Of a stretch of DNA of 64,000 nucleotides, positions 1-64,000 are shown in pieces. The position numbers and the translations under genes are program-made. Within the stretch, counting starts at the first letter, position 1. Every line of letters starts with the position of its first letter. The stretch comes from Gammaproteobacteria bacterium (lineage in GTDB: Bacteria; Pseudomonadota; Gammaproteobacteria; UBA4575), in assembly GCA_965221955.1 (NCBI GenBank), contig CBDCTA010000014.1:8342-72341 (forward strand). Direction: 5' to 3'. The notes beneath the pieces are model-generated. The model worked only from the letters and a program-made list of their open reading frames with translations. It made no database searches and had not been told where the DNA came from.

Positions 1-34
1 GTTTCTTTAGCGGTTGCTGGTTGACAGTAAAAAT

Positions 35-63
35 ATTTCCGCTTTTGGCCGTAAGCGGACATT
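35..63. repeat. Palindromic REP-like hairpin (TCCGCTTTTGGCCGTAAGCGGACATT)
   Basis: Stem TCCGCTT(38-44)/AAGCGGA(53-59); related arms recur at 45148-45161 and 45414-45428. Confidence 0.6.
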
Positions 64-142
64 TTAATTTAGACTGGCTTTAATCTGATACAACATCCTT
101 GTTGTAGCTCTTATTCGTACTTCCATGTACTCACTAATTGGC

Positions 143-241
143 CGACAGAAATTTGCTCCTCGGCAACTGCTCCTGCGTTACTCTACCTCCCGCATCCTTG
201 CAGCCGTGCAATTTCTGCACTTCCGCCATCCATGGTGGTCG
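143..241. repeat. Nested small palindromic elements (GCTCCTGC and CATCC[A/T]TG stem-loops)
   Basis: Inner unit 161-207 interrupts an outer unit of the same architecture; further ATCCTTG/TTCCATG hairpins at about 89-130. Confidence 0.6.
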
Positions 242-256
242 AAGCAAACATTTAAA

Positions 257-685
257 TTAAGTACGAACCAATTTCGTTTTCGAAGCGATGTCGTGCCAAG
301 TTCGGTGTTGTTTGTCCCATAAGCTCCAAAGAAAGCCGAGTCCTAGTGCAAGCCAGGAAAGTGTTGCTACGGAGTAGCGAATCAGTGCAGTGCTCCAACT
401 TATCTCTGAATCATCATCGTTTACTAATTGTATTTTCCATGTGCGCATGCCCAATGTCTGTCCGTTATGGGTCCAAAACCAAGCAAAGAAAATAAATGCA
501 ACAACAAAGATATACGCTTGATATAAAAAGAAAAAAGGATTTTCAGGTTTAAGGTTAAAGGGAACGACTACTAAGAAAGATGCAATGAATAGAACCGTAA
601 TTAACAAAAAGAAATCATACAAAATTGCACCAAAGCGCCTTAATAAAGAAACATGTTGAATATTAGATGTGGATGTAGATTTCAT
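257..685 (-). CDS. RDD family membrane protein
   Basis: RRFGAILYD, GQTLGMRTWKI and RTWHDIASKT motifs; hydrophobic segments. Confidence 0.9.
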   Translation of the reverse strand: MKSTSTSNIQHVSLLRRFGAILYDFFLLITVLFIASFLVVVPFNLKPENPFFFLYQAYIFVVAFIFFAWFWTHNGQTLGMRTWKIQLVNDDDSEISWSTALIRYSVATLSWLALGLGFLWSLWDKQHRTWHDIASKTKLVRT

Positions 686-776
686 TGTGGTTTTTAATAA
701 CGATGTAAAAGTTGATTTTATTATGTGAAATTCATAAACTTAAACTTTATGAGGTTAATAATCCGATTTCAATTAC

Positions 777-1694
777 ATGAGTGATACCTCATTTACATTA
801 CCATCTGATCAACCCGTAATCGAAGCATTTTTAGATACGCTTTGGGTTGAACACGGTTTAAGTGAAAACACATTATCCGCGTATCGAAACGATTTGCTTG
901 GGCTTTCTAAGTGGCTGTCCAAGATGACGGTCAATATTACTGAGGCACGTCGGGATCATTTATTAGATTATTTATCCTATCGAGTGCAACAAGGCAGTAT
1001 GCCGCGCACTTCGGCAAGATTGTTATCCAGTATTCGTCGTTTTTATCGTTATTTAGTGCGCCAGGGTGCAGTGCAAAAAGATCCGTCTGCACAAATCGAG
1101 TTTCCAAAACTTGGACGTCCTTTGCCCGAAACGTTAACCGAAGAAGAGGTTGAGCGTCTGCTTGCTGCACCGAATACTAATAAGGCACAAGGTGTACGTG
1201 ATCGAGCCATGTTAGAAGTGCTCTATGCATGCGGGTTGCGAGTTAGTGAGTTGATTGGTTTAACCTTAAGTCAGGTTAATTTAAATCACGGCGTGATTCG
1301 TGTAATTGGAAAAGGTAACAAAGAACGCTTGATTCCATTTGGAGAACAGGCCAACGAGTGGATTTCTAAGTTTATAAATGAAGCGCGTGCAGATTTATTA
1401 AAAAATAATCGCCAATGTGATGCGTTGTTCATCACCAATCGTGGTGCTGCAATGACAAGGCAAGCATTTTGGCATTTGATAAAAAAGCACTCTAAGAATG
1501 TAGGGATTACTAAACACCTCTCACCACACACGCTGAGACATGCATTTGCAACACATTTATTGAATCATGGAGCTGATTTGCGCGTGGTGCAGATGTTATT
1601 AGGGCATAGTGATTTGTCTACCACCCAGATCTATACGCACGTCGCGCAGGCTAGATTGCAGGAATTACACCGACAGCACCATCCCAGAGGATAG
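777..1694 (+). CDS. xerD: Site-specific tyrosine recombinase XerD
   Basis: LYACGLRVSEL, SPHTLRHAFATHLLNHGADLRVVQMLLGH, TTQIYTHV, C-terminal HHPRG; upstream of dsbC. Confidence 0.97.
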   Translation: MSDTSFTLPSDQPVIEAFLDTLWVEHGLSENTLSAYRNDLLGLSKWLSKMTVNITEARRDHLLDYLSYRVQQGSMPRTSARLLSSIRRFYRYLVRQGAVQKDPSAQIEFPKLGRPLPETLTEEEVERLLAAPNTNKAQGVRDRAMLEVLYACGLRVSELIGLTLSQVNLNHGVIRVIGKGNKERLIPFGEQANEWISKFINEARADLLKNNRQCDALFITNRGAAMTRQAFWHLIKKHSKNVGITKHLSPHTLRHAFATHLLNHGADLRVVQMLLGHSDLSTTQIYTHVAQARLQELHRQHHPRG

Positions 1695-1855
1695 ATATAA
1701 CTTAGCTAAATCTGTGTCTGGGCGGCTATTTTGGCCATTCTAAAGGCTGAAATTATTCTTCTCGATTCGGGTCCTATATAGTACGGCTGTAATCGGCCTA
1801 CGATAATCTAAAAATCCATAATATTTATTTCATATTAAATAGGGAATTAACAGTA

Positions 1856-2587
1856 ATGTATAAGTTGATCATTTCTTTCGTACTCGTTTTATTTTGCACA
1901 CAAGTTGCCTACGCGGATCAGGCAGAACATGTTGCAAATATTATGGAGCGTTTAGAAAAGCTAGCGCCGCAAGAGAAACCAGATTCAGTAAAACCTACAG
2001 CTGTAGCTGGTTTGTATGAAGTGGTATTTGGTTCGGAGATTTTTTATGTTTCCTCTGATGGTCGATATGTTTTACAAGGAGCGCTGTTAGATTTGGATAC
2101 CAATGAAAACATGACTGAGACCACAAAAGCTTCATTGCGTAAAACTGCGATGAGTCAGCTAAAAGAGTCTGAAATGATTGTGTTTTCTCCTGAAAAGCCT
2201 CGTCATACACTTACAGTGTTTACCGATATTGATTGCGGTTACTGTAGAAAATTACACGCAGAAATGGATCAGCTAAATAGTTATGGTGTGAAAATTCGTT
2301 ATATGATGTTTCCACGTAGTGGGCCCAACACCCCATCTTTCCAAAAGGCCGTAAATGTTTGGTGTGCTAAAGATCAACAAGTATCAATGACCAAAGCGAA
2401 GGCGGGCGAAAGTGTTCCTCAAGCGAACTGTGATAATCCTATCGCATCTCAATTTAATGTCGGGCAACAATTAGGTGTTACTGGGACACCTGCATTGTTA
2501 CTTGATGATGGGACTTTAATTCCTGGTTATCGTCCGGCGAAAGATTTGGCTGCGATGTTGGATGAACAAGCTAAGAAGACTAATTAA
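1856..2587 (+). CDS. dsbC: Thiol:disulfide isomerase DsbC
   Basis: Signal peptide, FTDIDCGYC, GVTGTP; xerD-dsbC synteny. Confidence 0.95.
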   Translation: MYKLIISFVLVLFCTQVAYADQAEHVANIMERLEKLAPQEKPDSVKPTAVAGLYEVVFGSEIFYVSSDGRYVLQGALLDLDTNENMTETTKASLRKTAMSQLKESEMIVFSPEKPRHTLTVFTDIDCGYCRKLHAEMDQLNSYGVKIRYMMFPRSGPNTPSFQKAVNVWCAKDQQVSMTKAKAGESVPQANCDNPIASQFNVGQQLGVTGTPALLLDDGTLIPGYRPAKDLAAMLDEQAKKTN

Positions 2588-5500
2588 TTAACTCTTCCTC
2601 TGAAAAATCATACTGTGCTGGAATCGACGTAAATAAGATCGAAGCTCGTATTGCTTTCTCAGGATAAAGTTTCGTTACGGCATTACGATAAGTGTTGATC
2701 TGATTTAGATATTGTTTAGCATGTTCTTGCATAGTCTCAATAGCCACATCGCTCGTGGTTTTATAGTCAATGACCCAAGCGGTCGAATCTGTAATGATCA
2801 GTAGATCGATGATGCGATAAAAAACGTTGTCTTTGTTGGTGAAGCTGATAGGTATTTCTTTTAAAATTTCTTTTCCAGGAGCTTCAGAAAATAACTCGTG
2901 TAGCTTGGGGGTTTCCAAACAATTTTTAACCTCATCAAGAGCGCGATCAAATTCTTGTGATGTTGTTGTGGTGCCCAGTGCGGTATCTACTACAAATTTT
3001 AATTCCTCATAATCTTGATTCTGGAAGTGCTTTTGTTCCGCGAGCTCTAGAATCTTATGTACTAGCGTTCCATAATCTGCTTGCTGCTCATCTATTGCAG
3101 CAAGTTGTTCAGTGGAAGGGTTTGTTACATCCGTTATAGGGAAGGGTAGGCTTAGATCGAAGTTTAGATCTAATTCTGGAGGCCCTTCTGTACTAGTTTG
3201 ATTATTTGGTTTTTTTGCTGCTGTGGGAGTGCCAAAACTAAACTCTAATGGCTCACCGTCGTCTGCTTTCTCAAACGCATCTTGAATGATAGAGTGCCAT
3301 GAAAATGTATTGTGTTTCGATGCAGTGCCGCTGACAAATAAATATTGTTTGGCGCGTGTAAGCGCTACATAAAGCAAATTAAGTTCTTCAAGATAATCCT
3401 TATTTATTTGGTGCTTAATAATGGCTTGTGTATCTTTATCTATGTCATCTTTACGTCCCAATATGAAGAACTGCTCGGGCTGTTGTGCGCTTGGTGGCCA
3501 ATTAATAATGGATTGATAAGTACGCGGTTTGCTTTTTTGTGGACCAGTGTCGATTAAAAATACTACCGGTGCTTCCAAGCCTTTTGCTGAATGAATCGTC
3601 ATGATTTGTACAGCGTTTTCACTCTGTTGTGGTTTATTGCTTGACAGTGAACTACTGGCATTTGGATTTTGTAAAGCTTGTAGAAACGATTGAATGCTTG
3701 AGTATCTGCCTGCATCTAAATCTAAACTCAGTTGTAATAAAGAGGTTAAATTTTCCAATACCTGTATTTTTAACTCCTCAGAGCCTTCATTGCTGATGCA
3801 ATGAGAATAACGAGTGAGTAGATTCGTTTGAAAATAGATTTGATCTAGTAGGTCATGAACCGGTAATGAATTTGCAATTTTTCTCCAGCTTTCTAATTGT
3901 TCAACTGCTTGTCTTGCAATGGAGTTATTGGCTTGCTTGGAATAGGTTTCAAGCTTTTCATGCCACGTAGGTTCTTTCTGCATAGCTATTTGCATCATTT
4001 TTTCATCACTGATGGCATACAATGGTGAGCGTAATACTTGTGCTAGTGCTAAATCATTATGAGTCTGAACAAGATAAGTCAGCAGCGCCAAAATATCTTG
4101 AACCTCCAAAGACGATAAAAAATCTTTGTCATAAGTACTGTTATAGGGGATCCTTTGTTCTCGTAAGGCAAGCTCAAGCTGTGCAAGATGAGTGCGATTT
4201 CTGGCGAGGATCATAATGTCGCGATACTCAATAATACGCGCACCAGAATCATTGAGAATACTGGTTGTGCTGTTTACTAATCGAGTGATCTTTTTTGCAA
4301 CTTGCTGACTTTCTATAAAGTGACAATCATATTCAATGTCTTGCTTGCCTTTGATCAGCGGATTGCGAAAAGAAGTTTGCTTGGCTTTGTCGTTGCCTAA
4401 GTCTTCTATAGAGATGAGCGGCTCAACATGCACTTCACCCCACAAATTAGACTGAATGGCACGATGCGGGTTGAAATTACTCAGTTCGATTTTTTCTTGA
4501 GAAAAAATTTGATTAACAAATTTTATAATTGCGGGTGATGAACGATAAGAGTCATCCGTTTCAAGCAAATCTGCATTCAGGTGTTGTTTGGCCCAATCGG
4601 CCGCGGTAAATTGCAGCTTTGAATTAGCGCGACGAAACCCGTATATGGATTGTTTGGCATCACCTACAAAAAATAAACTTCTATGATTGTCGTGAGCGTC
4701 GATCGCGAGCTCATCAAGTAAAGGTAATAGTAACTTCCATTGTGTGGGATTTGTGTCTTGGAATTCGTCGATTAAAATATGTTGAATGCGTTGATCGAGT
4801 TTGTATTGTACCCATGCAGCACTTTCATGTTGATTGAGTAGTAGATAGGTATACCACTCTAAATCATCAAAATCTAAAGTATGTTGATTAAATTTGAGAG
4901 ATTGATATTCGTCTAATAATAGCTTGCCTGCATAATACCAAGCTTGGTTAAACTCAAATAGAGCTTGTTTCTTTGTGTAATCAATATATTCCAAGAGTTG
5001 TTCGCAAATAGTTTCGTGCAGTACAAGAAACTTATGCATTTTCTCGGTACCCAAACTTTTTTCTAACGCTTTGCCAGTTTTAAGTTGACGTTTTTCAAAT
5101 TTTCTGGTTAAAAAAACGTAGAAAATGGTATTGAGATGCTGAATATCAGGTTGTTCTAGAAAACGAGACAGAGATTCACCATGACGCTGATTGGTTGCAG
5201 TTTGATGTAAAAATAGATATGAGGAATATTCTTGTGTTAGAGGTGTTATCGTTGTGATAAATGCTGCTTGATCAAAGGGTTTATTAAATAAGAGTTTGTG
5301 TAAGCATTTCTCTGCATATGCAGTAGGATCAGTTTGGTTTTCGGTAAAGCTCCACCAATCGCTTCTGGAGTCTAAAAAGGTATCTAGGACTTGATGGAAA
5401 TTATTGACACTATTGCAATGATCAAGCAGTTTGAATAATGTCTGGTTTAATTTTTCATGCTTTTCAGATTGCGCGAGTTTAAATAATCGTTTGCGCGCCT

Positions 5501-5966
5501 CCTGCTTGAGAGTCAATGTGTTTTCTGTAACTCGAAAGCCTGCAGGTACACCAGCATGAATTGCGAAGCGTTTTAGAATATCCTGGCAAAATGCATGAAA
5601 AGTAGTAATCCGTATCTCATGTTCTGCAAATAATAATTCTTCATATAACTTCCTCGCTTTTGCTATGCTTGCGTTGTTATATGAATGTGAAAGATCTTTT
5701 AGTGTTGTCTCTAATTGTGAGTCATCTGCAGAAGCCCATTCAGCCAATACTTTCATCAAACGTTCCTGCATTTCCGCAGCAGCTTTGCGAGTGAACGTAA
5801 TGGCTAAAATATGTGCGGGTTCAACACCATTAAGTAAAAGTTTTAATATACGGTGAACAAGAAGATAGGTTTTGCCGCTGCCTGCCGAAGCAAATACCGC
5901 AATATTTGCATAAGGGTCTGTGGCGCGTTTAGTCTTATTAGTTTGTTCAATATTGGAGCCCGTCAT
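2580..5966 (-). CDS. AddA/RecB-like UvrD helicase with C-terminal nuclease
   Basis: ASAGSGKT, ITFTRKAAAEM, LIDEFQDT, VGDAKQSIYGFR, MTIHSAKGLE, LYVALTRAK and C-terminal IDLL..IDYKT. Confidence 0.9.
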   Translation of the reverse strand: MTGSNIEQTNKTKRATDPYANIAVFASAGSGKTYLLVHRILKLLLNGVEPAHILAITFTRKAAAEMQERLMKVLAEWASADDSQLETTLKDLSHSYNNASIAKARKLYEELLFAEHEIRITTFHAFCQDILKRFAIHAGVPAGFRVTENTLTLKQEARKRLFKLAQSEKHEKLNQTLFKLLDHCNSVNNFHQVLDTFLDSRSDWWSFTENQTDPTAYAEKCLHKLLFNKPFDQAAFITTITPLTQEYSSYLFLHQTATNQRHGESLSRFLEQPDIQHLNTIFYVFLTRKFEKRQLKTGKALEKSLGTEKMHKFLVLHETICEQLLEYIDYTKKQALFEFNQAWYYAGKLLLDEYQSLKFNQHTLDFDDLEWYTYLLLNQHESAAWVQYKLDQRIQHILIDEFQDTNPTQWKLLLPLLDELAIDAHDNHRSLFFVGDAKQSIYGFRRANSKLQFTAADWAKQHLNADLLETDDSYRSSPAIIKFVNQIFSQEKIELSNFNPHRAIQSNLWGEVHVEPLISIEDLGNDKAKQTSFRNPLIKGKQDIEYDCHFIESQQVAKKITRLVNSTTSILNDSGARIIEYRDIMILARNRTHLAQLELALREQRIPYNSTYDKDFLSSLEVQDILALLTYLVQTHNDLALAQVLRSPLYAISDEKMMQIAMQKEPTWHEKLETYSKQANNSIARQAVEQLESWRKIANSLPVHDLLDQIYFQTNLLTRYSHCISNEGSEELKIQVLENLTSLLQLSLDLDAGRYSSIQSFLQALQNPNASSSLSSNKPQQSENAVQIMTIHSAKGLEAPVVFLIDTGPQKSKPRTYQSIINWPPSAQQPEQFFILGRKDDIDKDTQAIIKHQINKDYLEELNLLYVALTRAKQYLFVSGTASKHNTFSWHSIIQDAFEKADDGEPLEFSFGTPTAAKKPNNQTSTEGPPELDLNFDLSLPFPITDVTNPSTEQLAAIDEQQADYGTLVHKILELAEQKHFQNQDYEELKFVVDTALGTTTTSQEFDRALDEVKNCLETPKLHELFSEAPGKEILKEIPISFTNKDNVFYRIIDLLIITDSTAWVIDYKTTSDVAIETMQEHAKQYLNQINTYRNAVTKLYPEKAIRASILFTSIPAQYDFSEEELIN

Positions 5967-6044
5967 GCAGTTAGCATACTGACGTGATGGGATTCCTACA
6001 ATTACTATATTTATAAATCAAAAATTGAAATTTAAAGGAAGTAA

Positions 6045-7931
6045 ATGGTAGGTAAATACGACGCTTCTGATATTGAAGTATTGAGCGGGTTAGACCCAGT
6101 CCGCAAGCGACCTGGTATGTACACTGATGTGACGCGCCCTAACCATTTGGCGCATGAGGTGATCGACAACAGTGTCGATGAAGCAATTTCGGGGCATGCA
6201 AAATCTATCGACGTAAAACTTTATAAAGATGGTTCGCTAGAGGTTGCAGATGATGGCCGTGGCATGCCAGTAGATAAACATCCTAAGTTAAAACTACCTG
6301 GCGTCGAAGTTATCCTCAGCACTTTGCACGCAGGCGGTAAATTTTCGAATAAAAATTATTCTTTTTCGGGTGGTTTGCATGGCGTAGGGGTTTCGGTGGT
6401 CAATGCTTTATCAAAAAATCTTGAGATTTGGGTGCGTCGCGGTGGTAAAGAATACAACATGGCCTTTAAAGGCGGTAAGAAAAGTTCCAAGCTTGAAGTT
6501 GTGGGGAGTGTGGGACAAAGAAATACTGGTACGACAATACGTTTTTGGCCAGATGCAAAGTATTTTGAAAGCGATAAATTTTCGGTTCCAAAATTGCTGC
6601 ACACCATGCGGGCCAAAGCCATTTTATGTCCTGGATTAAAAATTACTTTTGATGATCAGCAAAATAAGAAAAAGCACGAATGGTATTTTGAAGATGGCTT
6701 AAAAGATTATTTGTTGGAATCCGTAGAAGGTATTGAACATATTCCACAAGATTCATTTTGTGAGCATTTTGAAGGTGAACAAGAAACGGTTGAATGGGCC
6801 ATTACCTGGTTGTTGGAAGAAGGTGAGGGTTTAAAAGAAAGTTATGTCAATCTTGTACCAACTGCGCAAGGGGGCACACATGTTTCAGGCTTGCGTACTG
6901 GACTTACCGAAGCTTTGCGAGAGTTTTGTGAGTTTCGAAAACTTTTACCACGCGGTGTAAAACTTACACCTGAAGATGTTTGGGAAAGACTGTGCTATGT
7001 ACTATCCGTCAAAATTAAAGACCCTCAATTTGCTGGGCAAACAAAGGAACGTTTAAGTTCGCGCGAAACAGCAGTGTTTGTTGCGGGAGTTGCTAAAGAT
7101 TCATTTGGTCATTGGCTGAATCAAAATGCTGAGTCTGGGGAACAAATTGCTCAACTGGCGATTAGTAATGCTGAATCACGTTTGCGTAAAAGCAAAAAAG
7201 TGGTACGTAAAAAAATTGCCAGCGGTCCAGCTCTACCTGGAAAGCTTGCTGATTGTACTTCTGAAGATTTATCGCGCACCGAATTATTTTTAGTAGAAGG
7301 AGATTCTGCAGGTGGCTCAGCAAAGCAAGCACGCGATCGTGTGTATCAAGCCATTATGCCGTTGCGAGGGAAGATATTAAACACTTGGGAGGTAGCTTCG
7401 GAGCAAGTGTTAGGTTCACAAGAGGTGCACGATATATCGGTTGCGATTGGTATTGAGCCAGGCAGCTCTGATTTGTCTGGATTGCGCTATGGAAAAATCT
7501 GTGTGTTAGCCGATGCGGATTCAGATGGATTGCATATCGCGACCTTGCTGTGTGCATTGTTCTTACAACATTTTCGCGCTTTAGTTGAAGCAGGGCATGT
7601 GTATATGGCGATGCCACCTTTGTATCGTATCGATGTAGGCAAAGAAGTGTTCTATGCGTTGGATGATGAAGAACAACAGGGTGTGTTAGATCGTGTTAAG
7701 GCTGAAAAGAAAACTGGTAAGATAACCATTACGCGCTTCAAAGGTTTGGGTGAAATGAATCCTATGCAGTTACGTGAATCGACAATGTCGGTGGATACCC
7801 GTCGCCTTGTACAGCTTTCATTAACAGATCAAAAGAAAACTGTTCAATTAATTGATATGTTGCTAGCAAAAAAACGTGCTGCGGATCGTAAGAAATGGCT
7901 GGAGAAAAAAGGAAACTTGGTGCGAGTATGA
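6045..7931 (+). CDS. parE: DNA topoisomerase IV subunit B
   Basis: GLDPVRKRPGMY, EVIDNSVDE, LVEGDSAGGS, PLRGKILN, DADSDG. Confidence 0.97.
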   Translation: MVGKYDASDIEVLSGLDPVRKRPGMYTDVTRPNHLAHEVIDNSVDEAISGHAKSIDVKLYKDGSLEVADDGRGMPVDKHPKLKLPGVEVILSTLHAGGKFSNKNYSFSGGLHGVGVSVVNALSKNLEIWVRRGGKEYNMAFKGGKKSSKLEVVGSVGQRNTGTTIRFWPDAKYFESDKFSVPKLLHTMRAKAILCPGLKITFDDQQNKKKHEWYFEDGLKDYLLESVEGIEHIPQDSFCEHFEGEQETVEWAITWLLEEGEGLKESYVNLVPTAQGGTHVSGLRTGLTEALREFCEFRKLLPRGVKLTPEDVWERLCYVLSVKIKDPQFAGQTKERLSSRETAVFVAGVAKDSFGHWLNQNAESGEQIAQLAISNAESRLRKSKKVVRKKIASGPALPGKLADCTSEDLSRTELFLVEGDSAGGSAKQARDRVYQAIMPLRGKILNTWEVASEQVLGSQEVHDISVAIGIEPGSSDLSGLRYGKICVLADADSDGLHIATLLCALFLQHFRALVEAGHVYMAMPPLYRIDVGKEVFYALDDEEQQGVLDRVKAEKKTGKITITRFKGLGEMNPMQLRESTMSVDTRRLVQLSLTDQKKTVQLIDMLLAKKRAADRKKWLEKKGNLVRV

Positions 7932-7949
7932 AAATATTATGCGAGGTCA

Positions 7950-7986
7950 GGTTAGAGAAAAGGGAAACTTAGCTCGAGTGAACTAA
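7950..7986 (+). repeat. Diverged duplicate of the parE 3' end
   Basis: GGTTAGAGAAAAGGGAAACTTAGCTCGAGTG aligns with 7897-7928 GGCTGGAGAAAAAAGGAAACTTGGTGCGAGTA. Confidence 0.6.
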
Positions 7987-7998
7987 CTAGTATTTAAT

Positions 7999-10266
7999 AT
8001 GAGTGATAATTTAGAAATGGACTTTGAACAGTCCGAAAAACTACCTATTCAAGAATTTGCTGAAAAAGCATATTTGGAATATTCCATGTATGTGATTCTG
8101 GATCGTGCTTTGCCAAATATTGGTGATGGCTTGAAGCCTGTGCAGCGCAGGATAATTTATTCCATGTCAGAACTTGGTTTGTCTGCAGCTTCGAAACATA
8201 AGAAGTCTGCACGTACAGTCGGTGATGTTATCGGAAAGTACCACCCACATGGTGACAGTGCTTGCTATGAAGCGATGGTGCTTATGGCGCAGTCTTTTTC
8301 GTATCGTTATCCATTGATTGATGGGCAAGGGAACTGGGGTTCAACGGACGATCCAAAATCATTTGCTGCAATGCGTTATACCGAGTCGCGTTTAACTAAA
8401 TATGCTAAAGCTTTATTGCAAGAGCTGGATCAGGGTACGACAGAATGGATTCCTAACTTTGATGGAACGTTATCGGAGCCATGTGTTTTACCTGCGCGTT
8501 TGCCGAATGTTTTGTTGAATGGAGGTATGGGTATCGCAGTAGGGATGTCTACTGATATTCCACCGCATAATTTAAATGAGGTTGTGAATGCTTGTGTGCA
8601 TTTGCTTGATCACCCTAAAGCAACGGTTGCTGAGCTCTGTAAACATATAAAAGGGCCAGATTATCCAACAGGTGCTGAAATTATTTCTGATCCGAAAGAA
8701 ATCAAAGAAATCTATACAACAGGTACAGGCTCTGTACGCATGCGAGCAGTGTATCAAAAAGAAGATGCGGATATTGTAGTGACTGCGTTACCTCATCAAG
8801 TATCTGGTGCGAAAGTGTTAGAGCAAATTGCACAACAAATGCAGGCGAAAAAATTACCTATGGTTCAAGATTTGCGTGACGAATCTGATCACGAAAACCC
8901 AATTCGCATCGTGATCACTCCGCGCAATAATCGCATCAATGTTGATGACTTAATGTCGCATATTTTTGCTACCACTGATTTAGAAAAAAATTATCGTGCT
9001 AATTTAAATGTAATTGGTATCGATGGGCGTCCGCAGGTAAAAAATCTACGTGATCTGCTAAAAGAATGGTTAGAGTTTAGAAAAGACACTGTAAAGAAAC
9101 GCTTGCAGTGGCGTTTAGATAAAGTGGCTAAACGTTTGCATGAATTAGACGGCTTGTTGATTGCTTATTTAAACATTGATGAAGTGATTAAGATTATTCG
9201 CAATGAAGATGATCCTAAAGCTAAGTTAATGAAAAAATTCAAGCTTAGCGATGAGCAAGCTGAATATATTTTAAATTTAAGGTTACGCAATTTAGCAAAA
9301 ATTGAAGAAATAAAAATAAAAACCGAGAAAAAAGAACTCGCAGCAGAACGAAAATCACTAGAACAAACACTAGGTTCAAATGCACGTTTGAAAACCTTAA
9401 TTAAAAAAGAGCTTAAACAAGATGCTGAAGAGTTTGGAGACGAGCGTCGTTCTAAATTAGTAAAACGTGAAGCAGCAACGGCAATTGATGAATCCAAATT
9501 AGTGCCTTCAGAAGCCATTACAGTAGTGCTATCACAAAAAGGTTGGGTACGCGCAGCTAAGAGTAATGATGTGAATGCGCGTGAGTTGAATTATAAGTCT
9601 GGCGATGCGTATCAGGACCATGCTTATGGAAAATCAAACCAAAATGCATTGTTCATTGATTCACGTGGTCGTTGTTATGCTTTGCCTGCGCACACACTAC
9701 CTTCGGCGCGGGGCCAGGGTGAGCCTCTCAGTGGCAAACTAAAACCAGCTGATGGTGCGCAATTTGTAGGGGTAATGATGGGTGAACCTGCCGATTATTA
9801 CTTGCTCTCTAGCAGTGCAGGTTATGGGTTTGTAGCTAAACTTGAAGATATGTTTACACGTAATCGTGCGGGTAAAGCGATGTTATCAGTACCTAAAGGC
9901 GCACAAGCATTGCCACCTATACGGGTGCGTGATATTGAAGAAGACTGGATTATTTCCATTGGTTCTGCAGGAAATATGCTGGTGATTCCATTGAATGAAA
10001 TCCCAATATTGCCAAAAGGAAAGGGTAATAAAATCATTAATATTCCAAGCAAGAAAGTGGTCAGTGGCGAAGAATCCATGCGTGCGATTGCATTAGTGCA
10101 AGATGGAGAAACCATTACTATATATGCAGGTAAACGTACTAAGAAAATGAAGGGCGATGAGATTGACACTTTTGTAGGTGAGCGTGGTCAAAGAGGGTTG
10201 AAGCTTTCACAAGGGTATCGAAGTGTGGATGCAATTGAGGTACACATAGAAGAGGATGAGGAATAA
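7999..10266 (+). CDS. parC: DNA topoisomerase IV subunit A
   Basis: [28 protein letters not shown]. Confidence 0.97.
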
Positions 10267-10270
10267 GGCG

Positions 10271-10299
10271 CTTGAATTTATTAAAGTTAGGCTCCATAT
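10271..10299 (+). promoter_or_regulatory. Putative sigma32 promoter of htpX
   Basis: CTTGAA-15 nt-CTCCATAT resembles the RpoH consensus and precedes a heat-shock gene. Confidence 0.6.
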
Positions 10300-10358
10300 A
10301 TTGATAACATATATAAAGACTAAATTAGCATTATCTAAGAATTTTTGAGGACTGATGA

Positions 10359-11243
10359 ATGGCTACACGAATTTTTCTACTGATCGCGACTAACTTTGCA
10401 GTAATTGTTGTATTGGGTATCGCTGCACAGCTATTTGGGCTGGATAAAATCATGGCGCAAAATGGCATGTCAGGCCAGTTAACTGGTTTATTTATTATGT
10501 CTTTAATTATTGGTTTTGGCGGTTCGTTTATTTCTTTAGCCATGTCTAAGTGGATGGCAAAAAGATCAATGGGTGTACGCATGATTGAGCAGCCCTCTAA
10601 CCAAGTTGAACAATGGCTGATGGATACAGTGCAACGTCAAGCAGAACAAGCCAATATTGGTATGCCGGAAGTTGGAATTTTTGATACTCCTGAAGTGAAT
10701 GCGTTTGCGACTGGAATGCGCCGTAACAATGCTTTAGTTGCAGTAAGTACTGGCTTATTAAATGCTATGAGTCATGATGAGGCGGAAGCGGTCATGGCGC
10801 ATGAAATTAGTCATGTCGCAAATGGTGATATGGTAACGATGGGACTGATACAAGGTGTGTTAAATACCTTTGTAGTATTCTTGTCTCGTGTGGTTGGAAT
10901 TATTGTAGATAAAGCAGTATTTAAATCTAGAAGTGGTTTTGGTCCAGGCTATTACATTGTCAGCATCATCGCGCAAATTGTATTAGGTGTTTTGGCGAGC
11001 ATCATTGCGAGTTGGTATTCACGTCGACGAGAGTATCGTGCCGATGCCGGGGGGGCGCAATTAGCTGGGCGTGAAAAAATGGCAGCAGCATTGGAGCGCT
11101 TAAAAGCCCAACACGAGCCTCAAGAGTTGCCTGGTCAACTTGCCGCGTTTGGTATTTCAGGTGGCATGAAAGATGGGCTTAGAAAATTGTTTAGTACTCA
11201 TCCTCCGTTAGAAGATCGGATTGCGGCACTCAGAGAAAGCTAA
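10359..11243 (+). CDS. htpX: Membrane zinc metalloprotease HtpX
   Basis: NAFATG, AHEISHVANGDMVT, SRRREYRADA, STHPPL. Confidence 0.96.
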   Translation: MATRIFLLIATNFAVIVVLGIAAQLFGLDKIMAQNGMSGQLTGLFIMSLIIGFGGSFISLAMSKWMAKRSMGVRMIEQPSNQVEQWLMDTVQRQAEQANIGMPEVGIFDTPEVNAFATGMRRNNALVAVSTGLLNAMSHDEAEAVMAHEISHVANGDMVTMGLIQGVLNTFVVFLSRVVGIIVDKAVFKSRSGFGPGYYIVSIIAQIVLGVLASIIASWYSRRREYRADAGGAQLAGREKMAAALERLKAQHEPQELPGQLAAFGISGGMKDGLRKLFSTHPPLEDRIAALRES

Positions 11244-11290
11244 AAAGGAAATAGCCGAAGAAAAAACTAGACTAGTTGTAAGATTTCTAT

Positions 11291-13363
11291 CTAGAGAGAA
11301 AAGTCGTAATTAGGCTGTTCGCCTGGAGGCTGTAAGAAATTACCTTGTGTGTAATTGATGCCTAAACTCCAAAGTATGGATAAAGTATCTGCATCTTCTA
11401 TGAACTGAGCGATCACTTTAGTCCCAACAGGTTTGAGTGCTTCTGCAATTTCGCGAATTGCAGTTTGGTTTTCTTCATTGTCACTCACGCCAGACATCAA
11501 GCTGTGGCAGATTTTCACATAGTTTGCCGGTATGGCCTTTAAAATTTTCGCTGGGTTTTCGCCTGCACCAAATGAATCGATCGCAATTTCAGCTTTCATG
11601 TCTTGTAATGCAGTAACTAATATTTTTGATTCTTTAAAGTGTGATATGAGCACAGATTCTTTAACTTCAAAACATACGAAATTAGGTGAAATGCCATTGG
11701 TATTAAACTGCTCGCCTAACCACGCCGGAAGATCTTTATCCAAAATTGAGTTTGAACTCAATTTGATAAACAAACGCATATCTGCACCTTTGTTACGAAG
11801 TTCAGATAGTTTTTTCAGAGCATTGAGAATAATCCAGCGGTCTAACATTTTGCCAAAGCCAGTACGTTCAATACGCATGACGAATTCACTGGCTGGAACT
11901 AGCTCATGGTCTTTATTGCGAAGAGCGGTGTAAATTTGATAGCGCTCTCCAGGTTCTCCATGCAAACTAATTATGGGTTGATACAAAAGTGCAAGTCGAT
12001 TTTCTTTAACTGCTTCGCGTAACTTAAGTGTCCAACGCTCATCTTTTTCTTGTTCGCCCATCTGTTCATCATCAGGCTTGAAGATGACAATTTCATTTTT
12101 GTCATTTTCCCAAGCTTCATCACAACAAGTTTTAGCTTTGTTTAAAATATCAGGAACATCTGCTGTGAATTGATCGATTTTGACCGCACCAACAGCAGGT
12201 TTGATGGAAATGTAATCGCTGCCAGATGAAGTCATTAGTTCCCCGATGCTTTTAATTACACTGGCACCGAATGCTTGCAAGTCTTTAAGATCAATATTGG
12301 TTGTGAGTACGCCAAATGATTCTTCGGTTAATTTAGAGAGCGTTTCTCCCTGTGTGCAACACTGGCGTAATGTTTTGGCTACATCGTTGCTTACCTTGTC
12401 AATTGCAGCAATGCCAAATTTGTCTTTAATATCACTGAAGTTTGCGATATCAATCTGAATAAAGGCTTGGGAGGCCTTGCCTTGTTTAGCTTCGTTTGCA
12501 GCAGCATCAAGCTGGTCCATGATAGAACGACGGTGATAGAAGCCGGTGTGAACATCGCGCTCGCTTAAATAGTTTAGTTGTTCTTCTAAGTCCTTGGTGT
12601 CACCGCCACTTTCTGAACTTTGAATGACAATCTGAATACATTCTTCACCATTTAAATTTACTGCATTGTAATTAAATTTTGCGCTGAACGTTTCGTCATC
12701 ACCTTTTCGGAAATTAAGACTTGTTTCGCCAGACTCCTTAGACTTGGAAAATGTTTTTAGCAAGTCTTTCATCTTGTTTTGATCATCTGGTGCGATCAAA
12801 TCCATGATAGACAAACCATATAATTCTTCGGTGTCTGTGTAGCCAAATTTTTCTAAGTATTTTTCATTCGCGTAAGTATGCATACCTTCATGCAAATAAC
12901 AAATTGCATCACGTGAACTTTCCATGAGTTTCTTGCAACGTACTTCTAACTCATCGCAATTATCAGCTATCTCTTTGAGTTGCTGAATATGAAACTGCGT
13001 TTTTGCAGTGCTGTTTACTACGAGTTGTAAATGTTCAGGATTATTTTTATTTACTAAACTTGAAGCACCTTGTTGCATGTAAGCGACTGGATCTGCTTCA
13101 GGTGATTTTGTCAGTGCAATGATAGGAATCTCGGGTGCACGACCATTAATTGTTGAAACAGTTTGCTCTAGAGTAACTTCGTTATCTTCAAGTGCATGCA
13201 GAATAATATGTGGCTGGGTTTCGCCAAGCAGGGTGGTAAGATCATCCGCGTCTTGCGCAATTCGTGAGCGCACAGCAACCCCAGATGTTTTGATGGTGCT
13301 AACCATCATTTCAACATCATTAGGACTGCTGTCAACGAATATGAGTTGCAGCGGTTGATTCAT
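11291..13363 (-). CDS. fimX: FimX-like REC-PAS-GGDEF-EAL protein with degenerate active sites
   Basis: Domain order; ESSRDAICYLHEGMHTYAN; LLYQPIISLHG; GGDEF position reads TEESF and no EAL triplet. Confidence 0.75.
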   Translation of the reverse strand: MNQPLQLIFVDSSPNDVEMMVSTIKTSGVAVRSRIAQDADDLTTLLGETQPHIILHALEDNEVTLEQTVSTINGRAPEIPIIALTKSPEADPVAYMQQGASSLVNKNNPEHLQLVVNSTAKTQFHIQQLKEIADNCDELEVRCKKLMESSRDAICYLHEGMHTYANEKYLEKFGYTDTEELYGLSIMDLIAPDDQNKMKDLLKTFSKSKESGETSLNFRKGDDETFSAKFNYNAVNLNGEECIQIVIQSSESGGDTKDLEEQLNYLSERDVHTGFYHRRSIMDQLDAAANEAKQGKASQAFIQIDIANFSDIKDKFGIAAIDKVSNDVAKTLRQCCTQGETLSKLTEESFGVLTTNIDLKDLQAFGASVIKSIGELMTSSGSDYISIKPAVGAVKIDQFTADVPDILNKAKTCCDEAWENDKNEIVIFKPDDEQMGEQEKDERWTLKLREAVKENRLALLYQPIISLHGEPGERYQIYTALRNKDHELVPASEFVMRIERTGFGKMLDRWIILNALKKLSELRNKGADMRLFIKLSSNSILDKDLPAWLGEQFNTNGISPNFVCFEVKESVLISHFKESKILVTALQDMKAEIAIDSFGAGENPAKILKAIPANYVKICHSLMSGVSDNEENQTAIREIAEALKPVGTKVIAQFIEDADTLSILWSLGINYTQGNFLQPPGEQPNYDFSL

Positions 13364-13544
13364 AATTCTCGAGTATTCCGTACTTTAGATAGTTTTTGAC
13401 GTCAATGGTCATTTTGGCAACTGACACTCGCTATGCAACAGGCAGACGACAATGCCTTTATTTACACTTCTGAACGGTATCAGGCTCGGCCAGATCGCGT
13501 AAATTACTTGATAATTCAGGGACTTCAAAGAGTTAGTCATGCTT

Positions 13545-15359
13545 CTAGTGCTCGTCTTCATCTGGCATAGCAGGCATCTCACTATACAAAAACCTGGTAA
13601 AGGAAATGGTCTGTTCTAGCTTGTCTTGAAAAATAATGTTTTTACGTTTTCTGTTTTGTTGCACTAGTAAATTAGCACCGGACACTATTGCATTGGGCGG
13701 GGTGATAAGGGTTTTGTTGGTTCCGTTAGAAGTCTCCTCGGTGATCTCTAATACATGATCAAAACCACCTCTAAGCTTGTCTGAGCTTTGCTGGATATCA
13801 ACGACTTCTAGCACTTGGGCGGAGCCATGTAAGGTTTCAATGCCCATTTTTACACCCTGCTCAGATAGGGATTGCATCCACCGAATCACACCAAGACGCC
13901 ATTTGTCATTAGGTTTGTCTTCAAGTCGAAGCAAAATAATATCGCCAACTTGGGATTGGTAATCGGAGATATTGTTGGAATTTAAACAGTAGCCACCCTT
14001 ACTTGCATTGCTAATATCCCAAGTCTGAATTACTGGATTGAGTGTTACTTTATCAGCCACTTTTTCCTTTTCTTTTTCAGGATTCGAATTTTTTGTCTGG
14101 TTTTGATCAGCGATAACATTACCTTTGCTAATCCAATCCCAAGCATTTGCGCTTGAGATTTCATAACTTTCATCTTCTTGCTCAGAATTGAGATTGAGAA
14201 ATTGACTTGTGCGACTACTTTCGATAGGCATTAATTCCAAATTAGACCTATTGTCACTCACAAAATTTGTATTACTGTTACTGATAATGTTTCCAGTTTG
14301 TAAGACTTCTATTGCATCGCGTAACCCTATGACTATATGCACTCTGCCTTTAGGTGGTACAGCGCGTTTAGAGCTTCGAATAGGTTTATTAGTTAGTTTG
14401 TTTAGTAAACGAGCAGCTAATGACCTGTTTAGTTCATCAGAAGAAGTGGTTAAAGCACTTTCTCCATCTTCTTCAAGATTGACAGTTTCTTTTAATGCGT
14501 GAATCAATGCCGAAGCACTGATATAACGGTTTTTTGATGAAATGGGTATTTCTTGTTCGGGTATCAAGCGTACAGGCTTCGCGAGAGCTAAGTTTATGTA
14601 AAACGTGTACTCATCATTTTCTGGCAGTACATCTGAAAAATTTGTTAGGTGTACGGATTTATTTATATATGCTGAGATCTTTCCTGCTTCGCCATGTCCG
14701 TAAGTGTGTAAATTAGATAAGGATAATAAACATGCCTGAGTAAATAAAGATTTAGGAGATGATTTTGAATTTAATTCATCAATATCGTTTTTTATTTGAG
14801 TATCTGCAAATTTAAAATGTTCAGAAATTTCATAAAGCTGACATAAGTCCTGCCAGAAGCTTTGTGGTGGTTCAGAGTAAACTTGAGACAAAGTAATATA
14901 TTGTTCGAGTTGATAGTAGATTGCGTGATGAACGCAAACGACTAATTTTTTATTGCTGAGATGATTGTCGCGATTTACAGTTTCTTGAATAATTATTTTA
15001 TAGGCTACTGCTAATTCATTTAGAATGTTTTGCTGTAACTTTAAAACTTCATTTGCTTTTTTAGATAATGGAAATGGTTGGGTCTGTAAATACTTGCGCT
15101 GTTGTTTAAGAAAGTCATGAGCAACAGGCCGCATTGTTTCGATTGCAGCAAGTCTTTGTTTAGATGAATGAGCTTGACGATTTGAACGTTTTAAGCCGTT
15201 ATAAAATTGTTGTACGGCTTGATCTTGGTCTACATACGGTAAGTTTTTTATCCACTTGCGCAAATCGCGTGGCAATAATGAAAATTTATTTTCTGCCAAA
15301 GGGTCCTGATTCGGCATGGAAATGTGAGTATCGAGAAGCATAATTCCTTCAGTAAACAA
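13545..15359 (-). CDS. FimW-like c-di-GMP-binding protein
   Basis: WIKNLP, RSSKR, NASKGGYCL and WRLGVIRW motifs (PilZ-like C-terminus); adjacent to fimX. Confidence 0.6.
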   Translation of the reverse strand: MFTEGIMLLDTHISMPNQDPLAENKFSLLPRDLRKWIKNLPYVDQDQAVQQFYNGLKRSNRQAHSSKQRLAAIETMRPVAHDFLKQQRKYLQTQPFPLSKKANEVLKLQQNILNELAVAYKIIIQETVNRDNHLSNKKLVVCVHHAIYYQLEQYITLSQVYSEPPQSFWQDLCQLYEISEHFKFADTQIKNDIDELNSKSSPKSLFTQACLLSLSNLHTYGHGEAGKISAYINKSVHLTNFSDVLPENDEYTFYINLALAKPVRLIPEQEIPISSKNRYISASALIHALKETVNLEEDGESALTTSSDELNRSLAARLLNKLTNKPIRSSKRAVPPKGRVHIVIGLRDAIEVLQTGNIISNSNTNFVSDNRSNLELMPIESSRTSQFLNLNSEQEDESYEISSANAWDWISKGNVIADQNQTKNSNPEKEKEKVADKVTLNPVIQTWDISNASKGGYCLNSNNISDYQSQVGDIILLRLEDKPNDKWRLGVIRWMQSLSEQGVKMGIETLHGSAQVLEVVDIQQSSDKLRGGFDHVLEITEETSNGTNKTLITPPNAIVSGANLLVQQNRKRKNIIFQDKLEQTISFTRFLYSEMPAMPDEDEH

Positions 15360-15566
15360 TGATTTAAATAGTGCTCAAGAGCGATAAAAATGTTCTTTAC
15401 TAAGTGTATAGGCTTATACGCTTGGACAGTGCAATTTGCCCTGCGACTTATCTCTAATTCTTGAAGGTTTGTCCGGAATGAGGTGTCATTTTTGCCATTT
15501 ACAAGCATAAATGTGACGGTGTTGGCAAATTATGTTGGTTAGGAATTGGTTCTAAATTTCAGCCGA

Positions 15567-16610
15567 TTAATAGCAAATTAAGCTTTTAGCATGTCTGCCT
15601 GGTAATTCTTCAACCAGCTTGGGAACTAAGTAGCCTGGTAAATGTTTTGCAACTACTTGCATGAGCTTACAAGCTTGTGTTTTAGGTACATCAAAATGCG
15701 CAGCTCCTTCTACTTTGTCTAACAAATGCAAGTAATAGGGAAGTACTCCACTGCCAAATAATGCTTCGCTAAGTGCGACTAAGGTGGATGGCTCGTCATT
15801 GATATTGCGAAGCAGTACGCTTTGATTTAACAGTGTGCAATTTATATCTGTTAATTGTTGAAGTCTATCATGTAGCTCTTGGTTGATTTCTTGTGGATGA
15901 TTGATGTGAAGCACTATGATAATTTTGGTTGGGGAAGTTTTTATCCAATCTAATAATTCATCGCAAATACGGCTTGGAATCACTACAGGTAGTCGTGTGT
16001 GGATACGTACTCGTTTGATATGTTGGATAGAAGATATTTTTTTAATTAATTCGCTAAGTTCTGAGTCACTTAACACAAGAGGGTCACCGCCACTAAGAAT
16101 GACTTCATGAATACTGCTGTCATATTCTAGTTCATGCAGTGCTTGTTGCCATGAGTCGTGTCGTGGATTTTGTACTGAATAAGGGAAGTACCTGCGAAAA
16201 CAATATCGACAATGAATCGCGCATAAACTTGTTGCTAATAAAAGTGCGCGACCTTTGTATTTTTGCAATAAACCTGTCGATTTAACGCTTTGTAAATCAC
16301 CTACTGGATCTTTTATAAAACCACTAACTTTCTGTTGTTCATATATGGTGGGTAAAATTTGTAATAATAATGGATCGTTGGGGTTGGATTTTTGTATGCG
16401 TTGTAGATAACTTTTAGGTGCACGTAATTTGAATGACTGTTGTGATGTCAGATTGATGGGTAATTGATCAACTTTTAGTTCTAATATTTGACAGAGTTCC
16501 TCGATGTTTGTAACAGAGGATTTGTATTCTTGTTGCCAACCACATAGGGTTTTAAATTCAGTAGCAGGTTCTTGAAGCGCGTATTCTCGTGTTAGACTAT
16601 ATACATTCAT
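15567..16610 (-). CDS. epmB: EF-P beta-lysylation protein (KamA-family lysine 2,3-aminomutase)
   Basis: [11 protein letters not shown] radical SAM motif, [16 protein letters not shown]; divergent from efp. Confidence 0.93.
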
Positions 16611-16643
16611 TACACTTATAAAATCTCATCTAATAATATTAAT

Positions 16644-17213
16644 ATGGCAAGTTACAATACTAATGAATTTCGTGCTGGCTTAAAGCTAAATTTAGACGGC
16701 GAACCTTATTCCATCGTAGAAAATGAATTTGTAAAACCAGGTAAAGGTCAAGCTTTTAATCGAGTTAAAATTCGCAACCTTAAAACGGGGCGGGTAGTAG
16801 ATCGCACTTTTAAGTCAGGGGAATCCGTTGAGGCTGCTGATGTGATGGATACCGATATGCAATATTTGTACAGCGATGGTGAAGAATGGCATTTTATGGA
16901 GCCTAAATCTTACGAGCAATTTGCAGTCTCAAAAGAAGCAATGGGGGATGCATCGCAATGGTTAAAAGGGCAAGAAGATTGTGTAGTAACTCTATTGGAT
17001 GGAGTGCCATTGTCAGTAACGGTGCCGAATTTTGTTGAATTACAAATTTCTCAAACGGATCCTGGTGTGCGTGGAGATACTGCACAAGGAGGTACGAAGC
17101 CAGCAACCTTAGAAACGGGTGCGGTGGTGAAAGTGCCTCTGTTTGTAGAAGAGGGAGAAGTTTTGCGAATTGATACTAGGACTGGGGAATATGTATCGCG
17201 CGTAAAAGACTAA
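16644..17213 (+). CDS. efp: Elongation factor P
   Basis: [25 protein letters not shown]. Confidence 0.98.
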
Positions 17214-17216
17214 TGT

Positions 17217-17341
17217 CGGGAAACTCTGATTAATCATGACACTTCGTTAAAAAAATTTCTCGAAATTGCTCATGTATATACCAATACACTTCGCTCTTCT
17301 CGAAATATTTTGCCTCATTTTATAATCAATCAGGATTTCCG
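17217..17341. repeat. About 125 bp palindromic MITE-like element, copy 1
   Basis: Imperfect terminal IR CGGGAAACTCTGATT / AATCAGGATTTCCG; homologous to 38764-38889. Confidence 0.7.
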
Positions 17342-17353
17342 TTAGCTATTCTT

Positions 17354-18286
17354 ATGAGTTGGGAGCCAAGAGCGTCACAATGTGCTTTAGAGGCACGCGC
17401 TTATGTGAATGAACAAATTCGTGCGTTCTTTCGCTCAAGGAATGTATTAGAGGTAGAAACTCCGATTCTTAATACTCATGCGGTTACGGACCAGCAAATA
17501 GACAGTATTGCAACTGAGTATTCGCATTTTCTGCATACTTCCCCAGAGTATGCGATGAAAAGACTCTTGGCTTTTTATCAAACAGATATCTACCAACTGT
17601 GTAAAGTTTTCCGTGCCAATGAACAGGGCAGTCACCATCATAACGAGTTCACCATGCTGGAATGGTATCGCGTGTCATGGAGTTATAAGGATTTAATACA
17701 AGAAGTTGCTAGCTTGGTAAAGACTTTGTTGAGTCGAAGCCATGCATCACTTGAAATACAGTTGATTAGTTATCAGCAGATATTCAAAAAACACCTAAAT
17801 ATTGATGTGCAAAACGCCAGTCAGGCAGAATATTTACAAGCTTGTACAGACCATTCAATACGCTTGAATACTGCGTTGACCATACAACAGTATCAAGAGT
17901 TGGTGCTCGATCAAATTATTGTTTCAAAGCTACAAGAAAATTGTATGACTTTTATCTATGACTTCCCTGCTGAACAAGCAGCATTGGCAAAAATAAATTC
18001 AGCCGGTGATGCCGAGCGCTTCGAGTTATATCTGAATGGTTTGGAGTTAGCTAATGGTTTTCAAGAACTCACTGATGCGCGCCAACAGCAGTTGCGTTTT
18101 GAAGAGGATAACCGCAAGCGTTTACAAGAAAACAAGAGTGCGATTGAAATAGATAACCATTTTATTGCCGCACTTGAAGCAGGCCTTCCAGAAAGCGCAG
18201 GGGTGGCGTTAGGTGTAGATCGTTTGTTGATGATTATGTTGGATGTTAGTCATATTGATGAGGTCTTAAGCTTTCCAGCAGCTTAA
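17354..18286 (+). CDS. epmA: EF-P lysine aminoacylase EpmA
   Basis: LHTSPEYAMKRLL, EFTMLEWYR, ELANGFQEL, GVALGVDRL. Confidence 0.95.
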   Translation: MSWEPRASQCALEARAYVNEQIRAFFRSRNVLEVETPILNTHAVTDQQIDSIATEYSHFLHTSPEYAMKRLLAFYQTDIYQLCKVFRANEQGSHHHNEFTMLEWYRVSWSYKDLIQEVASLVKTLLSRSHASLEIQLISYQQIFKKHLNIDVQNASQAEYLQACTDHSIRLNTALTIQQYQELVLDQIIVSKLQENCMTFIYDFPAEQAALAKINSAGDAERFELYLNGLELANGFQELTDARQQQLRFEEDNRKRLQENKSAIEIDNHFIAALEAGLPESAGVALGVDRLLMIMLDVSHIDEVLSFPAA

Positions 18287-18288
18287 CT

Positions 18289-19134
18289 CTAATCTGTGGT
18301 TTTGCCTAAAGGCTGCCCCATTTTAATTTCTTGTTGCAGTTGCAAATGGTTATGCCATGTTACTTTGTTTGCTTCGAATGCCATGATTGCAGTCGAGCCC
18401 ATATTGAAAATGCCAAGTTCTTGACCTTTTTTTAATTTTACATCCGAATAGGTTTTGCGCGTTATTCGTTTACCGCGAGGTGGAGTGACTAAGCCTTCCC
18501 ACGCCATTTCTATTGCGGCTACATTGACAGCGCCGACCATTACTACTGCCATGTAACCAATTTTAGTAGAAAAGATTGAAACTACGCGTTCGTTTCTACT
18601 ATATAAACCTTTAATTACTTCTGCCGAATAAGGTGCAACACTAAAAAGTCGACCAGGCACATAAATCATTTCCACTAATTCACCATCAAAAGGCATGTGG
18701 ACGCGATGATAATTTTTAGGCGATAAATAAATCGTGGCAAAGCTACCTATATTACACAGTGAGCCGTAATTATTATCTCCACCGAGTAATTGCGACATGG
18801 AGAAGTATTGCCCCTTTGCTTGAATCACTTGGCCATTTTCATAGTTCTGAATTTGGCTAATTCGACCATCGGCCGGGCAAATAATTGAGTTTGTGTCACT
18901 GTCAATTGGTCGAGCATTGGCAATTAATTCACGCGTAAAAAATTTATTGAAGCTCAAAAATTGTTCGGGTGCTTGTTGAACAGCCTCGCTCATGTCCACA
19001 TCAAATGCGCGAATAAAAATTCGAATAGCAGGATTTTTTAATGGTGTTTCTAAACGCGTTAACCAAAAAGTAAATCGCGACATTAAATGATGAGGGAATA
19101 GGTGGAATAAAAATCCCTTAAGTTGCTTCCACAT
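18289..19134 (-). CDS. psd: Phosphatidylserine decarboxylase proenzyme
   Basis: FNKFFTREL, YLSPKNYHRVHMP, MGST autocleavage motif. Confidence 0.93.
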   Translation of the reverse strand: MWKQLKGFLFHLFPHHLMSRFTFWLTRLETPLKNPAIRIFIRAFDVDMSEAVQQAPEQFLSFNKFFTRELIANARPIDSDTNSIICPADGRISQIQNYENGQVIQAKGQYFSMSQLLGGDNNYGSLCNIGSFATIYLSPKNYHRVHMPFDGELVEMIYVPGRLFSVAPYSAEVIKGLYSRNERVVSIFSTKIGYMAVVMVGAVNVAAIEMAWEGLVTPPRGKRITRKTYSDVKLKKGQELGIFNMGSTAIMAFEANKVTWHNHLQLQQEIKMGQPLGKTTD

Positions 19135-19142
19135 ATTGTTAA

Positions 19143-19832
19143 TTAACTTTTTTGTTTTTGATTATACGCAGAGTTAATAATTTTAAAGTCATCTGCAATG
19201 ACATTTGCATCATGCGGAGTGCTAAACAATGCGGTTAGTTTGCCATCGGGTGCGATTACGAAAATATGTGCACTGTGGTCTACTAAATAATTTTCATCTT
19301 CATCATTAGGGATTGAATAAATTGCACCCAAGCTTTGTGTAAGGCTTTTGAGTTGTTCATTGCTCCCCGTTAAGCCAATCATGTCATGGTTAAAGTGTGA
19401 GACATATTCTTTTAACTTTTCAGGAGTATCACGTTTAGGGTCAACGGAGATCAAAATAGTTTGTGATTTTATATTTTCTTCTAACTTGCTGCTTGCCTGA
19501 TCTAAAACGCTTAATGTTATTGGGCATACATCTGGGCAGTGAGTGAAACCAAAAAAAATAAAGCTCCATTTGTTGTTAAGATCTTTGTTAGAAAATTCAC
19601 TGCCAAGGTGATTGGTCATAGAAAAGTTTGGTAGTTCACGAGGATTTTCATTTAAAGAAACTGCTTTCTGTAAGTTTTCTATATTGGCTGAATTTTTTTT
19701 GATGTGCTGATAAGCGTAAACAGCAATACCGATAGCAAATGCTGCGATTGCGGCGAGCATAATAGACGAGGTGCTGCCATGCTGTTGTGCATGCTTGCAC
19801 AGAGAAGTTGGATTTGCAGTAAATAAATTCAT
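19143..19832 (-). CDS. SCO1/SenC family copper chaperone (start uncertain)
   Basis: FGFTHCPDVC, SVDPKRD, YLVDHS. Confidence 0.9.
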   Translation of the reverse strand: MNLFTANPTSLCKHAQQHGSTSSIMLAAIAAFAIGIAVYAYQHIKKNSANIENLQKAVSLNENPRELPNFSMTNHLGSEFSNKDLNNKWSFIFFGFTHCPDVCPITLSVLDQASSKLEENIKSQTILISVDPKRDTPEKLKEYVSHFNHDMIGLTGSNEQLKSLTQSLGAIYSIPNDEDENYLVDHSAHIFVIAPDGKLTALFSTPHDANVIADDFKIINSAYNQKQKS

Positions 19833-19913
19833 CCTATTATTATTCCATAGCTGGCATAGGTGTATATCAAGCGAAGTAGATAGTTCAGTGCGACAAGATG
19901 TTACAATTATAAA

Positions 19914-21014
19914 ATGTCAGGTAATTCAATTGGTAAACTTTTCACGGTCAGCTCCTTTGGCGAAAGTCATGGTAAAGCCATAGGCTGCATTGTGGATGGT
20001 TGTCCTCCAGGCTTGACGCTTAGTGAAGAAGATTTGCAAAGTGATCTAGAGCGCCGTCGACCTGGCAAGTCACGGCATACCACTCAGCGACGCGAGCTCG
20101 ATCAAGTAGAAATTCTTTCCGGTACTTTTGAGGGAGTCACTACAGGTGCGCCGATAGGTCTGATCATTTATAACCAAGATGCGCGTTCCAAAGATTATTC
20201 AGAAATTAAAGATAAGTTTCGCCCTGGGCATGCAGACTACACCTACTTGAAGAAATATGGTTTGCGTGATTATCGAGGAGGGGGGCGTTCTTCTGCCAGA
20301 GAAACGGCTATGCGCGTTGCCGCAGCAGGAATCGCGCGTAAATACTTAAAAGAAAAAATAGGAATCGAGATACGTGCATACCTTGCGCAATTGGGTTCTA
20401 TTGTTATTGAGCATCAAGATTGGAATGTGGTTGAGCAAAATCCTTTTTTCTGTCCAGATGAAAATAAGGTGTCCGAGCTAGAAAGTTATATGGATGATTT
20501 ACGTAAGCAAGGTGATTCCGCAGGTGCGCGTGTAAATGTAGTCGCTAACAATGTGCCAGTAGGGCTAGGCGAACCTGTGTTTGATCGTATCGATGCTGAT
20601 ATTGCGCATGCCATGATGAGTATCAATGCGGTTAAAGGTGTAGAAATTGGTGCAGGCTTTAATAGTGTTGCACAAAAAGGTTCTGAGCATCGTGATGAAA
20701 TTACACCACAAGGTTTTGTTACCAATCATGCAGGTGGTACCTTGGGTGGAATTAGTTCGGGGCAAGATATTTTAGTGAGTGTAGCGTTTAAGCCAACATC
20801 AAGCATTCGTATTCCTGGGAAAACGATTAACAAAGAAGGTGATGCAACAGAGATTGTAACTACAGGCAGACATGATCCTTGTGTGGGTATTCGTGGCGTG
20901 CCAATAGTCGAAGCAATGCTTGCTTTAGTTTTAATGGATCATGTATTGCGTCATCGCGCTCAAAATGCTGATGTAACTTGCACAACACCAGACATTCCAT
21001 CTGCAGTTAAATAA
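19914..21014 (+). CDS. aroC: Chorismate synthase
   Basis: [27 protein letters not shown]. Confidence 0.98.
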
Positions 21015-21043
21015 TTCAGTACTCGCTTAACGTTTTTTAATTT

Positions 21044-22207
21044 ATGTTTGGTAAGAAGAATACTGCCGAGCACCGTTCGCTTGCGGGTTTTTATTTTTTT
21101 TACTTCGCTAGTATTGGCGTTTTTCTTCCTTATTGGAATTTATATTTAAAGCATCTCGATTTTTCCGCCAGACAGATTGGCGAGTTATCGGCAGTTTTAT
21201 TAGCCACAAAAATTTTTGCGCCATACATTTGGGGTTGGATTGCGGACCATACCGGTAAACGAGTGTTGGCAATTCGACTGGCTGCATTTATAGGCTTAAG
21301 TATTTTTGCTGTTGTCATAGTCTTGCGAGACTATTGGTCGTTGTTCATTGTTTTAACTGCTTTTAGTTTTTTTTGGAATGCAACCTTGCCGCAATTTGAA
21401 GCAGCCACGATGAACAATTTGGGTGAAAAAAAACATTTATACAGCCGTATACGTTTATGGGGTTCTATCGGCTTTATTGTCACCGCTTCATTGTTGGCTC
21501 CATTGATTGAAAACTTTGGCATCCAACATTTACCGTGGATTATTTTGGGAATTTTATTGCTGACTTGGTGTAATACCTTATTTGTGAATGAAACGGTGCA
21601 AAGTGCAAAGAACAGTAATTCATCTTCAATGTTGAAGACATGTTTAAAACCATCAGTACTTGCATTGTTACTTGCCTGTTTTTTAATTCAGGCTAGCCAC
21701 GGTCCTTATTACACTTTTTTCAGCATTTATGCCGAAGATAATGGCTATTCACGCACCTTGATAGGGCAATTATGGTCTTTGGGCGTCATTGCAGAAGTGG
21801 CTGTGTTTTTCTATGTGCATCGATGGCTGCCTAAATTTGGGGCTAAAAGCCTGCTGGTGATTGCAATGTTGTTAACCGTGATTCGTTGGTGGTTAATTGC
21901 CTTCTATGTGGAATATTTACCTGTACTTTTATTTGCGCAATTATTGCACGCAGCATCCTACGGACTGTTTCATGCATCGGCCATTCACCTTATCGATGAA
22001 TATTTTTCTGGCAGTATTCAGGGGCGTGGGCAGGCATTGTTTTCAAGTATCAGCTTTGGATTGGGTGGCTCGCTAGGCAGTTTAGTGAGCGGGTATACTT
22101 GGAACTCAATTGGGCCTTCCTATGTATATATATTAGCGATGTGTATTGCCTTAGTCGCTATGCTCCAGTTCATATGGATTGCAAAACCTCATTTAAAAGA
22201 GGCATAG
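21044..22207 (+). CDS. MFS transporter (HcaT-like)
   Basis: About 12 hydrophobic segments, YSRIRLWGSIGF, GRGQALF. Confidence 0.85.
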   Translation: MFGKKNTAEHRSLAGFYFFYFASIGVFLPYWNLYLKHLDFSARQIGELSAVLLATKIFAPYIWGWIADHTGKRVLAIRLAAFIGLSIFAVVIVLRDYWSLFIVLTAFSFFWNATLPQFEAATMNNLGEKKHLYSRIRLWGSIGFIVTASLLAPLIENFGIQHLPWIILGILLLTWCNTLFVNETVQSAKNSNSSSMLKTCLKPSVLALLLACFLIQASHGPYYTFFSIYAEDNGYSRTLIGQLWSLGVIAEVAVFFYVHRWLPKFGAKSLLVIAMLLTVIRWWLIAFYVEYLPVLLFAQLLHAASYGLFHASAIHLIDEYFSGSIQGRGQALFSSISFGLGGSLGSLVSGYTWNSIGPSYVYILAMCIALVAMLQFIWIAKPHLKEA

Positions 22208-22228
22208 ATTTATTATTGTTTGAAAGTT

Positions 22229-23611
22229 ATGAATAAAACTCTTTATGACAAAGTTTGGCAAAGTCACGTTGTGCATGAGCGCGACGACGGTATGACGTTG
22301 TTATACATAGATCGACATCTTGTGCATGAAGTTACTTCGCCGCAAGCCTTTGAAGGTTTACGCTTGGCTAAGCGTGACTTATGGCGTAAAGATTCTATTT
22401 TGGCGACTGCGGATCATAATGTTCCCACTACCGACCGCAGTGCAGGTATCGATGACATTATTTCTAAAACTCAAGTCGATGCTTTGGATCAAAATTGTAA
22501 AGATTTTTCATTAACTCAATTTCCAATGCTTGATGTACGCCAAGGAATTGTGCATGTCATAGGGCCTGAGCAAGGTGCGTCGTTACCTGGCATGACGATA
22601 GTTTGTGGCGACTCACATACTTCCACACATGGTGCATTAGGTGCACTTGCGTTTGGAATCGGTACTTCTGAAGTGGAACATGTATTAGCGACACAATGTT
22701 TGTTGATGAAAAAATCAAAAAACATGTTGGTGCAAGCCAATGGAGTTTGTGTACCGGGTGTAACAGCAAAAGATATAGTATTAGCCATCATTGGTAAATT
22801 AGGTACTGCGGGTGCTACCGGTCACACAATAGAGTTTGCGGGAAGCGCTATACGTGCTTTATCCGTTGAAGGGCGTATGACGATTTGCAATATGGCGATC
22901 GAAGCGGGTGGTCGTGCAGGCATGATAGCAGTCGATGACACAACAATTGAATATGTTGCTGGGCGTCCTTTTGCGCCGCAAGGTGGGCAGTGGGAGCAAG
23001 CCGTAGCGCAATGGCGTGGATTGCACTCTGATGAAGGTGTGCAATTTGATTCGGTGATTGAAATCGATGCAAATAATTTGAAACCGCAAGTGACCTGGGG
23101 TACTTCACCAGAGATGGTAGTCAATGTGGATGAAACAGTGCCAACTAAAATCAGCTCTGATCAGCAACGTGCATTAGAGTATATGGATCTACAGCCAGGT
23201 ACACCTATTCAAGAAATTAAACTTGATAAAGTGTTTATTGGTTCATGTACTAACTCTCGTATTGAAGATTTACGTGCGGCAGCAAATGTAATTCAAGATA
23301 AAAAACTTGCAGAGAACATTAAACTTGCCATGGTGGTTCCAGGTTCGGGTTTGGTAAAACAGCAAGCTGAGCAAGAAGGCTTGGATAAAGTTTTTAAAGC
23401 AGCAGGTTTTGAATGGCGTGAGCCTGGTTGTTCCATGTGTTTGGGAATGAATGCAGATCAATTAGCGCCGGGTGAGCGTTGTGCATCTACTTCAAATAGA
23501 AACTTTGAAGGTCGTCAAGGCAAAGGAGGGCGTACACATTTAGTGAGCCCAGCAATGGCAGCAGCAGCAGCTGTGTATGGACATTTTGTTGATATAAGAG
23601 GGTTGATGTAA
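22229..23611 (+). CDS. leuC: 3-isopropylmalate dehydratase large subunit
   Basis: [47 protein letters not shown]; ATG at 22229 chosen. Confidence 0.97.
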
Positions 23612-23626
23612 GTAAGGTTTAATGTA

Positions 23627-24265
23627 ATGAAAGCTTTTACTCACATAACTTCCAGTTTGTTGCCGCTTGATCGCAGTAATGTCGATACCGATGCCATCAT
23701 TCCGCAACAATATTTAAAATCGGTGGAACGCACAGGTTTTGGTGTCGTGCTATTTGATAATTGGCGTTACTTAGACCCTGGTGTTCTTGGGCAAGATCAT
23801 GGTCAACGACAGTTGAATAATGACTTTGTGTTGAATCGACCTGAACACCAAGATGCAAAAATTATTTTAGCTAGAGAAAACTTTGGCTGTGGTTCTTCGC
23901 GAGAACACGCGGTGTGGTCGATTTTAGACTATGGATTTGAAGTTGTGATTGCCTCTAGTTTTGCCGATATTTTTTGCAGTAACTGTTACAAGAATGGTTT
24001 ATTACCCGTCGTTTTAAAAGAAAGCGAAGTAGATTATTTGTTCGATCAGGTGAAGGCGAATGCTGCGTTTAGCTGTAAAGTGGATTTGAATGAGCAAAAA
24101 GTTATTGATGAAAACAATAGTGTTTTTGAATTTCAAATTGATGAGTTTAGAAAATATTGTTTATTGAATGGTTACGATGAAATTGATCTTACTTTGCAAC
24201 ATGCAGACAAAATTAAAAATTACGAAAGCGAGTTACGAAAAACTTCACCTTGGTTAATTGCATGA
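23627..24265 (+). CDS. leuD: 3-isopropylmalate dehydratase small subunit
   Basis: [20 protein letters not shown]. Confidence 0.97.
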
Positions 24266-25329
24266 GTAAAATTTTATTGTTACCTGGTGATGGTCTTGGT
24301 CCTGAAGTTGTCGCGCAAGCTAAAAAAGTGCTCACACATTTGTCGGCTGAGCATGGATTGAAAGCTGAACTTGAAGAGGCCTTAATTGGGGGTGCAGCTT
24401 ATGATGATTGTAAAAACCCTTTGCCTGAAGCCACATTGAATCTGGCAAAAGAAAGTGACGCCGTGTTGCTAGGTGCTGTAGGCGGACCTCAGTATGAGTC
24501 TGCAGAACGCGATTTACGACCTGAAAAAGGCTTGTTGCGTATTCGTGCAGAATTAGACCTGTTTGCTAATTTGCGACCTGCCATTTTATATAAGTCTTTA
24601 GCAGGTGCATCTTCACTAAAGCCAGAACTCGTCGCTGACTTAGACATAATGATTGTGCGAGAACTTACGGGTGGAATTTATTTTGGAGAGCCACGTGGTA
24701 TCCGTACTTTGAGTGATGGGGTGCGAGAGGGGTTTAATACGTTAGTCTATGATGAAAACGAAATTGCGCGCATTGCGCATGTAGCCTTTCGAATTGCGCA
24801 AAAACGTGAAGGTAAATTATGTTCAGTGGATAAAGCGAATGTGTTGGAGGTTTCCGAGCTTTGGCGAGAAACCGTTGATGCGATTCATGCTGAATACAAT
24901 GATATTTCTCTCAATCATATGTATGTTGATAATGCGGCAATGCAGTTAGTGCGAGAACCGAATCAATTTGACGTAGTATTAACCGGAAATTTATTTGGCG
25001 ATATTCTGTCTGATGCAGCAGCGATGTTGACCGGATCTATCGGCATGTTGCCTTCGGCATCATTAGATAGTAATGATAAAGGGATGTATGAGCCTATCCA
25101 TGGTTCAGCGCCGGATATCGCGGGTAAAAATATTGCCAACCCATTGGCAACGATACTGTCTGTTGCCATGATGTTGCGTTATAGCTTGAATGAAGTAGAG
25201 CTCGCTGACAAAGTTGAACGAGCTGTACAGCATGTGATTGAAACAGGATTACGTACTGCTGACATTGCAAATGGTTCTTCAGTTGTTGGTACTGAAGAAA
25301 TGGGTGATGCGGTAGTCGAAGCATTATAA
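24262..25329 (+). CDS. leuB: 3-isopropylmalate dehydrogenase
   Basis: [35 protein letters not shown]; ATGA overlap with leuD. Confidence 0.97.
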
Positions 25330-25399
25330 TTTACATGCCCGAGAATTATTCGCTTAAGTATAAATCAGGGCTTCTAAGAAAAAACAGATGAACTAAAAA

Positions 25400-26419
25400 A
25401 TGAAGAAATATGATGTTGCAGTAGTCGGTGCTACTGGTGCAGTAGGCGAGCAAATGCTTGCGATCCTTGCGCAAAGAAAGTTTCCTATGAACAATGTTTA
25501 TGCCGTAGCGAGTTCGCGTTCTGCGGGAAGGAAAGTTTTGTTTGGTGAAACTGAACTAGAAGTTCAAGATCTCGCGAGTTTTGATTTTTCTAAAACTCAA
25601 GTAGGCCTTTTTTCACCGGGTGCAAGTGTTTCAAAAGAATATGCACCAAAAGCTGCCGCTGCAGGGTGTGTAGTGGTAGATAACACATCACAGTTTCGTT
25701 ACGACGATGATATTCCTCTAGTTGTTCCTGAAGTGAATGCGCATCAAATTGCTAACTATAAAACCCGTGGCATCATCGCTAATCCTAATTGTTCCACTAT
25801 CCAAATGCTTGTGGCCTTAAAGCCATTGCAAGATGCGGTGGGTATTGCGCGCATTAATGTGGCGACCTATCAAGCTGTGTCAGGGACCGGCAAAGAAGCT
25901 ATTGATGAGCTCGACATTCAAACCAGAAGTATCATTAACAATGAGCCGATTAATTGTGACGTTTATCCGAAACAGATTGCCTTCAATGCCTTGCCACATA
26001 TAGATAAGTTCATGGATAACGGCTATACCAAAGAAGAAATGAAGATGGTCTGGGAAACACAAAAGATCATGGAAGATGACTCTATTTTGGTGAACCCAAC
26101 TACTGTTCGCATCCCAGTTAAATACGGGCATTCTGAAGCGGTGCATGTTGAGCTAAAAGAGAAATTATCTGCTCAAAAAGCGCGCGATTTATTAGCAGCT
26201 GCTCCAGGAGTTGAAGTGGTGGATGAACACCAAGATGGTGGCTATCCCACGGCGGTTACCGAAGGGGAAGGCACAGATCCTGTGTATGTGGGGAGGATTC
26301 GAGAAGATATATCGCACCCTAAGGGTCTGAATATGTGGGTGGTGAGCGATAATCTAAGAAAAGGTGCTGCTTTGAACAGCATCCAGATAGCTGAGGTTTT
26401 GATAAAAAACCATATTTAA
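25400..26419 (+). CDS. asd: Aspartate-semialdehyde dehydrogenase
   Basis: VGATGAVG, IIANPNCST, DNLRKGAALN. Confidence 0.97.
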   Translation: MKKYDVAVVGATGAVGEQMLAILAQRKFPMNNVYAVASSRSAGRKVLFGETELEVQDLASFDFSKTQVGLFSPGASVSKEYAPKAAAAGCVVVDNTSQFRYDDDIPLVVPEVNAHQIANYKTRGIIANPNCSTIQMLVALKPLQDAVGIARINVATYQAVSGTGKEAIDELDIQTRSIINNEPINCDVYPKQIAFNALPHIDKFMDNGYTKEEMKMVWETQKIMEDDSILVNPTTVRIPVKYGHSEAVHVELKEKLSAQKARDLLAAAPGVEVVDEHQDGGYPTAVTEGEGTDPVYVGRIREDISHPKGLNMWVVSDNLRKGAALNSIQIAEVLIKNHI

Positions 26420-26539
26420 TTTATAGTTGCCCGGTGGATTATTTAGATAACTCAAAGAAATTCTTAGAGTTTTTGTTGCACATATATTACTTACGAACAA
26501 GCTTTTAAGCATTCAACGCAAAAAAGGTGGAGCACAAAA

Positions 26540-29500
26540 ATGGTGCGTAAATCATCTATTTATTTTTTCATTATTTTCTTTTTACTTTTGATACCTGGGC
26601 ATTTGTTGTCTTTGGGCCTTGGCGATATAGAAGTTAATTCTGCGTTGAACCAACCTCTCAATGCGCAAATTAATTTAATCGCTGCACGTGAAGATGAATT
26701 TGAAGAAATGCGTGTTGAATTGGCTCCAGCAAATGTTTTTGATCGTGTAGGTGTGCCGCGACCCTACTTTTTAACTCAATTAAAGTTTCAACCTATTAAG
26801 TTACCAGGTGGAGGTACGGCAGTTCGGGTAACTTCAAAAGATCCAGTTCGTGAACCATTCTTAACATTCTTAGTAGAAATCACTTGGCCGAAGGGAAGAC
26901 TATTAAGAGAATATACTGTTTTACTTGATCCGCCTGAATTTGCGCAACAACAAGCGCCACAAGTTGCCACACCAGCCACTACTCCTGTGGAACAACAAGT
27001 CGAAGCTGAGCCCGTTCCTCAAGTTGCAACTCAAACAGAAGAAGTTACTAGTGAAGAAGATTTAGCTGCACTGCGTGAGAAAATGGATAGGGAGTTAGGT
27101 ATCGATGACTCCGCTGTGGTTGAGGAAGCTCCAGTTGTTGAAGAAGTTATTGAGGCAGAGGCCGTTGTAGAAGAAACTGTCGTTGAAGCTGAGCCCACTG
27201 TAGAAGAACTTGAAGATGCGGTGGTTGAGTCAGTAGAAGAATCTCAATCTGAAGCTGTGGCTGAGGATGTTGTTGCGGAAGAGTCGGTTGAGGTTGCGGA
27301 TACGCAGGACCTTGAAACTATCCGTAAACAAATGGATGAAGCGCTTGGTATTGATGGTTCGGAGCCTATTGAGCGTGATGCTGAATCTGAAGTTACTGCA
27401 GAAGCTGAGGTAATTTCTGAATCGGAAGTGTACACGCAAGATGCTATAGCTGGAGATGTGGTAGTTGGGAAGGGTGATACCTTGTATGCCATTGCTAAGT
27501 CTGCAACTTCTAGCGATGTGTCAGTTAATCAAATGATGTTGGCGATCCAACAAGCTAATCCAGATGCATTTATCAAAAACAATGTAAATTTATTAAAGAA
27601 AGGTGCGGTGTTACGCATCCCGAGTTCAGGTGAAGCGCAAAGTCTATCTGCTGGAGAAGCACGTAAAGAAATTGCTCAACAAAATGCATTGTGGAAAGAA
27701 TACCGAGGTGTAGTTACACAAGCTCCTGCTAAAAATGTTGATGCGCCGGAGCTGGTCAAAGAAGAAAGTGGTTTGGCTAAAGAGGCCAAACAAGCCCTTC
27801 AAGAGACTGATGAGAAGCCTGCTGAGGCTAAGCAAGATTTAAATATTTTGGCTTCCGAGGATGCGAAGCAAACCGCTAATACACAAGTTGCTGGTGGGGA
27901 AGAACTTAAGAAATTACAAAATGAAGTAAATCTTTCAAAAGAGCTTGCTGAATCTCGCGCCAAGGAAAACGAAGAACTCAAGAGTCGTGTTGAAGCACTT
28001 GAGTCTATGTTGGAGAAGAAAGAGAAAATCCTCAATATTCAAAACCAACAACTTAAAGATCTTCAAGAGCAGTTAAGTACTGAGACAGATAAAGCTGCAG
28101 CCGCGGAAAAAATGCTAAAAGAAAAGGCTGTAAAAGAAGTAACTAAGCCTGAGGTTAAATCAGAAGCTAAACCGGAAGCTGAACCTGTTTCAGAGCCGAT
28201 AGCTAAAGAAGTAATTAAAAAACCTGAAGTTGAACCACTGCCAGATTTTTCCGAACCTCTAGTAGCAGAAGAGAGTATAAATAAACCAAGGTTAGAACCT
28301 CTTCCAGATTGGGACTCCTTGCCAGAGATAGAAGAGCCAGTCGCAGAACAAGTTGCTGAAGCTAAACCAGAAGAAAAACCCGCAGAAGTCAAACCTACCG
28401 AAACAAAACCTGAAGCTGCTGAAAAGCCATCTGAAGTTAAAACGGCAGAAGCTCCAAGTTCTACTGAAGCTTCGTCCGGAATCCTGAGTTTTTTAGACCC
28501 AATTAAAGAATATAAAACCTATCTTCAGTTTGGAATGGGTGCCTTAGCAGTATTATTAGGTGGAATTTGGTTTTGGCGTAAAAAACAAGTTAAAACGGTA
28601 GAGCTTACTGGTTTAGGTGAGATGCCGATGGAGGCTATGGAAGATGGTGAAGATTTTGATGATATCTTAGATGAGACCATTGTTACGCCACAGAGAGCGG
28701 ATGCAGAAGCGAGTGTCGAAGATAGTGATATAGCTGCGGTGGATGATTTGCCTGAGGAAGATAATGACTTTAGTTCTGTTGCAGATGCATCCAGTGATAC
28801 AGGGATAGGTGAAGACATCATTGACGAAGCAGACGTATACATTTCTTATGGCTTACATCAGCAAGCGCAAGATTTATTAAATGATGCCATTGCTAAAGAT
28901 CCTGATCGTAGCGACTATAAAGCAAAACTTGCTGAAGTTTATTACAGTCAAAAAGATCAACAAGGTTTCGAGCAATATGCTGAAAAGATTAAAGATGAAG
29001 TGGGCGAGTCTAGTAGTGAGTGGCAAAGCATTATGGCGATGGGCAAAGAACTTGCACCTGCCAGTGCCTTGTTTGCTGGTGCTGCAGCCGTGGCCGCTAA
29101 AGCTGCAGTAGATAAACCTGAAGAAGCAGATATCGATATTGGTTTGCAAACGGCTATTAATGAGCCCTTATCCGATGCGAATTTAGAAGACACACTTTTG
29201 GACAATGATGCTGAAGAAGATGATGGTGGCTTAGATTTCAACGTTGACGATATGGCTGAAGACAATGTAGTTGAGGAAGCACTCGAAGATGATCCTGTTG
29301 CAAGTAAGATCATGGAGGCCAATGAGACTTCTGATATTCTAAACTTTGATGTTGATGATTTAGCAGATGAAGTAGTGAATGAAGATGATGTTGATACTGA
29401 AATTGACGCTATCACAACTGGATTGCATGAAACAGCCAGCATGGATGAATTGACAGAAGAGTTAGAGCAAATTGGCATGCAGACTACGATGAATGATCTT

Positions 29501-29932
29501 AAGCCTTTAGATGTCGATGAAGATGATTTAGATGTCGGAGATGCTTTGAGTGACACGATCGCAATGCAAGCTGATGAATTAGGTATTGATACTGGCATTT
29601 CAGAACCTGACCCGGATGCCACAGCTGCTTATACATCAAGTTCTCTAAGTGGTGATCTCGATCAAGCCACAGAACAGTTTGATGCCAGCAATATGGATAC
29701 TGAGTTTCTTGATCCAGCTGAACAGACTGTAGCGCAAACACACACTGATCTAGAAGAACTAGGTCCTCCATCTTTAATTGAAGAAGTAGGTACTAAGCTA
29801 GATTTAGCTAAAGCATTTGTGGACATGGGTGACTCAGATGCTGCGAAAGAAACTTTGATTGAAGTGATTAATGAAGGCGACGAATCACAAATCAAAGCGG
29901 CTAAAGATTTAATGGACAAGCTTGGCGGTTAA
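26540..29932 (+). CDS. fimV: FimV/HubP polar landmark protein
   Basis: LGLGDIEVNSALNQPL, LLREYTVLLDPP, LysM-like segment, TM helix, acidic tail, TKLDLAKAFVDMGD; between asd and truA. Confidence 0.93.
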   Translation: MVRKSSIYFFIIFFLLLIPGHLLSLGLGDIEVNSALNQPLNAQINLIAAREDEFEEMRVELAPANVFDRVGVPRPYFLTQLKFQPIKLPGGGTAVRVTSKDPVREPFLTFLVEITWPKGRLLREYTVLLDPPEFAQQQAPQVATPATTPVEQQVEAEPVPQVATQTEEVTSEEDLAALREKMDRELGIDDSAVVEEAPVVEEVIEAEAVVEETVVEAEPTVEELEDAVVESVEESQSEAVAEDVVAEESVEVADTQDLETIRKQMDEALGIDGSEPIERDAESEVTAEAEVISESEVYTQDAIAGDVVVGKGDTLYAIAKSATSSDVSVNQMMLAIQQANPDAFIKNNVNLLKKGAVLRIPSSGEAQSLSAGEARKEIAQQNALWKEYRGVVTQAPAKNVDAPELVKEESGLAKEAKQALQETDEKPAEAKQDLNILASEDAKQTANTQVAGGEELKKLQNEVNLSKELAESRAKENEELKSRVEALESMLEKKEKILNIQNQQLKDLQEQLSTETDKAAAAEKMLKEKAVKEVTKPEVKSEAKPEAEPVSEPIAKEVIKKPEVEPLPDFSEPLVAEESINKPRLEPLPDWDSLPEIEEPVAEQVAEAKPEEKPAEVKPTETKPEAAEKPSEVKTAEAPSSTEASSGILSFLDPIKEYKTYLQFGMGALAVLLGGIWFWRKKQVKTVELTGLGEMPMEAMEDGEDFDDILDETIVTPQRADAEASVEDSDIAAVDDLPEEDNDFSSVADASSDTGIGEDIIDEADVYISYGLHQQAQDLLNDAIAKDPDRSDYKAKLAEVYYSQKDQQGFEQYAEKIKDEVGESSSEWQSIMAMGKELAPASALFAGAAAVAAKAAVDKPEEADIDIGLQTAINEPLSDANLEDTLLDNDAEEDDGGLDFNVDDMAEDNVVEEALEDDPVASKIMEANETSDILNFDVDDLADEVVNEDDVDTEIDAITTGLHETASMDELTEELEQIGMQTTMNDLKPLDVDEDDLDVGDALSDTIAMQADELGIDTGISEPDPDATAAYTSSSLSGDLDQATEQFDASNMDTEFLDPAEQTVAQTHTDLEELGPPSLIEEVGTKLDLAKAFVDMGDSDAAKETLIEVINEGDESQIKAAKDLMDKLGG

Positions 29933-30039
29933 TTTTTACGCTAGCGTTCTAATTAGCGTATAAAACCTTCTAAACAAAGCTGTTGATTTAGTCTGCGTTT
30001 ATCGCATACTGGCTAAGCACTTTCTAAAATATATTATCA

Positions 30040-30828
30040 ATGATGCGTATTGCTATTGGTGTCGAATACAATGGCAGTCAGTACTGTGGTTGGCAACGCC
30101 AGACAAATGCTGATTCAGTTCAACAATGTCTCGAACAAGCCATTTCAAAGGTTGCAGATACTCAAACATTTGTACAAGCAGCAGGAAGAACCGATACGGG
30201 TGTTCATGCTACGGAACAAGTTGTTCACTTTGACTGCGAGAATGATCGCGAATTAAAAGCATGGGTAATGGGAGTTAATTCCTACTTACCCAATTCTATT
30301 AGTGTCTTGTGGGCGAAGCATGTAGAAGATGAGTTCCATGCAAGATTTAGTGCACGGTCAAGACGTTATCGTTATCTGATTTATAACCATGATACGCGTC
30401 CAGCATTATATGATGGCTTATTAACTTGGGAGTATGTGGCATTAGAGTTAGAAAAAATGCAGCAATCGGCTAAGCATTTGATTGGCACTCATGATTTTAC
30501 TTCATACCGCACAGTTGCATGTCAGGCAAAAAGTCCGGTGCGTACGGTACACGATATTGTTATTCGTCAGCATCGTGAATATATTTTGATGGATATACAT
30601 GCAGATGGATTTCTTCATCATATGGTTCGAAACATAGCGGGTGTGTTGATAACAATTGGGAAAAACGAGCAAAATGAAAATTGGTCGTTAGAAGTATTAG
30701 AAAAACGTGACCGCACACTGGGTGGAATAACGGCGCCTGCGGCAGGATTGTATTTGGTTAAAGTGCACTATGATGAAAAGTTTGATCTGAACCCAGCCAT
30801 TAGGTGGCCAGCCATAGCAAATATATAA
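30040..30828 (+). CDS. truA: tRNA pseudouridine(38-40) synthase
   Basis: GWQRQ, AGRTDTGVHA, FHARFSA, FLHHMVRNI. Confidence 0.97.
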   Translation: MMRIAIGVEYNGSQYCGWQRQTNADSVQQCLEQAISKVADTQTFVQAAGRTDTGVHATEQVVHFDCENDRELKAWVMGVNSYLPNSISVLWAKHVEDEFHARFSARSRRYRYLIYNHDTRPALYDGLLTWEYVALELEKMQQSAKHLIGTHDFTSYRTVACQAKSPVRTVHDIVIRQHREYILMDIHADGFLHHMVRNIAGVLITIGKNEQNENWSLEVLEKRDRTLGGITAPAAGLYLVKVHYDEKFDLNPAIRWPAIANI

Positions 30829-30856
30829 AGATATTTTCAATTTTTTTTTAAATGGT

Positions 30857-31474
30857 ATGAAAACACGAATTAAATTTTGTGGAATGACACGAGCACAAGA
30901 TGTGCAAATAGCAGTTGCATTGGGTGTCGATGCATTAGGGTTTGTGTTTGTTGAAGGTAGTGCGCGTAATTTAGATATTGATGTTGCAGAAAAGCTTATT
31001 CGTGAAGTGCCACCTTTTGTGGTTAAGGTTGGTTTGTTTATGAATGCGGAAACTGAAACAGTTAAAGAAGTAGTGAAGAGTGTAAAGCTAAATTTGTTGC
31101 AGTTTCATGGTGAGGAAGACGAGAAATTTTGCACGCAGTTTGAAATGCCGTATCTAAAAGCAGTGCCAATGGCGAGCATTACATCGCTAAGTGATTATTG
31201 TCAGGACTATGCAAGGGCTAGCGGATTTATTTTAGATAGTCATGCTAAAGGCGAAATGGGGGGCAGTGGCGAAACATTTGCTTGGGGCGATATTTCGATT
31301 GAGGTCGACAGGCCGGTTATTCTTGCTGGCGGGCTTACCGCTGAAAATGTCGCAGAGGCGATAAAAGTAGTACATCCCTATGCGGTAGATGTAAGTAGCG
31401 GTATTGAGGCTGGTAAAGGCATCAAAGACCCCGCTAAAATGGAGCAATTCATTAAGGAAGTACATCGTGACTAG
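30857..31474 (+). CDS. trpF: Phosphoribosylanthranilate isomerase
   Basis: [27 protein letters not shown]. Confidence 0.96.
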
Positions 31475-32708
31475 GACAGCATCACAACACGCTGCGGATA
31501 AGAAAGCTCATAAAGCACAACAAGTGCCAGACGATCAAGGTATGTTTGGTGAGTATGGTGGACGTTATGTTGCAGAAACCTTAATCGAACCTCTAGCAGA
31601 ATTAGAGCAAGCGTACTTTCACTATAAAGATGACCCTACTTTTATCAGCGAGTTTGATGCAGATCTCAAACATTATGTAGGACGACCAAGCCCTCTTTAC
31701 CATGCACAGCGATTAAGCCAAAAGTATGGAGGCGCGCAGATTTATTTAAAGCGTGAGGACTTAAACCATACCGGCGCGCATAAAATAAATAACACAATTG
31801 GTCAAGCATTGTTGGCTAAACGTATGGGTAAACCGCGCATCATTGCTGAGACAGGTGCAGGTCAACACGGTGTTGCTAGCGCAACTGTGGCAGCGCGCCT
31901 TGGACTTGAATGTGTTGTGTATATGGGTGAGCAAGATATTTATCGCCAAGCACCCAATGTATATCGAATGCGCTTGTTAGGAGCAGAAGTGGTTCCTGTA
32001 ACTTCGGGTTCGAAAACATTAAAAGATGCGTTAAACGAAGCATTGCGTGATTGGGTGACCAATGTTGATAACACGTTTTATATTATTGGCACAGTTGCAG
32101 GTCCTCATCCTTATCCATTATTAGTGCGCGACTTTCAAGCCATTATCGGTCGTGAAGCTCGACAGCAAGCACTTGAGCAAACGGGAAAATTACCCGATGC
32201 ACTTGTAGCGTGTGTGGGTGGTGGTTCAAATGCTATAGGTTTGTTTCATCCATTTATTGAAGATGAAAGCGTAAAAATGTTTGGTGTTGAGGCTGCGGGC
32301 TTAGGTGTTGATACAGATAAACATTCTGCACCGCTGAATGCAGGTCGCCCAGGTGTGTTACATGGTAATCGCACCTATTTAATGGAAGATGATGATGGGC
32401 AAATTATCGAGACTCATTCTATTTCGGCAGGCTTAGACTATCCTGGTGTAGGACCAGAGCATGCATGGCTAAAAGATATTGGACGTGTGCAGTATGATGC
32501 TGTGACAGATGAAGAAGCTTTATCTGCATTTCATGAATTAACACGCATTGAAGGAATCATACCTGCATTGGAAAGCAGTCATGCGGTTGCTTATGGATTA
32601 AAACTTGCTACTTCAATGACTTGTGAACAAAATATCATAGTAAATTTATCCGGGCGGGGGGATAAAGATATTAATACGGTGGCGGATATTGAGGGAATAT
32701 CAATATGA
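31467..32708 (+). CDS. trpB: Tryptophan synthase beta chain
   Basis: [34 protein letters not shown]; GTG start after AAGGA chosen. Confidence 0.97.
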
Positions 32709-33544
32709 GCCGTATACAATCCTGTTTTGAAGAATTAGCAAAAGCAAACCGCAAGGCGCTTATTGCCTATATTACTGCTGGAGACCCGCATCCAGATCAA
32801 ACCGTTTCATTAATGCATACATTGGTGGATGCGGGTTCTGACATTATTGAACTGGGTGTGCCATTTTCTGACCCCATGGCAGATGGGCCAGTGATTCAAG
32901 CAGCATGTGAACGTGCATTAGTTCATCACACAAGTTTGCAACAAGTATTAGATATGGTTGCAGAATTCCGCCAGCAGAATGAAAAAACACCAGTAGTGTT
33001 GATGGGTTATCAGAACCCAATCGAAGTGATGGGTGTGGAAGTGTTTGCTAAAGCGGCCCAACAAAACCAAGTAGATGGCATTCTTACCGTAGATGTACCT
33101 ATCGAACAAGCGCATGAGACGGTAAGTACCTATAAAAAACACGGTCTCGATAATATATTTCTTGTCGCACCGACCACCAGTGCGCAGCGGATTCAGAATA
33201 TTTGTCAACAATCTTCAGGTTTTGTCTATTATGTTTCTTTGAAAGGAGTTACTGGAGCCGGCCACCTTGATACCTCTGAAGTTGCAAATAAGCTTGCAGA
33301 AATCAAACAAGCAACCTCGTTACCTGTAGGCGTTGGTTTTGGCATCAAAGATGCCGATAGTGCAAGTAAAGTAGCTAGAATCGCTGATGCTGTAGTCGTG
33401 GGCAGTGCGATTATCCGTGAAATTGAAGCACATGCCGAAGATCAAGATAAAATGTTGAAAAATATTAAAACTTTACTTTCTGATATGCGTGTAGCAATGG
33501 ATAATGCGATGAACGAAAAGCAAACAAATAAAGAAGTCGCTTAA
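32705..33544 (+). CDS. trpA: Tryptophan synthase alpha chain
   Basis: [31 protein letters not shown]. Confidence 0.97.
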
Positions 33545-33558
33545 ATGAGCAGATCCCT

Positions 33559-34477
33559 ATGAGTTGGTTAGAGAAATTAATGCCTTCGCGTATCCGCACA
33601 GAAGGCACGAGTAAGCGCAAAGTTCCAGAAGGCTTGTGGGATAAATGCCTAAGCTGTGGTGCAGCTTTATATCGTCCCGACCTAGAGCGAAATTTACAAG
33701 TCTGTCCTAAATGCAATCACCATATGCGTATTGGCGCACGTGTTAGACTTTTAGCATTGCTAGATGAAAATAATTTAGAAGAGATTGCTGAGAATATTGA
33801 ATCTCAAGATTTTCTAAAATTCAAAGATAGCAAGAAATATAAAGATCGCTTAACCGCAGCGCAAAAGGCCACTGATGAAAAAGAGGCTTTAGTCGCATTC
33901 AAAGGTAGTATAAAAGATTTACCACTTGTAGCAGCAGCTTTTGATTTTAATTACATGGCGGGAACCATGGGTTCTGTTGTAGGAGAAAAGTTTTTGCGTG
34001 CAGCACAAGTTGCCGTAAGTGAACAAATACCAATGGTATGTTTTTCGACTAGTGGTGGAGCGCGTATGCAAGAGGCGCTGATGTCGCTTTTCCAAATGAG
34101 TAAAACAAGTGCAATATTAGAGCGTATGCGTGAACAAGGTTTGCCTTATATCTCTAGTACTTACAGACCCAACTACTGGGGGGGTTTCTGCAAGCTTAGC
34201 GATGTTAGGTGATCTAAATATTGCTGAGCCAAATGCCCTGATTGGTTTTGCAGGGCCTAGAGTAATTCAACAGACTGTACGAGAAACCTTACCTGAAGGC
34301 TTCCAAAGAAGTGAATTTTTGCTTGAGCATGGCGCACTCGATATGATTGTCGATCGGAAAGATATGCGAGATCAGCTGCACGAGTTACTCAGCATACTTA
34401 CACATGTAGAAATTACGCAACAAGATACATCGATAGAACAAAGAAATTCTGACACACAAGATCAGAGTGAAAATTAA
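33559..34477 (+). CDS. accD: Acetyl-CoA carboxylase carboxyltransferase beta subunit, split by one extra base near 34156
   Basis: N-terminal zinc finger and SGGARMQE in the first frame; [13 protein letters not shown] and GFAGPRVI in the next frame. Confidence 0.92.
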
Positions 34478-34629
34478 AACTATAAAAATAATAATAAAAT
34501 TTTAGTTATAAACGCTTTATAACTATTTAACTACCACTGCAATCCATATTTAATTCTTTATTTATATTGAGATTTAAATATCTCTGAAAATATTTATTAG
34601 GATTGCTTTGTTTTTCTATAGCAACTGTT

Positions 34630-35895
34630 ATGAGATTTAAACGTTTACAAGAATGGTTAGATTGGCAACAGACATTGCATTCTCAAAAAATTGAGTTGGG
34701 TCTTGAGCGTATAGCAGAAGTTGCGAATAGCATGGGGGTTATTCAACCCGAATATAAAACGATCGTTGTTGCGGGTACGAACGGTAAAGGATCTATCGTT
34801 TCTATTTTAGAGTCTATTTACCATCATGCAGGTTATCGTGTTGGTGGTTATACCTCTCCACATTTACTGCGTTACAACGAGCGCATACGAATTCGACAAC
34901 ATAATGTCGATGATGAAGCTTTGTGTAATGCCTTTGATAAAGTAGATCGTGCTCGAGGAGATACTAGTCTTAGTTATTTCGAATTTGGAACGCTTGCGGC
35001 CATGCAAATATTTAGTGAATCAGATTTAGATGTTGCGATTTATGAAGTAGGGCTAGGTGGGCGCCTTGATGCAGTGAATATACTCGATTCAGATTTAGCA
35101 TTTGTTTCGAGTATAGGCATTGATCACGTGCAGTGGCTGGGCTCTACACGAGAATCTATCGCTTATGAAAAAGCAGGTGTGTTTCGAGCGGAGCATTGTG
35201 CAGTATGCGGTGATCTTGATCCTCCTGATAGTCTGATAAATTATGCAACTGAATTGGGTACAGAGTTATTGTTAGTTAATAAAGACTTCTCATACCAAAA
35301 GCATGACGACGACTCATGGTCATTTAACAGTGAAAAAGTAATTTGGGAAAACCTGCCTATGCCAAATTTGCACGGTGATGTGCAACTTGGAAATACTGCG
35401 ACTGCGTTAATGGGAGTGGCCTGTATAGATGAAATATTACCTGTAACCCGTGAAAGTATAGACCGAGGTTTAGTTAACATCAGTTTGCCGGGTCGCTTTC
35501 AGCGCATTCAAGGCCCGTGCGAAATCATTCTAGATGTTGCGCACAATTTAGATAGTGCGGAAGTATTAGTAAAGAATCTTCAGGAATTACCCCCAGCAAA
35601 GAAAACCATTGCAGTATTTGCGGTGTTAGCAGATAAAGATATATGCGGCATTATAGAGTGTGTAGCAGGTGTTTTTGATGAGTGGCATATTTCACAATTA
35701 AAATCTGAACGAACCTTAGATAAGGAAAGCTTAAAAAAACAGTTAGGTGATAATTGTCCTGATTGTGTGATCTATTCTCATGACACCATATCTGAGGCCT
35801 ATGACGCAGCTAAAAAAGATGTTGATAAGTCCATGCGCATAGTAGTATTTGGCTCATTTTTAACAGTAGCAGAAGTGCTAAGCCAAGAAGTATAA
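34630..35895 (+). CDS. folC: Folylpolyglutamate/dihydrofolate synthase
   Basis: AGTNGKGS, YTSPHL, EVGLGGRLDAVN, DVAHN. Confidence 0.96.
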   Translation: MRFKRLQEWLDWQQTLHSQKIELGLERIAEVANSMGVIQPEYKTIVVAGTNGKGSIVSILESIYHHAGYRVGGYTSPHLLRYNERIRIRQHNVDDEALCNAFDKVDRARGDTSLSYFEFGTLAAMQIFSESDLDVAIYEVGLGGRLDAVNILDSDLAFVSSIGIDHVQWLGSTRESIAYEKAGVFRAEHCAVCGDLDPPDSLINYATELGTELLLVNKDFSYQKHDDDSWSFNSEKVIWENLPMPNLHGDVQLGNTATALMGVACIDEILPVTRESIDRGLVNISLPGRFQRIQGPCEIILDVAHNLDSAEVLVKNLQELPPAKKTIAVFAVLADKDICGIIECVAGVFDEWHISQLKSERTLDKESLKKQLGDNCPDCVIYSHDTISEAYDAAKKDVDKSMRIVVFGSFLTVAEVLSQEV

Positions 35896-35994
35896 TTTCG
35901 ATATTACATAAATATGGGCCGTTAAAAGTGCAAGCTTATAAAACTGATGATGAGTACAGTGGTCTAAGCTTCTCCAATACTTAAGATAACTTTT

Positions 35995-36609
35995 ATGGAA
36001 ACTACTTTAAAACAACGTTTGATTGGTGCAGTGGTGATCATTGCATTGGCGGTGATATTCGTGCCAATGATATTAGATGGTTCAGGTCGTGATGAGTCCG
36101 TAGCACTAAATATGGAAGTTCCACCCGAGCCAACCTTTACTTTTGAGAGTGAATTGCCCGACCCTAAAAAATTAGATGAACTGCCGCCAATAGAAAAATC
36201 TCCAGAACAATCTATAAAAACAAAAGCTTCTGAAGAAACGGCTTCTAAAACTGTAGAAAAACAGCCTAAAGAAGAAAATACAGCAACAGAAAAGCAGCCA
36301 GAAAAACAAGTTGCTACAAGTAGTCAGGTTGTTGATGCAACAGAAAATCATATTGAGACCAATCCCGCATTAGCCGCATGGGCGGTTCAAGTTGCGGCTT
36401 TTGGTGAAAAAGATAAGGCAATTGCTTTACAAGACAAGCTATTAGCAAGCAATTTATCTGCTTTTACTGAACAGTCTGGTAAAGGCAACAAAATGATTTA
36501 TCGAGTAAAAGTTGGCCCTGAGCTGAAGCGTGAAAACGCCGAGAAATTACGTGATAAGATTGAAAAAGAGCATGGGCTGAAAGGTAGTTTTGTTACTAAT
36601 CATCCTTAA
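35995..36609 (+). CDS. dedD: SPOR-domain cell division protein DedD
   Basis: LKQRLIGAVV TM anchor; WAVQVAAF..YRVKVGP SPOR domain; folC-dedD-cvpA-purF synteny. Confidence 0.88.
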   Translation: METTLKQRLIGAVVIIALAVIFVPMILDGSGRDESVALNMEVPPEPTFTFESELPDPKKLDELPPIEKSPEQSIKTKASEETASKTVEKQPKEENTATEKQPEKQVATSSQVVDATENHIETNPALAAWAVQVAAFGEKDKAIALQDKLLASNLSAFTEQSGKGNKMIYRVKVGPELKRENAEKLRDKIEKEHGLKGSFVTNHP

Positions 36610-36672
36610 CTTAATAAGTAATGCTAAGGTTAGTTTCCGCATTACTCAGTAAACTCGAGTATAAAGACAGTT

Positions 36673-37239
36673 ATGGAATTATCTTGGATTGATATAGGGA
36701 TTATTATCATTCTGTTGATTTCAATCGCTATAGCAATTTTTCGTGGTTTTGTGAAAGAAGCCGTTTCGCTTGCAAGCTGGATTGCTGCAATTTGGTTAGC
36801 CATGACCTTTTCACATCAAGTGGCGTTATTTTTGCCCACAAGTATTGATGAAGCCTCTATCAGCTTGTCTCAGGCAGATGTCGAAGTAAGTAAATTGCGT
36901 GTAGGCATTGCTTTTGTGCTTATTATCATTGGTACTTTAATAGCGGGTGCTCTACTTAATTATATTCTTAGCCATATCACTAAAAATCGTGCGCTACGAG
37001 GAATTGATCGACTCTTAGGTGGATTTTTTGGTTTTTTCCGTGGTACAGCAATTATCGTTCTACTTATTTTAGCGGCCTCTTACACAAATTTTCCGTTATC
37101 TGAAACTTGGAAGTCATCTCAGATTCTTCCTCCATTTGAATTATTGGCGAAAAAAGCAATTGAAATTATGCCATCTGAATTTTCAAAATATTTCTCACTA
37201 GGTGAGCCTGATTTGCAAGCTTCCCATTATCATTTTTAA
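36673..37239 (+). CDS. cvpA: CvpA family membrane protein
   Basis: [19 protein letters not shown]; upstream of purF. Confidence 0.93.
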
Positions 37240-37256
37240 AATTATTGAGTCATAGT

Positions 37257-38762
37257 ATGTGTGGAATAGTAGGAATCGTTGCGAATAGCGCGGTTAATCA
37301 AGACTTATACAACGCATTGCTGATGTTGCAGCACCGAGGACAAGATGCTGCAGGTATAGTGACCTACGATAATGGCAGGTTGTTCCAGCGAAAAACGATA
37401 GGGTTAGTGAGTGACGTATTTCAAAGTCGTCACATGGAGCGTCTAAAGGGAAATATGGGGATTGGTCATGTGCGTTATCCAACTGCGGGAACTTCATCTT
37501 CAGCAGAGGCGCAACCTTTTTATGTAAATTCACCTTTCGGAATTTCACTAGGACATAACGGTAATTTGATTAATGCCAAGCAGCTTAAAAAAGAGCTTTT
37601 CTTAGAAGATCGGCGTCATCTCAATACGGAATCAGACTCTGAAATTCTATTAAACGTCTTTGCGCATGAGTTAGCTAAGCAAGAATCTTTGCAATTACGT
37701 CCTGAAGATGTTTTTGAAGCCGTGCGAGGTGTGCACCGGCGTTGTAAGGGCGCTTATGCGGTGGTTGCCATGCTTACAGGTAGAGGCATTGTGGCATTTA
37801 GAGACCCAAATGGAATTCGTCCATTAGTATACGGTGTGCGAGAGTCCAAATATGGCATGGAGTATATTGTGGCATCTGAAAGTGTTGCATTAGATGTTTT
37901 GGGCTATAGTTTGGTTCGCGATATTTCACCAGGTGAAGCCATTTTTATTAATGAAAATGGAAAAATTTCTAGCCAACAATGTGCAACAGATGCTGTACAT
38001 ACACCTTGTATTTTTGAGTATGTATATTTTGCAAGGCCTGACTCAGTTATCGAAGATGTATTTGTACAAAAAGCACGTATGCGCATGGGCCAATGTTTGG
38101 CGAAAAAAATTCTGCAAGAATGGAAGGAGCATGATATTGATGTTGTCATGCCGATTCCGGATACGAGTCGCACGACTGCAATTGAAATCGCTTATCTCTT
38201 AGGCGTGAAGTATCGTGAAGGCTTTATCAAAAACCGTTATATTGCCCGAACTTTCATCATGCCCGGGCAAAAGAAACGCAAAAAATCTGTACGCCAAAAG
38301 CTTAACCCTGTAGGTCTAGAATTTCGGGATAAAAATATTCTACTCGTAGATGATTCTATTGTACGTGGTACGACTTCACGTGAAATTGCGCAGATGGCAA
38401 GAGATGCAGGTGCCAGAAAAGTTTACTTTGCTTCTGCTTCGCCACCGGTTCGTTATCAAAATATTTACGGCATCGATATGCCTGCACGTAGTGAGTTTAT
38501 TGCACATAATCGTAGTGTTGATGAAATATGCAAAGAAATTCAAGCTGACGGTTTAATTTATCAAGATTTGAATGATCTAATCTGGTCTGTGCAACAGGGT
38601 AATTTGCGTTTAGAAAGATTTGATACTTCTGTGTTTAATGGTAATTATGTTACTGGCGTTGAGGAAGGTTATTTTGAAAGTCTTGAAAACTCACGCAATG
38701 ATCAATCGAAGCAAGAACGCGAAAGAGAATATGCAGGGATTGATTTACATAATAGTAATTAA
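37257..38762 (+). CDS. purF: Amidophosphoribosyltransferase
   Basis: [26 protein letters not shown]. Confidence 0.98.
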
Positions 38763-38763
38763 T

Positions 38764-38889
38764 TCAGGAAGCTCTGATTTACCCCAATACATCGTTAACA
38801 TATGATCTCAATTTCATTCATGTATAAATACATACACTCGCTCATTTCGCCATATTTTGCCTCGTCTTAAAATAAATCAGATCTTCTGA
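38764..38889. repeat. About 125 bp palindromic MITE-like element, copy 2
   Basis: Terminal IR TCAGGAAGCTCTGATTTA / TAAATCAGATCTTCTGA; shares TCGTTAA, TCATGTATA, ATACACT and ATATTTTGCCTC blocks with 17217-17341. Confidence 0.7.
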
Positions 38890-38897
38890 GACTTAAA

Positions 38898-39479
38898 ATG
38901 GTTTTTGGGTCTAACGAAAAAACAGCTGAAAAGCTGTTGCCAGTTTTACAGCAAGCCTGTGAACAATATCCACAACATGCAGAATACCCTGCTGCAATCG
39001 TTAAAGTGGGTGAACAAGCGCTTTATTTATTCATTGATAATAAATATTTTACAAAATATTCTGTCTCGACATCACGGCACGGTGTGGGTCAACTAGAAGG
39101 GTCTTATCAAACACCTTTAGGGGTGCACTGCGTTAAAGAAAAAATCGGTGCATCGGCAAATCTTGGTGAAATTTTTGTATCACGAGAACCTTGTAAGAGT
39201 ATTGCGGTCATTGAGCACGATGCAGTTTGCACTGAAAAAGAGTGTATTACTTCACGCATTTTATGGTTATCAGGTCTAGAGCAAGGTTTCAACAAAGGGC
39301 TAAATACTGAAGGTAAGTGTGTAGATAGTCATGATCGTTTTATTTATATCCATGGTACACATGAGGAGGGATTGATTGGTCAAGCCGCTTCAATTGGCTG
39401 CGTGCGCATGAAAAATAAAGATGTCATAGATCTTTTTGATCATTTACAGCTTTCTTCTTTAGTAATCATTGAAAACTAA
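38898..39479 (+). CDS. L,D-transpeptidase (YkuD family)
   Basis: TPLGVH, IYIHGT..ASIGCVRM. Confidence 0.88.
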   Translation: MVFGSNEKTAEKLLPVLQQACEQYPQHAEYPAAIVKVGEQALYLFIDNKYFTKYSVSTSRHGVGQLEGSYQTPLGVHCVKEKIGASANLGEIFVSREPCKSIAVIEHDAVCTEKECITSRILWLSGLEQGFNKGLNTEGKCVDSHDRFIYIHGTHEEGLIGQAASIGCVRMKNKDVIDLFDHLQLSSLVIIEN

Positions 39480-39488
39480 GGTTGAAAA

Positions 39489-40283
39489 ATGCTTCCAGTA
39501 TTTCAAACAGCGATCGATTGTTTATTGCTAAAAGATCCAAATGAAAAATGCCAAGCGGTATTTACCTTTCAACAACGACTCGACTCAGAAAATGTGGATT
39601 TAAAAAATAAAATTGATGTTGGTGCAATTTGTATTCCTGGTCGGCCTGATGTGCCAACACTTGTTGCCCCGCAAAATGTTCCACGACGTAAATTAGGTAC
39701 TGAAGAAGGTCGTATAGCGTTAATTCATGCGATTACACATATTGAGTTTAATGCCATCAACTTAGCTTTGGATGCCATGCTTCGTTTTCAAGATATGCCA
39801 CTACAGTATTATAAAGATTGGATGCAAGTAGCAGTTGAGGAAGCGCAGCATTTCACAATGTTACGCAAACGCTTACAGAAACTTGGTTGTGATTATGGAG
39901 ACTTTGATGCACATAATGGTTTGTGGGAAATGGCCATGAAAACCCGTGATAATGTAATTGCGAGAATGGCGCTTGTTCCTCGTGTATTAGAAGCGAGAGG
40001 CTTAGATGTTACTCCCAATATGATGAAGCGTTTAGAAAGCCATGGCGATGATGAAACGGTAGAAATTCTAAAAATTATCTTTGAGCAAGAAATAGGGCAT
40101 GTAGCGATAGGCAGTCGATGGTTTAATTATGCCTGCGCACAAGAAAATGTAGAGCCAGAAAAAACATTTCAGCGTTTACTCAATGAATATATGTCTGGCG
40201 AATTACGAGGCCCTTTCGAATTAGAGGCTCGCAAAAAAGCGGGATTTAGTAATGCTGAGTTAGAAGCTTTACGGAGTGTATAA
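39489..40283 (+). CDS. Ferritin-like DUF455 family protein
   Basis: HAITHIEFNAINLA, EEAQHF, LEARGLD, EIGHV. Confidence 0.88.
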   Translation: MLPVFQTAIDCLLLKDPNEKCQAVFTFQQRLDSENVDLKNKIDVGAICIPGRPDVPTLVAPQNVPRRKLGTEEGRIALIHAITHIEFNAINLALDAMLRFQDMPLQYYKDWMQVAVEEAQHFTMLRKRLQKLGCDYGDFDAHNGLWEMAMKTRDNVIARMALVPRVLEARGLDVTPNMMKRLESHGDDETVEILKIIFEQEIGHVAIGSRWFNYACAQENVEPEKTFQRLLNEYMSGELRGPFELEARKKAGFSNAELEALRSV

Positions 40284-40467
40284 GTATTCTGGTCAATTAG
40301 AAACTATCATTTTACTCAAAAAGGTTTAAGTATAAGAAGACAAATGAAAATACCTGCAAGGCTGGGATTAAAGAGTTAACTTATGGTCTGAATGGCATAG
40401 GTTAAATAAACTCTGACAACTTACACACCATATAGGTTAAGGTTTTCTCTATCGAGGCTAAGTATTG

Positions 40468-41190
40468 TTAGACACTGATTGTCTCAAGGTGCAAATTCTC
40501 TGGGGTGCAGATCAGCACACTTCCTCGCTCATACCAGTCTCCAAGTACAATTCTCTTATATTTAGCGCCATTGAGTGTGAATTCATGTTCGCCAGGACGA
40601 TGGGTATGGCCATGAATTAAGCAGTCGACATTGTGTTTTTGCATCGTGTTTTCAACCGTCTGTTGATTCACGTCCATGATCTCTTCGGGTTTTTCTTGGG
40701 TCGCTGATTTGCTCTTATTGCGTAACCGTTCAGCAATTTTTAAGCGTTGTTTAACGCTTAACATCGATAAAGTTTTTTTTATAAATGGGTTGCGTGCTTT
40801 GGTGCGGTATTTTTGGTAAGCAATGTCATCGGTGCAAAGTGTGTCACCATGCATGATTAAAGTAGGCGTGCCATAGAGATCAATAACGGTTTCCTCTTGC
40901 AGAATTTTGCAATGTGTCTGTTTAGAAAAGCGTTTACCAATTAAAAAGTCACGGTTGCCATGGATGAAATAAACTGGTGTACCGGTTTCACTGAATTTTT
41001 GAATTGCCTCGATCGCAAGTTCTAAACCAACTGCAGGGTCGTCATCACCAATCCAGTATTCAAACAGATCGCCTAAAATATACAGTGCATCGACATTAGA
41101 ATTGTCTTGTAAGAAACGACAAAAGGCCGCAACGATGTGCGGCCTTTTTTGATCAAGATGTAAATCCGAGATAAATAAAGTTTGCGCCAT
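40468..41190 (-). CDS. lpxH: UDP-2,3-diacylglucosamine diphosphatase
   Basis: FISDLHL, LGDLFEYWIGDD, GNRDF, HGD, HGHTH, LGDW. Confidence 0.96.
   Translation of the reverse strand: MAQTLFISDLHLDQKRPHIVAAFCRFLQDNSNVDALYILGDLFEYWIGDDDPAVGLELAIEAIQKFSETGTPVYFIHGNRDFLIGKRFSKQTHCKILQEETVIDLYGTPTLIMHGDTLCTDDIAYQKYRTKARNPFIKKTLSMLSVKQRLKIAERLRNKSKSATQEKPEEIMDVNQQTVENTMQKHNVDCLIHGHTHRPGEHEFTLNGAKYKRIVLGDWYERGSVLICTPENLHLETISV
41121..41150. terminator. Terminator-like hairpin inside the lpxH 5' coding region
   Basis: AAAAGGCCGCA-ACGATG-TGCGGCCTTTT, with T-tracts on both strands. Confidence 0.4.
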
Positions 41191-41216
41191 TACCTCATTA
41201 CTTATCGCGTTTAGAT

Positions 41217-41795
41217 TTACTCAACAACAGTCACTTTCTCAATGATAACCGTTTCAGATGGCACATCTTGATAAGGTCCTTTTGTAGTGGTAGGCACATC
41301 TTTGATTTTATTCACCACATCCATGCCTTCCGTTACTTTTCCAAATACCGCATAGCCCCAGCCTTGTGGAGTTTCGCTACTGAAGTTTAAGAAATCATTG
41401 TCTTTAACATTGATAAAGAACTGCGCCGTTGCAGAGTGGGGATCTCCCGTTCTGGCCATAGCGATGGAACCAACATCGTTCTTCAACCCATTATTGGCTT
41501 CATTATTAATTGGGTCATTAGTGGTTTTTTGACTCATGTCCTCAGTGAACCCGCCACCTTGGATCATGAAATTTGAGATCACTCGATGAAAAATCGTGCC
41601 ATCATAAAAACCTTCTTTTGCATAAGTTAAGAAATTTGCCACTGTGTTAGGAGCGTTTTCAGCATCGAGTTCGAGCATGATCGTCCCGTGGTTTGTGTCC
41701 ATTTTTACCATTGTAGTTTCTGCCTGAGAGTTAGTTGTAATCATGAAAAATGATATGAATACGAACAGAAGAAGTTGCTTACGCAATGATTTCAT
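41217..41795 (-). CDS. Cyclophilin-type peptidyl-prolyl isomerase with signal peptide
   Basis: [34 protein letters not shown]; ATG at 41795 preceded by GGAGG. Confidence 0.93.
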
Positions 41796-41948
41796 TTCGC
41801 CTCCAATATGTTTGTGGGTGTGAATAATTTCATATATTGGTCTTGAAAACCAGCCATAAAGTTCATCCAAAAATTTTGCTGGGATACGCTATATAACGGG
41901 TTTGACCACATATATAGCTTAGTAAACACGTGTGGATCATTAGTGACA

Positions 41949-41978
41949 TTGACCTAAGGAATCACTAACACGTATGAT
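41949..41978 (+). promoter_or_regulatory. Putative sigma70 promoter of tRNA-Pro
   Basis: TTGACC-18 nt-TATGAT about 40 nt upstream of the tRNA. Confidence 0.55.
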
Positions 41979-42020
41979 CCGCAATCGATCAGACCTGTTC
42001 ATGTGGGTCATATCAAACAT

Positions 42021-42097
42021 CGGGGCATAGCGCAGTCTGGTAGCGCATCTGCTTTGGGAGCAGAGGGTCGGGGGTTCGAATCCCTCTGCCCCGACCA
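42021..42097 (+). tRNA. tRNA-Pro (TGG)
   Basis: 77 nt cloverleaf, anticodon arm TCTGC-TTTGGGA-GCAGA, GGTTCGAATCC T-loop, CCA end. Confidence 0.97.
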
Positions 42098-42574
42098 ATT
42101 TTCAACACCGCTCATCGTTTAATTACAAGTATTTACTGGCAAAACTTACGCACATCTTCTTTTTTAAATCGTTGATTTCTGGAGAGTGCTCCCATGCTGC
42201 TACCAGTGTGTCCAATATGGAGAGATTGAATCTAGTGAGTTTGAATGATTTTTGATCATATGGTATAGCACAGTCTAAATATTTAAAGTCTTATTACTAC
42301 GAATAAATAAAGAATTTTATGTATACGTTGTTGCACTCTTAACTAGATTATTAATGTATTTATTCATCTGTCGCTGTAGATTGTTCGCATACACCAAATA
42401 TAGATAAAAATTACTGCAATTTGTGATTTAAGTTGAAACTAAATTTATTCATACGTTGACTAATTTTTATGAAATTGCATCGCATACCTATTATTCGATT
42501 ACTTGCATTATTACTCCTTGTAGGGCCTTTGCAGGCTAAGTAAATATTTACTTGTGGAATTATGGCTGCGACAT

Positions 42575-42907
42575 TCATCGTTTTCTAGTACGTTGCCTTG
42601 AGTTTTTATTTATTGAATGAGGTCGATTTCCATTTTCGTTAATCCAGTCCGACAAGTCTTCCAAAATATGTAAAAGTTTGGGGTCAGGTAAGCAGTAATA
42701 AATAAATGCACCACGACGCTCGGGTCGAACTAAACCTGCTTCTCGCAAGGCGCGTAGATGAAATGATACGTTAGTTTGTGACAAGCCCGTTGCTTCTACT
42801 ACATCTGAAACGGGCCGACACTCTAACCCAAGACTGTAAAGAATCCGTAATCGATTTGGCTCCCCCAGTAATTTGAATATTGGGGTTAGATGCTTGACAG
42901 TATCCAT
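42575..42907 (-). CDS. ArsR/SmtB family repressor (alternative start 42943)
   Basis: FKLLGEPNRLRIL, LSQTNVSFHLRALREAGLV, RRGAFIYY. Confidence 0.9.
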   Translation of the reverse strand: MDTVKHLTPIFKLLGEPNRLRILYSLGLECRPVSDVVEATGLSQTNVSFHLRALREAGLVRPERRGAFIYYCLPDPKLLHILEDLSDWINENGNRPHSINKNSRQRTRKR

Positions 42908-42909
42908 AG

Positions 42910-42929
42910 ATATGCGTGTAAACTCATAT
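42910..42929. promoter_or_regulatory. ArsR/SmtB-type operator
   Basis: Imperfect inverted repeat ATATGCGT-GTAA-ACTCATAT just upstream of the arsR ATG. Confidence 0.55.
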
Positions 42930-43033
42930 GTGTGGCGGCTCATGTATTTGATACATTATGATGTTAACGAAAAACCGTCAATACATCACTTATTCAAATT
43001 AGCTATCTTATTCAAATTGAGGAGGAGTTAATA

Positions 43034-44245
43034 ATGAAAAAGATATTCGTCAATTTACAGTACTTAGTATTACCAGTCTCACTTGTATTGACATTATTTG
43101 GTGTTGTAATCGGTGGACTTTGGGTTTGGACAGGACTGGCATTGCTTGTAGTAGCAATTGTTACCGATACGCTAGTAACTTCTCATACACAAGGGACAGG
43201 CTATGATAGTAATGGGAAGTCGTTAGCAAGCCCGATATTTCTTAATACTCTTTTGTATGGGGCTGTACCCCTCAACATAATGCTTTTTATCGCTGTTGCC
43301 TGGCGAGTGAATGAATACGCAACAGGTGTTCCAATAAATATTATTGAAGTCGGCGGCCTTACCATTCAACAAGGTACTACTGGGTTAGAACTTAACGGTG
43401 CAATGATGTCCGTAGCAGTTTGGTTGGGATTGACGATCAGTATTTGGCATGAGATTGGACATCGAGGTGGGGTTAGTTTCGTTATTGCTCGCTGGATGAT
43501 GGCATTTGTAGGGTCTGCTCATTTTCCATATGCACATATCTACGATCATCATCTAAGCCTTGGTTTAGAACGTGATCCAGCAACACCACCAAGAGGACGA
43601 AATGTGTTTACACATTTTATTCTTTCTTACTATGGGCAATGTAAATATCTTTTCAAATTTGAAAAAGATCGCCTTACCAAACTTAATAAGTCCTATATTT
43701 CATTGCAAAATGCTTGGATTCGTGGGTGGTTGATGTGCGTGCCGGTGATCGCTCTATTTTGGTTTGCAGGAGGATGGATAGGACTTGGTGTGCTGCTTTA
43801 CCTTTGGGTAATTCCAAACTTTGAATTGGAAGCGTTGAATTATCTTGAACATTATGGATTGATCCGTGAAGAAGGAAAACCGTATGGCCCAAGACATTCA
43901 TGGTGTACTACAACCGCTTTTTCAGACATGCTGTTTTTTGAAATCGGACGACATTCAGACCATCATGAACGTGGAGAAATAGAGTTTTGGAATTTGAAAA
44001 GCTTGGGCGCACCTAACATGGGAAAAGGCTATCTTCCCATGTTTGTATTGGCATTGATTCCTCCCTTGTGGCATCGATACATGAAACACGTATTGGCGGA
44101 ATGGGATGAAAAGTACGCAACAGATGGAGAGCGACAAATTGCGAAAAAAATAAATAAACAAATAGGCTATGAACTTGATCCATCCGAACGAAAGCATGAT
44201 CGAGTTTATTTAATTGACGATACGAGGGGATTAGCTGGTGCGTAA
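43034..44245 (+). CDS. AlkB/XylM-type membrane di-iron monooxygenase (hydroxylase subunit)
   Basis: His boxes HEIGH, HIYDHH, NYLEHYGL, RHSDHH; DPATPPRG; ALIPPLW; strong GAGGAG RBS. Confidence 0.88.
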   Translation: MKKIFVNLQYLVLPVSLVLTLFGVVIGGLWVWTGLALLVVAIVTDTLVTSHTQGTGYDSNGKSLASPIFLNTLLYGAVPLNIMLFIAVAWRVNEYATGVPINIIEVGGLTIQQGTTGLELNGAMMSVAVWLGLTISIWHEIGHRGGVSFVIARWMMAFVGSAHFPYAHIYDHHLSLGLERDPATPPRGRNVFTHFILSYYGQCKYLFKFEKDRLTKLNKSYISLQNAWIRGWLMCVPVIALFWFAGGWIGLGVLLYLWVIPNFELEALNYLEHYGLIREEGKPYGPRHSWCTTTAFSDMLFFEIGRHSDHHERGEIEFWNLKSLGAPNMGKGYLPMFVLALIPPLWHRYMKHVLAEWDEKYATDGERQIAKKINKQIGYELDPSERKHDRVYLIDDTRGLAGA

Positions 44246-44267
44246 TCACATATTTTTTGGCACATAA

Positions 44268-45125
44268 ATGAAACAGAATGTAAAACTTACGGATAGCGAA
44301 ATCAAAAAGATAACCAAAGCACGTTATGGAAAATGTGCTGAATCCGGCGTTGCAAGTTCTTGTTGCGCTATTGATGCATCCCAATCGTCCAGTTTCGCAA
44401 TAGAACACGGGTTGTATACAAAAGAGGACATATCATTAATACCAGATACGGCGCTGAGCTTATCAAGAGGTTGCGGTAATCCCACCGGTTTTGCGGAATT
44501 ACAACCAGGAGAAATTGCAGTGGATTTCGGGTGTGGGGCGGGGATTGACGTTGTTCTTGCAGCAAAAAAAGTAGCACCAAGCGGAAAAGTATTTGGAGTA
44601 GATTTTGCCCCTGAAATGATTCAGAGAGCAAAGCAAGCCGTGATCGAAGCGGAAGTTGCAATCATAGTCGATTTGTATGTTTCTGATTTAGATAAAACAG
44701 ACCTTTCCGATAGTTTTGCTGATGTAGTAATGTCAAATTGTGTAATCAATTTGTGTCCAGATAAAGAAGAAGTTTATCGAGAAGCCTTTCGCATTTTAAA
44801 ACCCGGGGGTCGTCTCGCCATATCCGATGTTATTTATACTGAGAAACTCGATCCGCAAATTCATGAGCGTTTTAAAACAGCTTGGTCCGGTTGTGTTGGA
44901 GGTGCAATCGAAAAAGACAGGTATTTTAATATTATTGAAAATATTGGATTTATAGATCTTAAAATTGTATCCGAACATCTACTTGCATCGAATGAGCTAA
45001 ACGAAATGGCATGTTGTCCCGGCGCCGAATATACTCCGGTTCCTGCAAAAGAAGACTTAGCTGTTACTGAAAACAAAATTGAAAGTGTAAAATTTACTGC
45101 AGATAAGCCACTCGGGTCTAATTGA
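44268..45125 (+). CDS. arsM: Arsenite S-adenosylmethionine methyltransferase ArsM-like
   Basis: SSCCA, GCGNP, DFGCGAGID, SNCVINL, LKPGGRLAISD, WSGCVGGA. Confidence 0.82.
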   Translation: MKQNVKLTDSEIKKITKARYGKCAESGVASSCCAIDASQSSSFAIEHGLYTKEDISLIPDTALSLSRGCGNPTGFAELQPGEIAVDFGCGAGIDVVLAAKKVAPSGKVFGVDFAPEMIQRAKQAVIEAEVAIIVDLYVSDLDKTDLSDSFADVVMSNCVINLCPDKEEVYREAFRILKPGGRLAISDVIYTEKLDPQIHERFKTAWSGCVGGAIEKDRYFNIIENIGFIDLKIVSEHLLASNELNEMACCPGAEYTPVPAKEDLAVTENKIESVKFTADKPLGSN

Positions 45126-45169
45126 GAAGTATATTTAAGTAGTGTGTATGACCGCTTTTGGTTACCGAA

Positions 45170-45405
45170 TCAATCGGTCAGTGCAACACCTTGTCAAACC
45201 TTTGTTTGTAATGAGGCAGACTCAAACGGATGGTAATTTAGTATTGGATTGTTTTTAGATGAACTGGATTAATCAAATACCACATGATTACTTGCTTTGA
45301 GCCATAAAGTTTCAATCATTTTCTTAAAAGATTGATGCAATTGCACTTTTATTATAATTCGCAGCCTTTTCTTCTCGATACTAAAGTGTTGCATCGACCC
45401 ATTGA
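45170..45405. mobile_element. Internally deleted IS30-like remnant
   Basis: 17/20 inverted repeats TCAATCGGTCAGTGCAACAC / GTGTTGCATCGACCCATTGA; right end reads SVASTH*, like IS30 transposase C-termini. Confidence 0.55.
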
Positions 45406-45730
45406 GACCACGGCCAAAAGCGGACATTCTAAGTAAAGAGCATTTACTATCGGATAGATACATCGAAACGCCAATATAGGATGATGTTTTGAGTAGACTG
45501 CTCATTTTTACTGAACTATATCGAAATATCTTATTTCAAAATAAAAAAAGAATTAAGCGGTACTCAAATGATAAGTATATCTTGGCTTACATTAATACGC
45601 TGCTAAAATATTTTAGATTATTTAGAGACAATGCCTTTATGTCTTGGGAGTTTGCGACAGCAGTATAGAATTCATCTTGTCGAATATTCGCAGAATTATA
45701 AAAGCTTGCTTGCCACTGTCAAAATTTGAT

Positions 45731-46097
45731 CTAACTTAATGGTTCAATAACTTTTATTATTTCTTGACCATTTGCTGGTTTTTGTAAAACAATCGCACCT
45801 TTATCTGCGGCTTCCTTTGCATGCAGGCAATCTGTATCTGTAGCTAGTATAATAAATGGAATATTATTTTCTAAGTTATTAACAGCATTTTGAATTCCAA
45901 TACTGTTTTTTTTTTAGCATATCAAGATTAAGCAATATTGCATTTGGCAGATGTTTGTTATCCAATTCATTTAGGAACCCTTATGCAGATGCATGTAAAT
46001 CTGTCGTCAACCCATATGATTCCAGCAATAGATTAATTGCGTCACGTGTATCATCACGGTCATCGATAATACTAATTATTCCTTTGGTATTAGGCAT
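45731..46097 (-). pseudogene. FixJ-like single receiver-domain response regulator, disrupted
   Basis: MPNTKGIISIIDD..LLESYG..ASA*..IPFIIL..GAIVLQKP; in-frame TAA at 45981-45983 and +1 shift in a 10-base A run. Confidence 0.75.
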
Positions 46098-46131
46098 ATA
46101 GGTATCATGCCTGTCTATGTTTAAAACAAAT

Positions 46132-46145
46132 ATGATCTAGATCAA
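46132..46145. promoter_or_regulatory. FNR-like box
   Basis: ATGAT-CTAG-ATCAA, one mismatch from TTGAT-N4-ATCAA. Confidence 0.45.
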
Positions 46146-46427
46146 ATCGATTGAGGACTTTGGTGTACATGGCAAAATCGTAGCTTATGCAGGATCGCGG
46201 CAATTCAAATCGGCAAGCAAGCATAATGTTTCTTATGTTTTATTCAACGGCATACAATCTCATTAACTTTTTTCGATACTTAGTGCCAGCAAAATTTTTC
46301 GCACTGGAGTTTTGCAGCGGAATTATAGGATATAGTTTTTATCTAAGATTCGTTAAAATGAAAATGTTAAATTTTCAGTACTGATTAATTATTTGAATGA
46401 CTGGGAAAGTTAATTAAGGAGAACATT

Positions 46428-46580
46428 ATGCCACAACATCATAATGACCACTTCTTTGCACATTGGGAATTTGGGCTCGTTCATTGGCTTGGTCATTGGG
46501 CTGTAGAACTACTGTTTTGGGTTGTAATTATTTGTATGATTATTATTGTTGCTAATTGGATTTTTAAAAATAATGAATGA
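46428..46580 (+). CDS. 50-aa His/Trp-rich single-TM peptide (not in ORF track)
   Basis: AAGGAG RBS; MPQHHNDHFFAHWEFGLVHWLGHWAVELLFWVVIICMIIIVANWIFKNNE; paralog at 55639. Confidence 0.7.
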   Translation: MPQHHNDHFFAHWEFGLVHWLGHWAVELLFWVVIICMIIIVANWIFKNNE

Positions 46581-46600
46581 AATGCAAATCAAAGTAGCAT

Positions 46601-47542
46601 TTGAATTATAAAGCGAAATTATACATGCCAATCTTAATATTTTCAGGGGCAATTTTAGTAATGCTTCTTTGGTCACTTTGTTTCCCTTTCATAAATATCG
46701 GATTAAATTATTCTCCACCATTATTTTTTGCAGCAATTCGTGCATTATCTGCAGGTTTAGTTTTGCTTATTTTCGCAATTGGTTTACAAAAGCGTTTACC
46801 TCGTGAAGGCTCAGTATGGGCTGCAATTGTGGTAGTGGGCATTACTGCCACCAGTCTTGGTTTCTTTGGTATGTTTATTGGAGGTGGTCTTATATCACCT
46901 GGAATTGCAACAGTTATATCAAATACTCAACCACTTATTGCCTCAATATTTGCTTACATTTGGCTTAAAGAGTCACTTAGCAAAAGACAAAAAGCAGGTC
47001 TTGCAATAGGATTTTTAGGGATTGTTTTAATAAGCATGGGGGTTAATGATGATCAGGCGACTACTCATTTGATTGGGATTTTTTATATTTTGATAGGAGC
47101 GATTGGGGTGGCATTGAGTAATGTCACACTCAAATGGTTGGCCGGTCGTGGAGACGTATGGATGTTGATGGGATTGCAGCTAGTAATAGGAAGTATTCCT
47201 TTATTTGCATTAAGTTATATAGTGGAAAGCCCAATAAATGTACTTTGGGATATTCAATTCATTTATGCTCTTTTAATTTTAGCGATTTTAAGCACTGCTT
47301 TTGCCTCAGCACTTTGGTTTATATTGCTTAATTATGTCGAACTTAATAGATTAAATGTATTTACATTCTTAACGCCAGTTTTTGGTTTGATCATTGGTTT
47401 TGTATTTTTTGGCGAGTCATTTGGTGGTCTTAAATTTGTTGGCGCAGGCTTGGGAATTATCAGTATTTATTTAGTAAGTATTCAAGGTAAAAAGATCTTG
47501 CGGACTTTAATAAATTCTTGTATATGGCGAATTAGTCATTAA
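46601..47542 (+). CDS. DMT/EamA family transporter
   Basis: About 10 TM; PPLFFAAIR, NTQPL, LKESL, FLTPVFG. Confidence 0.88.
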   Translation: MNYKAKLYMPILIFSGAILVMLLWSLCFPFINIGLNYSPPLFFAAIRALSAGLVLLIFAIGLQKRLPREGSVWAAIVVVGITATSLGFFGMFIGGGLISPGIATVISNTQPLIASIFAYIWLKESLSKRQKAGLAIGFLGIVLISMGVNDDQATTHLIGIFYILIGAIGVALSNVTLKWLAGRGDVWMLMGLQLVIGSIPLFALSYIVESPINVLWDIQFIYALLILAILSTAFASALWFILLNYVELNRLNVFTFLTPVFGLIIGFVFFGESFGGLKFVGAGLGIISIYLVSIQGKKILRTLINSCIWRISH

Positions 47543-47584
47543 ATAGTTTATAGATCAATAGATCAATTTCAGAAATTAAAAAAT

Positions 47585-47750
47585 ATGTTATTTCAACATC
47601 GAAAGTGAGATCGATAAGTTCATGGAGTTCAATTTTAATAGCGATGAATCCCATTAAGCTTCTTCCGTGATGCGGTTATCCGCTAAATGATAAGCACGCT
47701 TTCTTCCTTTTTTAGATCTTCAATACGAGCGTATAGGATACGCTTAAGCA
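47585..47750 (-). pseudogene. Fragment of a ParB-domain DNA methyltransferase
   Basis: Reads ARIEDLKKEE/RAYHLADNRITEEA*WDSSLLK/IELHELIDLTFDVEIT across a stop and two shifts. Confidence 0.6.
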
Positions 47751-47986
47751 CTAAATGTTATAGAACATAATCAACAGTTGAATTATTAATAAATTAATTT
47801 GAATAAGTTCAGCATAGTTTTTAAATATTTTTTCGACAATATTTTTCTTATTAGATTAAGAAGTTATTTTTTGAATATGTGATTTTTAGCCTCAATACTT
47901 AGGTATATTCATAAATAATTGGTGACGTCTATGAGTAACACTATTAACATTCTATAACTCCATCAACATTTTAGAAATGTTATAGA

Positions 47987-48000
47987 TTGATTTAAGTCAA
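47987..48000. promoter_or_regulatory. FNR-like box upstream of ppk2
   Basis: TTGAT-TTAA-GTCAA, 33 nt before the ATG. Confidence 0.5.
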
Positions 48001-48033
48001 AACAATATTTAACTTAGTCGGTGAAGATGTAGC

Positions 48034-48801
48034 ATGGAAAACAAAACATCAGGTGGCATCAAATATAAGAAAGAGCTGAAAAAGCTGCAAATTGAGCTAG
48101 TTAAATTTCAACACCACTTAATTAAATATAATCATAAGATATTAATAATATTCGAGGGGCGAGATGCATCAGGGAAAGATGGTGTAATCAAGCGAATAAT
48201 TCAACATTTGAGTCCTCGTGAAACACGAGTGGTAGCTTTAGGGAAACCTTCAGATCATGATAAAAAAGGCTGGTATTTTCAGCGTTATGTGCCACATTTG
48301 CCTGTAGCCCAAGAAATGGTGTTATTCAATCGTAGTTGGTACAACCGTGCAGGAGTTGAGTGGGTAATGGGATTTTGTAATGAAATAGAGTATAAAAACT
48401 TTTTAAAAGATGTCGTTGTATTTGAATCATTATTGGTAGATTCTGGCATTCAGTTATTTAAATTTTACCTTGATATTTCAAAAAAAGAGCAAGCAAGAAG
48501 GTTAAAGGCTCGTAAAAAAGACCCTCTTAAACAGTGGAAAACAAGCTTTATAGATGAAGTAGCATTAGTACATTGGGATGACTACAGTAAGGCGCGTGAC
48601 ACGATGTTAGATCAAACCAATAGTGAAGTAGCACCATGGGTTATTATTAACGCTGATTGTAAAAAACAAGCTCGTCTTAATGTTATTCGATATCTGATGG
48701 CAAATATTTCATGTCCGGATAAGGATGAACACATAACGCATCCAGACTCAAAATTTTCATATGAATATGCTAGTAGCGTTAAAAATAAGCTATCGACGTA
48801 A
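48034..48801 (+). CDS. ppk2: Polyphosphate kinase 2
   Basis: FEGRDASGKDG, WYFQRY, FNRSWYNRAGVE, DPLKQWK. Confidence 0.94.
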   Translation: MENKTSGGIKYKKELKKLQIELVKFQHHLIKYNHKILIIFEGRDASGKDGVIKRIIQHLSPRETRVVALGKPSDHDKKGWYFQRYVPHLPVAQEMVLFNRSWYNRAGVEWVMGFCNEIEYKNFLKDVVVFESLLVDSGIQLFKFYLDISKKEQARRLKARKKDPLKQWKTSFIDEVALVHWDDYSKARDTMLDQTNSEVAPWVIINADCKKQARLNVIRYLMANISCPDKDEHITHPDSKFSYEYASSVKNKLST

Positions 48802-48946
48802 AAAAGTTAAGTGAATTACCACTCAAGGTTTGTTGTAAGGTAAGTGTCACAAATGACGCAAAGCAAGTTTTATATAACTACGTAATGTTTTCCCCAAATT
48901 CGAAGTGCAATAGTAATTTACCTAAATAGTTCAGAATTTTTAGTAA

Positions 48947-50398
48947 TCAACAAGAATGGATTTTTGGTAGTTCCAACACCGCTTCTAATCCACCTTCATT
49001 TCGGTTATGAAGATATATTTCACCTCCACTAACTCTAGCTATATCTCGGGCAATCCCAAGTCCTAAACCTACACCTCCAGATGATCGATTACGCGATGAT
49101 TCTAATCGAAAGAATGGGTCAAAAATATGTTCCATTTGCTCTTCAGGTATCCCTGGGCCTTCATCTACTATTCTAATTGATAACATTTTTGCCGATTCTT
49201 CAATGTAGATGGTTGCCTTGTCACCATAACGAACGGCATTTTCCATTAAGTTTGTAAGACATCGCTTCAATGCAAGCGGATACCCATTATGAAGTTTTTG
49301 TTCTCCTTCATTGAATTCTATTTCATGCCCAGCTTCTCGCATATCTTGGGTGATACTACTAATTAACGCACTGACATCTATTTTTTGTATAGGTTCAGTT
49401 TTATCCTGGCCGCACATATAGTCTAACGTTTCGTTAACCATGCTTTGCATGTCATCTAAGTCACTTAAAAATTTATTTGCCAATTCTGTATCATTAAGTA
49501 ATTCCGTGCGCAACCGCAATCGTGTAATTGGTGTTTTTAAGTCATGTGAAATTGCTGCAAGTAATCGACCTCTATCTTCTATGTGCTGATTAATTTTGGC
49601 TTGCATAATATTAAAAGCACGTGCGGCTTTGCTTACTTCTTGCGGGCCACTTTCATCGATTGGAGCACGTTCAATATCTCTCCCTAGCTCATCTGCTGCG
49701 AATGCTAAAGCGTTAATTGGTTTAGTAATTTTGTGCACAATAAACAAGGATAAGAAAAATGCAGTAACCACTAATATTAATAGTGTGGTGATAATGCGAT
49801 GAGGAAAATTAAACAAGGCCTCGGGAAAATGTTGTATAAAACTTACCCATGATCCATCATCTAATTTAACTTGAATTAGAATATGATACTCTGTAAACGA
49901 CCATGTACCCATCATTTCGTATACCATTTTTAACGCTCTATTAATACCATAGCTTATTCTAGAGTTATTCGAATTGTCTGATGAGCCATTTTTTTTTGTT
50001 TCAAAATTGTTATTAATCTGATGTTCATGTTTTTCGATAAACTGAATGTGAATGGGATAATTTTGATCTAATACGTTGGCAAATGAATTACGTATAGACT
50101 TTTGTATCTGGTTACCGTTTTGGGTTGATTCTTGGAGTGGTTTAATATCAAAAGAAACGCGTAGATCAGATGAATTAAATGCTTTAATGGCTTTTTCTCT
50201 CGCTTGCGGTGTAAGTTCATTTAAAAAACGCACCATTGAAGATACTTGTTCTACGGACTTTAACTCCAATATCTTGTGAAGAGACTGTCCTCTCTCATAG
50301 TATAAAATTATTCCGCTTATTATTTGAGCCAACGAGAGTATGACTAGAAGCGTTATCATTAGTTGAGCAAACAATGATTGTGGCCACAATCGAGACAT
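48947..50398 (-). CDS. HAMP-domain sensor histidine kinase
   Basis: Two TMs, AISHDLKTP, NLMENAVRYG, DEGPG, GVGLGL. Confidence 0.94.
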   Translation of the reverse strand: MSRLWPQSLFAQLMITLLVILSLAQIISGIILYYERGQSLHKILELKSVEQVSSMVRFLNELTPQAREKAIKAFNSSDLRVSFDIKPLQESTQNGNQIQKSIRNSFANVLDQNYPIHIQFIEKHEHQINNNFETKKNGSSDNSNNSRISYGINRALKMVYEMMGTWSFTEYHILIQVKLDDGSWVSFIQHFPEALFNFPHRIITTLLILVVTAFFLSLFIVHKITKPINALAFAADELGRDIERAPIDESGPQEVSKAARAFNIMQAKINQHIEDRGRLLAAISHDLKTPITRLRLRTELLNDTELANKFLSDLDDMQSMVNETLDYMCGQDKTEPIQKIDVSALISSITQDMREAGHEIEFNEGEQKLHNGYPLALKRCLTNLMENAVRYGDKATIYIEESAKMLSIRIVDEGPGIPEEQMEHIFDPFFRLESSRNRSSGGVGLGLGIARDIARVSGGEIYLHNRNEGGLEAVLELPKIHSC

Positions 50399-51117
50399 TA
50401 TTTTTCTACCTTTACATTAACAGCAAATATATAACCTTCATTTCTAACTGTTTGGATAATTTTCGAGTTTTTAGTGTCATGAAGTGAACGACGTAATCTA
50501 CTCACCATAACATCTATACTGCGATCAAATGGCTGCATCTCACGGCCATGGGAAAGATCAAGTAACTGATCACGACTTAGTACTCTATTTGGATGTGTTA
50601 AAAAAATATACAGCAATTGATATTCACCTCCACTTATTGGGACTACAATATTCTCAGGGGAGATAAGATGTCTATTTACAGTATCTAACCTCCAATCACC
50701 AAAGAGAAAATATCTAGAAGTTTGTTGAATTGTGGATGATGATAAAGTGCGGGTTCGCCGTAATATACTTTTAATTCGTGCTAAAAGTTCGCGTGAGTTA
50801 AATGGTTTTGCTAGATAATCATCCGCGCCCATCTCTAGCCCAATAATGCGCTCGGTCTCTTCGCCACGGGCTGTAAGCATAATTACTGGAATAGTAGATT
50901 TCGATCTGAGATTGCGACACAACACAAGCCCATCATCCCCGGGTAACATTAAATCGAGAACGATCAGGTCAATTTTACTTTTATCCAGAACAGCCCACAT
51001 CTCTTTACCATCCGATGCAGTTATCGTTCGAAAACCCTCTTTTTTTAAGTAATCACTGAGTAAATTGCGGATCTCAAGATCATCGTCAACGATCAAAACA
51101 GTGTCAGTTTTGTCCAT
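50398..51117 (-). CDS. OmpR family response regulator
   Basis: IVDDD, LDLMLPG, GADDYLAKPF, DRSIDV..RLR, TVRNEGY. Confidence 0.95.
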   Translation of the reverse strand: MDKTDTVLIVDDDLEIRNLLSDYLKKEGFRTITASDGKEMWAVLDKSKIDLIVLDLMLPGDDGLVLCRNLRSKSTIPVIMLTARGEETERIIGLEMGADDYLAKPFNSRELLARIKSILRRTRTLSSSTIQQTSRYFLFGDWRLDTVNRHLISPENIVVPISGGEYQLLYIFLTHPNRVLSRDQLLDLSHGREMQPFDRSIDVMVSRLRRSLHDTKNSKIIQTVRNEGYIFAVNVKVEK

Positions 51118-51160
51118 CTGGAAAGTGTAAGCATTAAATGAAATCTTTCAATAAATATTT

Positions 51161-51239
51161 TTGTAACGCTTTATTACTGAATCCCAATAGGAAATATTAG
51201 GTTACAAAAGCCCGAGTTTTCGAAATTATCCCGTTACAA
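51161..51239. promoter_or_regulatory. Repeated GTTACAA boxes (candidate response-regulator sites)
   Basis: TTGTAAC 51161-51167, GTTACAA 51201-51207 and 51233-51239 in the divergent intergenic region. Confidence 0.45.
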
Positions 51240-51298
51240 GGGAATGGTTTACTAAGCATAACCAAGATAGAAAAGCAGATGAGGTCGAGAGATAGGTT

Positions 51299-51781
51299 AT
51301 GGCGGGGCTTTACATTAATTTCAATCTTAAAGTATTAACATCGATGGTTGGCTTAGCTGTTGTAATTCTATTGAGTAGCATTATTACAACGGGTTGTGCA
51401 ACCAATCGAATTAATCTAGCGAATACAGAGCAGATTGAAGTTATAAAAAATTCGTCAAGGTCCGCAAAAATTACAAAACTTGCAGTTTATTCTAACAACT
51501 CAGGCATTTCTGTGTCGGGAGAATTACGCAAACGTATACCTAGTAGAGGACGTCTATACGGTCATGTGGATGTTGGTGTCTTATCGCCTGATGGCAAAGT
51601 ACTTTTCACAACGAATACTAGTTACCATCGTAAAAAACGCAAATCTTACACGTCAAAATTCACTGTAGACATCCCTTTCGTGCTGGAGCGCGGTAGCACA
51701 ATTCGCGTAACTCATCACCGTGTCCCCTTAGGGTGGCATAAATCTATTATTTTAAATATTCATTCAATCAATAGGAGTTAA
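51299..51781 (+). CDS. Hypothetical basic lipoprotein
   Basis: Hydrophobic stretch ending ITTGC; GHVD motif. Confidence 0.6.
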   Translation: MAGLYINFNLKVLTSMVGLAVVILLSSIITTGCATNRINLANTEQIEVIKNSSRSAKITKLAVYSNNSGISVSGELRKRIPSRGRLYGHVDVGVLSPDGKVLFTTNTSYHRKKRKSYTSKFTVDIPFVLERGSTIRVTHHRVPLGWHKSIILNIHSINRS

Positions 51782-51783
51782 AC

Positions 51784-52278
51784 ATGAAAACATTAAAAAC
51801 AATATCACTCGCACTGTTCATGAGCATTGCGTTTGCAATGATCACGACAGTGAGCGCATCAGAAATGAAGCATGAACATAAGGGAACTACTAGTTCCGAA
51901 TCTCACCAAGCGCATGCAAATATGCAAAAAATGCATGCGCATATGCAGAAAATGCAGAAGGAAATGGATGCCATCCGTGCAGAAAAAAATCTAGATAAAC
52001 GCAAAGAGCTTATGCAAGCGCATCGTAAGAGCATACGCGAAGGCATGGAAATGATGATGCAAGATGATAGCGGCAAAGGAATGATGGGTAAGACAAAAGG
52101 AGATATACATGAGGCCATGAAAAAAGAAGGAAAAATGGATGCACATGCGCGAGTAGGAAATATGGAAGAACATTTAGATTTGATGCAACAGATGATGGAG
52201 CAAATGATGCAACATCAAAATGAGGCTTATGAATTATTTGAAGCGTATAGAGAGCTTGACAGAGATCTTGGGTCTTAA
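51784..52278 (+). CDS. Exported Met/His-rich protein, paralog 1
   Basis: AGGAG RBS, signal peptide, MQKMHAHMQKM, RKELMQAH, LMQQMMEQMMQH. Confidence 0.8.
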   Translation: MKTLKTISLALFMSIAFAMITTVSASEMKHEHKGTTSSESHQAHANMQKMHAHMQKMQKEMDAIRAEKNLDKRKELMQAHRKSIREGMEMMMQDDSGKGMMGKTKGDIHEAMKKEGKMDAHARVGNMEEHLDLMQQMMEQMMQHQNEAYELFEAYRELDRDLGS

Positions 52279-52385
52279 TTAATTGCTTTACGTTGATCAG
52301 ATTTAAAAGTATTAAATAAAAAAATTAAATAAAAATACTTCTGAATACTAACTTCAAACTCATACTAAATTATATGGAGAGAAAT

Positions 52386-52907
52386 ATGAAAACATTAAAA
52401 ACTACATTAATCGTGCTATCTATGAGCATGTTAGCACTGATAACTACAATAGCTTATGCGGAAGAAAACAAGCATGAGCACAAAAGAACGTCAACTTCTG
52501 AGTCGCACAAAAGCCATGCGCATATGGAAAAAATGCACGAGCACATGAAAGAAATGCAGGAGCAAATGCAGGCTATTCATGCAGAAAAAGATCCTGAAAA
52601 AAGAAAGGAACTCATGGGGGCACATCGCAAAAGTATGCATGAACATATGCAGATGATGCATGGCATGATGAGTGATGGAAAGATGGGTGGCGGAATGATG
52701 ATGGGAATGCACGGTGGTGCTGATAAAAAAGGCCATGGTGACAAACCTAAGCATGGAAAAAGTGCAATGATGGATCCTGAGTCACGCATGGGCATGATGG
52801 AAAAACGTATGGACATGATGCAAATGATGATGGACCAAATGATGCAACATCAGGAAGCAAGGATTAATACCACTGAGGAATACTTAAAAAAAGGTAGTCC
52901 TAGATAG
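52386..52907 (+). CDS. Exported Met/His-rich protein, paralog 2
   Basis: Same MKTLKT start, EKDPEKRKELMGAH, MMQMMMDQMMQH. Confidence 0.8.
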   Translation: MKTLKTTLIVLSMSMLALITTIAYAEENKHEHKRTSTSESHKSHAHMEKMHEHMKEMQEQMQAIHAEKDPEKRKELMGAHRKSMHEHMQMMHGMMSDGKMGGGMMMGMHGGADKKGHGDKPKHGKSAMMDPESRMGMMEKRMDMMQMMMDQMMQHQEARINTTEEYLKKGSPR

Positions 52908-52933
52908 TATTAGCCTAGCTTGAGTTCGATGAA

Positions 52934-52967
52934 GGGAGTCAGCGATTAATTATGCTGGCTCCCATTT
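52934..52967 (+). terminator. Probable intrinsic terminator
   Basis: GGGAGTCAGC / GCTGGCTCCC stem followed by ATTT. Confidence 0.5.
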
Positions 52968-53015
52968 GGCTGACTTATCATCATAGGAAGATAGGTACAT
53001 ATTGGTCAAAATGTA

Positions 53016-53047
53016 TTGAACTCTAGACTCAGGTCCAGACTTAAGCT
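53016..53047 (+). promoter_or_regulatory. MerR-type promoter with long spacer
   Basis: TTGAAC-20 nt-TAAGCT with dyad TCTAGAC-TCAG-GTCCAGA. Confidence 0.7.
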
Positions 53048-53070
53048 TTTGTGACCAAGGAGGTAATTGG

Positions 53071-53478
53071 ATGCTAACAATTGGTAAATTAGCTAAAGCT
53101 ACCAATGCGAGTATCGATACGATTCGATATTACGAGCGTATGGGACTGGTAAGCCCTGATGCTCGATCTGCTCATGATTATCGAATGTATGAAGAGTCTG
53201 CAATCAATCGTTTACGTTTTATTAAAAATGCACAGCAGTTAGGGTTCTCACTTTCAGAAATTGAAAAGCTACTCACTTTTGGCGCCTCTAACAATGGTTC
53301 TGCTAGTGACATCTTGAACCTCACTCAAGAAAAAATCTTAGCGCACAGAAATAAGATTAAAGAATTGCAAAAAATACAAGCAGTGCTTACCGATTTAGCA
53401 AAACAGTGCTCAGGTAAAGGCCCTGCTAAAGATTGTCCGATTCTTCAAGCGTTATACCCTGATTCAGGTGAAAAATGA
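53071..53478 (+). CDS. CueR-like MerR family regulator
   Basis: TIRYYERMGL, LGFSLSEI, C-terminal CSGKGPAKDCPIL, no Cys at the start of the dimer helix. Confidence 0.85.
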   Translation: MLTIGKLAKATNASIDTIRYYERMGLVSPDARSAHDYRMYEESAINRLRFIKNAQQLGFSLSEIEKLLTFGASNNGSASDILNLTQEKILAHRNKIKELQKIQAVLTDLAKQCSGKGPAKDCPILQALYPDSGEK

Positions 53479-53499
53479 AAGCAGTCACAGGAGCAAAAT

Positions 53500-53772
53500 A
53501 TGACAACAAATAAAAATGTAAGCACAGGTCAGCATGATGGGAATATGAATAGCAGTACACCCAATACATCATTCTTCTCGCGCAACTGGGCAATAATACT
53601 AATATCTGGTGTGATTGGATTTTACTTGGTTACGGAACACACGGCTCATTTATTAGGGGCACTACCTTGGCTGATTTTATTGGCCTGTCCTTTGATTCAC
53701 GTATTTATGCATCGAGGTCATGGTGGGCATGATCATACACAACCTCATCAAAAAGAGGTGAATGATGAATAG
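53500..53772 (+). CDS. DUF2933 family small membrane protein
   Basis: EHTAHL..LLACPLIHVFMHRGHGGH. Confidence 0.85.
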   Translation: MTTNKNVSTGQHDGNMNSSTPNTSFFSRNWAIILISGVIGFYLVTEHTAHLLGALPWLILLACPLIHVFMHRGHGGHDHTQPHQKEVNDE

Positions 53773-54433
53773 CCATGATGCGATTCAAAGTTATGGTTTA
53801 TGGGGTTTAGTCATCATTAACTCCCTAGTATTTATTATCTTCGCGTTTAGCTTTACGAAACCAAACACATCAAGAGACTGGCGTTCCTTTGGTGCATTTT
53901 CAGCCTTTATCGTTGCGCTGTTTGCAGAGATGTATGGATTTCCGTTGACGATATATTTTCTATCAGGTTGGTTAAGTGCGAATTACCCAAGTGTAGATTT
54001 ATATTCTCATGAAAATGGGCATCTTTGGCATTTATTAATAAACCTTGGTGGCGATCCACATTTCAATTTAATTCATATACTCAGCATTGCATTAATCCTT
54101 GCAGGGTTTTTCTTACTCTCCGCTTCTTGGAAAGTTCTTTATGCCGCACAAAAGCAACACCAGCTTGCAACAACAGGGCCTTACTCGCGTATCCGTCATC
54201 CTCAATATATTGGGTTTTTCCTCATCATGCTGGGATTCTTAGTGCAATGGCCAACTATACTTACGCTACTCATGTTTCCCATTTTGACATACATGTATTA
54301 CCGGTTAGCAAAAAAAGAAGAACGAGAAGTAGAGGATGAATACGGAGAAATATATACAAAGTATGCTGAACGTGTTCCTGCCTTCATTCCTAAATTTGGA
54401 GAACGATATGATGCTTATCGCGAACAAAAATAA
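53762..54433 (+). CDS. Isoprenylcysteine carboxyl methyltransferase family membrane protein
   Basis: ALFAEMYGFPLT, TGPYSRIRHPQY, VPAFIP. Confidence 0.88.
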   Translation: MMNSHDAIQSYGLWGLVIINSLVFIIFAFSFTKPNTSRDWRSFGAFSAFIVALFAEMYGFPLTIYFLSGWLSANYPSVDLYSHENGHLWHLLINLGGDPHFNLIHILSIALILAGFFLLSASWKVLYAAQKQHQLATTGPYSRIRHPQYIGFFLIMLGFLVQWPTILTLLMFPILTYMYYRLAKKEEREVEDEYGEIYTKYAERVPAFIPKFGERYDAYREQK

Positions 54434-54875
54434 TGATTGGATGCGAGCACACTATTTAAGACCACTTTATGTGTCTTTGATCTTATCGGTATTCGCAGAA
54501 CTTATTTTGTTTCTTTATTTTGGTGTTCTTATAAACGATGAAGGGAACATGCTAAATAAGTTTCTGTGGTCAGTTATTTTTTGTGGAATTGGAATGGGGA
54601 GTGTATTTGGGATAGCAATCTTAGTATTTGTGTTAGATCGTATGACTGGGTGGTTTGCAATATCGATGACAACAGCACTTGCAATTATTTTCTTCGGTGT
54701 TTGTAACTTTATATGTTTTAGATTAGATCAAAAATTTAATTACTTTGGAGGTATAAATAATCCTGAACTATTTCTATTTACTGGATGGTTGCTGTCTATT
54801 CTCGGAGGTTTACTGATTGGAACGCTTTTGTTTACAGACACTGGAAACAGACTATTGAATCGGCTAGGCATTTGA
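54408..54875 (+). CDS. Hypothetical 4-TM membrane protein
   Basis: GGAGA RBS before ATG 54408; four hydrophobic segments; CNFIC. Confidence 0.65.
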   Translation: MMLIANKNNDWMRAHYLRPLYVSLILSVFAELILFLYFGVLINDEGNMLNKFLWSVIFCGIGMGSVFGIAILVFVLDRMTGWFAISMTTALAIIFFGVCNFICFRLDQKFNYFGGINNPELFLFTGWLLSILGGLLIGTLLFTDTGNRLLNRLGI

Positions 54876-54927
54876 ATATAAAGACAGCATCCTGTAATTG
54901 ATGAAATTTTAAACAAAGGAGATAGCT

Positions 54928-55161
54928 ATGGCTCAATTTTTAGGAGATATAGCATTTATATTGGAATCGATGCTACTTGTAAGTGGCTTAGTTATTTATT
55001 ACTTCGCATTAGAGAGAAAATCGAAGTTGCTCAAGTTTACAGCGATTATCGCAATAATCATTAGCTTGCTAGGTATGCTATGTACGGGATATTACTGGTT
55101 TAGTTATCTATCGCAAGGTGCATTTCAAACAGCATTTCTAAATGTACCTGCTAACACATAG
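54928..55161 (+). CDS. Small 2-TM hypothetical protein
   Basis: AAGGAG RBS; two hydrophobic helices. Confidence 0.65.
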   Translation: MAQFLGDIAFILESMLLVSGLVIYYFALERKSKLLKFTAIIAIIISLLGMLCTGYYWFSYLSQGAFQTAFLNVPANT

Positions 55162-55197
55162 TCTTAATATTTATTTAAATACAAAGGAGAACAAATC

Positions 55198-55551
55198 ATG
55201 AGAAAAGCATTAACAACTATGCTACTTATCTTATTCGTAGCCAGTGCAACTAGTTATGCAAAAGATTCATTAATGCATCAATCGCATGAAAAGTTACAAC
55301 AAGTACAACAAGAAATGTTGGTCATTAAGAAAACAGAAGATCCAGTGAAACGCAAACAATTACTTGATGAGCATTTAAAAACTATGCAGGAATTTAGCGA
55401 CATTATGCTACAAGTACAACATGATCCAAAACGTGGAGAAGAAAGCGTAATAATGGGAGAAATTATGTTTGAACGAATTAAATATTTAGAAAAGATGATG
55501 CACCAATTACTCGAGTATCAAAGTGAACGAGCAAAAATTAAAGATATGTAG
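55198..55551 (+). CDS. Exported helical protein, distant paralog of the Met/His-rich pair
   Basis: AAGGAG RBS, signal peptide, TEDPVKRKQLLDEH, LEKMMHQLLEYQ. Confidence 0.72.
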   Translation: MRKALTTMLLILFVASATSYAKDSLMHQSHEKLQQVQQEMLVIKKTEDPVKRKQLLDEHLKTMQEFSDIMLQVQHDPKRGEESVIMGEIMFERIKYLEKMMHQLLEYQSERAKIKDM

Positions 55552-55638
55552 TAATACGCTTAGATGAATGAGTGTATATCAATTCAATATAGAAATTAAT
55601 TAATTATTAGTTATTTCACTATTTTTAAGGAGCACACT

Positions 55639-55770
55639 ATGACACATCATGACGGGGGATTTTTTACTCATTGGGGGTTTGGATTTGGCCATTGGACACT
55701 TGGCATCCTATTTTGGGCGGTAATACTAATCGTGATTGTAGTTGGTATAAAAGCGATCCTAAAAAAATAA
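55639..55770 (+). CDS. 43-aa His/Trp/Gly-rich single-TM peptide (not in ORF track)
   Basis: AAGGAG RBS; MTHHDGGFFTHWGFGFGHWTLGILFWAVILIVIVVGIKAILKK. Confidence 0.72.
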   Translation: MTHHDGGFFTHWGFGFGHWTLGILFWAVILIVIVVGIKAILKK

Positions 55771-55813
55771 TAAGTTCAAGTATGGAAAGACGGTATAAAC
55801 AGAGAACAAAATT

Positions 55814-56383
55814 ATGAAAATTCTCAACACTGCTGTATTTTTAATTCTTCTCGCAATAATTTTAGGAGTTGGGTTTGTCTATTCTGGATACTTAAATGTA
55901 GGTGCAAATGTAGAACACAGTAAGCTAAGTAACTGGTTACTGGATACTACTATGCAAAAATCAGTGGAGCGGAGTGCACAAAACTTAGCATTTAAAGTGC
56001 CTGCATTGGGTGATCACGCATTAATCATAAAAGGTGCTGAGAATTACGATGTGATGTGCGCAATTTGTCATACCCCACCTGGTGGATCTCATTCACCTTT
56101 AGCCCAAGGATTAAATCCTGTACCTCCAGATTTGCAAGTATCTGGTAAACGCATGACAGACAAGGAGCTTTTTTGGATAACTAAAAACGGCATTCGCATG
56201 ACAGGAATGCCTGCTTGGGGCGAAACCCACAACGAAGAGGTTATTTGGTCGATGGTAGCGTTTATCAAAACGTTACCTAACTTAGGTCCAGATGAATATA
56301 AAAGAATGGTCGAGTTAGCAAAACGAAAAGGTCTACATATGGAACCAAATGATGACTCCTCACATGTTGGCCACCAACATTGA
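55814..56383 (+). CDS. Membrane-anchored monoheme cytochrome c
   Basis: CAICH, GLNPVPPDL, NGIRMTGMPAWG; His-rich tail. Confidence 0.9.
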   Translation: MKILNTAVFLILLAIILGVGFVYSGYLNVGANVEHSKLSNWLLDTTMQKSVERSAQNLAFKVPALGDHALIIKGAENYDVMCAICHTPPGGSHSPLAQGLNPVPPDLQVSGKRMTDKELFWITKNGIRMTGMPAWGETHNEEVIWSMVAFIKTLPNLGPDEYKRMVELAKRKGLHMEPNDDSSHVGHQH

Positions 56384-56415
56384 ATTTAAATCTTAAGTAT
56401 CTAGAGATAAAAAAT

Positions 56416-59337
56416 ATGTCTGAACTCAAAAAATCATCAAACGTTAGAGAAATACTGGGTAATAAAATTGATCCTATAACTGGACGTGCAATTGATCCAG
56501 TTTGTGGGATGGGAGTTTTAAAACATGTCCATTATCAATATACGTTTGATAATAAAATATATAAATTCTGCAATGAAGATTGCTTAAATGATTTCAAAGC
56601 AAATCCATTAAAATACATAGCAGACTCAATTGATACGGAAGCTAATACAAATGATGTAAATAATGCCAGTACCGAAGACATCAATAAAAAATCAAATGCA
56701 CATTCCTGTTGTACTGAGCCTAAACATGAGAGCAAATCGTCTTGTTGTTCAGAGAATGATATAGAAAACCAATCATGTGGATGCTCAAATGAGAGCTCTA
56801 CACAAATAGTTACAAAACATGAGGATAACGAATCGAATACAGAACATATGGCTGAAAAATTAATAAAAGCAAAACTAATTGTACCAGGAATGGGAAGTGA
56901 TCACTGCGCGGGACTAGTTACTACTTCTTTACAACGCCTTAGTGGTGTTGGAGAAATTAAAACTAACATTGTCTCACATCATGTTGATGTAAAATATGAA
57001 CCGTCGAAACTACAGCTTTCAGATCTTAAAAGTGCTGTTGTGAAAGCAGGTTATGAAGTAGATTCCATTTCAAACGAAAGTGCTGATGAGCTATTCATGA
57101 TAGTTCCAGGTATGGGCAGTGACCATTGTGCAGGAATTATTTCTGAATCAATTCATCGATTACCGGGTATTATTAATGTGCAAACAAACATATCCAATCA
57201 TCGAGTCACTGTTCAATTTCAACCTGATTTAACTGACAGCAATGCTATTCAAGCTGCGGCAGTGCATGCAGGTTATGAGGTTGCAAATATTGAGCATACA
57301 GCACCGAAAGCTTCACTAAAAGAAGATGAATCTGAAGCGAGATATTTAAAACAAGCTTGGCATCGCTTTTTGTTTGCTGCAATCCCTACCACATTAATCA
57401 TGTTATTGATGATCCCCGAAATGTTTTGGAAACCTATACCCGGTTATCTTCTCTTTATAGCGATACTAGGATTTCCTGTAATTTTTCTTTACGGTGGTCT
57501 GGCCACACACCGCTCGGCTTGGCGTTCTTTAACTAATCGCACCGCCAACATGGATGTGTTGATCTCAATGGGAAGTCTTCCTCCATACTTAATTGGTTTG
57601 ATTGGTTTTGTTTACCCCATGACTTCATTTATTGAAATGGCAGCCACAATTATGACTTTTCATATGTTGGGCCGTTACCTTGAAACCCGAGCCAAAGGAC
57701 GGGCATCTCAAGCAATAAAAAGATTGCTTAAGCTTGGCGCAAAGACTGCAACTACCCTACGTGGCGGTCAAGAAATCGAGATTCCGATAGCGGAATTAAA
57801 AGTTGGCGACATTATGCTAATTCGTCCGGGAGCAAAAATTCCCACCGATGGAGAAATAATGGAAGGTAATAGTCATTTTGACGAATCCATTGCAACAGGC
57901 GAGTCTGTTCCTATAGAAAAAGGGCCTGGTGATAATGTAATTGGTGCCACGATAAACAAAGAAGGACTTTTAAAAGTGCGTGCCACCAAAATTGGTGCAG
58001 ATACATTTCTTGCACAAGTCATTCGTTTGGTAGAAGAGGCTCAGGGTTCAAAGGTACCTATTCAAGAATTTGCCGACCGTGTAACCGCCAAATTTGTACC
58101 TGGAGTAATTTTAATTGCATTAATCAGCTTTATAGTGTGGCTAATATATGCAGATTCGCTACGGCCCATTCTCGTATGGGGATCTGGTTTTTTACCTTGG
58201 GTGGATGCAGATTTAACCCCTTTATTACTAGCAATTCTCGCATCCGTTGCTGTACTGGTTATTGCCTGTCCCTGTGCACTGGGTCTCGCAACACCTACCG
58301 CTATCATGGTGGGTTCGGGAATGGGCGCAGAACGCGGCATTCTAATTCGGTCTGGTGAAGCCATTCAAACTTTAAAAGACATCAAAATGGTCGTGCTCGA
58401 TAAAACGGGCACCATTACTGAAGGTAAACCAGCATTAACAGATGTCATTGCAAATGAGAGTTTCAATGAAGATGAGGTTTTAAAACTTGCAGCATCTGTA
58501 GAAGATGGATCAGAACATCCACTAGGGCAAGCTATTGTGTCTGGTGCACGAAAACGTGGGATAGATATCCCTGTTGTTAAAGAGTTTAAAGCAATAACTG
58601 CAAGGGGTGTTGAAGGAAAAATTGATAGACAGCAAGTCTATGTCGGTAGTCGTCGTTTACTAGGTGAGCTTGGTATTGAACTTGGTAATTTAGATGAACC
58701 ATTGACTCGTCTTGAAACAGAAGGAAAAACCGCGATGCTTGTTGCAATTGAAGACCAGGCTGCAGGACTTGTTGCAGTTGCTGACACAATTAAATCCGAT
58801 TCCAAAGCTGCAATTGATGCGATGCACCAAATGAATATCAAGGTAGCTATGGTTACTGGTGATAACGAGCGCACAGCCCATTATGTTGCAGATCAAGTAG
58901 GTATTGATGAAGTGCTGGCAGGTGTATTACCGGAAGGTAAAGTTGATGCAATTAGGAAATTACAAACTGACTATGGAGAACATGTTGCCATGGTAGGTGA
59001 TGGCATTAACGATGCACCTGCTCTCAAACAAGCAAATGTCGGAATTGCAATTGGTGCAGGAGCGGATGTTGCAATAGAGGCCGCAGACGTTACCTTGGTT
59101 AAGGGTGAGCTCACAAACTTTATTGAAGCGATACGTTTATCACGCGCTACTTTTAGAAAAATTTTAGAGAATCTATTTTGGGCTTGGTTTTATAACCTCG
59201 CTGCAATTCCTATTGCAGCTGTCGGATTATTGCATCCAATGATTGGTGTTATTGCAATGACAATTAGCTCATTATCAGTAGTAGGTAATTCAATCTTACT
59301 TAAACGAGTTCGGTTAGAAGTATCCAATAAAGCCTAA
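56416..59337 (+). CDS. copA: Cu(I)-translocating P1B-type ATPase with YHS, Cys-rich linker and two HMA domains
   Basis: DPVCGM, TGES, ACPCALG, DKTGT, SEHP, GDGINDAP, YN and MxxSS; HMA motifs read GMGSDHC. Confidence 0.9.
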   Translation: MSELKKSSNVREILGNKIDPITGRAIDPVCGMGVLKHVHYQYTFDNKIYKFCNEDCLNDFKANPLKYIADSIDTEANTNDVNNASTEDINKKSNAHSCCTEPKHESKSSCCSENDIENQSCGCSNESSTQIVTKHEDNESNTEHMAEKLIKAKLIVPGMGSDHCAGLVTTSLQRLSGVGEIKTNIVSHHVDVKYEPSKLQLSDLKSAVVKAGYEVDSISNESADELFMIVPGMGSDHCAGIISESIHRLPGIINVQTNISNHRVTVQFQPDLTDSNAIQAAAVHAGYEVANIEHTAPKASLKEDESEARYLKQAWHRFLFAAIPTTLIMLLMIPEMFWKPIPGYLLFIAILGFPVIFLYGGLATHRSAWRSLTNRTANMDVLISMGSLPPYLIGLIGFVYPMTSFIEMAATIMTFHMLGRYLETRAKGRASQAIKRLLKLGAKTATTLRGGQEIEIPIAELKVGDIMLIRPGAKIPTDGEIMEGNSHFDESIATGESVPIEKGPGDNVIGATINKEGLLKVRATKIGADTFLAQVIRLVEEAQGSKVPIQEFADRVTAKFVPGVILIALISFIVWLIYADSLRPILVWGSGFLPWVDADLTPLLLAILASVAVLVIACPCALGLATPTAIMVGSGMGAERGILIRSGEAIQTLKDIKMVVLDKTGTITEGKPALTDVIANESFNEDEVLKLAASVEDGSEHPLGQAIVSGARKRGIDIPVVKEFKAITARGVEGKIDRQQVYVGSRRLLGELGIELGNLDEPLTRLETEGKTAMLVAIEDQAAGLVAVADTIKSDSKAAIDAMHQMNIKVAMVTGDNERTAHYVADQVGIDEVLAGVLPEGKVDAIRKLQTDYGEHVAMVGDGINDAPALKQANVGIAIGAGADVAIEAADVTLVKGELTNFIEAIRLSRATFRKILENLFWAWFYNLAAIPIAAVGLLHPMIGVIAMTISSLSVVGNSILLKRVRLEVSNKA

Positions 59338-59377
59338 CTACTAACAAGTAGACAAAAAACGAAAATTAAAGCTACAG

Positions 59378-59992
59378 ATGGAAATTCCAAAAACATATAG
59401 CACTGATACGAAACGCAGAAAACTCTTAGTGAACGCAACGTCTATCCTCGGAGCAATTGGTGCTACATTAACAGGTTGGCCATTTATTTCATCCATGCTG
59501 CCGGATGCTCGAGCAGAAGCTGCTGGTTTAAATGTGAAAGTAGATTTAAAGAAAATACCACCAGGATTTCAAACCACAGTAGTTTGGAGAAAAAAGCCAG
59601 TTTGGATCATGCATCGTACTGAAGAGATGATTGATCTTCTAGATGACCAATCTTTATTAGAACGATTGCGAGATCCATTTTCAAAAGTGAAAAGCCAACA
59701 ACCAGATTATGTTGTAAATAATACAAGATCAGTCGATTCCAAGTTTTTCGTCGCAATTGGGCTTTGCACACATTTAGGATGCAATCCAAAGCTTTATCCA
59801 GAATTGGTGGAAACGCCGTTCTCAAAAAATTGGCATGGTGGTTACTACTGTCCTTGTCACGGGTCACTTTTCGATCTTGCAGGCCGCGTTTATAAAAACG
59901 TACCTGCACCCACAAATTTAGTGATTCCTGCATATCGTTTTATTTCTAAATCTGAAATAGAAATTGGAGAACATCCATCTAAGGCAACTTAG
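59378..59992 (+). CDS. petA: PetA-type Rieske 2Fe-2S protein (no petB/petC adjacent)
   Basis: Tat-type RRKLL, WRKKPVWI, CTHLGC, CPCHGS, PAPTNL. Confidence 0.9.
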   Translation: MEIPKTYSTDTKRRKLLVNATSILGAIGATLTGWPFISSMLPDARAEAAGLNVKVDLKKIPPGFQTTVVWRKKPVWIMHRTEEMIDLLDDQSLLERLRDPFSKVKSQQPDYVVNNTRSVDSKFFVAIGLCTHLGCNPKLYPELVETPFSKNWHGGYYCPCHGSLFDLAGRVYKNVPAPTNLVIPAYRFISKSEIEIGEHPSKAT

Positions 59993-60017
59993 ATTAATCA
60001 TACTTAAGGAGACTTTG

Positions 60018-60251
60018 ATGAATGTAACAATCATCGCTACTAAAAGTTGTAGTCATCGACCCACTATGGAGAAAGAGTTACGAGATCTTGGTATCGAGTA
60101 CGATTTGATTTATGCGGAAGATCATCCAGAAATTATAAATAGATATACAATTCGCCACTCACCTGTTCTCGTAATTGATGATGAAGTAGTTTGCAGCGGT
60201 CTTCCAAGTGAAGGGGACTTAGAAGTGTTGTTTTCGCACTACGAGAGCTGA
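60018..60251 (+). CDS. Small thioredoxin/glutaredoxin-like protein
   Basis: AAGGAG RBS; CSHRP and HSPVLVIDDEVV. Confidence 0.75.
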   Translation: MNVTIIATKSCSHRPTMEKELRDLGIEYDLIYAEDHPEIINRYTIRHSPVLVIDDEVVCSGLPSEGDLEVLFSHYES

Positions 60252-60263
60252 AATAGTTTTTTC

Positions 60264-61598
60264 ATGAAAGATAGCTACAAAGCAGGAAGCTTAAACTTAG
60301 CAGCAACTGTAGCCATGGGTACTGGGGTAATGATCGGCGCAGGAATATTTGCCCTAACGGGACAGGTTGCCGAATTCGCGGGTGGATTATTTCCACTCGC
60401 ATTCTTACTAGCGGCTATCATAAGTGGATTCAGCGCTTATACTTACATAAGAGTCACAAGTAAATATCCGTCGGCGGGTGGAATCGCAATGATTCTTGAA
60501 AAAGCTTATGGGAAAAGTGTAATGACTGGTGCGTGTGCACTTTTAATGGCCTTCTCAATGATCATTAATGAAAGTTTAGTTGCGAGAACTTTTGGTACAT
60601 ACACTTTGCAGTTATTTGATCTTGAGAACAACTCCATATTTGTCCCCTTGCTAGCAGTTGGACTTATTGTAATTGCCTTCTTGATAAATATCTCTGGTAA
60701 CAAGCTAATTGGTGCTGTATCAAAAGTTAGTGCAGTAATAAAGATTGGAGGCATATTGCTATTTGCGGGGGTTGCATTATGGGCTTCAGGTTTTTCATTT
60801 GAACCTGCAGAAAATGAGTTAAGAGCAGAAACTACCATAAGTGGCTTTTTGGCGGGTGTGGCCTTAGCAATTCTTGCTTACAAAGGCTTTACCACTATTA
60901 CAAACAGTGGTGATGAAGTAGAAAATCCGCATAAAAATGTAGGTAGAGCCATCATGATCTCGCTTGGCATATGTGTAGTCGTTTATATGTTGGTTGCGTT
61001 TGGTGTAGGTTCTACTTTGACCATCGACGAAATAGTGCAAGCAAAGGATTATTCCTTAGCAGAAGCCGCACGACCTGCATTAGGAGACTATGGGGTGTGG
61101 TTTACGGTTGCGATTGCCATGGTTGCGACTGCATCAGGGTTATTGGCTAGCGTTTTTGCTGTATCTCGAATGTTAGCCATGTTAACCAACATGAACATCA
61201 TCCCGCATAGTCACTTTGGAATGCCTGGGGATATTCAAAAACATACACTGGTGTACACCGTTGTAATGGCAGCATTACTGGCGGCATTTTTTGATCTTAG
61301 CCGAATAGCATCGTTAGGAGCCATTTTTTATTTAGTAATGGACATAGCCATACATTGGGGAATCTATCGTCATTTACGAACCGATGTAGAAGCCAAATCA
61401 TGGATACTTCTAAGCGCGGTTGCACTGGATGCTTTAGTGCTCCTTGCATTCTTAATTTTAAAAGGTCAAGCAGATCCTACTATTGTTCTAATCTCTATTA
61501 TATCTATTAGTGCGATTTTCATTTTTGAAAAATTTTATCTTAGTCATCGTAGAAATGAGTCGTCAGGTGATGATATGCAAGTGCACGACCACAATTAG
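60264..61598 (+). CDS. APC family permease
   Basis: GTGVMIGAGIF, YPSAGG, LAYKGF; about 12 TM. Confidence 0.9.
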   Translation: MKDSYKAGSLNLAATVAMGTGVMIGAGIFALTGQVAEFAGGLFPLAFLLAAIISGFSAYTYIRVTSKYPSAGGIAMILEKAYGKSVMTGACALLMAFSMIINESLVARTFGTYTLQLFDLENNSIFVPLLAVGLIVIAFLINISGNKLIGAVSKVSAVIKIGGILLFAGVALWASGFSFEPAENELRAETTISGFLAGVALAILAYKGFTTITNSGDEVENPHKNVGRAIMISLGICVVVYMLVAFGVGSTLTIDEIVQAKDYSLAEAARPALGDYGVWFTVAIAMVATASGLLASVFAVSRMLAMLTNMNIIPHSHFGMPGDIQKHTLVYTVVMAALLAAFFDLSRIASLGAIFYLVMDIAIHWGIYRHLRTDVEAKSWILLSAVALDALVLLAFLILKGQADPTIVLISIISISAIFIFEKFYLSHRRNESSGDDMQVHDHN

Positions 61599-61609
61599 AG
61601 CAATAACAC

Positions 61610-62419
61610 ATGTATAAAATAACGCTTAAGATTCTTCTCTTTTATTCATTTACAGTAAATTTAGCTCTCGCGGATACTACAGAGTTTGCAAATCTATATG
61701 ACCAGCTTCTTGCCACATATTGGAGACCCACTGTAACGATAAATGGAATTAAGACTACAGTAATTGACTACGCGCAAATGCATAAGGATTCAATTCAAAC
61801 TGATTCATTATTTAATCAAACATTACAAGCAATAAATAAAACTAACCCTTCACAGTTCAATGATCCAAATGAGATAAAAGCTTTCTGGATTAACGCCTAT
61901 AATTTCGCAGCTATACATTTAATCATCGAAAATTATCCAGTTGACTCCATTAGAAGTTTGAGTATTAGTTTAATTAAATATCCTTGGTCAAAAAAAGCAA
62001 TAAAAATTGGGAATCAAGAATATTCTTTAAAACAAATTGAAAAAGATATTTTACTAGAGAACTTTGATGATTCACGAATCGTATTCGCAGTAAGTTGTGC
62101 TGCAGTCAGTTGTCCGGATAGAACAGCAGAGGCATTTACAGCAGAAAGATTAGATGAACAGCTTGATGAAATGATTCGTTCTTTTTTCAAGAACCCTTAT
62201 AAAGGATTATCATTGGACCGAAATTCAAAGACTCTTACGCTTTCATGGATTCTCAAAAAGGATATGCAGTTGTTTAATAATAGTGAAGAAGGAATATTAG
62301 ATTTCGTGTTACCTTATTTACAACTTGAAGAACAAACTTGGATTAGGAAAAATCGAATTAATATTGATTATTTTGAGCACGATTGGACATTGAATGATTT
62401 AGCACAAGCAAAAAATTGA
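61610..62419 (+). CDS. Exported DUF547 domain protein
   Basis: AFWINAYN, RIVFAVSCAAVSCP, DWTLND. Confidence 0.85.
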   Translation: MYKITLKILLFYSFTVNLALADTTEFANLYDQLLATYWRPTVTINGIKTTVIDYAQMHKDSIQTDSLFNQTLQAINKTNPSQFNDPNEIKAFWINAYNFAAIHLIIENYPVDSIRSLSISLIKYPWSKKAIKIGNQEYSLKQIEKDILLENFDDSRIVFAVSCAAVSCPDRTAEAFTAERLDEQLDEMIRSFFKNPYKGLSLDRNSKTLTLSWILKKDMQLFNNSEEGILDFVLPYLQLEEQTWIRKNRINIDYFEHDWTLNDLAQAKN

Positions 62420-62516
62420 GCTATTGGATCATAGTTTTAGATTTTCTATATTATTCGCCTAGATTGTATTTAATAATAGCATGTTCAGAATGAATGCTAA
62501 CAACTCAAAACGGAAG

Positions 62517-62933
62517 TTACTGATATAGCGCATTCACGATAGGACAATTTTCTACTGAATAATTACCACCTTTACAGCTTGCAGAGATAGAGTGTAGGGC
62601 TTTTTGTAATTTCTTTAGATCACTAATTTTCTTTTGTACTTCTCTGGCTTGTAGCATGGTCAATGCTTTCACTTCACCGCACGTATGGCTCGGTTCATCT
62701 ACAAGCTTTAGAAGCTCTTTAATCTGTTCAATACTAAATCCAAGCTCTCGACTTCGTCGAATAAACACCAGACGTTTTAAGTGCTCAAATACATAGAAGC
62801 GATGGCCACCTTCCGTTCGTGAAGGAGTGGGCATGAGATTGGTTTTTTCGTAGTAGCGTACGGTTTCTACTTTACAGTCCGCCGCTGAGGCAAGCTCACC
62901 GATTGAGTAGTAAGACTTTGATTCCGTGCTCAT
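62517..62933 (-). CDS. MerR family regulator of three-Cys divalent-metal type
   Basis: TVRYYE, LGFSIEQI, HTCGEV, SCKGGNYSVENCPIV. Confidence 0.9.
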   Translation of the reverse strand: MSTESKSYYSIGELASAADCKVETVRYYEKTNLMPTPSRTEGGHRFYVFEHLKRLVFIRRSRELGFSIEQIKELLKLVDEPSHTCGEVKALTMLQAREVQKKISDLKKLQKALHSISASCKGGNYSVENCPIVNALYQ

Positions 62934-62943
62934 AGGATACTCC

Positions 62944-62974
62944 TTGAACCTGTAGTTACTACAGGTTTCATAAT
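62944..62974 (+). promoter_or_regulatory. MerR-type promoter/operator
   Basis: TTGAAC-19 nt-CATAAT with perfect dyad AACCTGTAGT-T-ACTACAGGTT. Confidence 0.88.
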
Positions 62975-63003
62975 AACACTAATTTTCAAGGATTAGACAA
63001 ATT

Positions 63004-63231
63004 ATGAGTCAAATTAAGTTAATTTCTGAGATTACTTGTCCTAAATGTACCCACAGGGCAAGTGAAAAGATGCCTACTTACAGTTGCTTGTATTACTACG
63101 AATGCAAAGGATGTCAGACTCTATTAAAACCTAAATCGGGTGATTGTTGTGTGTTTTGTTCGTATGGAACAGCACCTTGTCCACCTATACAACAAGGTCA
63201 AAGCTCTAATAGTGATAATAGATGTTGTTGA
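63004..63231 (+). CDS. GDCCVxC domain Cys-rich protein
   Basis: ITCPKC, YECKGC, GDCCVFCSYG..CPPIQ. Confidence 0.9.
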   Translation: MSQIKLISEITCPKCTHRASEKMPTYSCLYYYECKGCQTLLKPKSGDCCVFCSYGTAPCPPIQQGQSSNSDNRCC

Positions 63232-63628
63232 TGAGACAAAATAATTCAACTCGAATTAATCCCTTGGGGATGGCTGGCATTATTTACTTCATTTGGAACC
63301 CTGCTTTGTTGTGCATTACCGATACTATTAGTGACGTTAGGTTTTGGTGCAGTAGTCGCATCGATAACGTATCAACTTTCATGGCTGGTGACACTATCTG
63401 AAAATAAACTTTGGTTATTTAGCATATCTGGTTTTTTTCTAGCTGCTTGCATTTGGGCGCTTTGGCGACAATCAATCACTTGTCCAACGGATCCCACTCT
63501 TGCTTTACGCTGTCAACAAGCCAAACGTTGGAATCAACGATTATTTTTTTGGTGCGTTAATTCTTTGGAGTATCGGATTTATTGCAGCTTTTTTACTACT
63601 CCCATTACGAAATACACTTAGCTGGTAA
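63231..63628 (+). pseudogene. MerT-like metal transporter with two +1 homopolymer frameshifts (possibly sequencing errors)
   Basis: Reconstructs to ..FTSFGTLLCCALPILLVTLG..CPTDPTLALRC..ALILWSIGFIAAFLL; extra bases in G4 (63266-63269) and T7 (63544-63550). Confidence 0.7.
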
Positions 63629-63639
63629 AGGGTGAACTA

Positions 63640-63930
63640 ATGAAACAATTTCTAACATTCTTTGTACTGTTTGTATTTAGTTATTCCATTCATGCATCGG
63701 AGGTCATTGAAATTGATGTTCATGGTATGACCTGCTCATTTTGTTCTAATGGATTACACCGTTCACTAAATAAGTTACCTGAAATAAATTCAGTAAAAGT
63801 CAGTCTAAAGCATAAAAAAGTACAAGTCGTATCAGATTCACAGAACATAGATATAGAACAAATCAAACAGGCGATCATTGATTCTGGTTTCACACCTGGA
63901 CCGATATACCGAAACATAAATGTTGACTAG
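63640..63930 (+). CDS. Exported HMA-domain (MerP-like) metal-binding protein
   Basis: Signal peptide and GMTCSFC. Confidence 0.88.
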   Translation: MKQFLTFFVLFVFSYSIHASEVIEIDVHGMTCSFCSNGLHRSLNKLPEINSVKVSLKHKKVQVVSDSQNIDIEQIKQAIIDSGFTPGPIYRNINVD

Positions 63931-64000
63931 TGTTTCATGTAGACTGCTTCTTGTCTGTCTAGTTCTTAATCCTACATTCACGCAAGCAATGGGGTTACGT

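What the first reader, a model, noticed from the sequence alone, without database searches (positions are those of the whole stretch)
42575..45125. arsR / AlkB-type di-iron monooxygenase / arsM: candidate new organoarsenic pathway
Seen: a monooxygenase with all four His boxes lies 22 nt upstream of, and co-oriented with, a methyltransferase carrying the ArsM cysteine motifs, and both are divergent from an ArsR regulator. No rubredoxin, ferredoxin or reductase gene is adjacent. Known: ArsM pairs with other enzymes to build organoarsenicals (ArsS for arsenosugars, ArsL for arsinothricin), and AlkB/XylM enzymes hydroxylate methyl and alkyl groups. I know of no described AlkB-ArsM pairing. Inference: the pair could make or modify arsenolipids, or oxidise methylated As(III) species. 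Caveat: arsM has no clear RBS and the island is mosaic, so the adjacency may be accidental.
Basis: partly seen in the sequence, partly recalled or inferred. Interest (0 to 1): 0.75.

Follow-up and report, generated by a model that had tools for sequence, protein, structure and literature searches.

The report
Conserved AlkB-like oxygenase–arsM gene pair
A membrane iron oxygenase gene and an arsenic-methylating enzyme gene sit together as a small operon in one group of marine bacteria, which hints at, but does not prove, a new step in arsenic handling.

Summary
The window holds an ArsR/SmtB regulator (42575-42943, -), then 90 nt, then a 403-aa AlkB/XylM-family di-iron membrane oxygenase (43034-44245, +), then 22 nt, then a 285-aa ArsM-type methyltransferase (44268-45125, +). 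No redox partner is adjacent.

The oxygenase ("AlkB403") keeps all nine iron-binding histidines. ArsM keeps the arsenite-binding cysteines.

The adjacency is not accidental. The alkB403-arsM pair recurs in at least five diverged lineages of one genus-level clade (dS above 1.2 between the window and two others). In those lineages arsM starts 4 nt after the alkB403 stop, and the surrounding genes differ each time.

The pairing is also not obligatory. AlkB403 occurs without arsM in G040, L110 and L171, and an orthologous arsM occurs without AlkB403 in G002. The arsR is unique to this genome.

More distant paralogues (about 52% identity) sit with a ferredoxin and a XylA-type reductase.

In this genome the cluster lies beside tRNA-Pro, at a synteny break that opens a copper-type resistance island. 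No Acr3, ArsB or ArsH was found.

I rate co-expression as likely and a shared arsenic pathway at about 0.4.

The parts
42021..42097 (+). tRNA-Pro (TGG). It marks the synteny break that opens the variable region.
   Evidence: ARAGORN. Same-genus genomes G020, G008 and G009 have the same PPIase-tRNA-Pro order but unrelated DNA after it.
42575..42943 (-). ArsR/SmtB-family regulator (P0001, 122 aa), divergent from alkB403. The effector is unknown.
   Evidence: HTH_5 2e-13; NF033788 76.9 bits against a cut-off of 55. The closest solved structures are CzrA and SmtB. C42 is conserved in 121 of 121 homologues and C84 in 120 of 121. No homologue in the other 55 genomes of the order.
42944..43033 (.). 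90-nt divergent spacer holding a 12-nt direct repeat (42989-43000 and 43007-43018) and a strong purine-rich ribosome-binding site before alkB403.
   Evidence: the repeat finder; sequence read. No promoter-like match in the spacer, and the scan as a whole was at shuffle level: 13 found against 11.5 expected.
43034..44245 (+). AlkB403: a 403-aa AlkB/XylM-family integral-membrane di-iron oxygenase (P0002) with nine His ligands. Clade-specific features are W138, C291 and a C-terminal tail of about 22 aa.
   Evidence: It is 29.7% identical to pWW0 XylM and 33.7% to a Hydrocarboniclastica AlkB-like protein over 93% of its length.
44246..44267 (.). 22-nt spacer with no Shine-Dalgarno sequence. The spacer is 4 nt in the six other pair loci.
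44268..45125 (+). ArsM-type SAM methyltransferase (P0003, 285 aa).
   Evidence: NF008823 232.9 bits against a cut-off of 263; Methyltransf_31 9e-26. Solved ArsM structures 5evj, 8xt7 and 4fr0 match at 1e-21 to 1e-23, with Cys72, Cys174 and Cys224 aligned.

Best explanation
alkB403 and arsM form a two-gene operon that is inherited, and apparently relocated, as a unit in one sub-lineage of a marine gammaproteobacterial family. Named relatives in that family are sponge-associated or sulfur-oxidiser MAGs.

In this genome the operon sits beside tRNA-Pro at the head of a metal-resistance island. A foreign ArsR/SmtB regulator, read divergently, would control both genes.

Shown here:
- ArsM has the SAM fold and the arsenite-binding cysteines.
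- AlkB403 has a complete nine-His di-iron site.
- Both genes are under purifying selection.
- arsM starts 4 nt (here 22 nt) after the alkB403 stop, with no ribosome-binding site of its own. This fits coupled translation.

Inferred:
- ArsM methylates As(III). No Acr3, ArsB or ArsH was found in this 96.6%-complete genome.
- AlkB403 draws electrons in trans from the ferredoxin and XylA-type reductase of a paralogue's operon.
- AlkB403 oxygenates a membrane-soluble arsenical made by ArsM. The most likely reaction is oxidation of trivalent methylated species to pentavalent oxides, by analogy with AlkB sulfoxidation. Less likely is hydroxylation of an alkyl-arsenical.

My odds: same transcription unit about 0.85; same arsenic pathway about 0.4, which is the confidence given; the specific As(III)-to-As(V) reaction about 0.2.
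For: - The pair is present in the window and in L005, L080, L107, L111, L112 and L156, which is 7 of 13 AlkB403 loci with downstream sequence.
- The spacer is 4 nt in six of these and 22 nt here, and no lineage has a Shine-Dalgarno sequence before arsM.
- The flanking genes differ in every lineage where flank was available: window, L005, L080, L107.
- Divergence is deep. AlkB403 is 82-87% and ArsM 70-92% identical between lineages. dS is 1.3-2.2 between the window and L005 or L107, and dN/dS is 0.05-0.19.
- The pair-linked ArsMs form one clade in a FastTree drawing with no support values shown.
- An ArsR-family gene found nowhere else in the order was placed upstream of alkB403, not upstream of arsM.
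- The genes downstream in the island are metal genes.
- No Acr3, ArsB or ArsH was found in G000.
- GPo1 AlkB is reported to catalyse sulfoxidation and demethylation (PMC11591199, passage).
- AlkB403 has two unique substitutions at positions next to iron ligands. W138 and C291 are found in 12 of 12 AlkB403 sequences. The paralogues have Gly and Asp in 71 of 71. Five named AlkB/XylM references have a small residue and Asn.
Against: - AlkB403 exists without arsM. In G040 no ArsM was found genome-wide at E<=1e-20, and this lineage also covers L006, L108, L109 and L162. L110 has a RimI-like GNAT downstream instead. L171 is a fragment.
- An orthologous arsM (70% identity) stands alone in G002, with no AlkB403 in that genome.
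- W138, C291 and the C-terminal tail are unchanged in the arsM-less lineage, so they were not shaped by the pairing.
- All pair carriers belong to one narrow clade, so they amount to one origin plus inheritance.
- None of 6 other ArsM loci had an AlkB gene within about 1.5 kb. Four of these came from a 400-genome class sample and two from this order. One of them has only 411 nt of upstream sequence.
- No redox partner is adjacent, and the reductase of the paralogue operon reads in two frames in G000.
- ArsM falls under its NCBIfam cut-off.
- There are no expression or chemical data.
Confidence: 0.4

Rival explanations
1. The two genes are co-transcribed but functionally unrelated. arsM is a stand-alone arsenite detoxification gene that landed behind, and now rides on, the expression of a lineage-specific AlkB/XylM paralogue. 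That paralogue's substrate is a hydrocarbon, lipid or other alkyl compound. The pair persists by descent within one narrow clade.
For: Each gene occurs alone in sister lineages. AlkB403's diagnostic residues are identical with and without arsM. The residue aligned with FtAlkB W62 is Leu, the long-chain-alkane type (alignment; PMC10110569 passages). The family carries 1-4 AlkB paralogues in 49 of 56 genomes, so AlkB chemistry is a core trait unrelated to arsenic. The pairing was not seen at the 6 other ArsM loci inspected.
Against: The flanks differ in every lineage while the pair and its 4-nt junction are kept at saturated dS. An ArsR-family regulator was recruited in front of alkB403. arsM lacks its own ribosome-binding site, so its output depends on alkB403.
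Confidence: 0.38
2. The pair builds or remodels arsenolipids. ArsM supplies dimethylated arsenic, and AlkB403 hydroxylates the terminal methyl group of a long alkyl chain. The target would be arsenic-containing hydrocarbons or fatty acids, or AlkB403 would prepare an alkyl acceptor.
For: The substrate-channel gate residue is the long-chain type (Leu38 against FtAlkB W62). The lineage is marine and its named relatives are sponge-associated (record titles). ArsM is said to feed arsenosugar and arsenolipid synthesis in marine organisms (PMC5552862, passage).
Against: No gene for C-As bond formation, such as a radical-SAM ArsS- or ArsL-type gene, was seen in the flanks of any pair locus I inspected. 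The pair contains only two genes. AlkB403 also exists in an ArsM-free genome.
Confidence: 0.1
3. The methyltransferase is not an arsenic enzyme in vivo. It would methylate another soft nucleophile, such as Se, Te, Sb or a thiol, or a product of AlkB403.
For: It scores under the NF008823 cut-off (232.9 against 263). NCBI names close relatives only 'methyltransferase domain-containing protein'.
Against: Three arsenite-binding cysteines align with CmArsM, and a Cys-Cys pair sits in the N-terminal region. This meets the published working criterion of a SAM domain plus at least 3 of 4 Cys (PMC5552862, passage). Its best matches among solved structures are all ArsMs.
Confidence: 0.07

Closest known systems
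arsR-arsM type methylation determinants and the organoarsenical ars genes (arsM, arsI, arsH, arsP)
   Same: An ArsR-family regulator sits next to an ArsM-type methyltransferase, with an accessory gene in the same unit. The logic of pairing methylation with an enzyme that disarms trivalent methylarsenicals is the same as for ArsH, described as a methylarsenite oxidase in the abstract of PMC6138428.
   Different: The accessory enzyme here is an integral-membrane di-iron oxygenase, not a soluble FMN protein. No ArsB or Acr3 efflux pump was found in the genome, although the introduction of PMC6138428 calls such a pump a usual minimal constituent. The ArsR lacks the Cys-Val-Cys site that I recall from the plasmid R773 ArsR (recalled, not tested).
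XylM/XylA xylene monooxygenase (plasmid pWW0) and relatives linked to a 2Fe-2S reductase
   Same: It belongs to the same enzyme family. AlkB403 is 29.7% identical to XylM over 93% of its length. Rooted on the two other AlkBs (Rhodococcus and the rubredoxin-linked Marinobacter one), the tree places the XylM/pNL1 pair as the nearest of the named references to AlkB403 plus its paralogues. The paralogues have a XylA-type reductase in their operon, as XylM does.
   Different: AlkB403 has no reductase beside it and sits with arsM. It carries Trp before the first His motif and Cys after the H-S-W motif, where XylM and AlkB have a small residue and Asn.
AlkB alkane 1-monooxygenase (FtAlkB structures 8sbb and 8f6t; P. 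putida GPo1 AlkB)
   Same: Nine His in four motifs, the N-Y-x-E-H-Y-G-L motif, and residues equivalent to L141, L274 and L318 that position the substrate are all conserved.
   Different: Identity to a rubredoxin-linked plasmid AlkB is only about 25% (row H14). No rubredoxin is adjacent; the genome's one rubredoxin lies elsewhere, at C29:596233. No alk catabolic genes are nearby.
ArsM pairings that build organoarsenicals (arsQML for arsinothricin; arsS/arsM for arsenosugars)
   Same: arsM is clustered with a second enzyme gene inside an ars context (abstract of PMC8552651, seen in the listing).
   Different: Those partners are radical-SAM enzymes that form C-As bonds (recalled). Here the partner is an oxygenase, and no such gene was seen in the flanks inspected.

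Membership tests
ArsM (As(III) SAM methyltransferase) | SAM-dependent class I methyltransferase domain | tested here: met
   Methyltransf_31 9e-26 and Methyltransf_11 5e-20.
ArsM (As(III) SAM methyltransferase) | At least 3 of the 4 conserved cysteines (CmArsM 44, 72, 174, 224), the criterion used in PMC5552862 | tested here: met
   C69, C158 and C209 align with Cys72, Cys174 and Cys224 of 4fr0. A Cys-Cys pair at 32-33 lies in the N-terminal region, outside that alignment. All are invariant in 21 of 21 orthologues.
ArsM (As(III) SAM methyltransferase) | Score over the curated NCBIfam cut-off (NF008823) | tested here: not met
   232.9 bits against a cut-off of 263, matched over profile positions 3-268 of 272. 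This is a near miss.
ArsM (As(III) SAM methyltransferase) | Methylates arsenite | not testable with these tools
   Needs an enzyme assay.
AlkB/XylM integral-membrane di-iron monooxygenase | Nine His ligands in four motifs | tested here: met
   H139, H143, H168, H172, H173, H273, H307, H310 and H311 align with the FtAlkB ligands. All are invariant in 12 of 12 orthologues.
AlkB/XylM integral-membrane di-iron monooxygenase | Significant full-length sequence match to characterised members | tested here: met
   8sbb 1.6e-29; XylM pWW0 1e-32 over residues 7-381; Pfam FA_desaturase 83 bits against a cut-off of 29.7. No NCBIfam model matched.
AlkB/XylM integral-membrane di-iron monooxygenase | Dedicated electron donor (rubredoxin or XylA-type reductase) encoded alongside | tested here: not met
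   None among the scanned ORFs from 37.2 to 60 kb, and none at other AlkB403 loci. Donors exist elsewhere in the genome.
AlkB/XylM integral-membrane di-iron monooxygenase | Hydroxylates alkyl C-H bonds | not testable with these tools
   Needs an assay.
ArsR/SmtB metalloregulator | Winged-helix HTH_5 domain over the subfamily cut-off | tested here: met
   NF033788 76.9 bits against a cut-off of 55; PF01022 50.4 against 22.
ArsR/SmtB metalloregulator | A recognised As(III)-binding cysteine site | tested here: inconclusive
   The protein has only two Cys, C42 and C84, and both are near-invariant in 121 homologues. The closest solved relatives are the Zn sensors CzrA and SmtB. No equivalog cut-off was reached. 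The comparison with known As sites rests on recall.
Classical ars operon | As(III) efflux permease (ArsB or Acr3) present | tested here: not met
   TIGR00832 and PF02040 were not found in G000, which is 96.6% complete.

The most novel reading that the evidence does not exclude
AlkB403 is a new kind of ars gene. It would be a membrane-embedded nine-His di-iron oxygenase, marked by a Trp and a Cys next to its iron ligands, that takes lipophilic arsenicals made by ArsM and oxygenates them. The reaction could be oxidation of As(III) to As(V) oxide, or hydroxylation of an alkyl-arsenical on the way to or from arsenolipids. This would give marine, symbiont-type bacteria that lack arsenite pumps a methylate-and-oxygenate route for arsenic.
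Probability: 0.35. Interest if true: 0.8.

Novelty: new variant of a known kind. Interest (0 to 1): 0.5.

Why it matters
Several ars genes (arsH, arsI, arsP, arsL, arsS) were, as I recall, first noticed because they sit beside arsM or arsR. An AlkB-type oxygenase would add a new enzyme class to that list.

It would also offer a candidate for two open problems. One is how aerobes without ArsH or efflux pumps cope with the toxic trivalent products of their own ArsM. The other is which enzymes act on the alkyl chains of marine arsenolipids.

The pair has only two genes, so it can be tested by simple co-expression and arsenic speciation.

If the link is false, the finding reduces to an ordinary arsM riding behind a lineage-specific AlkB paralogue.

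Tried and rejected
- **Complex prediction (AlkB403 with ArsM, own alignments A1 and A2):** no answer, score 0.00 against a mark of 0.32. I do not use it either way.

- **Sequencing runs:** no RNA holder was listed, so there is nothing on expression.

- **The search of earlier findings:** closed.

- **The look-up of encoding contigs:** stated as closed, so I did not call it. As a result, the contigs behind P0004-P0013, P0124-P0150 and P0243-P0249 could not be inspected. Equal 'longest contig' lengths suggest more pairs: 33838 for P0005 and P0125, 3329 for P0009 and P0138, and 5074 for P0011 and P0140. A length of 1300 for P0013 and P0245 suggests a second arsR-alkB403 contig. This is inference from lengths only.

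- **Promoter and terminator scan:** at shuffle level, so uninformative.

- **att-type repeat of the tRNA-Pro end downstream:** none seen.

- **Independent acquisition of arsM next to alkB403:** rejected. The pair-linked ArsMs are monophyletic.

- **GNAT gene after AlkB403 in L110 as an ArsN:** rejected. It passes the RimI model (89.7 against 86.4) and is far below the ArsN cut-offs.

- **Position of C291 and W138 relative to the irons:** no passage on the equivalent FtAlkB residues in PMC10110569 or PMC10113152, and no coordinates are available from the tools.

- **Literature searches:**
  - 'arsM' + 'alkane monooxygenase': 0 papers.
  - 'arsM' + 'fatty acid desaturase': 1 unrelated review.
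  - 'arsenolipid' + 'arsM' + 'gene cluster': 6 papers, none about AlkB by title or abstract.
  - 'Porisulfidus' and 'Oxydemutator': 4 and 1 papers, listings only.
  - Supplements were closed and not seen. Gene-neighbourhood tables in PMC5552862 might bear on the novelty claim.
Full report
**What is there**

ORF listing and translation confirm three genes.
- An ArsR/SmtB regulator lies at 42575-42943 on the minus strand.
- A 403-aa membrane protein lies at 43034-44245 (+), 90 nt away and divergent from the regulator.
- A 285-aa methyltransferase lies at 44268-45125 (+), 22 nt further on.

*The membrane protein.* It matches Pfam FA_desaturase (3.9e-23). It also matches the solved alkane monooxygenase FtAlkB (8sbb, 1.6e-29, residues 28-351). 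I laid that alignment against the residue numbers in PMC10110569 (passages read). All nine iron-binding histidines are present, as are the N-Y-x-E-H-Y-G-L motif and the residues equivalent to L141, L274 and L318. The residue aligned with the chain-length gate W62 is Leu. No NCBIfam model matched.

*The methyltransferase.* It scores 232.9 bits on NF008823 'arsenite methyltransferase', under the cut-off of 263. Its best matches among solved structures are all ArsMs. C69, C158 and C209 align with CmArsM Cys72, Cys174 and Cys224. This meets the working criterion quoted in PMC5552862 (passage).

*The regulator.* It passes the ArsR/SmtB subfamily model. Its nearest solved relatives are the zinc sensors CzrA and SmtB.

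**The organism and its other AlkBs**

The window is contig C14 of a 2.69-Mb, 29-contig genome that is 96.6% complete.

The genome has four AlkB-family genes. In its order (56 genomes, one family), 49 of 56 genomes have at least one.

The window's copy, which I call AlkB403, belongs to a small, long-branched clade. Orthologues are 76-89% identical to it. Every other hit is at most about 54% identical.

I compared AlkB403 with five named references: XylM of pWW0, two other enzymes linked to a 2Fe-2S reductase, one rubredoxin-linked AlkB and a Rhodococcus AlkB. AlkB403 and the family's 'core' paralogues form sister groups nearest the XylM type.

The core paralogues sit in conserved operons. One operon reads MsrB, AlkB, a 59-aa ferredoxin, a GST-like protein and a 360-aa XylA-type 2Fe-2S/FNR reductase. 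I named these from their sequences and did not scan them against Pfam. Another sits with FabA and a MerR/B12-type regulator.

AlkB403 has no such partner anywhere.

**Is the alkB403-arsM adjacency more than chance?**

I collected AlkB403 loci from species-representative genomes, JGI metagenome contigs and the order's genomes.

Thirteen loci have usable downstream sequence.
- Seven carry arsM directly after alkB403: the window, L005, L080, L107, L111, L112 and L156.
- Six do not: L006, L108, L109 and L162 (one 77%-identity lineage, G040), L110 and the fragment L171.

By identity, the seven represent about five lineages, because L005 equals L112 and L080 is close to L111.

Several observations argue for a unit under selection.
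- In the six non-window loci, arsM starts 4 nt after the alkB403 stop.
- No lineage has a Shine-Dalgarno sequence before arsM.
- The genes on either side differ wherever flank was available, in the window, L005, L080 and L107.
- dS between the window and L005 or L107 is 1.3-2.2, and dN/dS is 0.05-0.19.

So the pair is the only conserved block, it is old, and both genes are under purifying selection. That is good evidence for one transcription unit that moves as a unit.

**What limits the claim**

- All carriers belong to one genus-level clade, and the pair-linked ArsMs are monophyletic. This means one origin plus inheritance.
- AlkB403 lives without arsM in G040, where no ArsM was found genome-wide at E<=1e-20.
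- In L110 the next gene after AlkB403 is RimI-like.
- A 70%-identical arsM stands alone in G002, which has no AlkB403.
- In a 400-genome sample of the class, ArsM (E<=1e-50) was found in 5 genomes including this one. None of the 4 foreign loci, nor 2 distant ArsM-like loci of the order, had an AlkB gene in the roughly 1.5-kb flanks. One of those loci has only 411 nt of upstream sequence.
- The arsR is private to this genome. It has no homologue at E<=1e-15 in the other 55 genomes and none at any other pair locus.
- The arsR's wider family (121 homologues) keeps two cysteines, C42 and C84, and its effector is unknown.

**Setting in this genome**

tRNA-Pro lies at 42021-42097. Three same-genus genomes share the upstream genes and the tRNA, but nothing from 41.9 to 64 kb.

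After arsM, the variable region carries the following genes:
- an EamA exporter
- PPK2
- a two-component system
- three proteins that share repeated DNA segments and have no Pfam match
- a MerR regulator
- an ICMT-like methyltransferase
- a cytochrome c
- a heavy-metal P-type ATPase

The genome yielded no Acr3, ArsB or ArsH. It has two ArsC-family genes and one ArsP_1-family permease elsewhere.

**Clues in the enzyme**

Three positions separate AlkB403 from the core paralogues: 12 of 12 AlkB403 sequences against 71 of 71 paralogues.
- Position 138, just before the first His motif, is Trp in AlkB403 and Gly in the paralogues.
- Position 291, just after H-S-W, is Cys in AlkB403 and Asp in the paralogues.
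- Position 307 is His in AlkB403 and Gln in the paralogues.

All five named references have a small residue, Asn and His at these positions.

So AlkB403 keeps the canonical ligand set and carries two unique residues beside it. The core paralogues lack one canonical His. These features are also present in the arsM-less lineage, so they do not arise from the pairing.

**Reading**

I rate co-expression at about 0.85 and a shared arsenic pathway at about 0.4.

The mechanism I commit to is as follows. ArsM methylates As(III), and AlkB403 oxygenates the lipophilic trivalent products in the membrane. AlkB403 would draw electrons in trans from the ferredoxin and reductase of a paralogue's operon. The analogy is with the sulfoxidation reported for GPo1 AlkB (PMC11591199, passage), and the role would be the one ArsH plays elsewhere (PMC6138428, abstract).

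The near-equal rival is an unrelated AlkB paralogue with arsM as a passenger. An arsenolipid role (about 0.1) and a non-arsenic methyltransferase (about 0.07) remain possible.

I found no description of an AlkB-ArsM pairing in the searchable literature. Supplements were closed.

Noticed in passing
G000 C26:24500-25645, C29:202077-203219, C29:141322-142476; loci L007-L078: The family's 'core' AlkB paralogues have Gln in place of the first His of the last His motif in 71 of 71 sequences. That His is one of the nine ligands described as invariant and indispensable in PMC10110569. AlkB403 and five named AlkB/XylM references keep the His.
   Followed up: partly
G000 C26:24500-25645 versus C29:202077-203219: Two core AlkB copies share a 1156-bp tract at 99.65% identity that covers just the gene, while their flanks are unrelated. 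Twin copies with near-zero branch lengths recur in many related genomes. This suggests concerted evolution or gene conversion between two differently placed paralogues.
   Followed up: partly
G000 C26:26822-27899: The XylA-type 2Fe-2S/FNR reductase of the AlkB-ferredoxin operon reads in two overlapping frames in this genome. This could be a frameshift or an assembly error. It is intact (360 aa) in relatives such as L013.
   Followed up: no
window 42021-42097 and 41866-64000: tRNA-Pro marks a synteny break against three same-genus genomes. At least 22 kb downstream, running to the contig end, is unmatched within the 12-17 kb compared after tRNA-Pro in each of those genomes. No integrase or att repeat was seen among the ORFs scanned.
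   Followed up: partly
window 48947-59337: A copper-type metal island. It holds a two-component system (48947-51117), three proteins sharing repeated DNA segments and with no Pfam match (51299-52907), a MerR regulator (53071-53478), a cytochrome c (55814-56383) and a 985-aa P-type ATPase with HMA and YHS domains (56380-59337).
   Followed up: partly
window 53762-54433: A membrane ICMT/PEMT-family methyltransferase lies in the same island. It has weak, sub-threshold matches to isoprenylcysteine and methanethiol S-methyltransferase models. This is a second methyltransferase near arsM.
   Followed up: no
window 42989-43018: A 12-nt direct repeat occurs twice, 18 nt apart, in the arsR-alkB403 spacer just upstream of the alkB403 ribosome-binding site. 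It may be an operator.
   Followed up: no
window 42575-42943 (P0001): This ArsR belongs to a widespread subfamily (837 proteins at E<=1e-10). C42 is invariant in 121 of 121 and C84 in 120 of 121 of the aligned sequences (the query plus the 120 best hits), and a third Cys at position 36 is present in 83 of 121. No equivalog model fits it, and its effector is unknown.
   Followed up: partly
L106 9245-9685 (G002): Where the orthologous arsM stands alone, it is followed on the same strand by a 146-aa ORF that looks hydrophobic by eye and has no Pfam or NCBIfam match.
   Followed up: no
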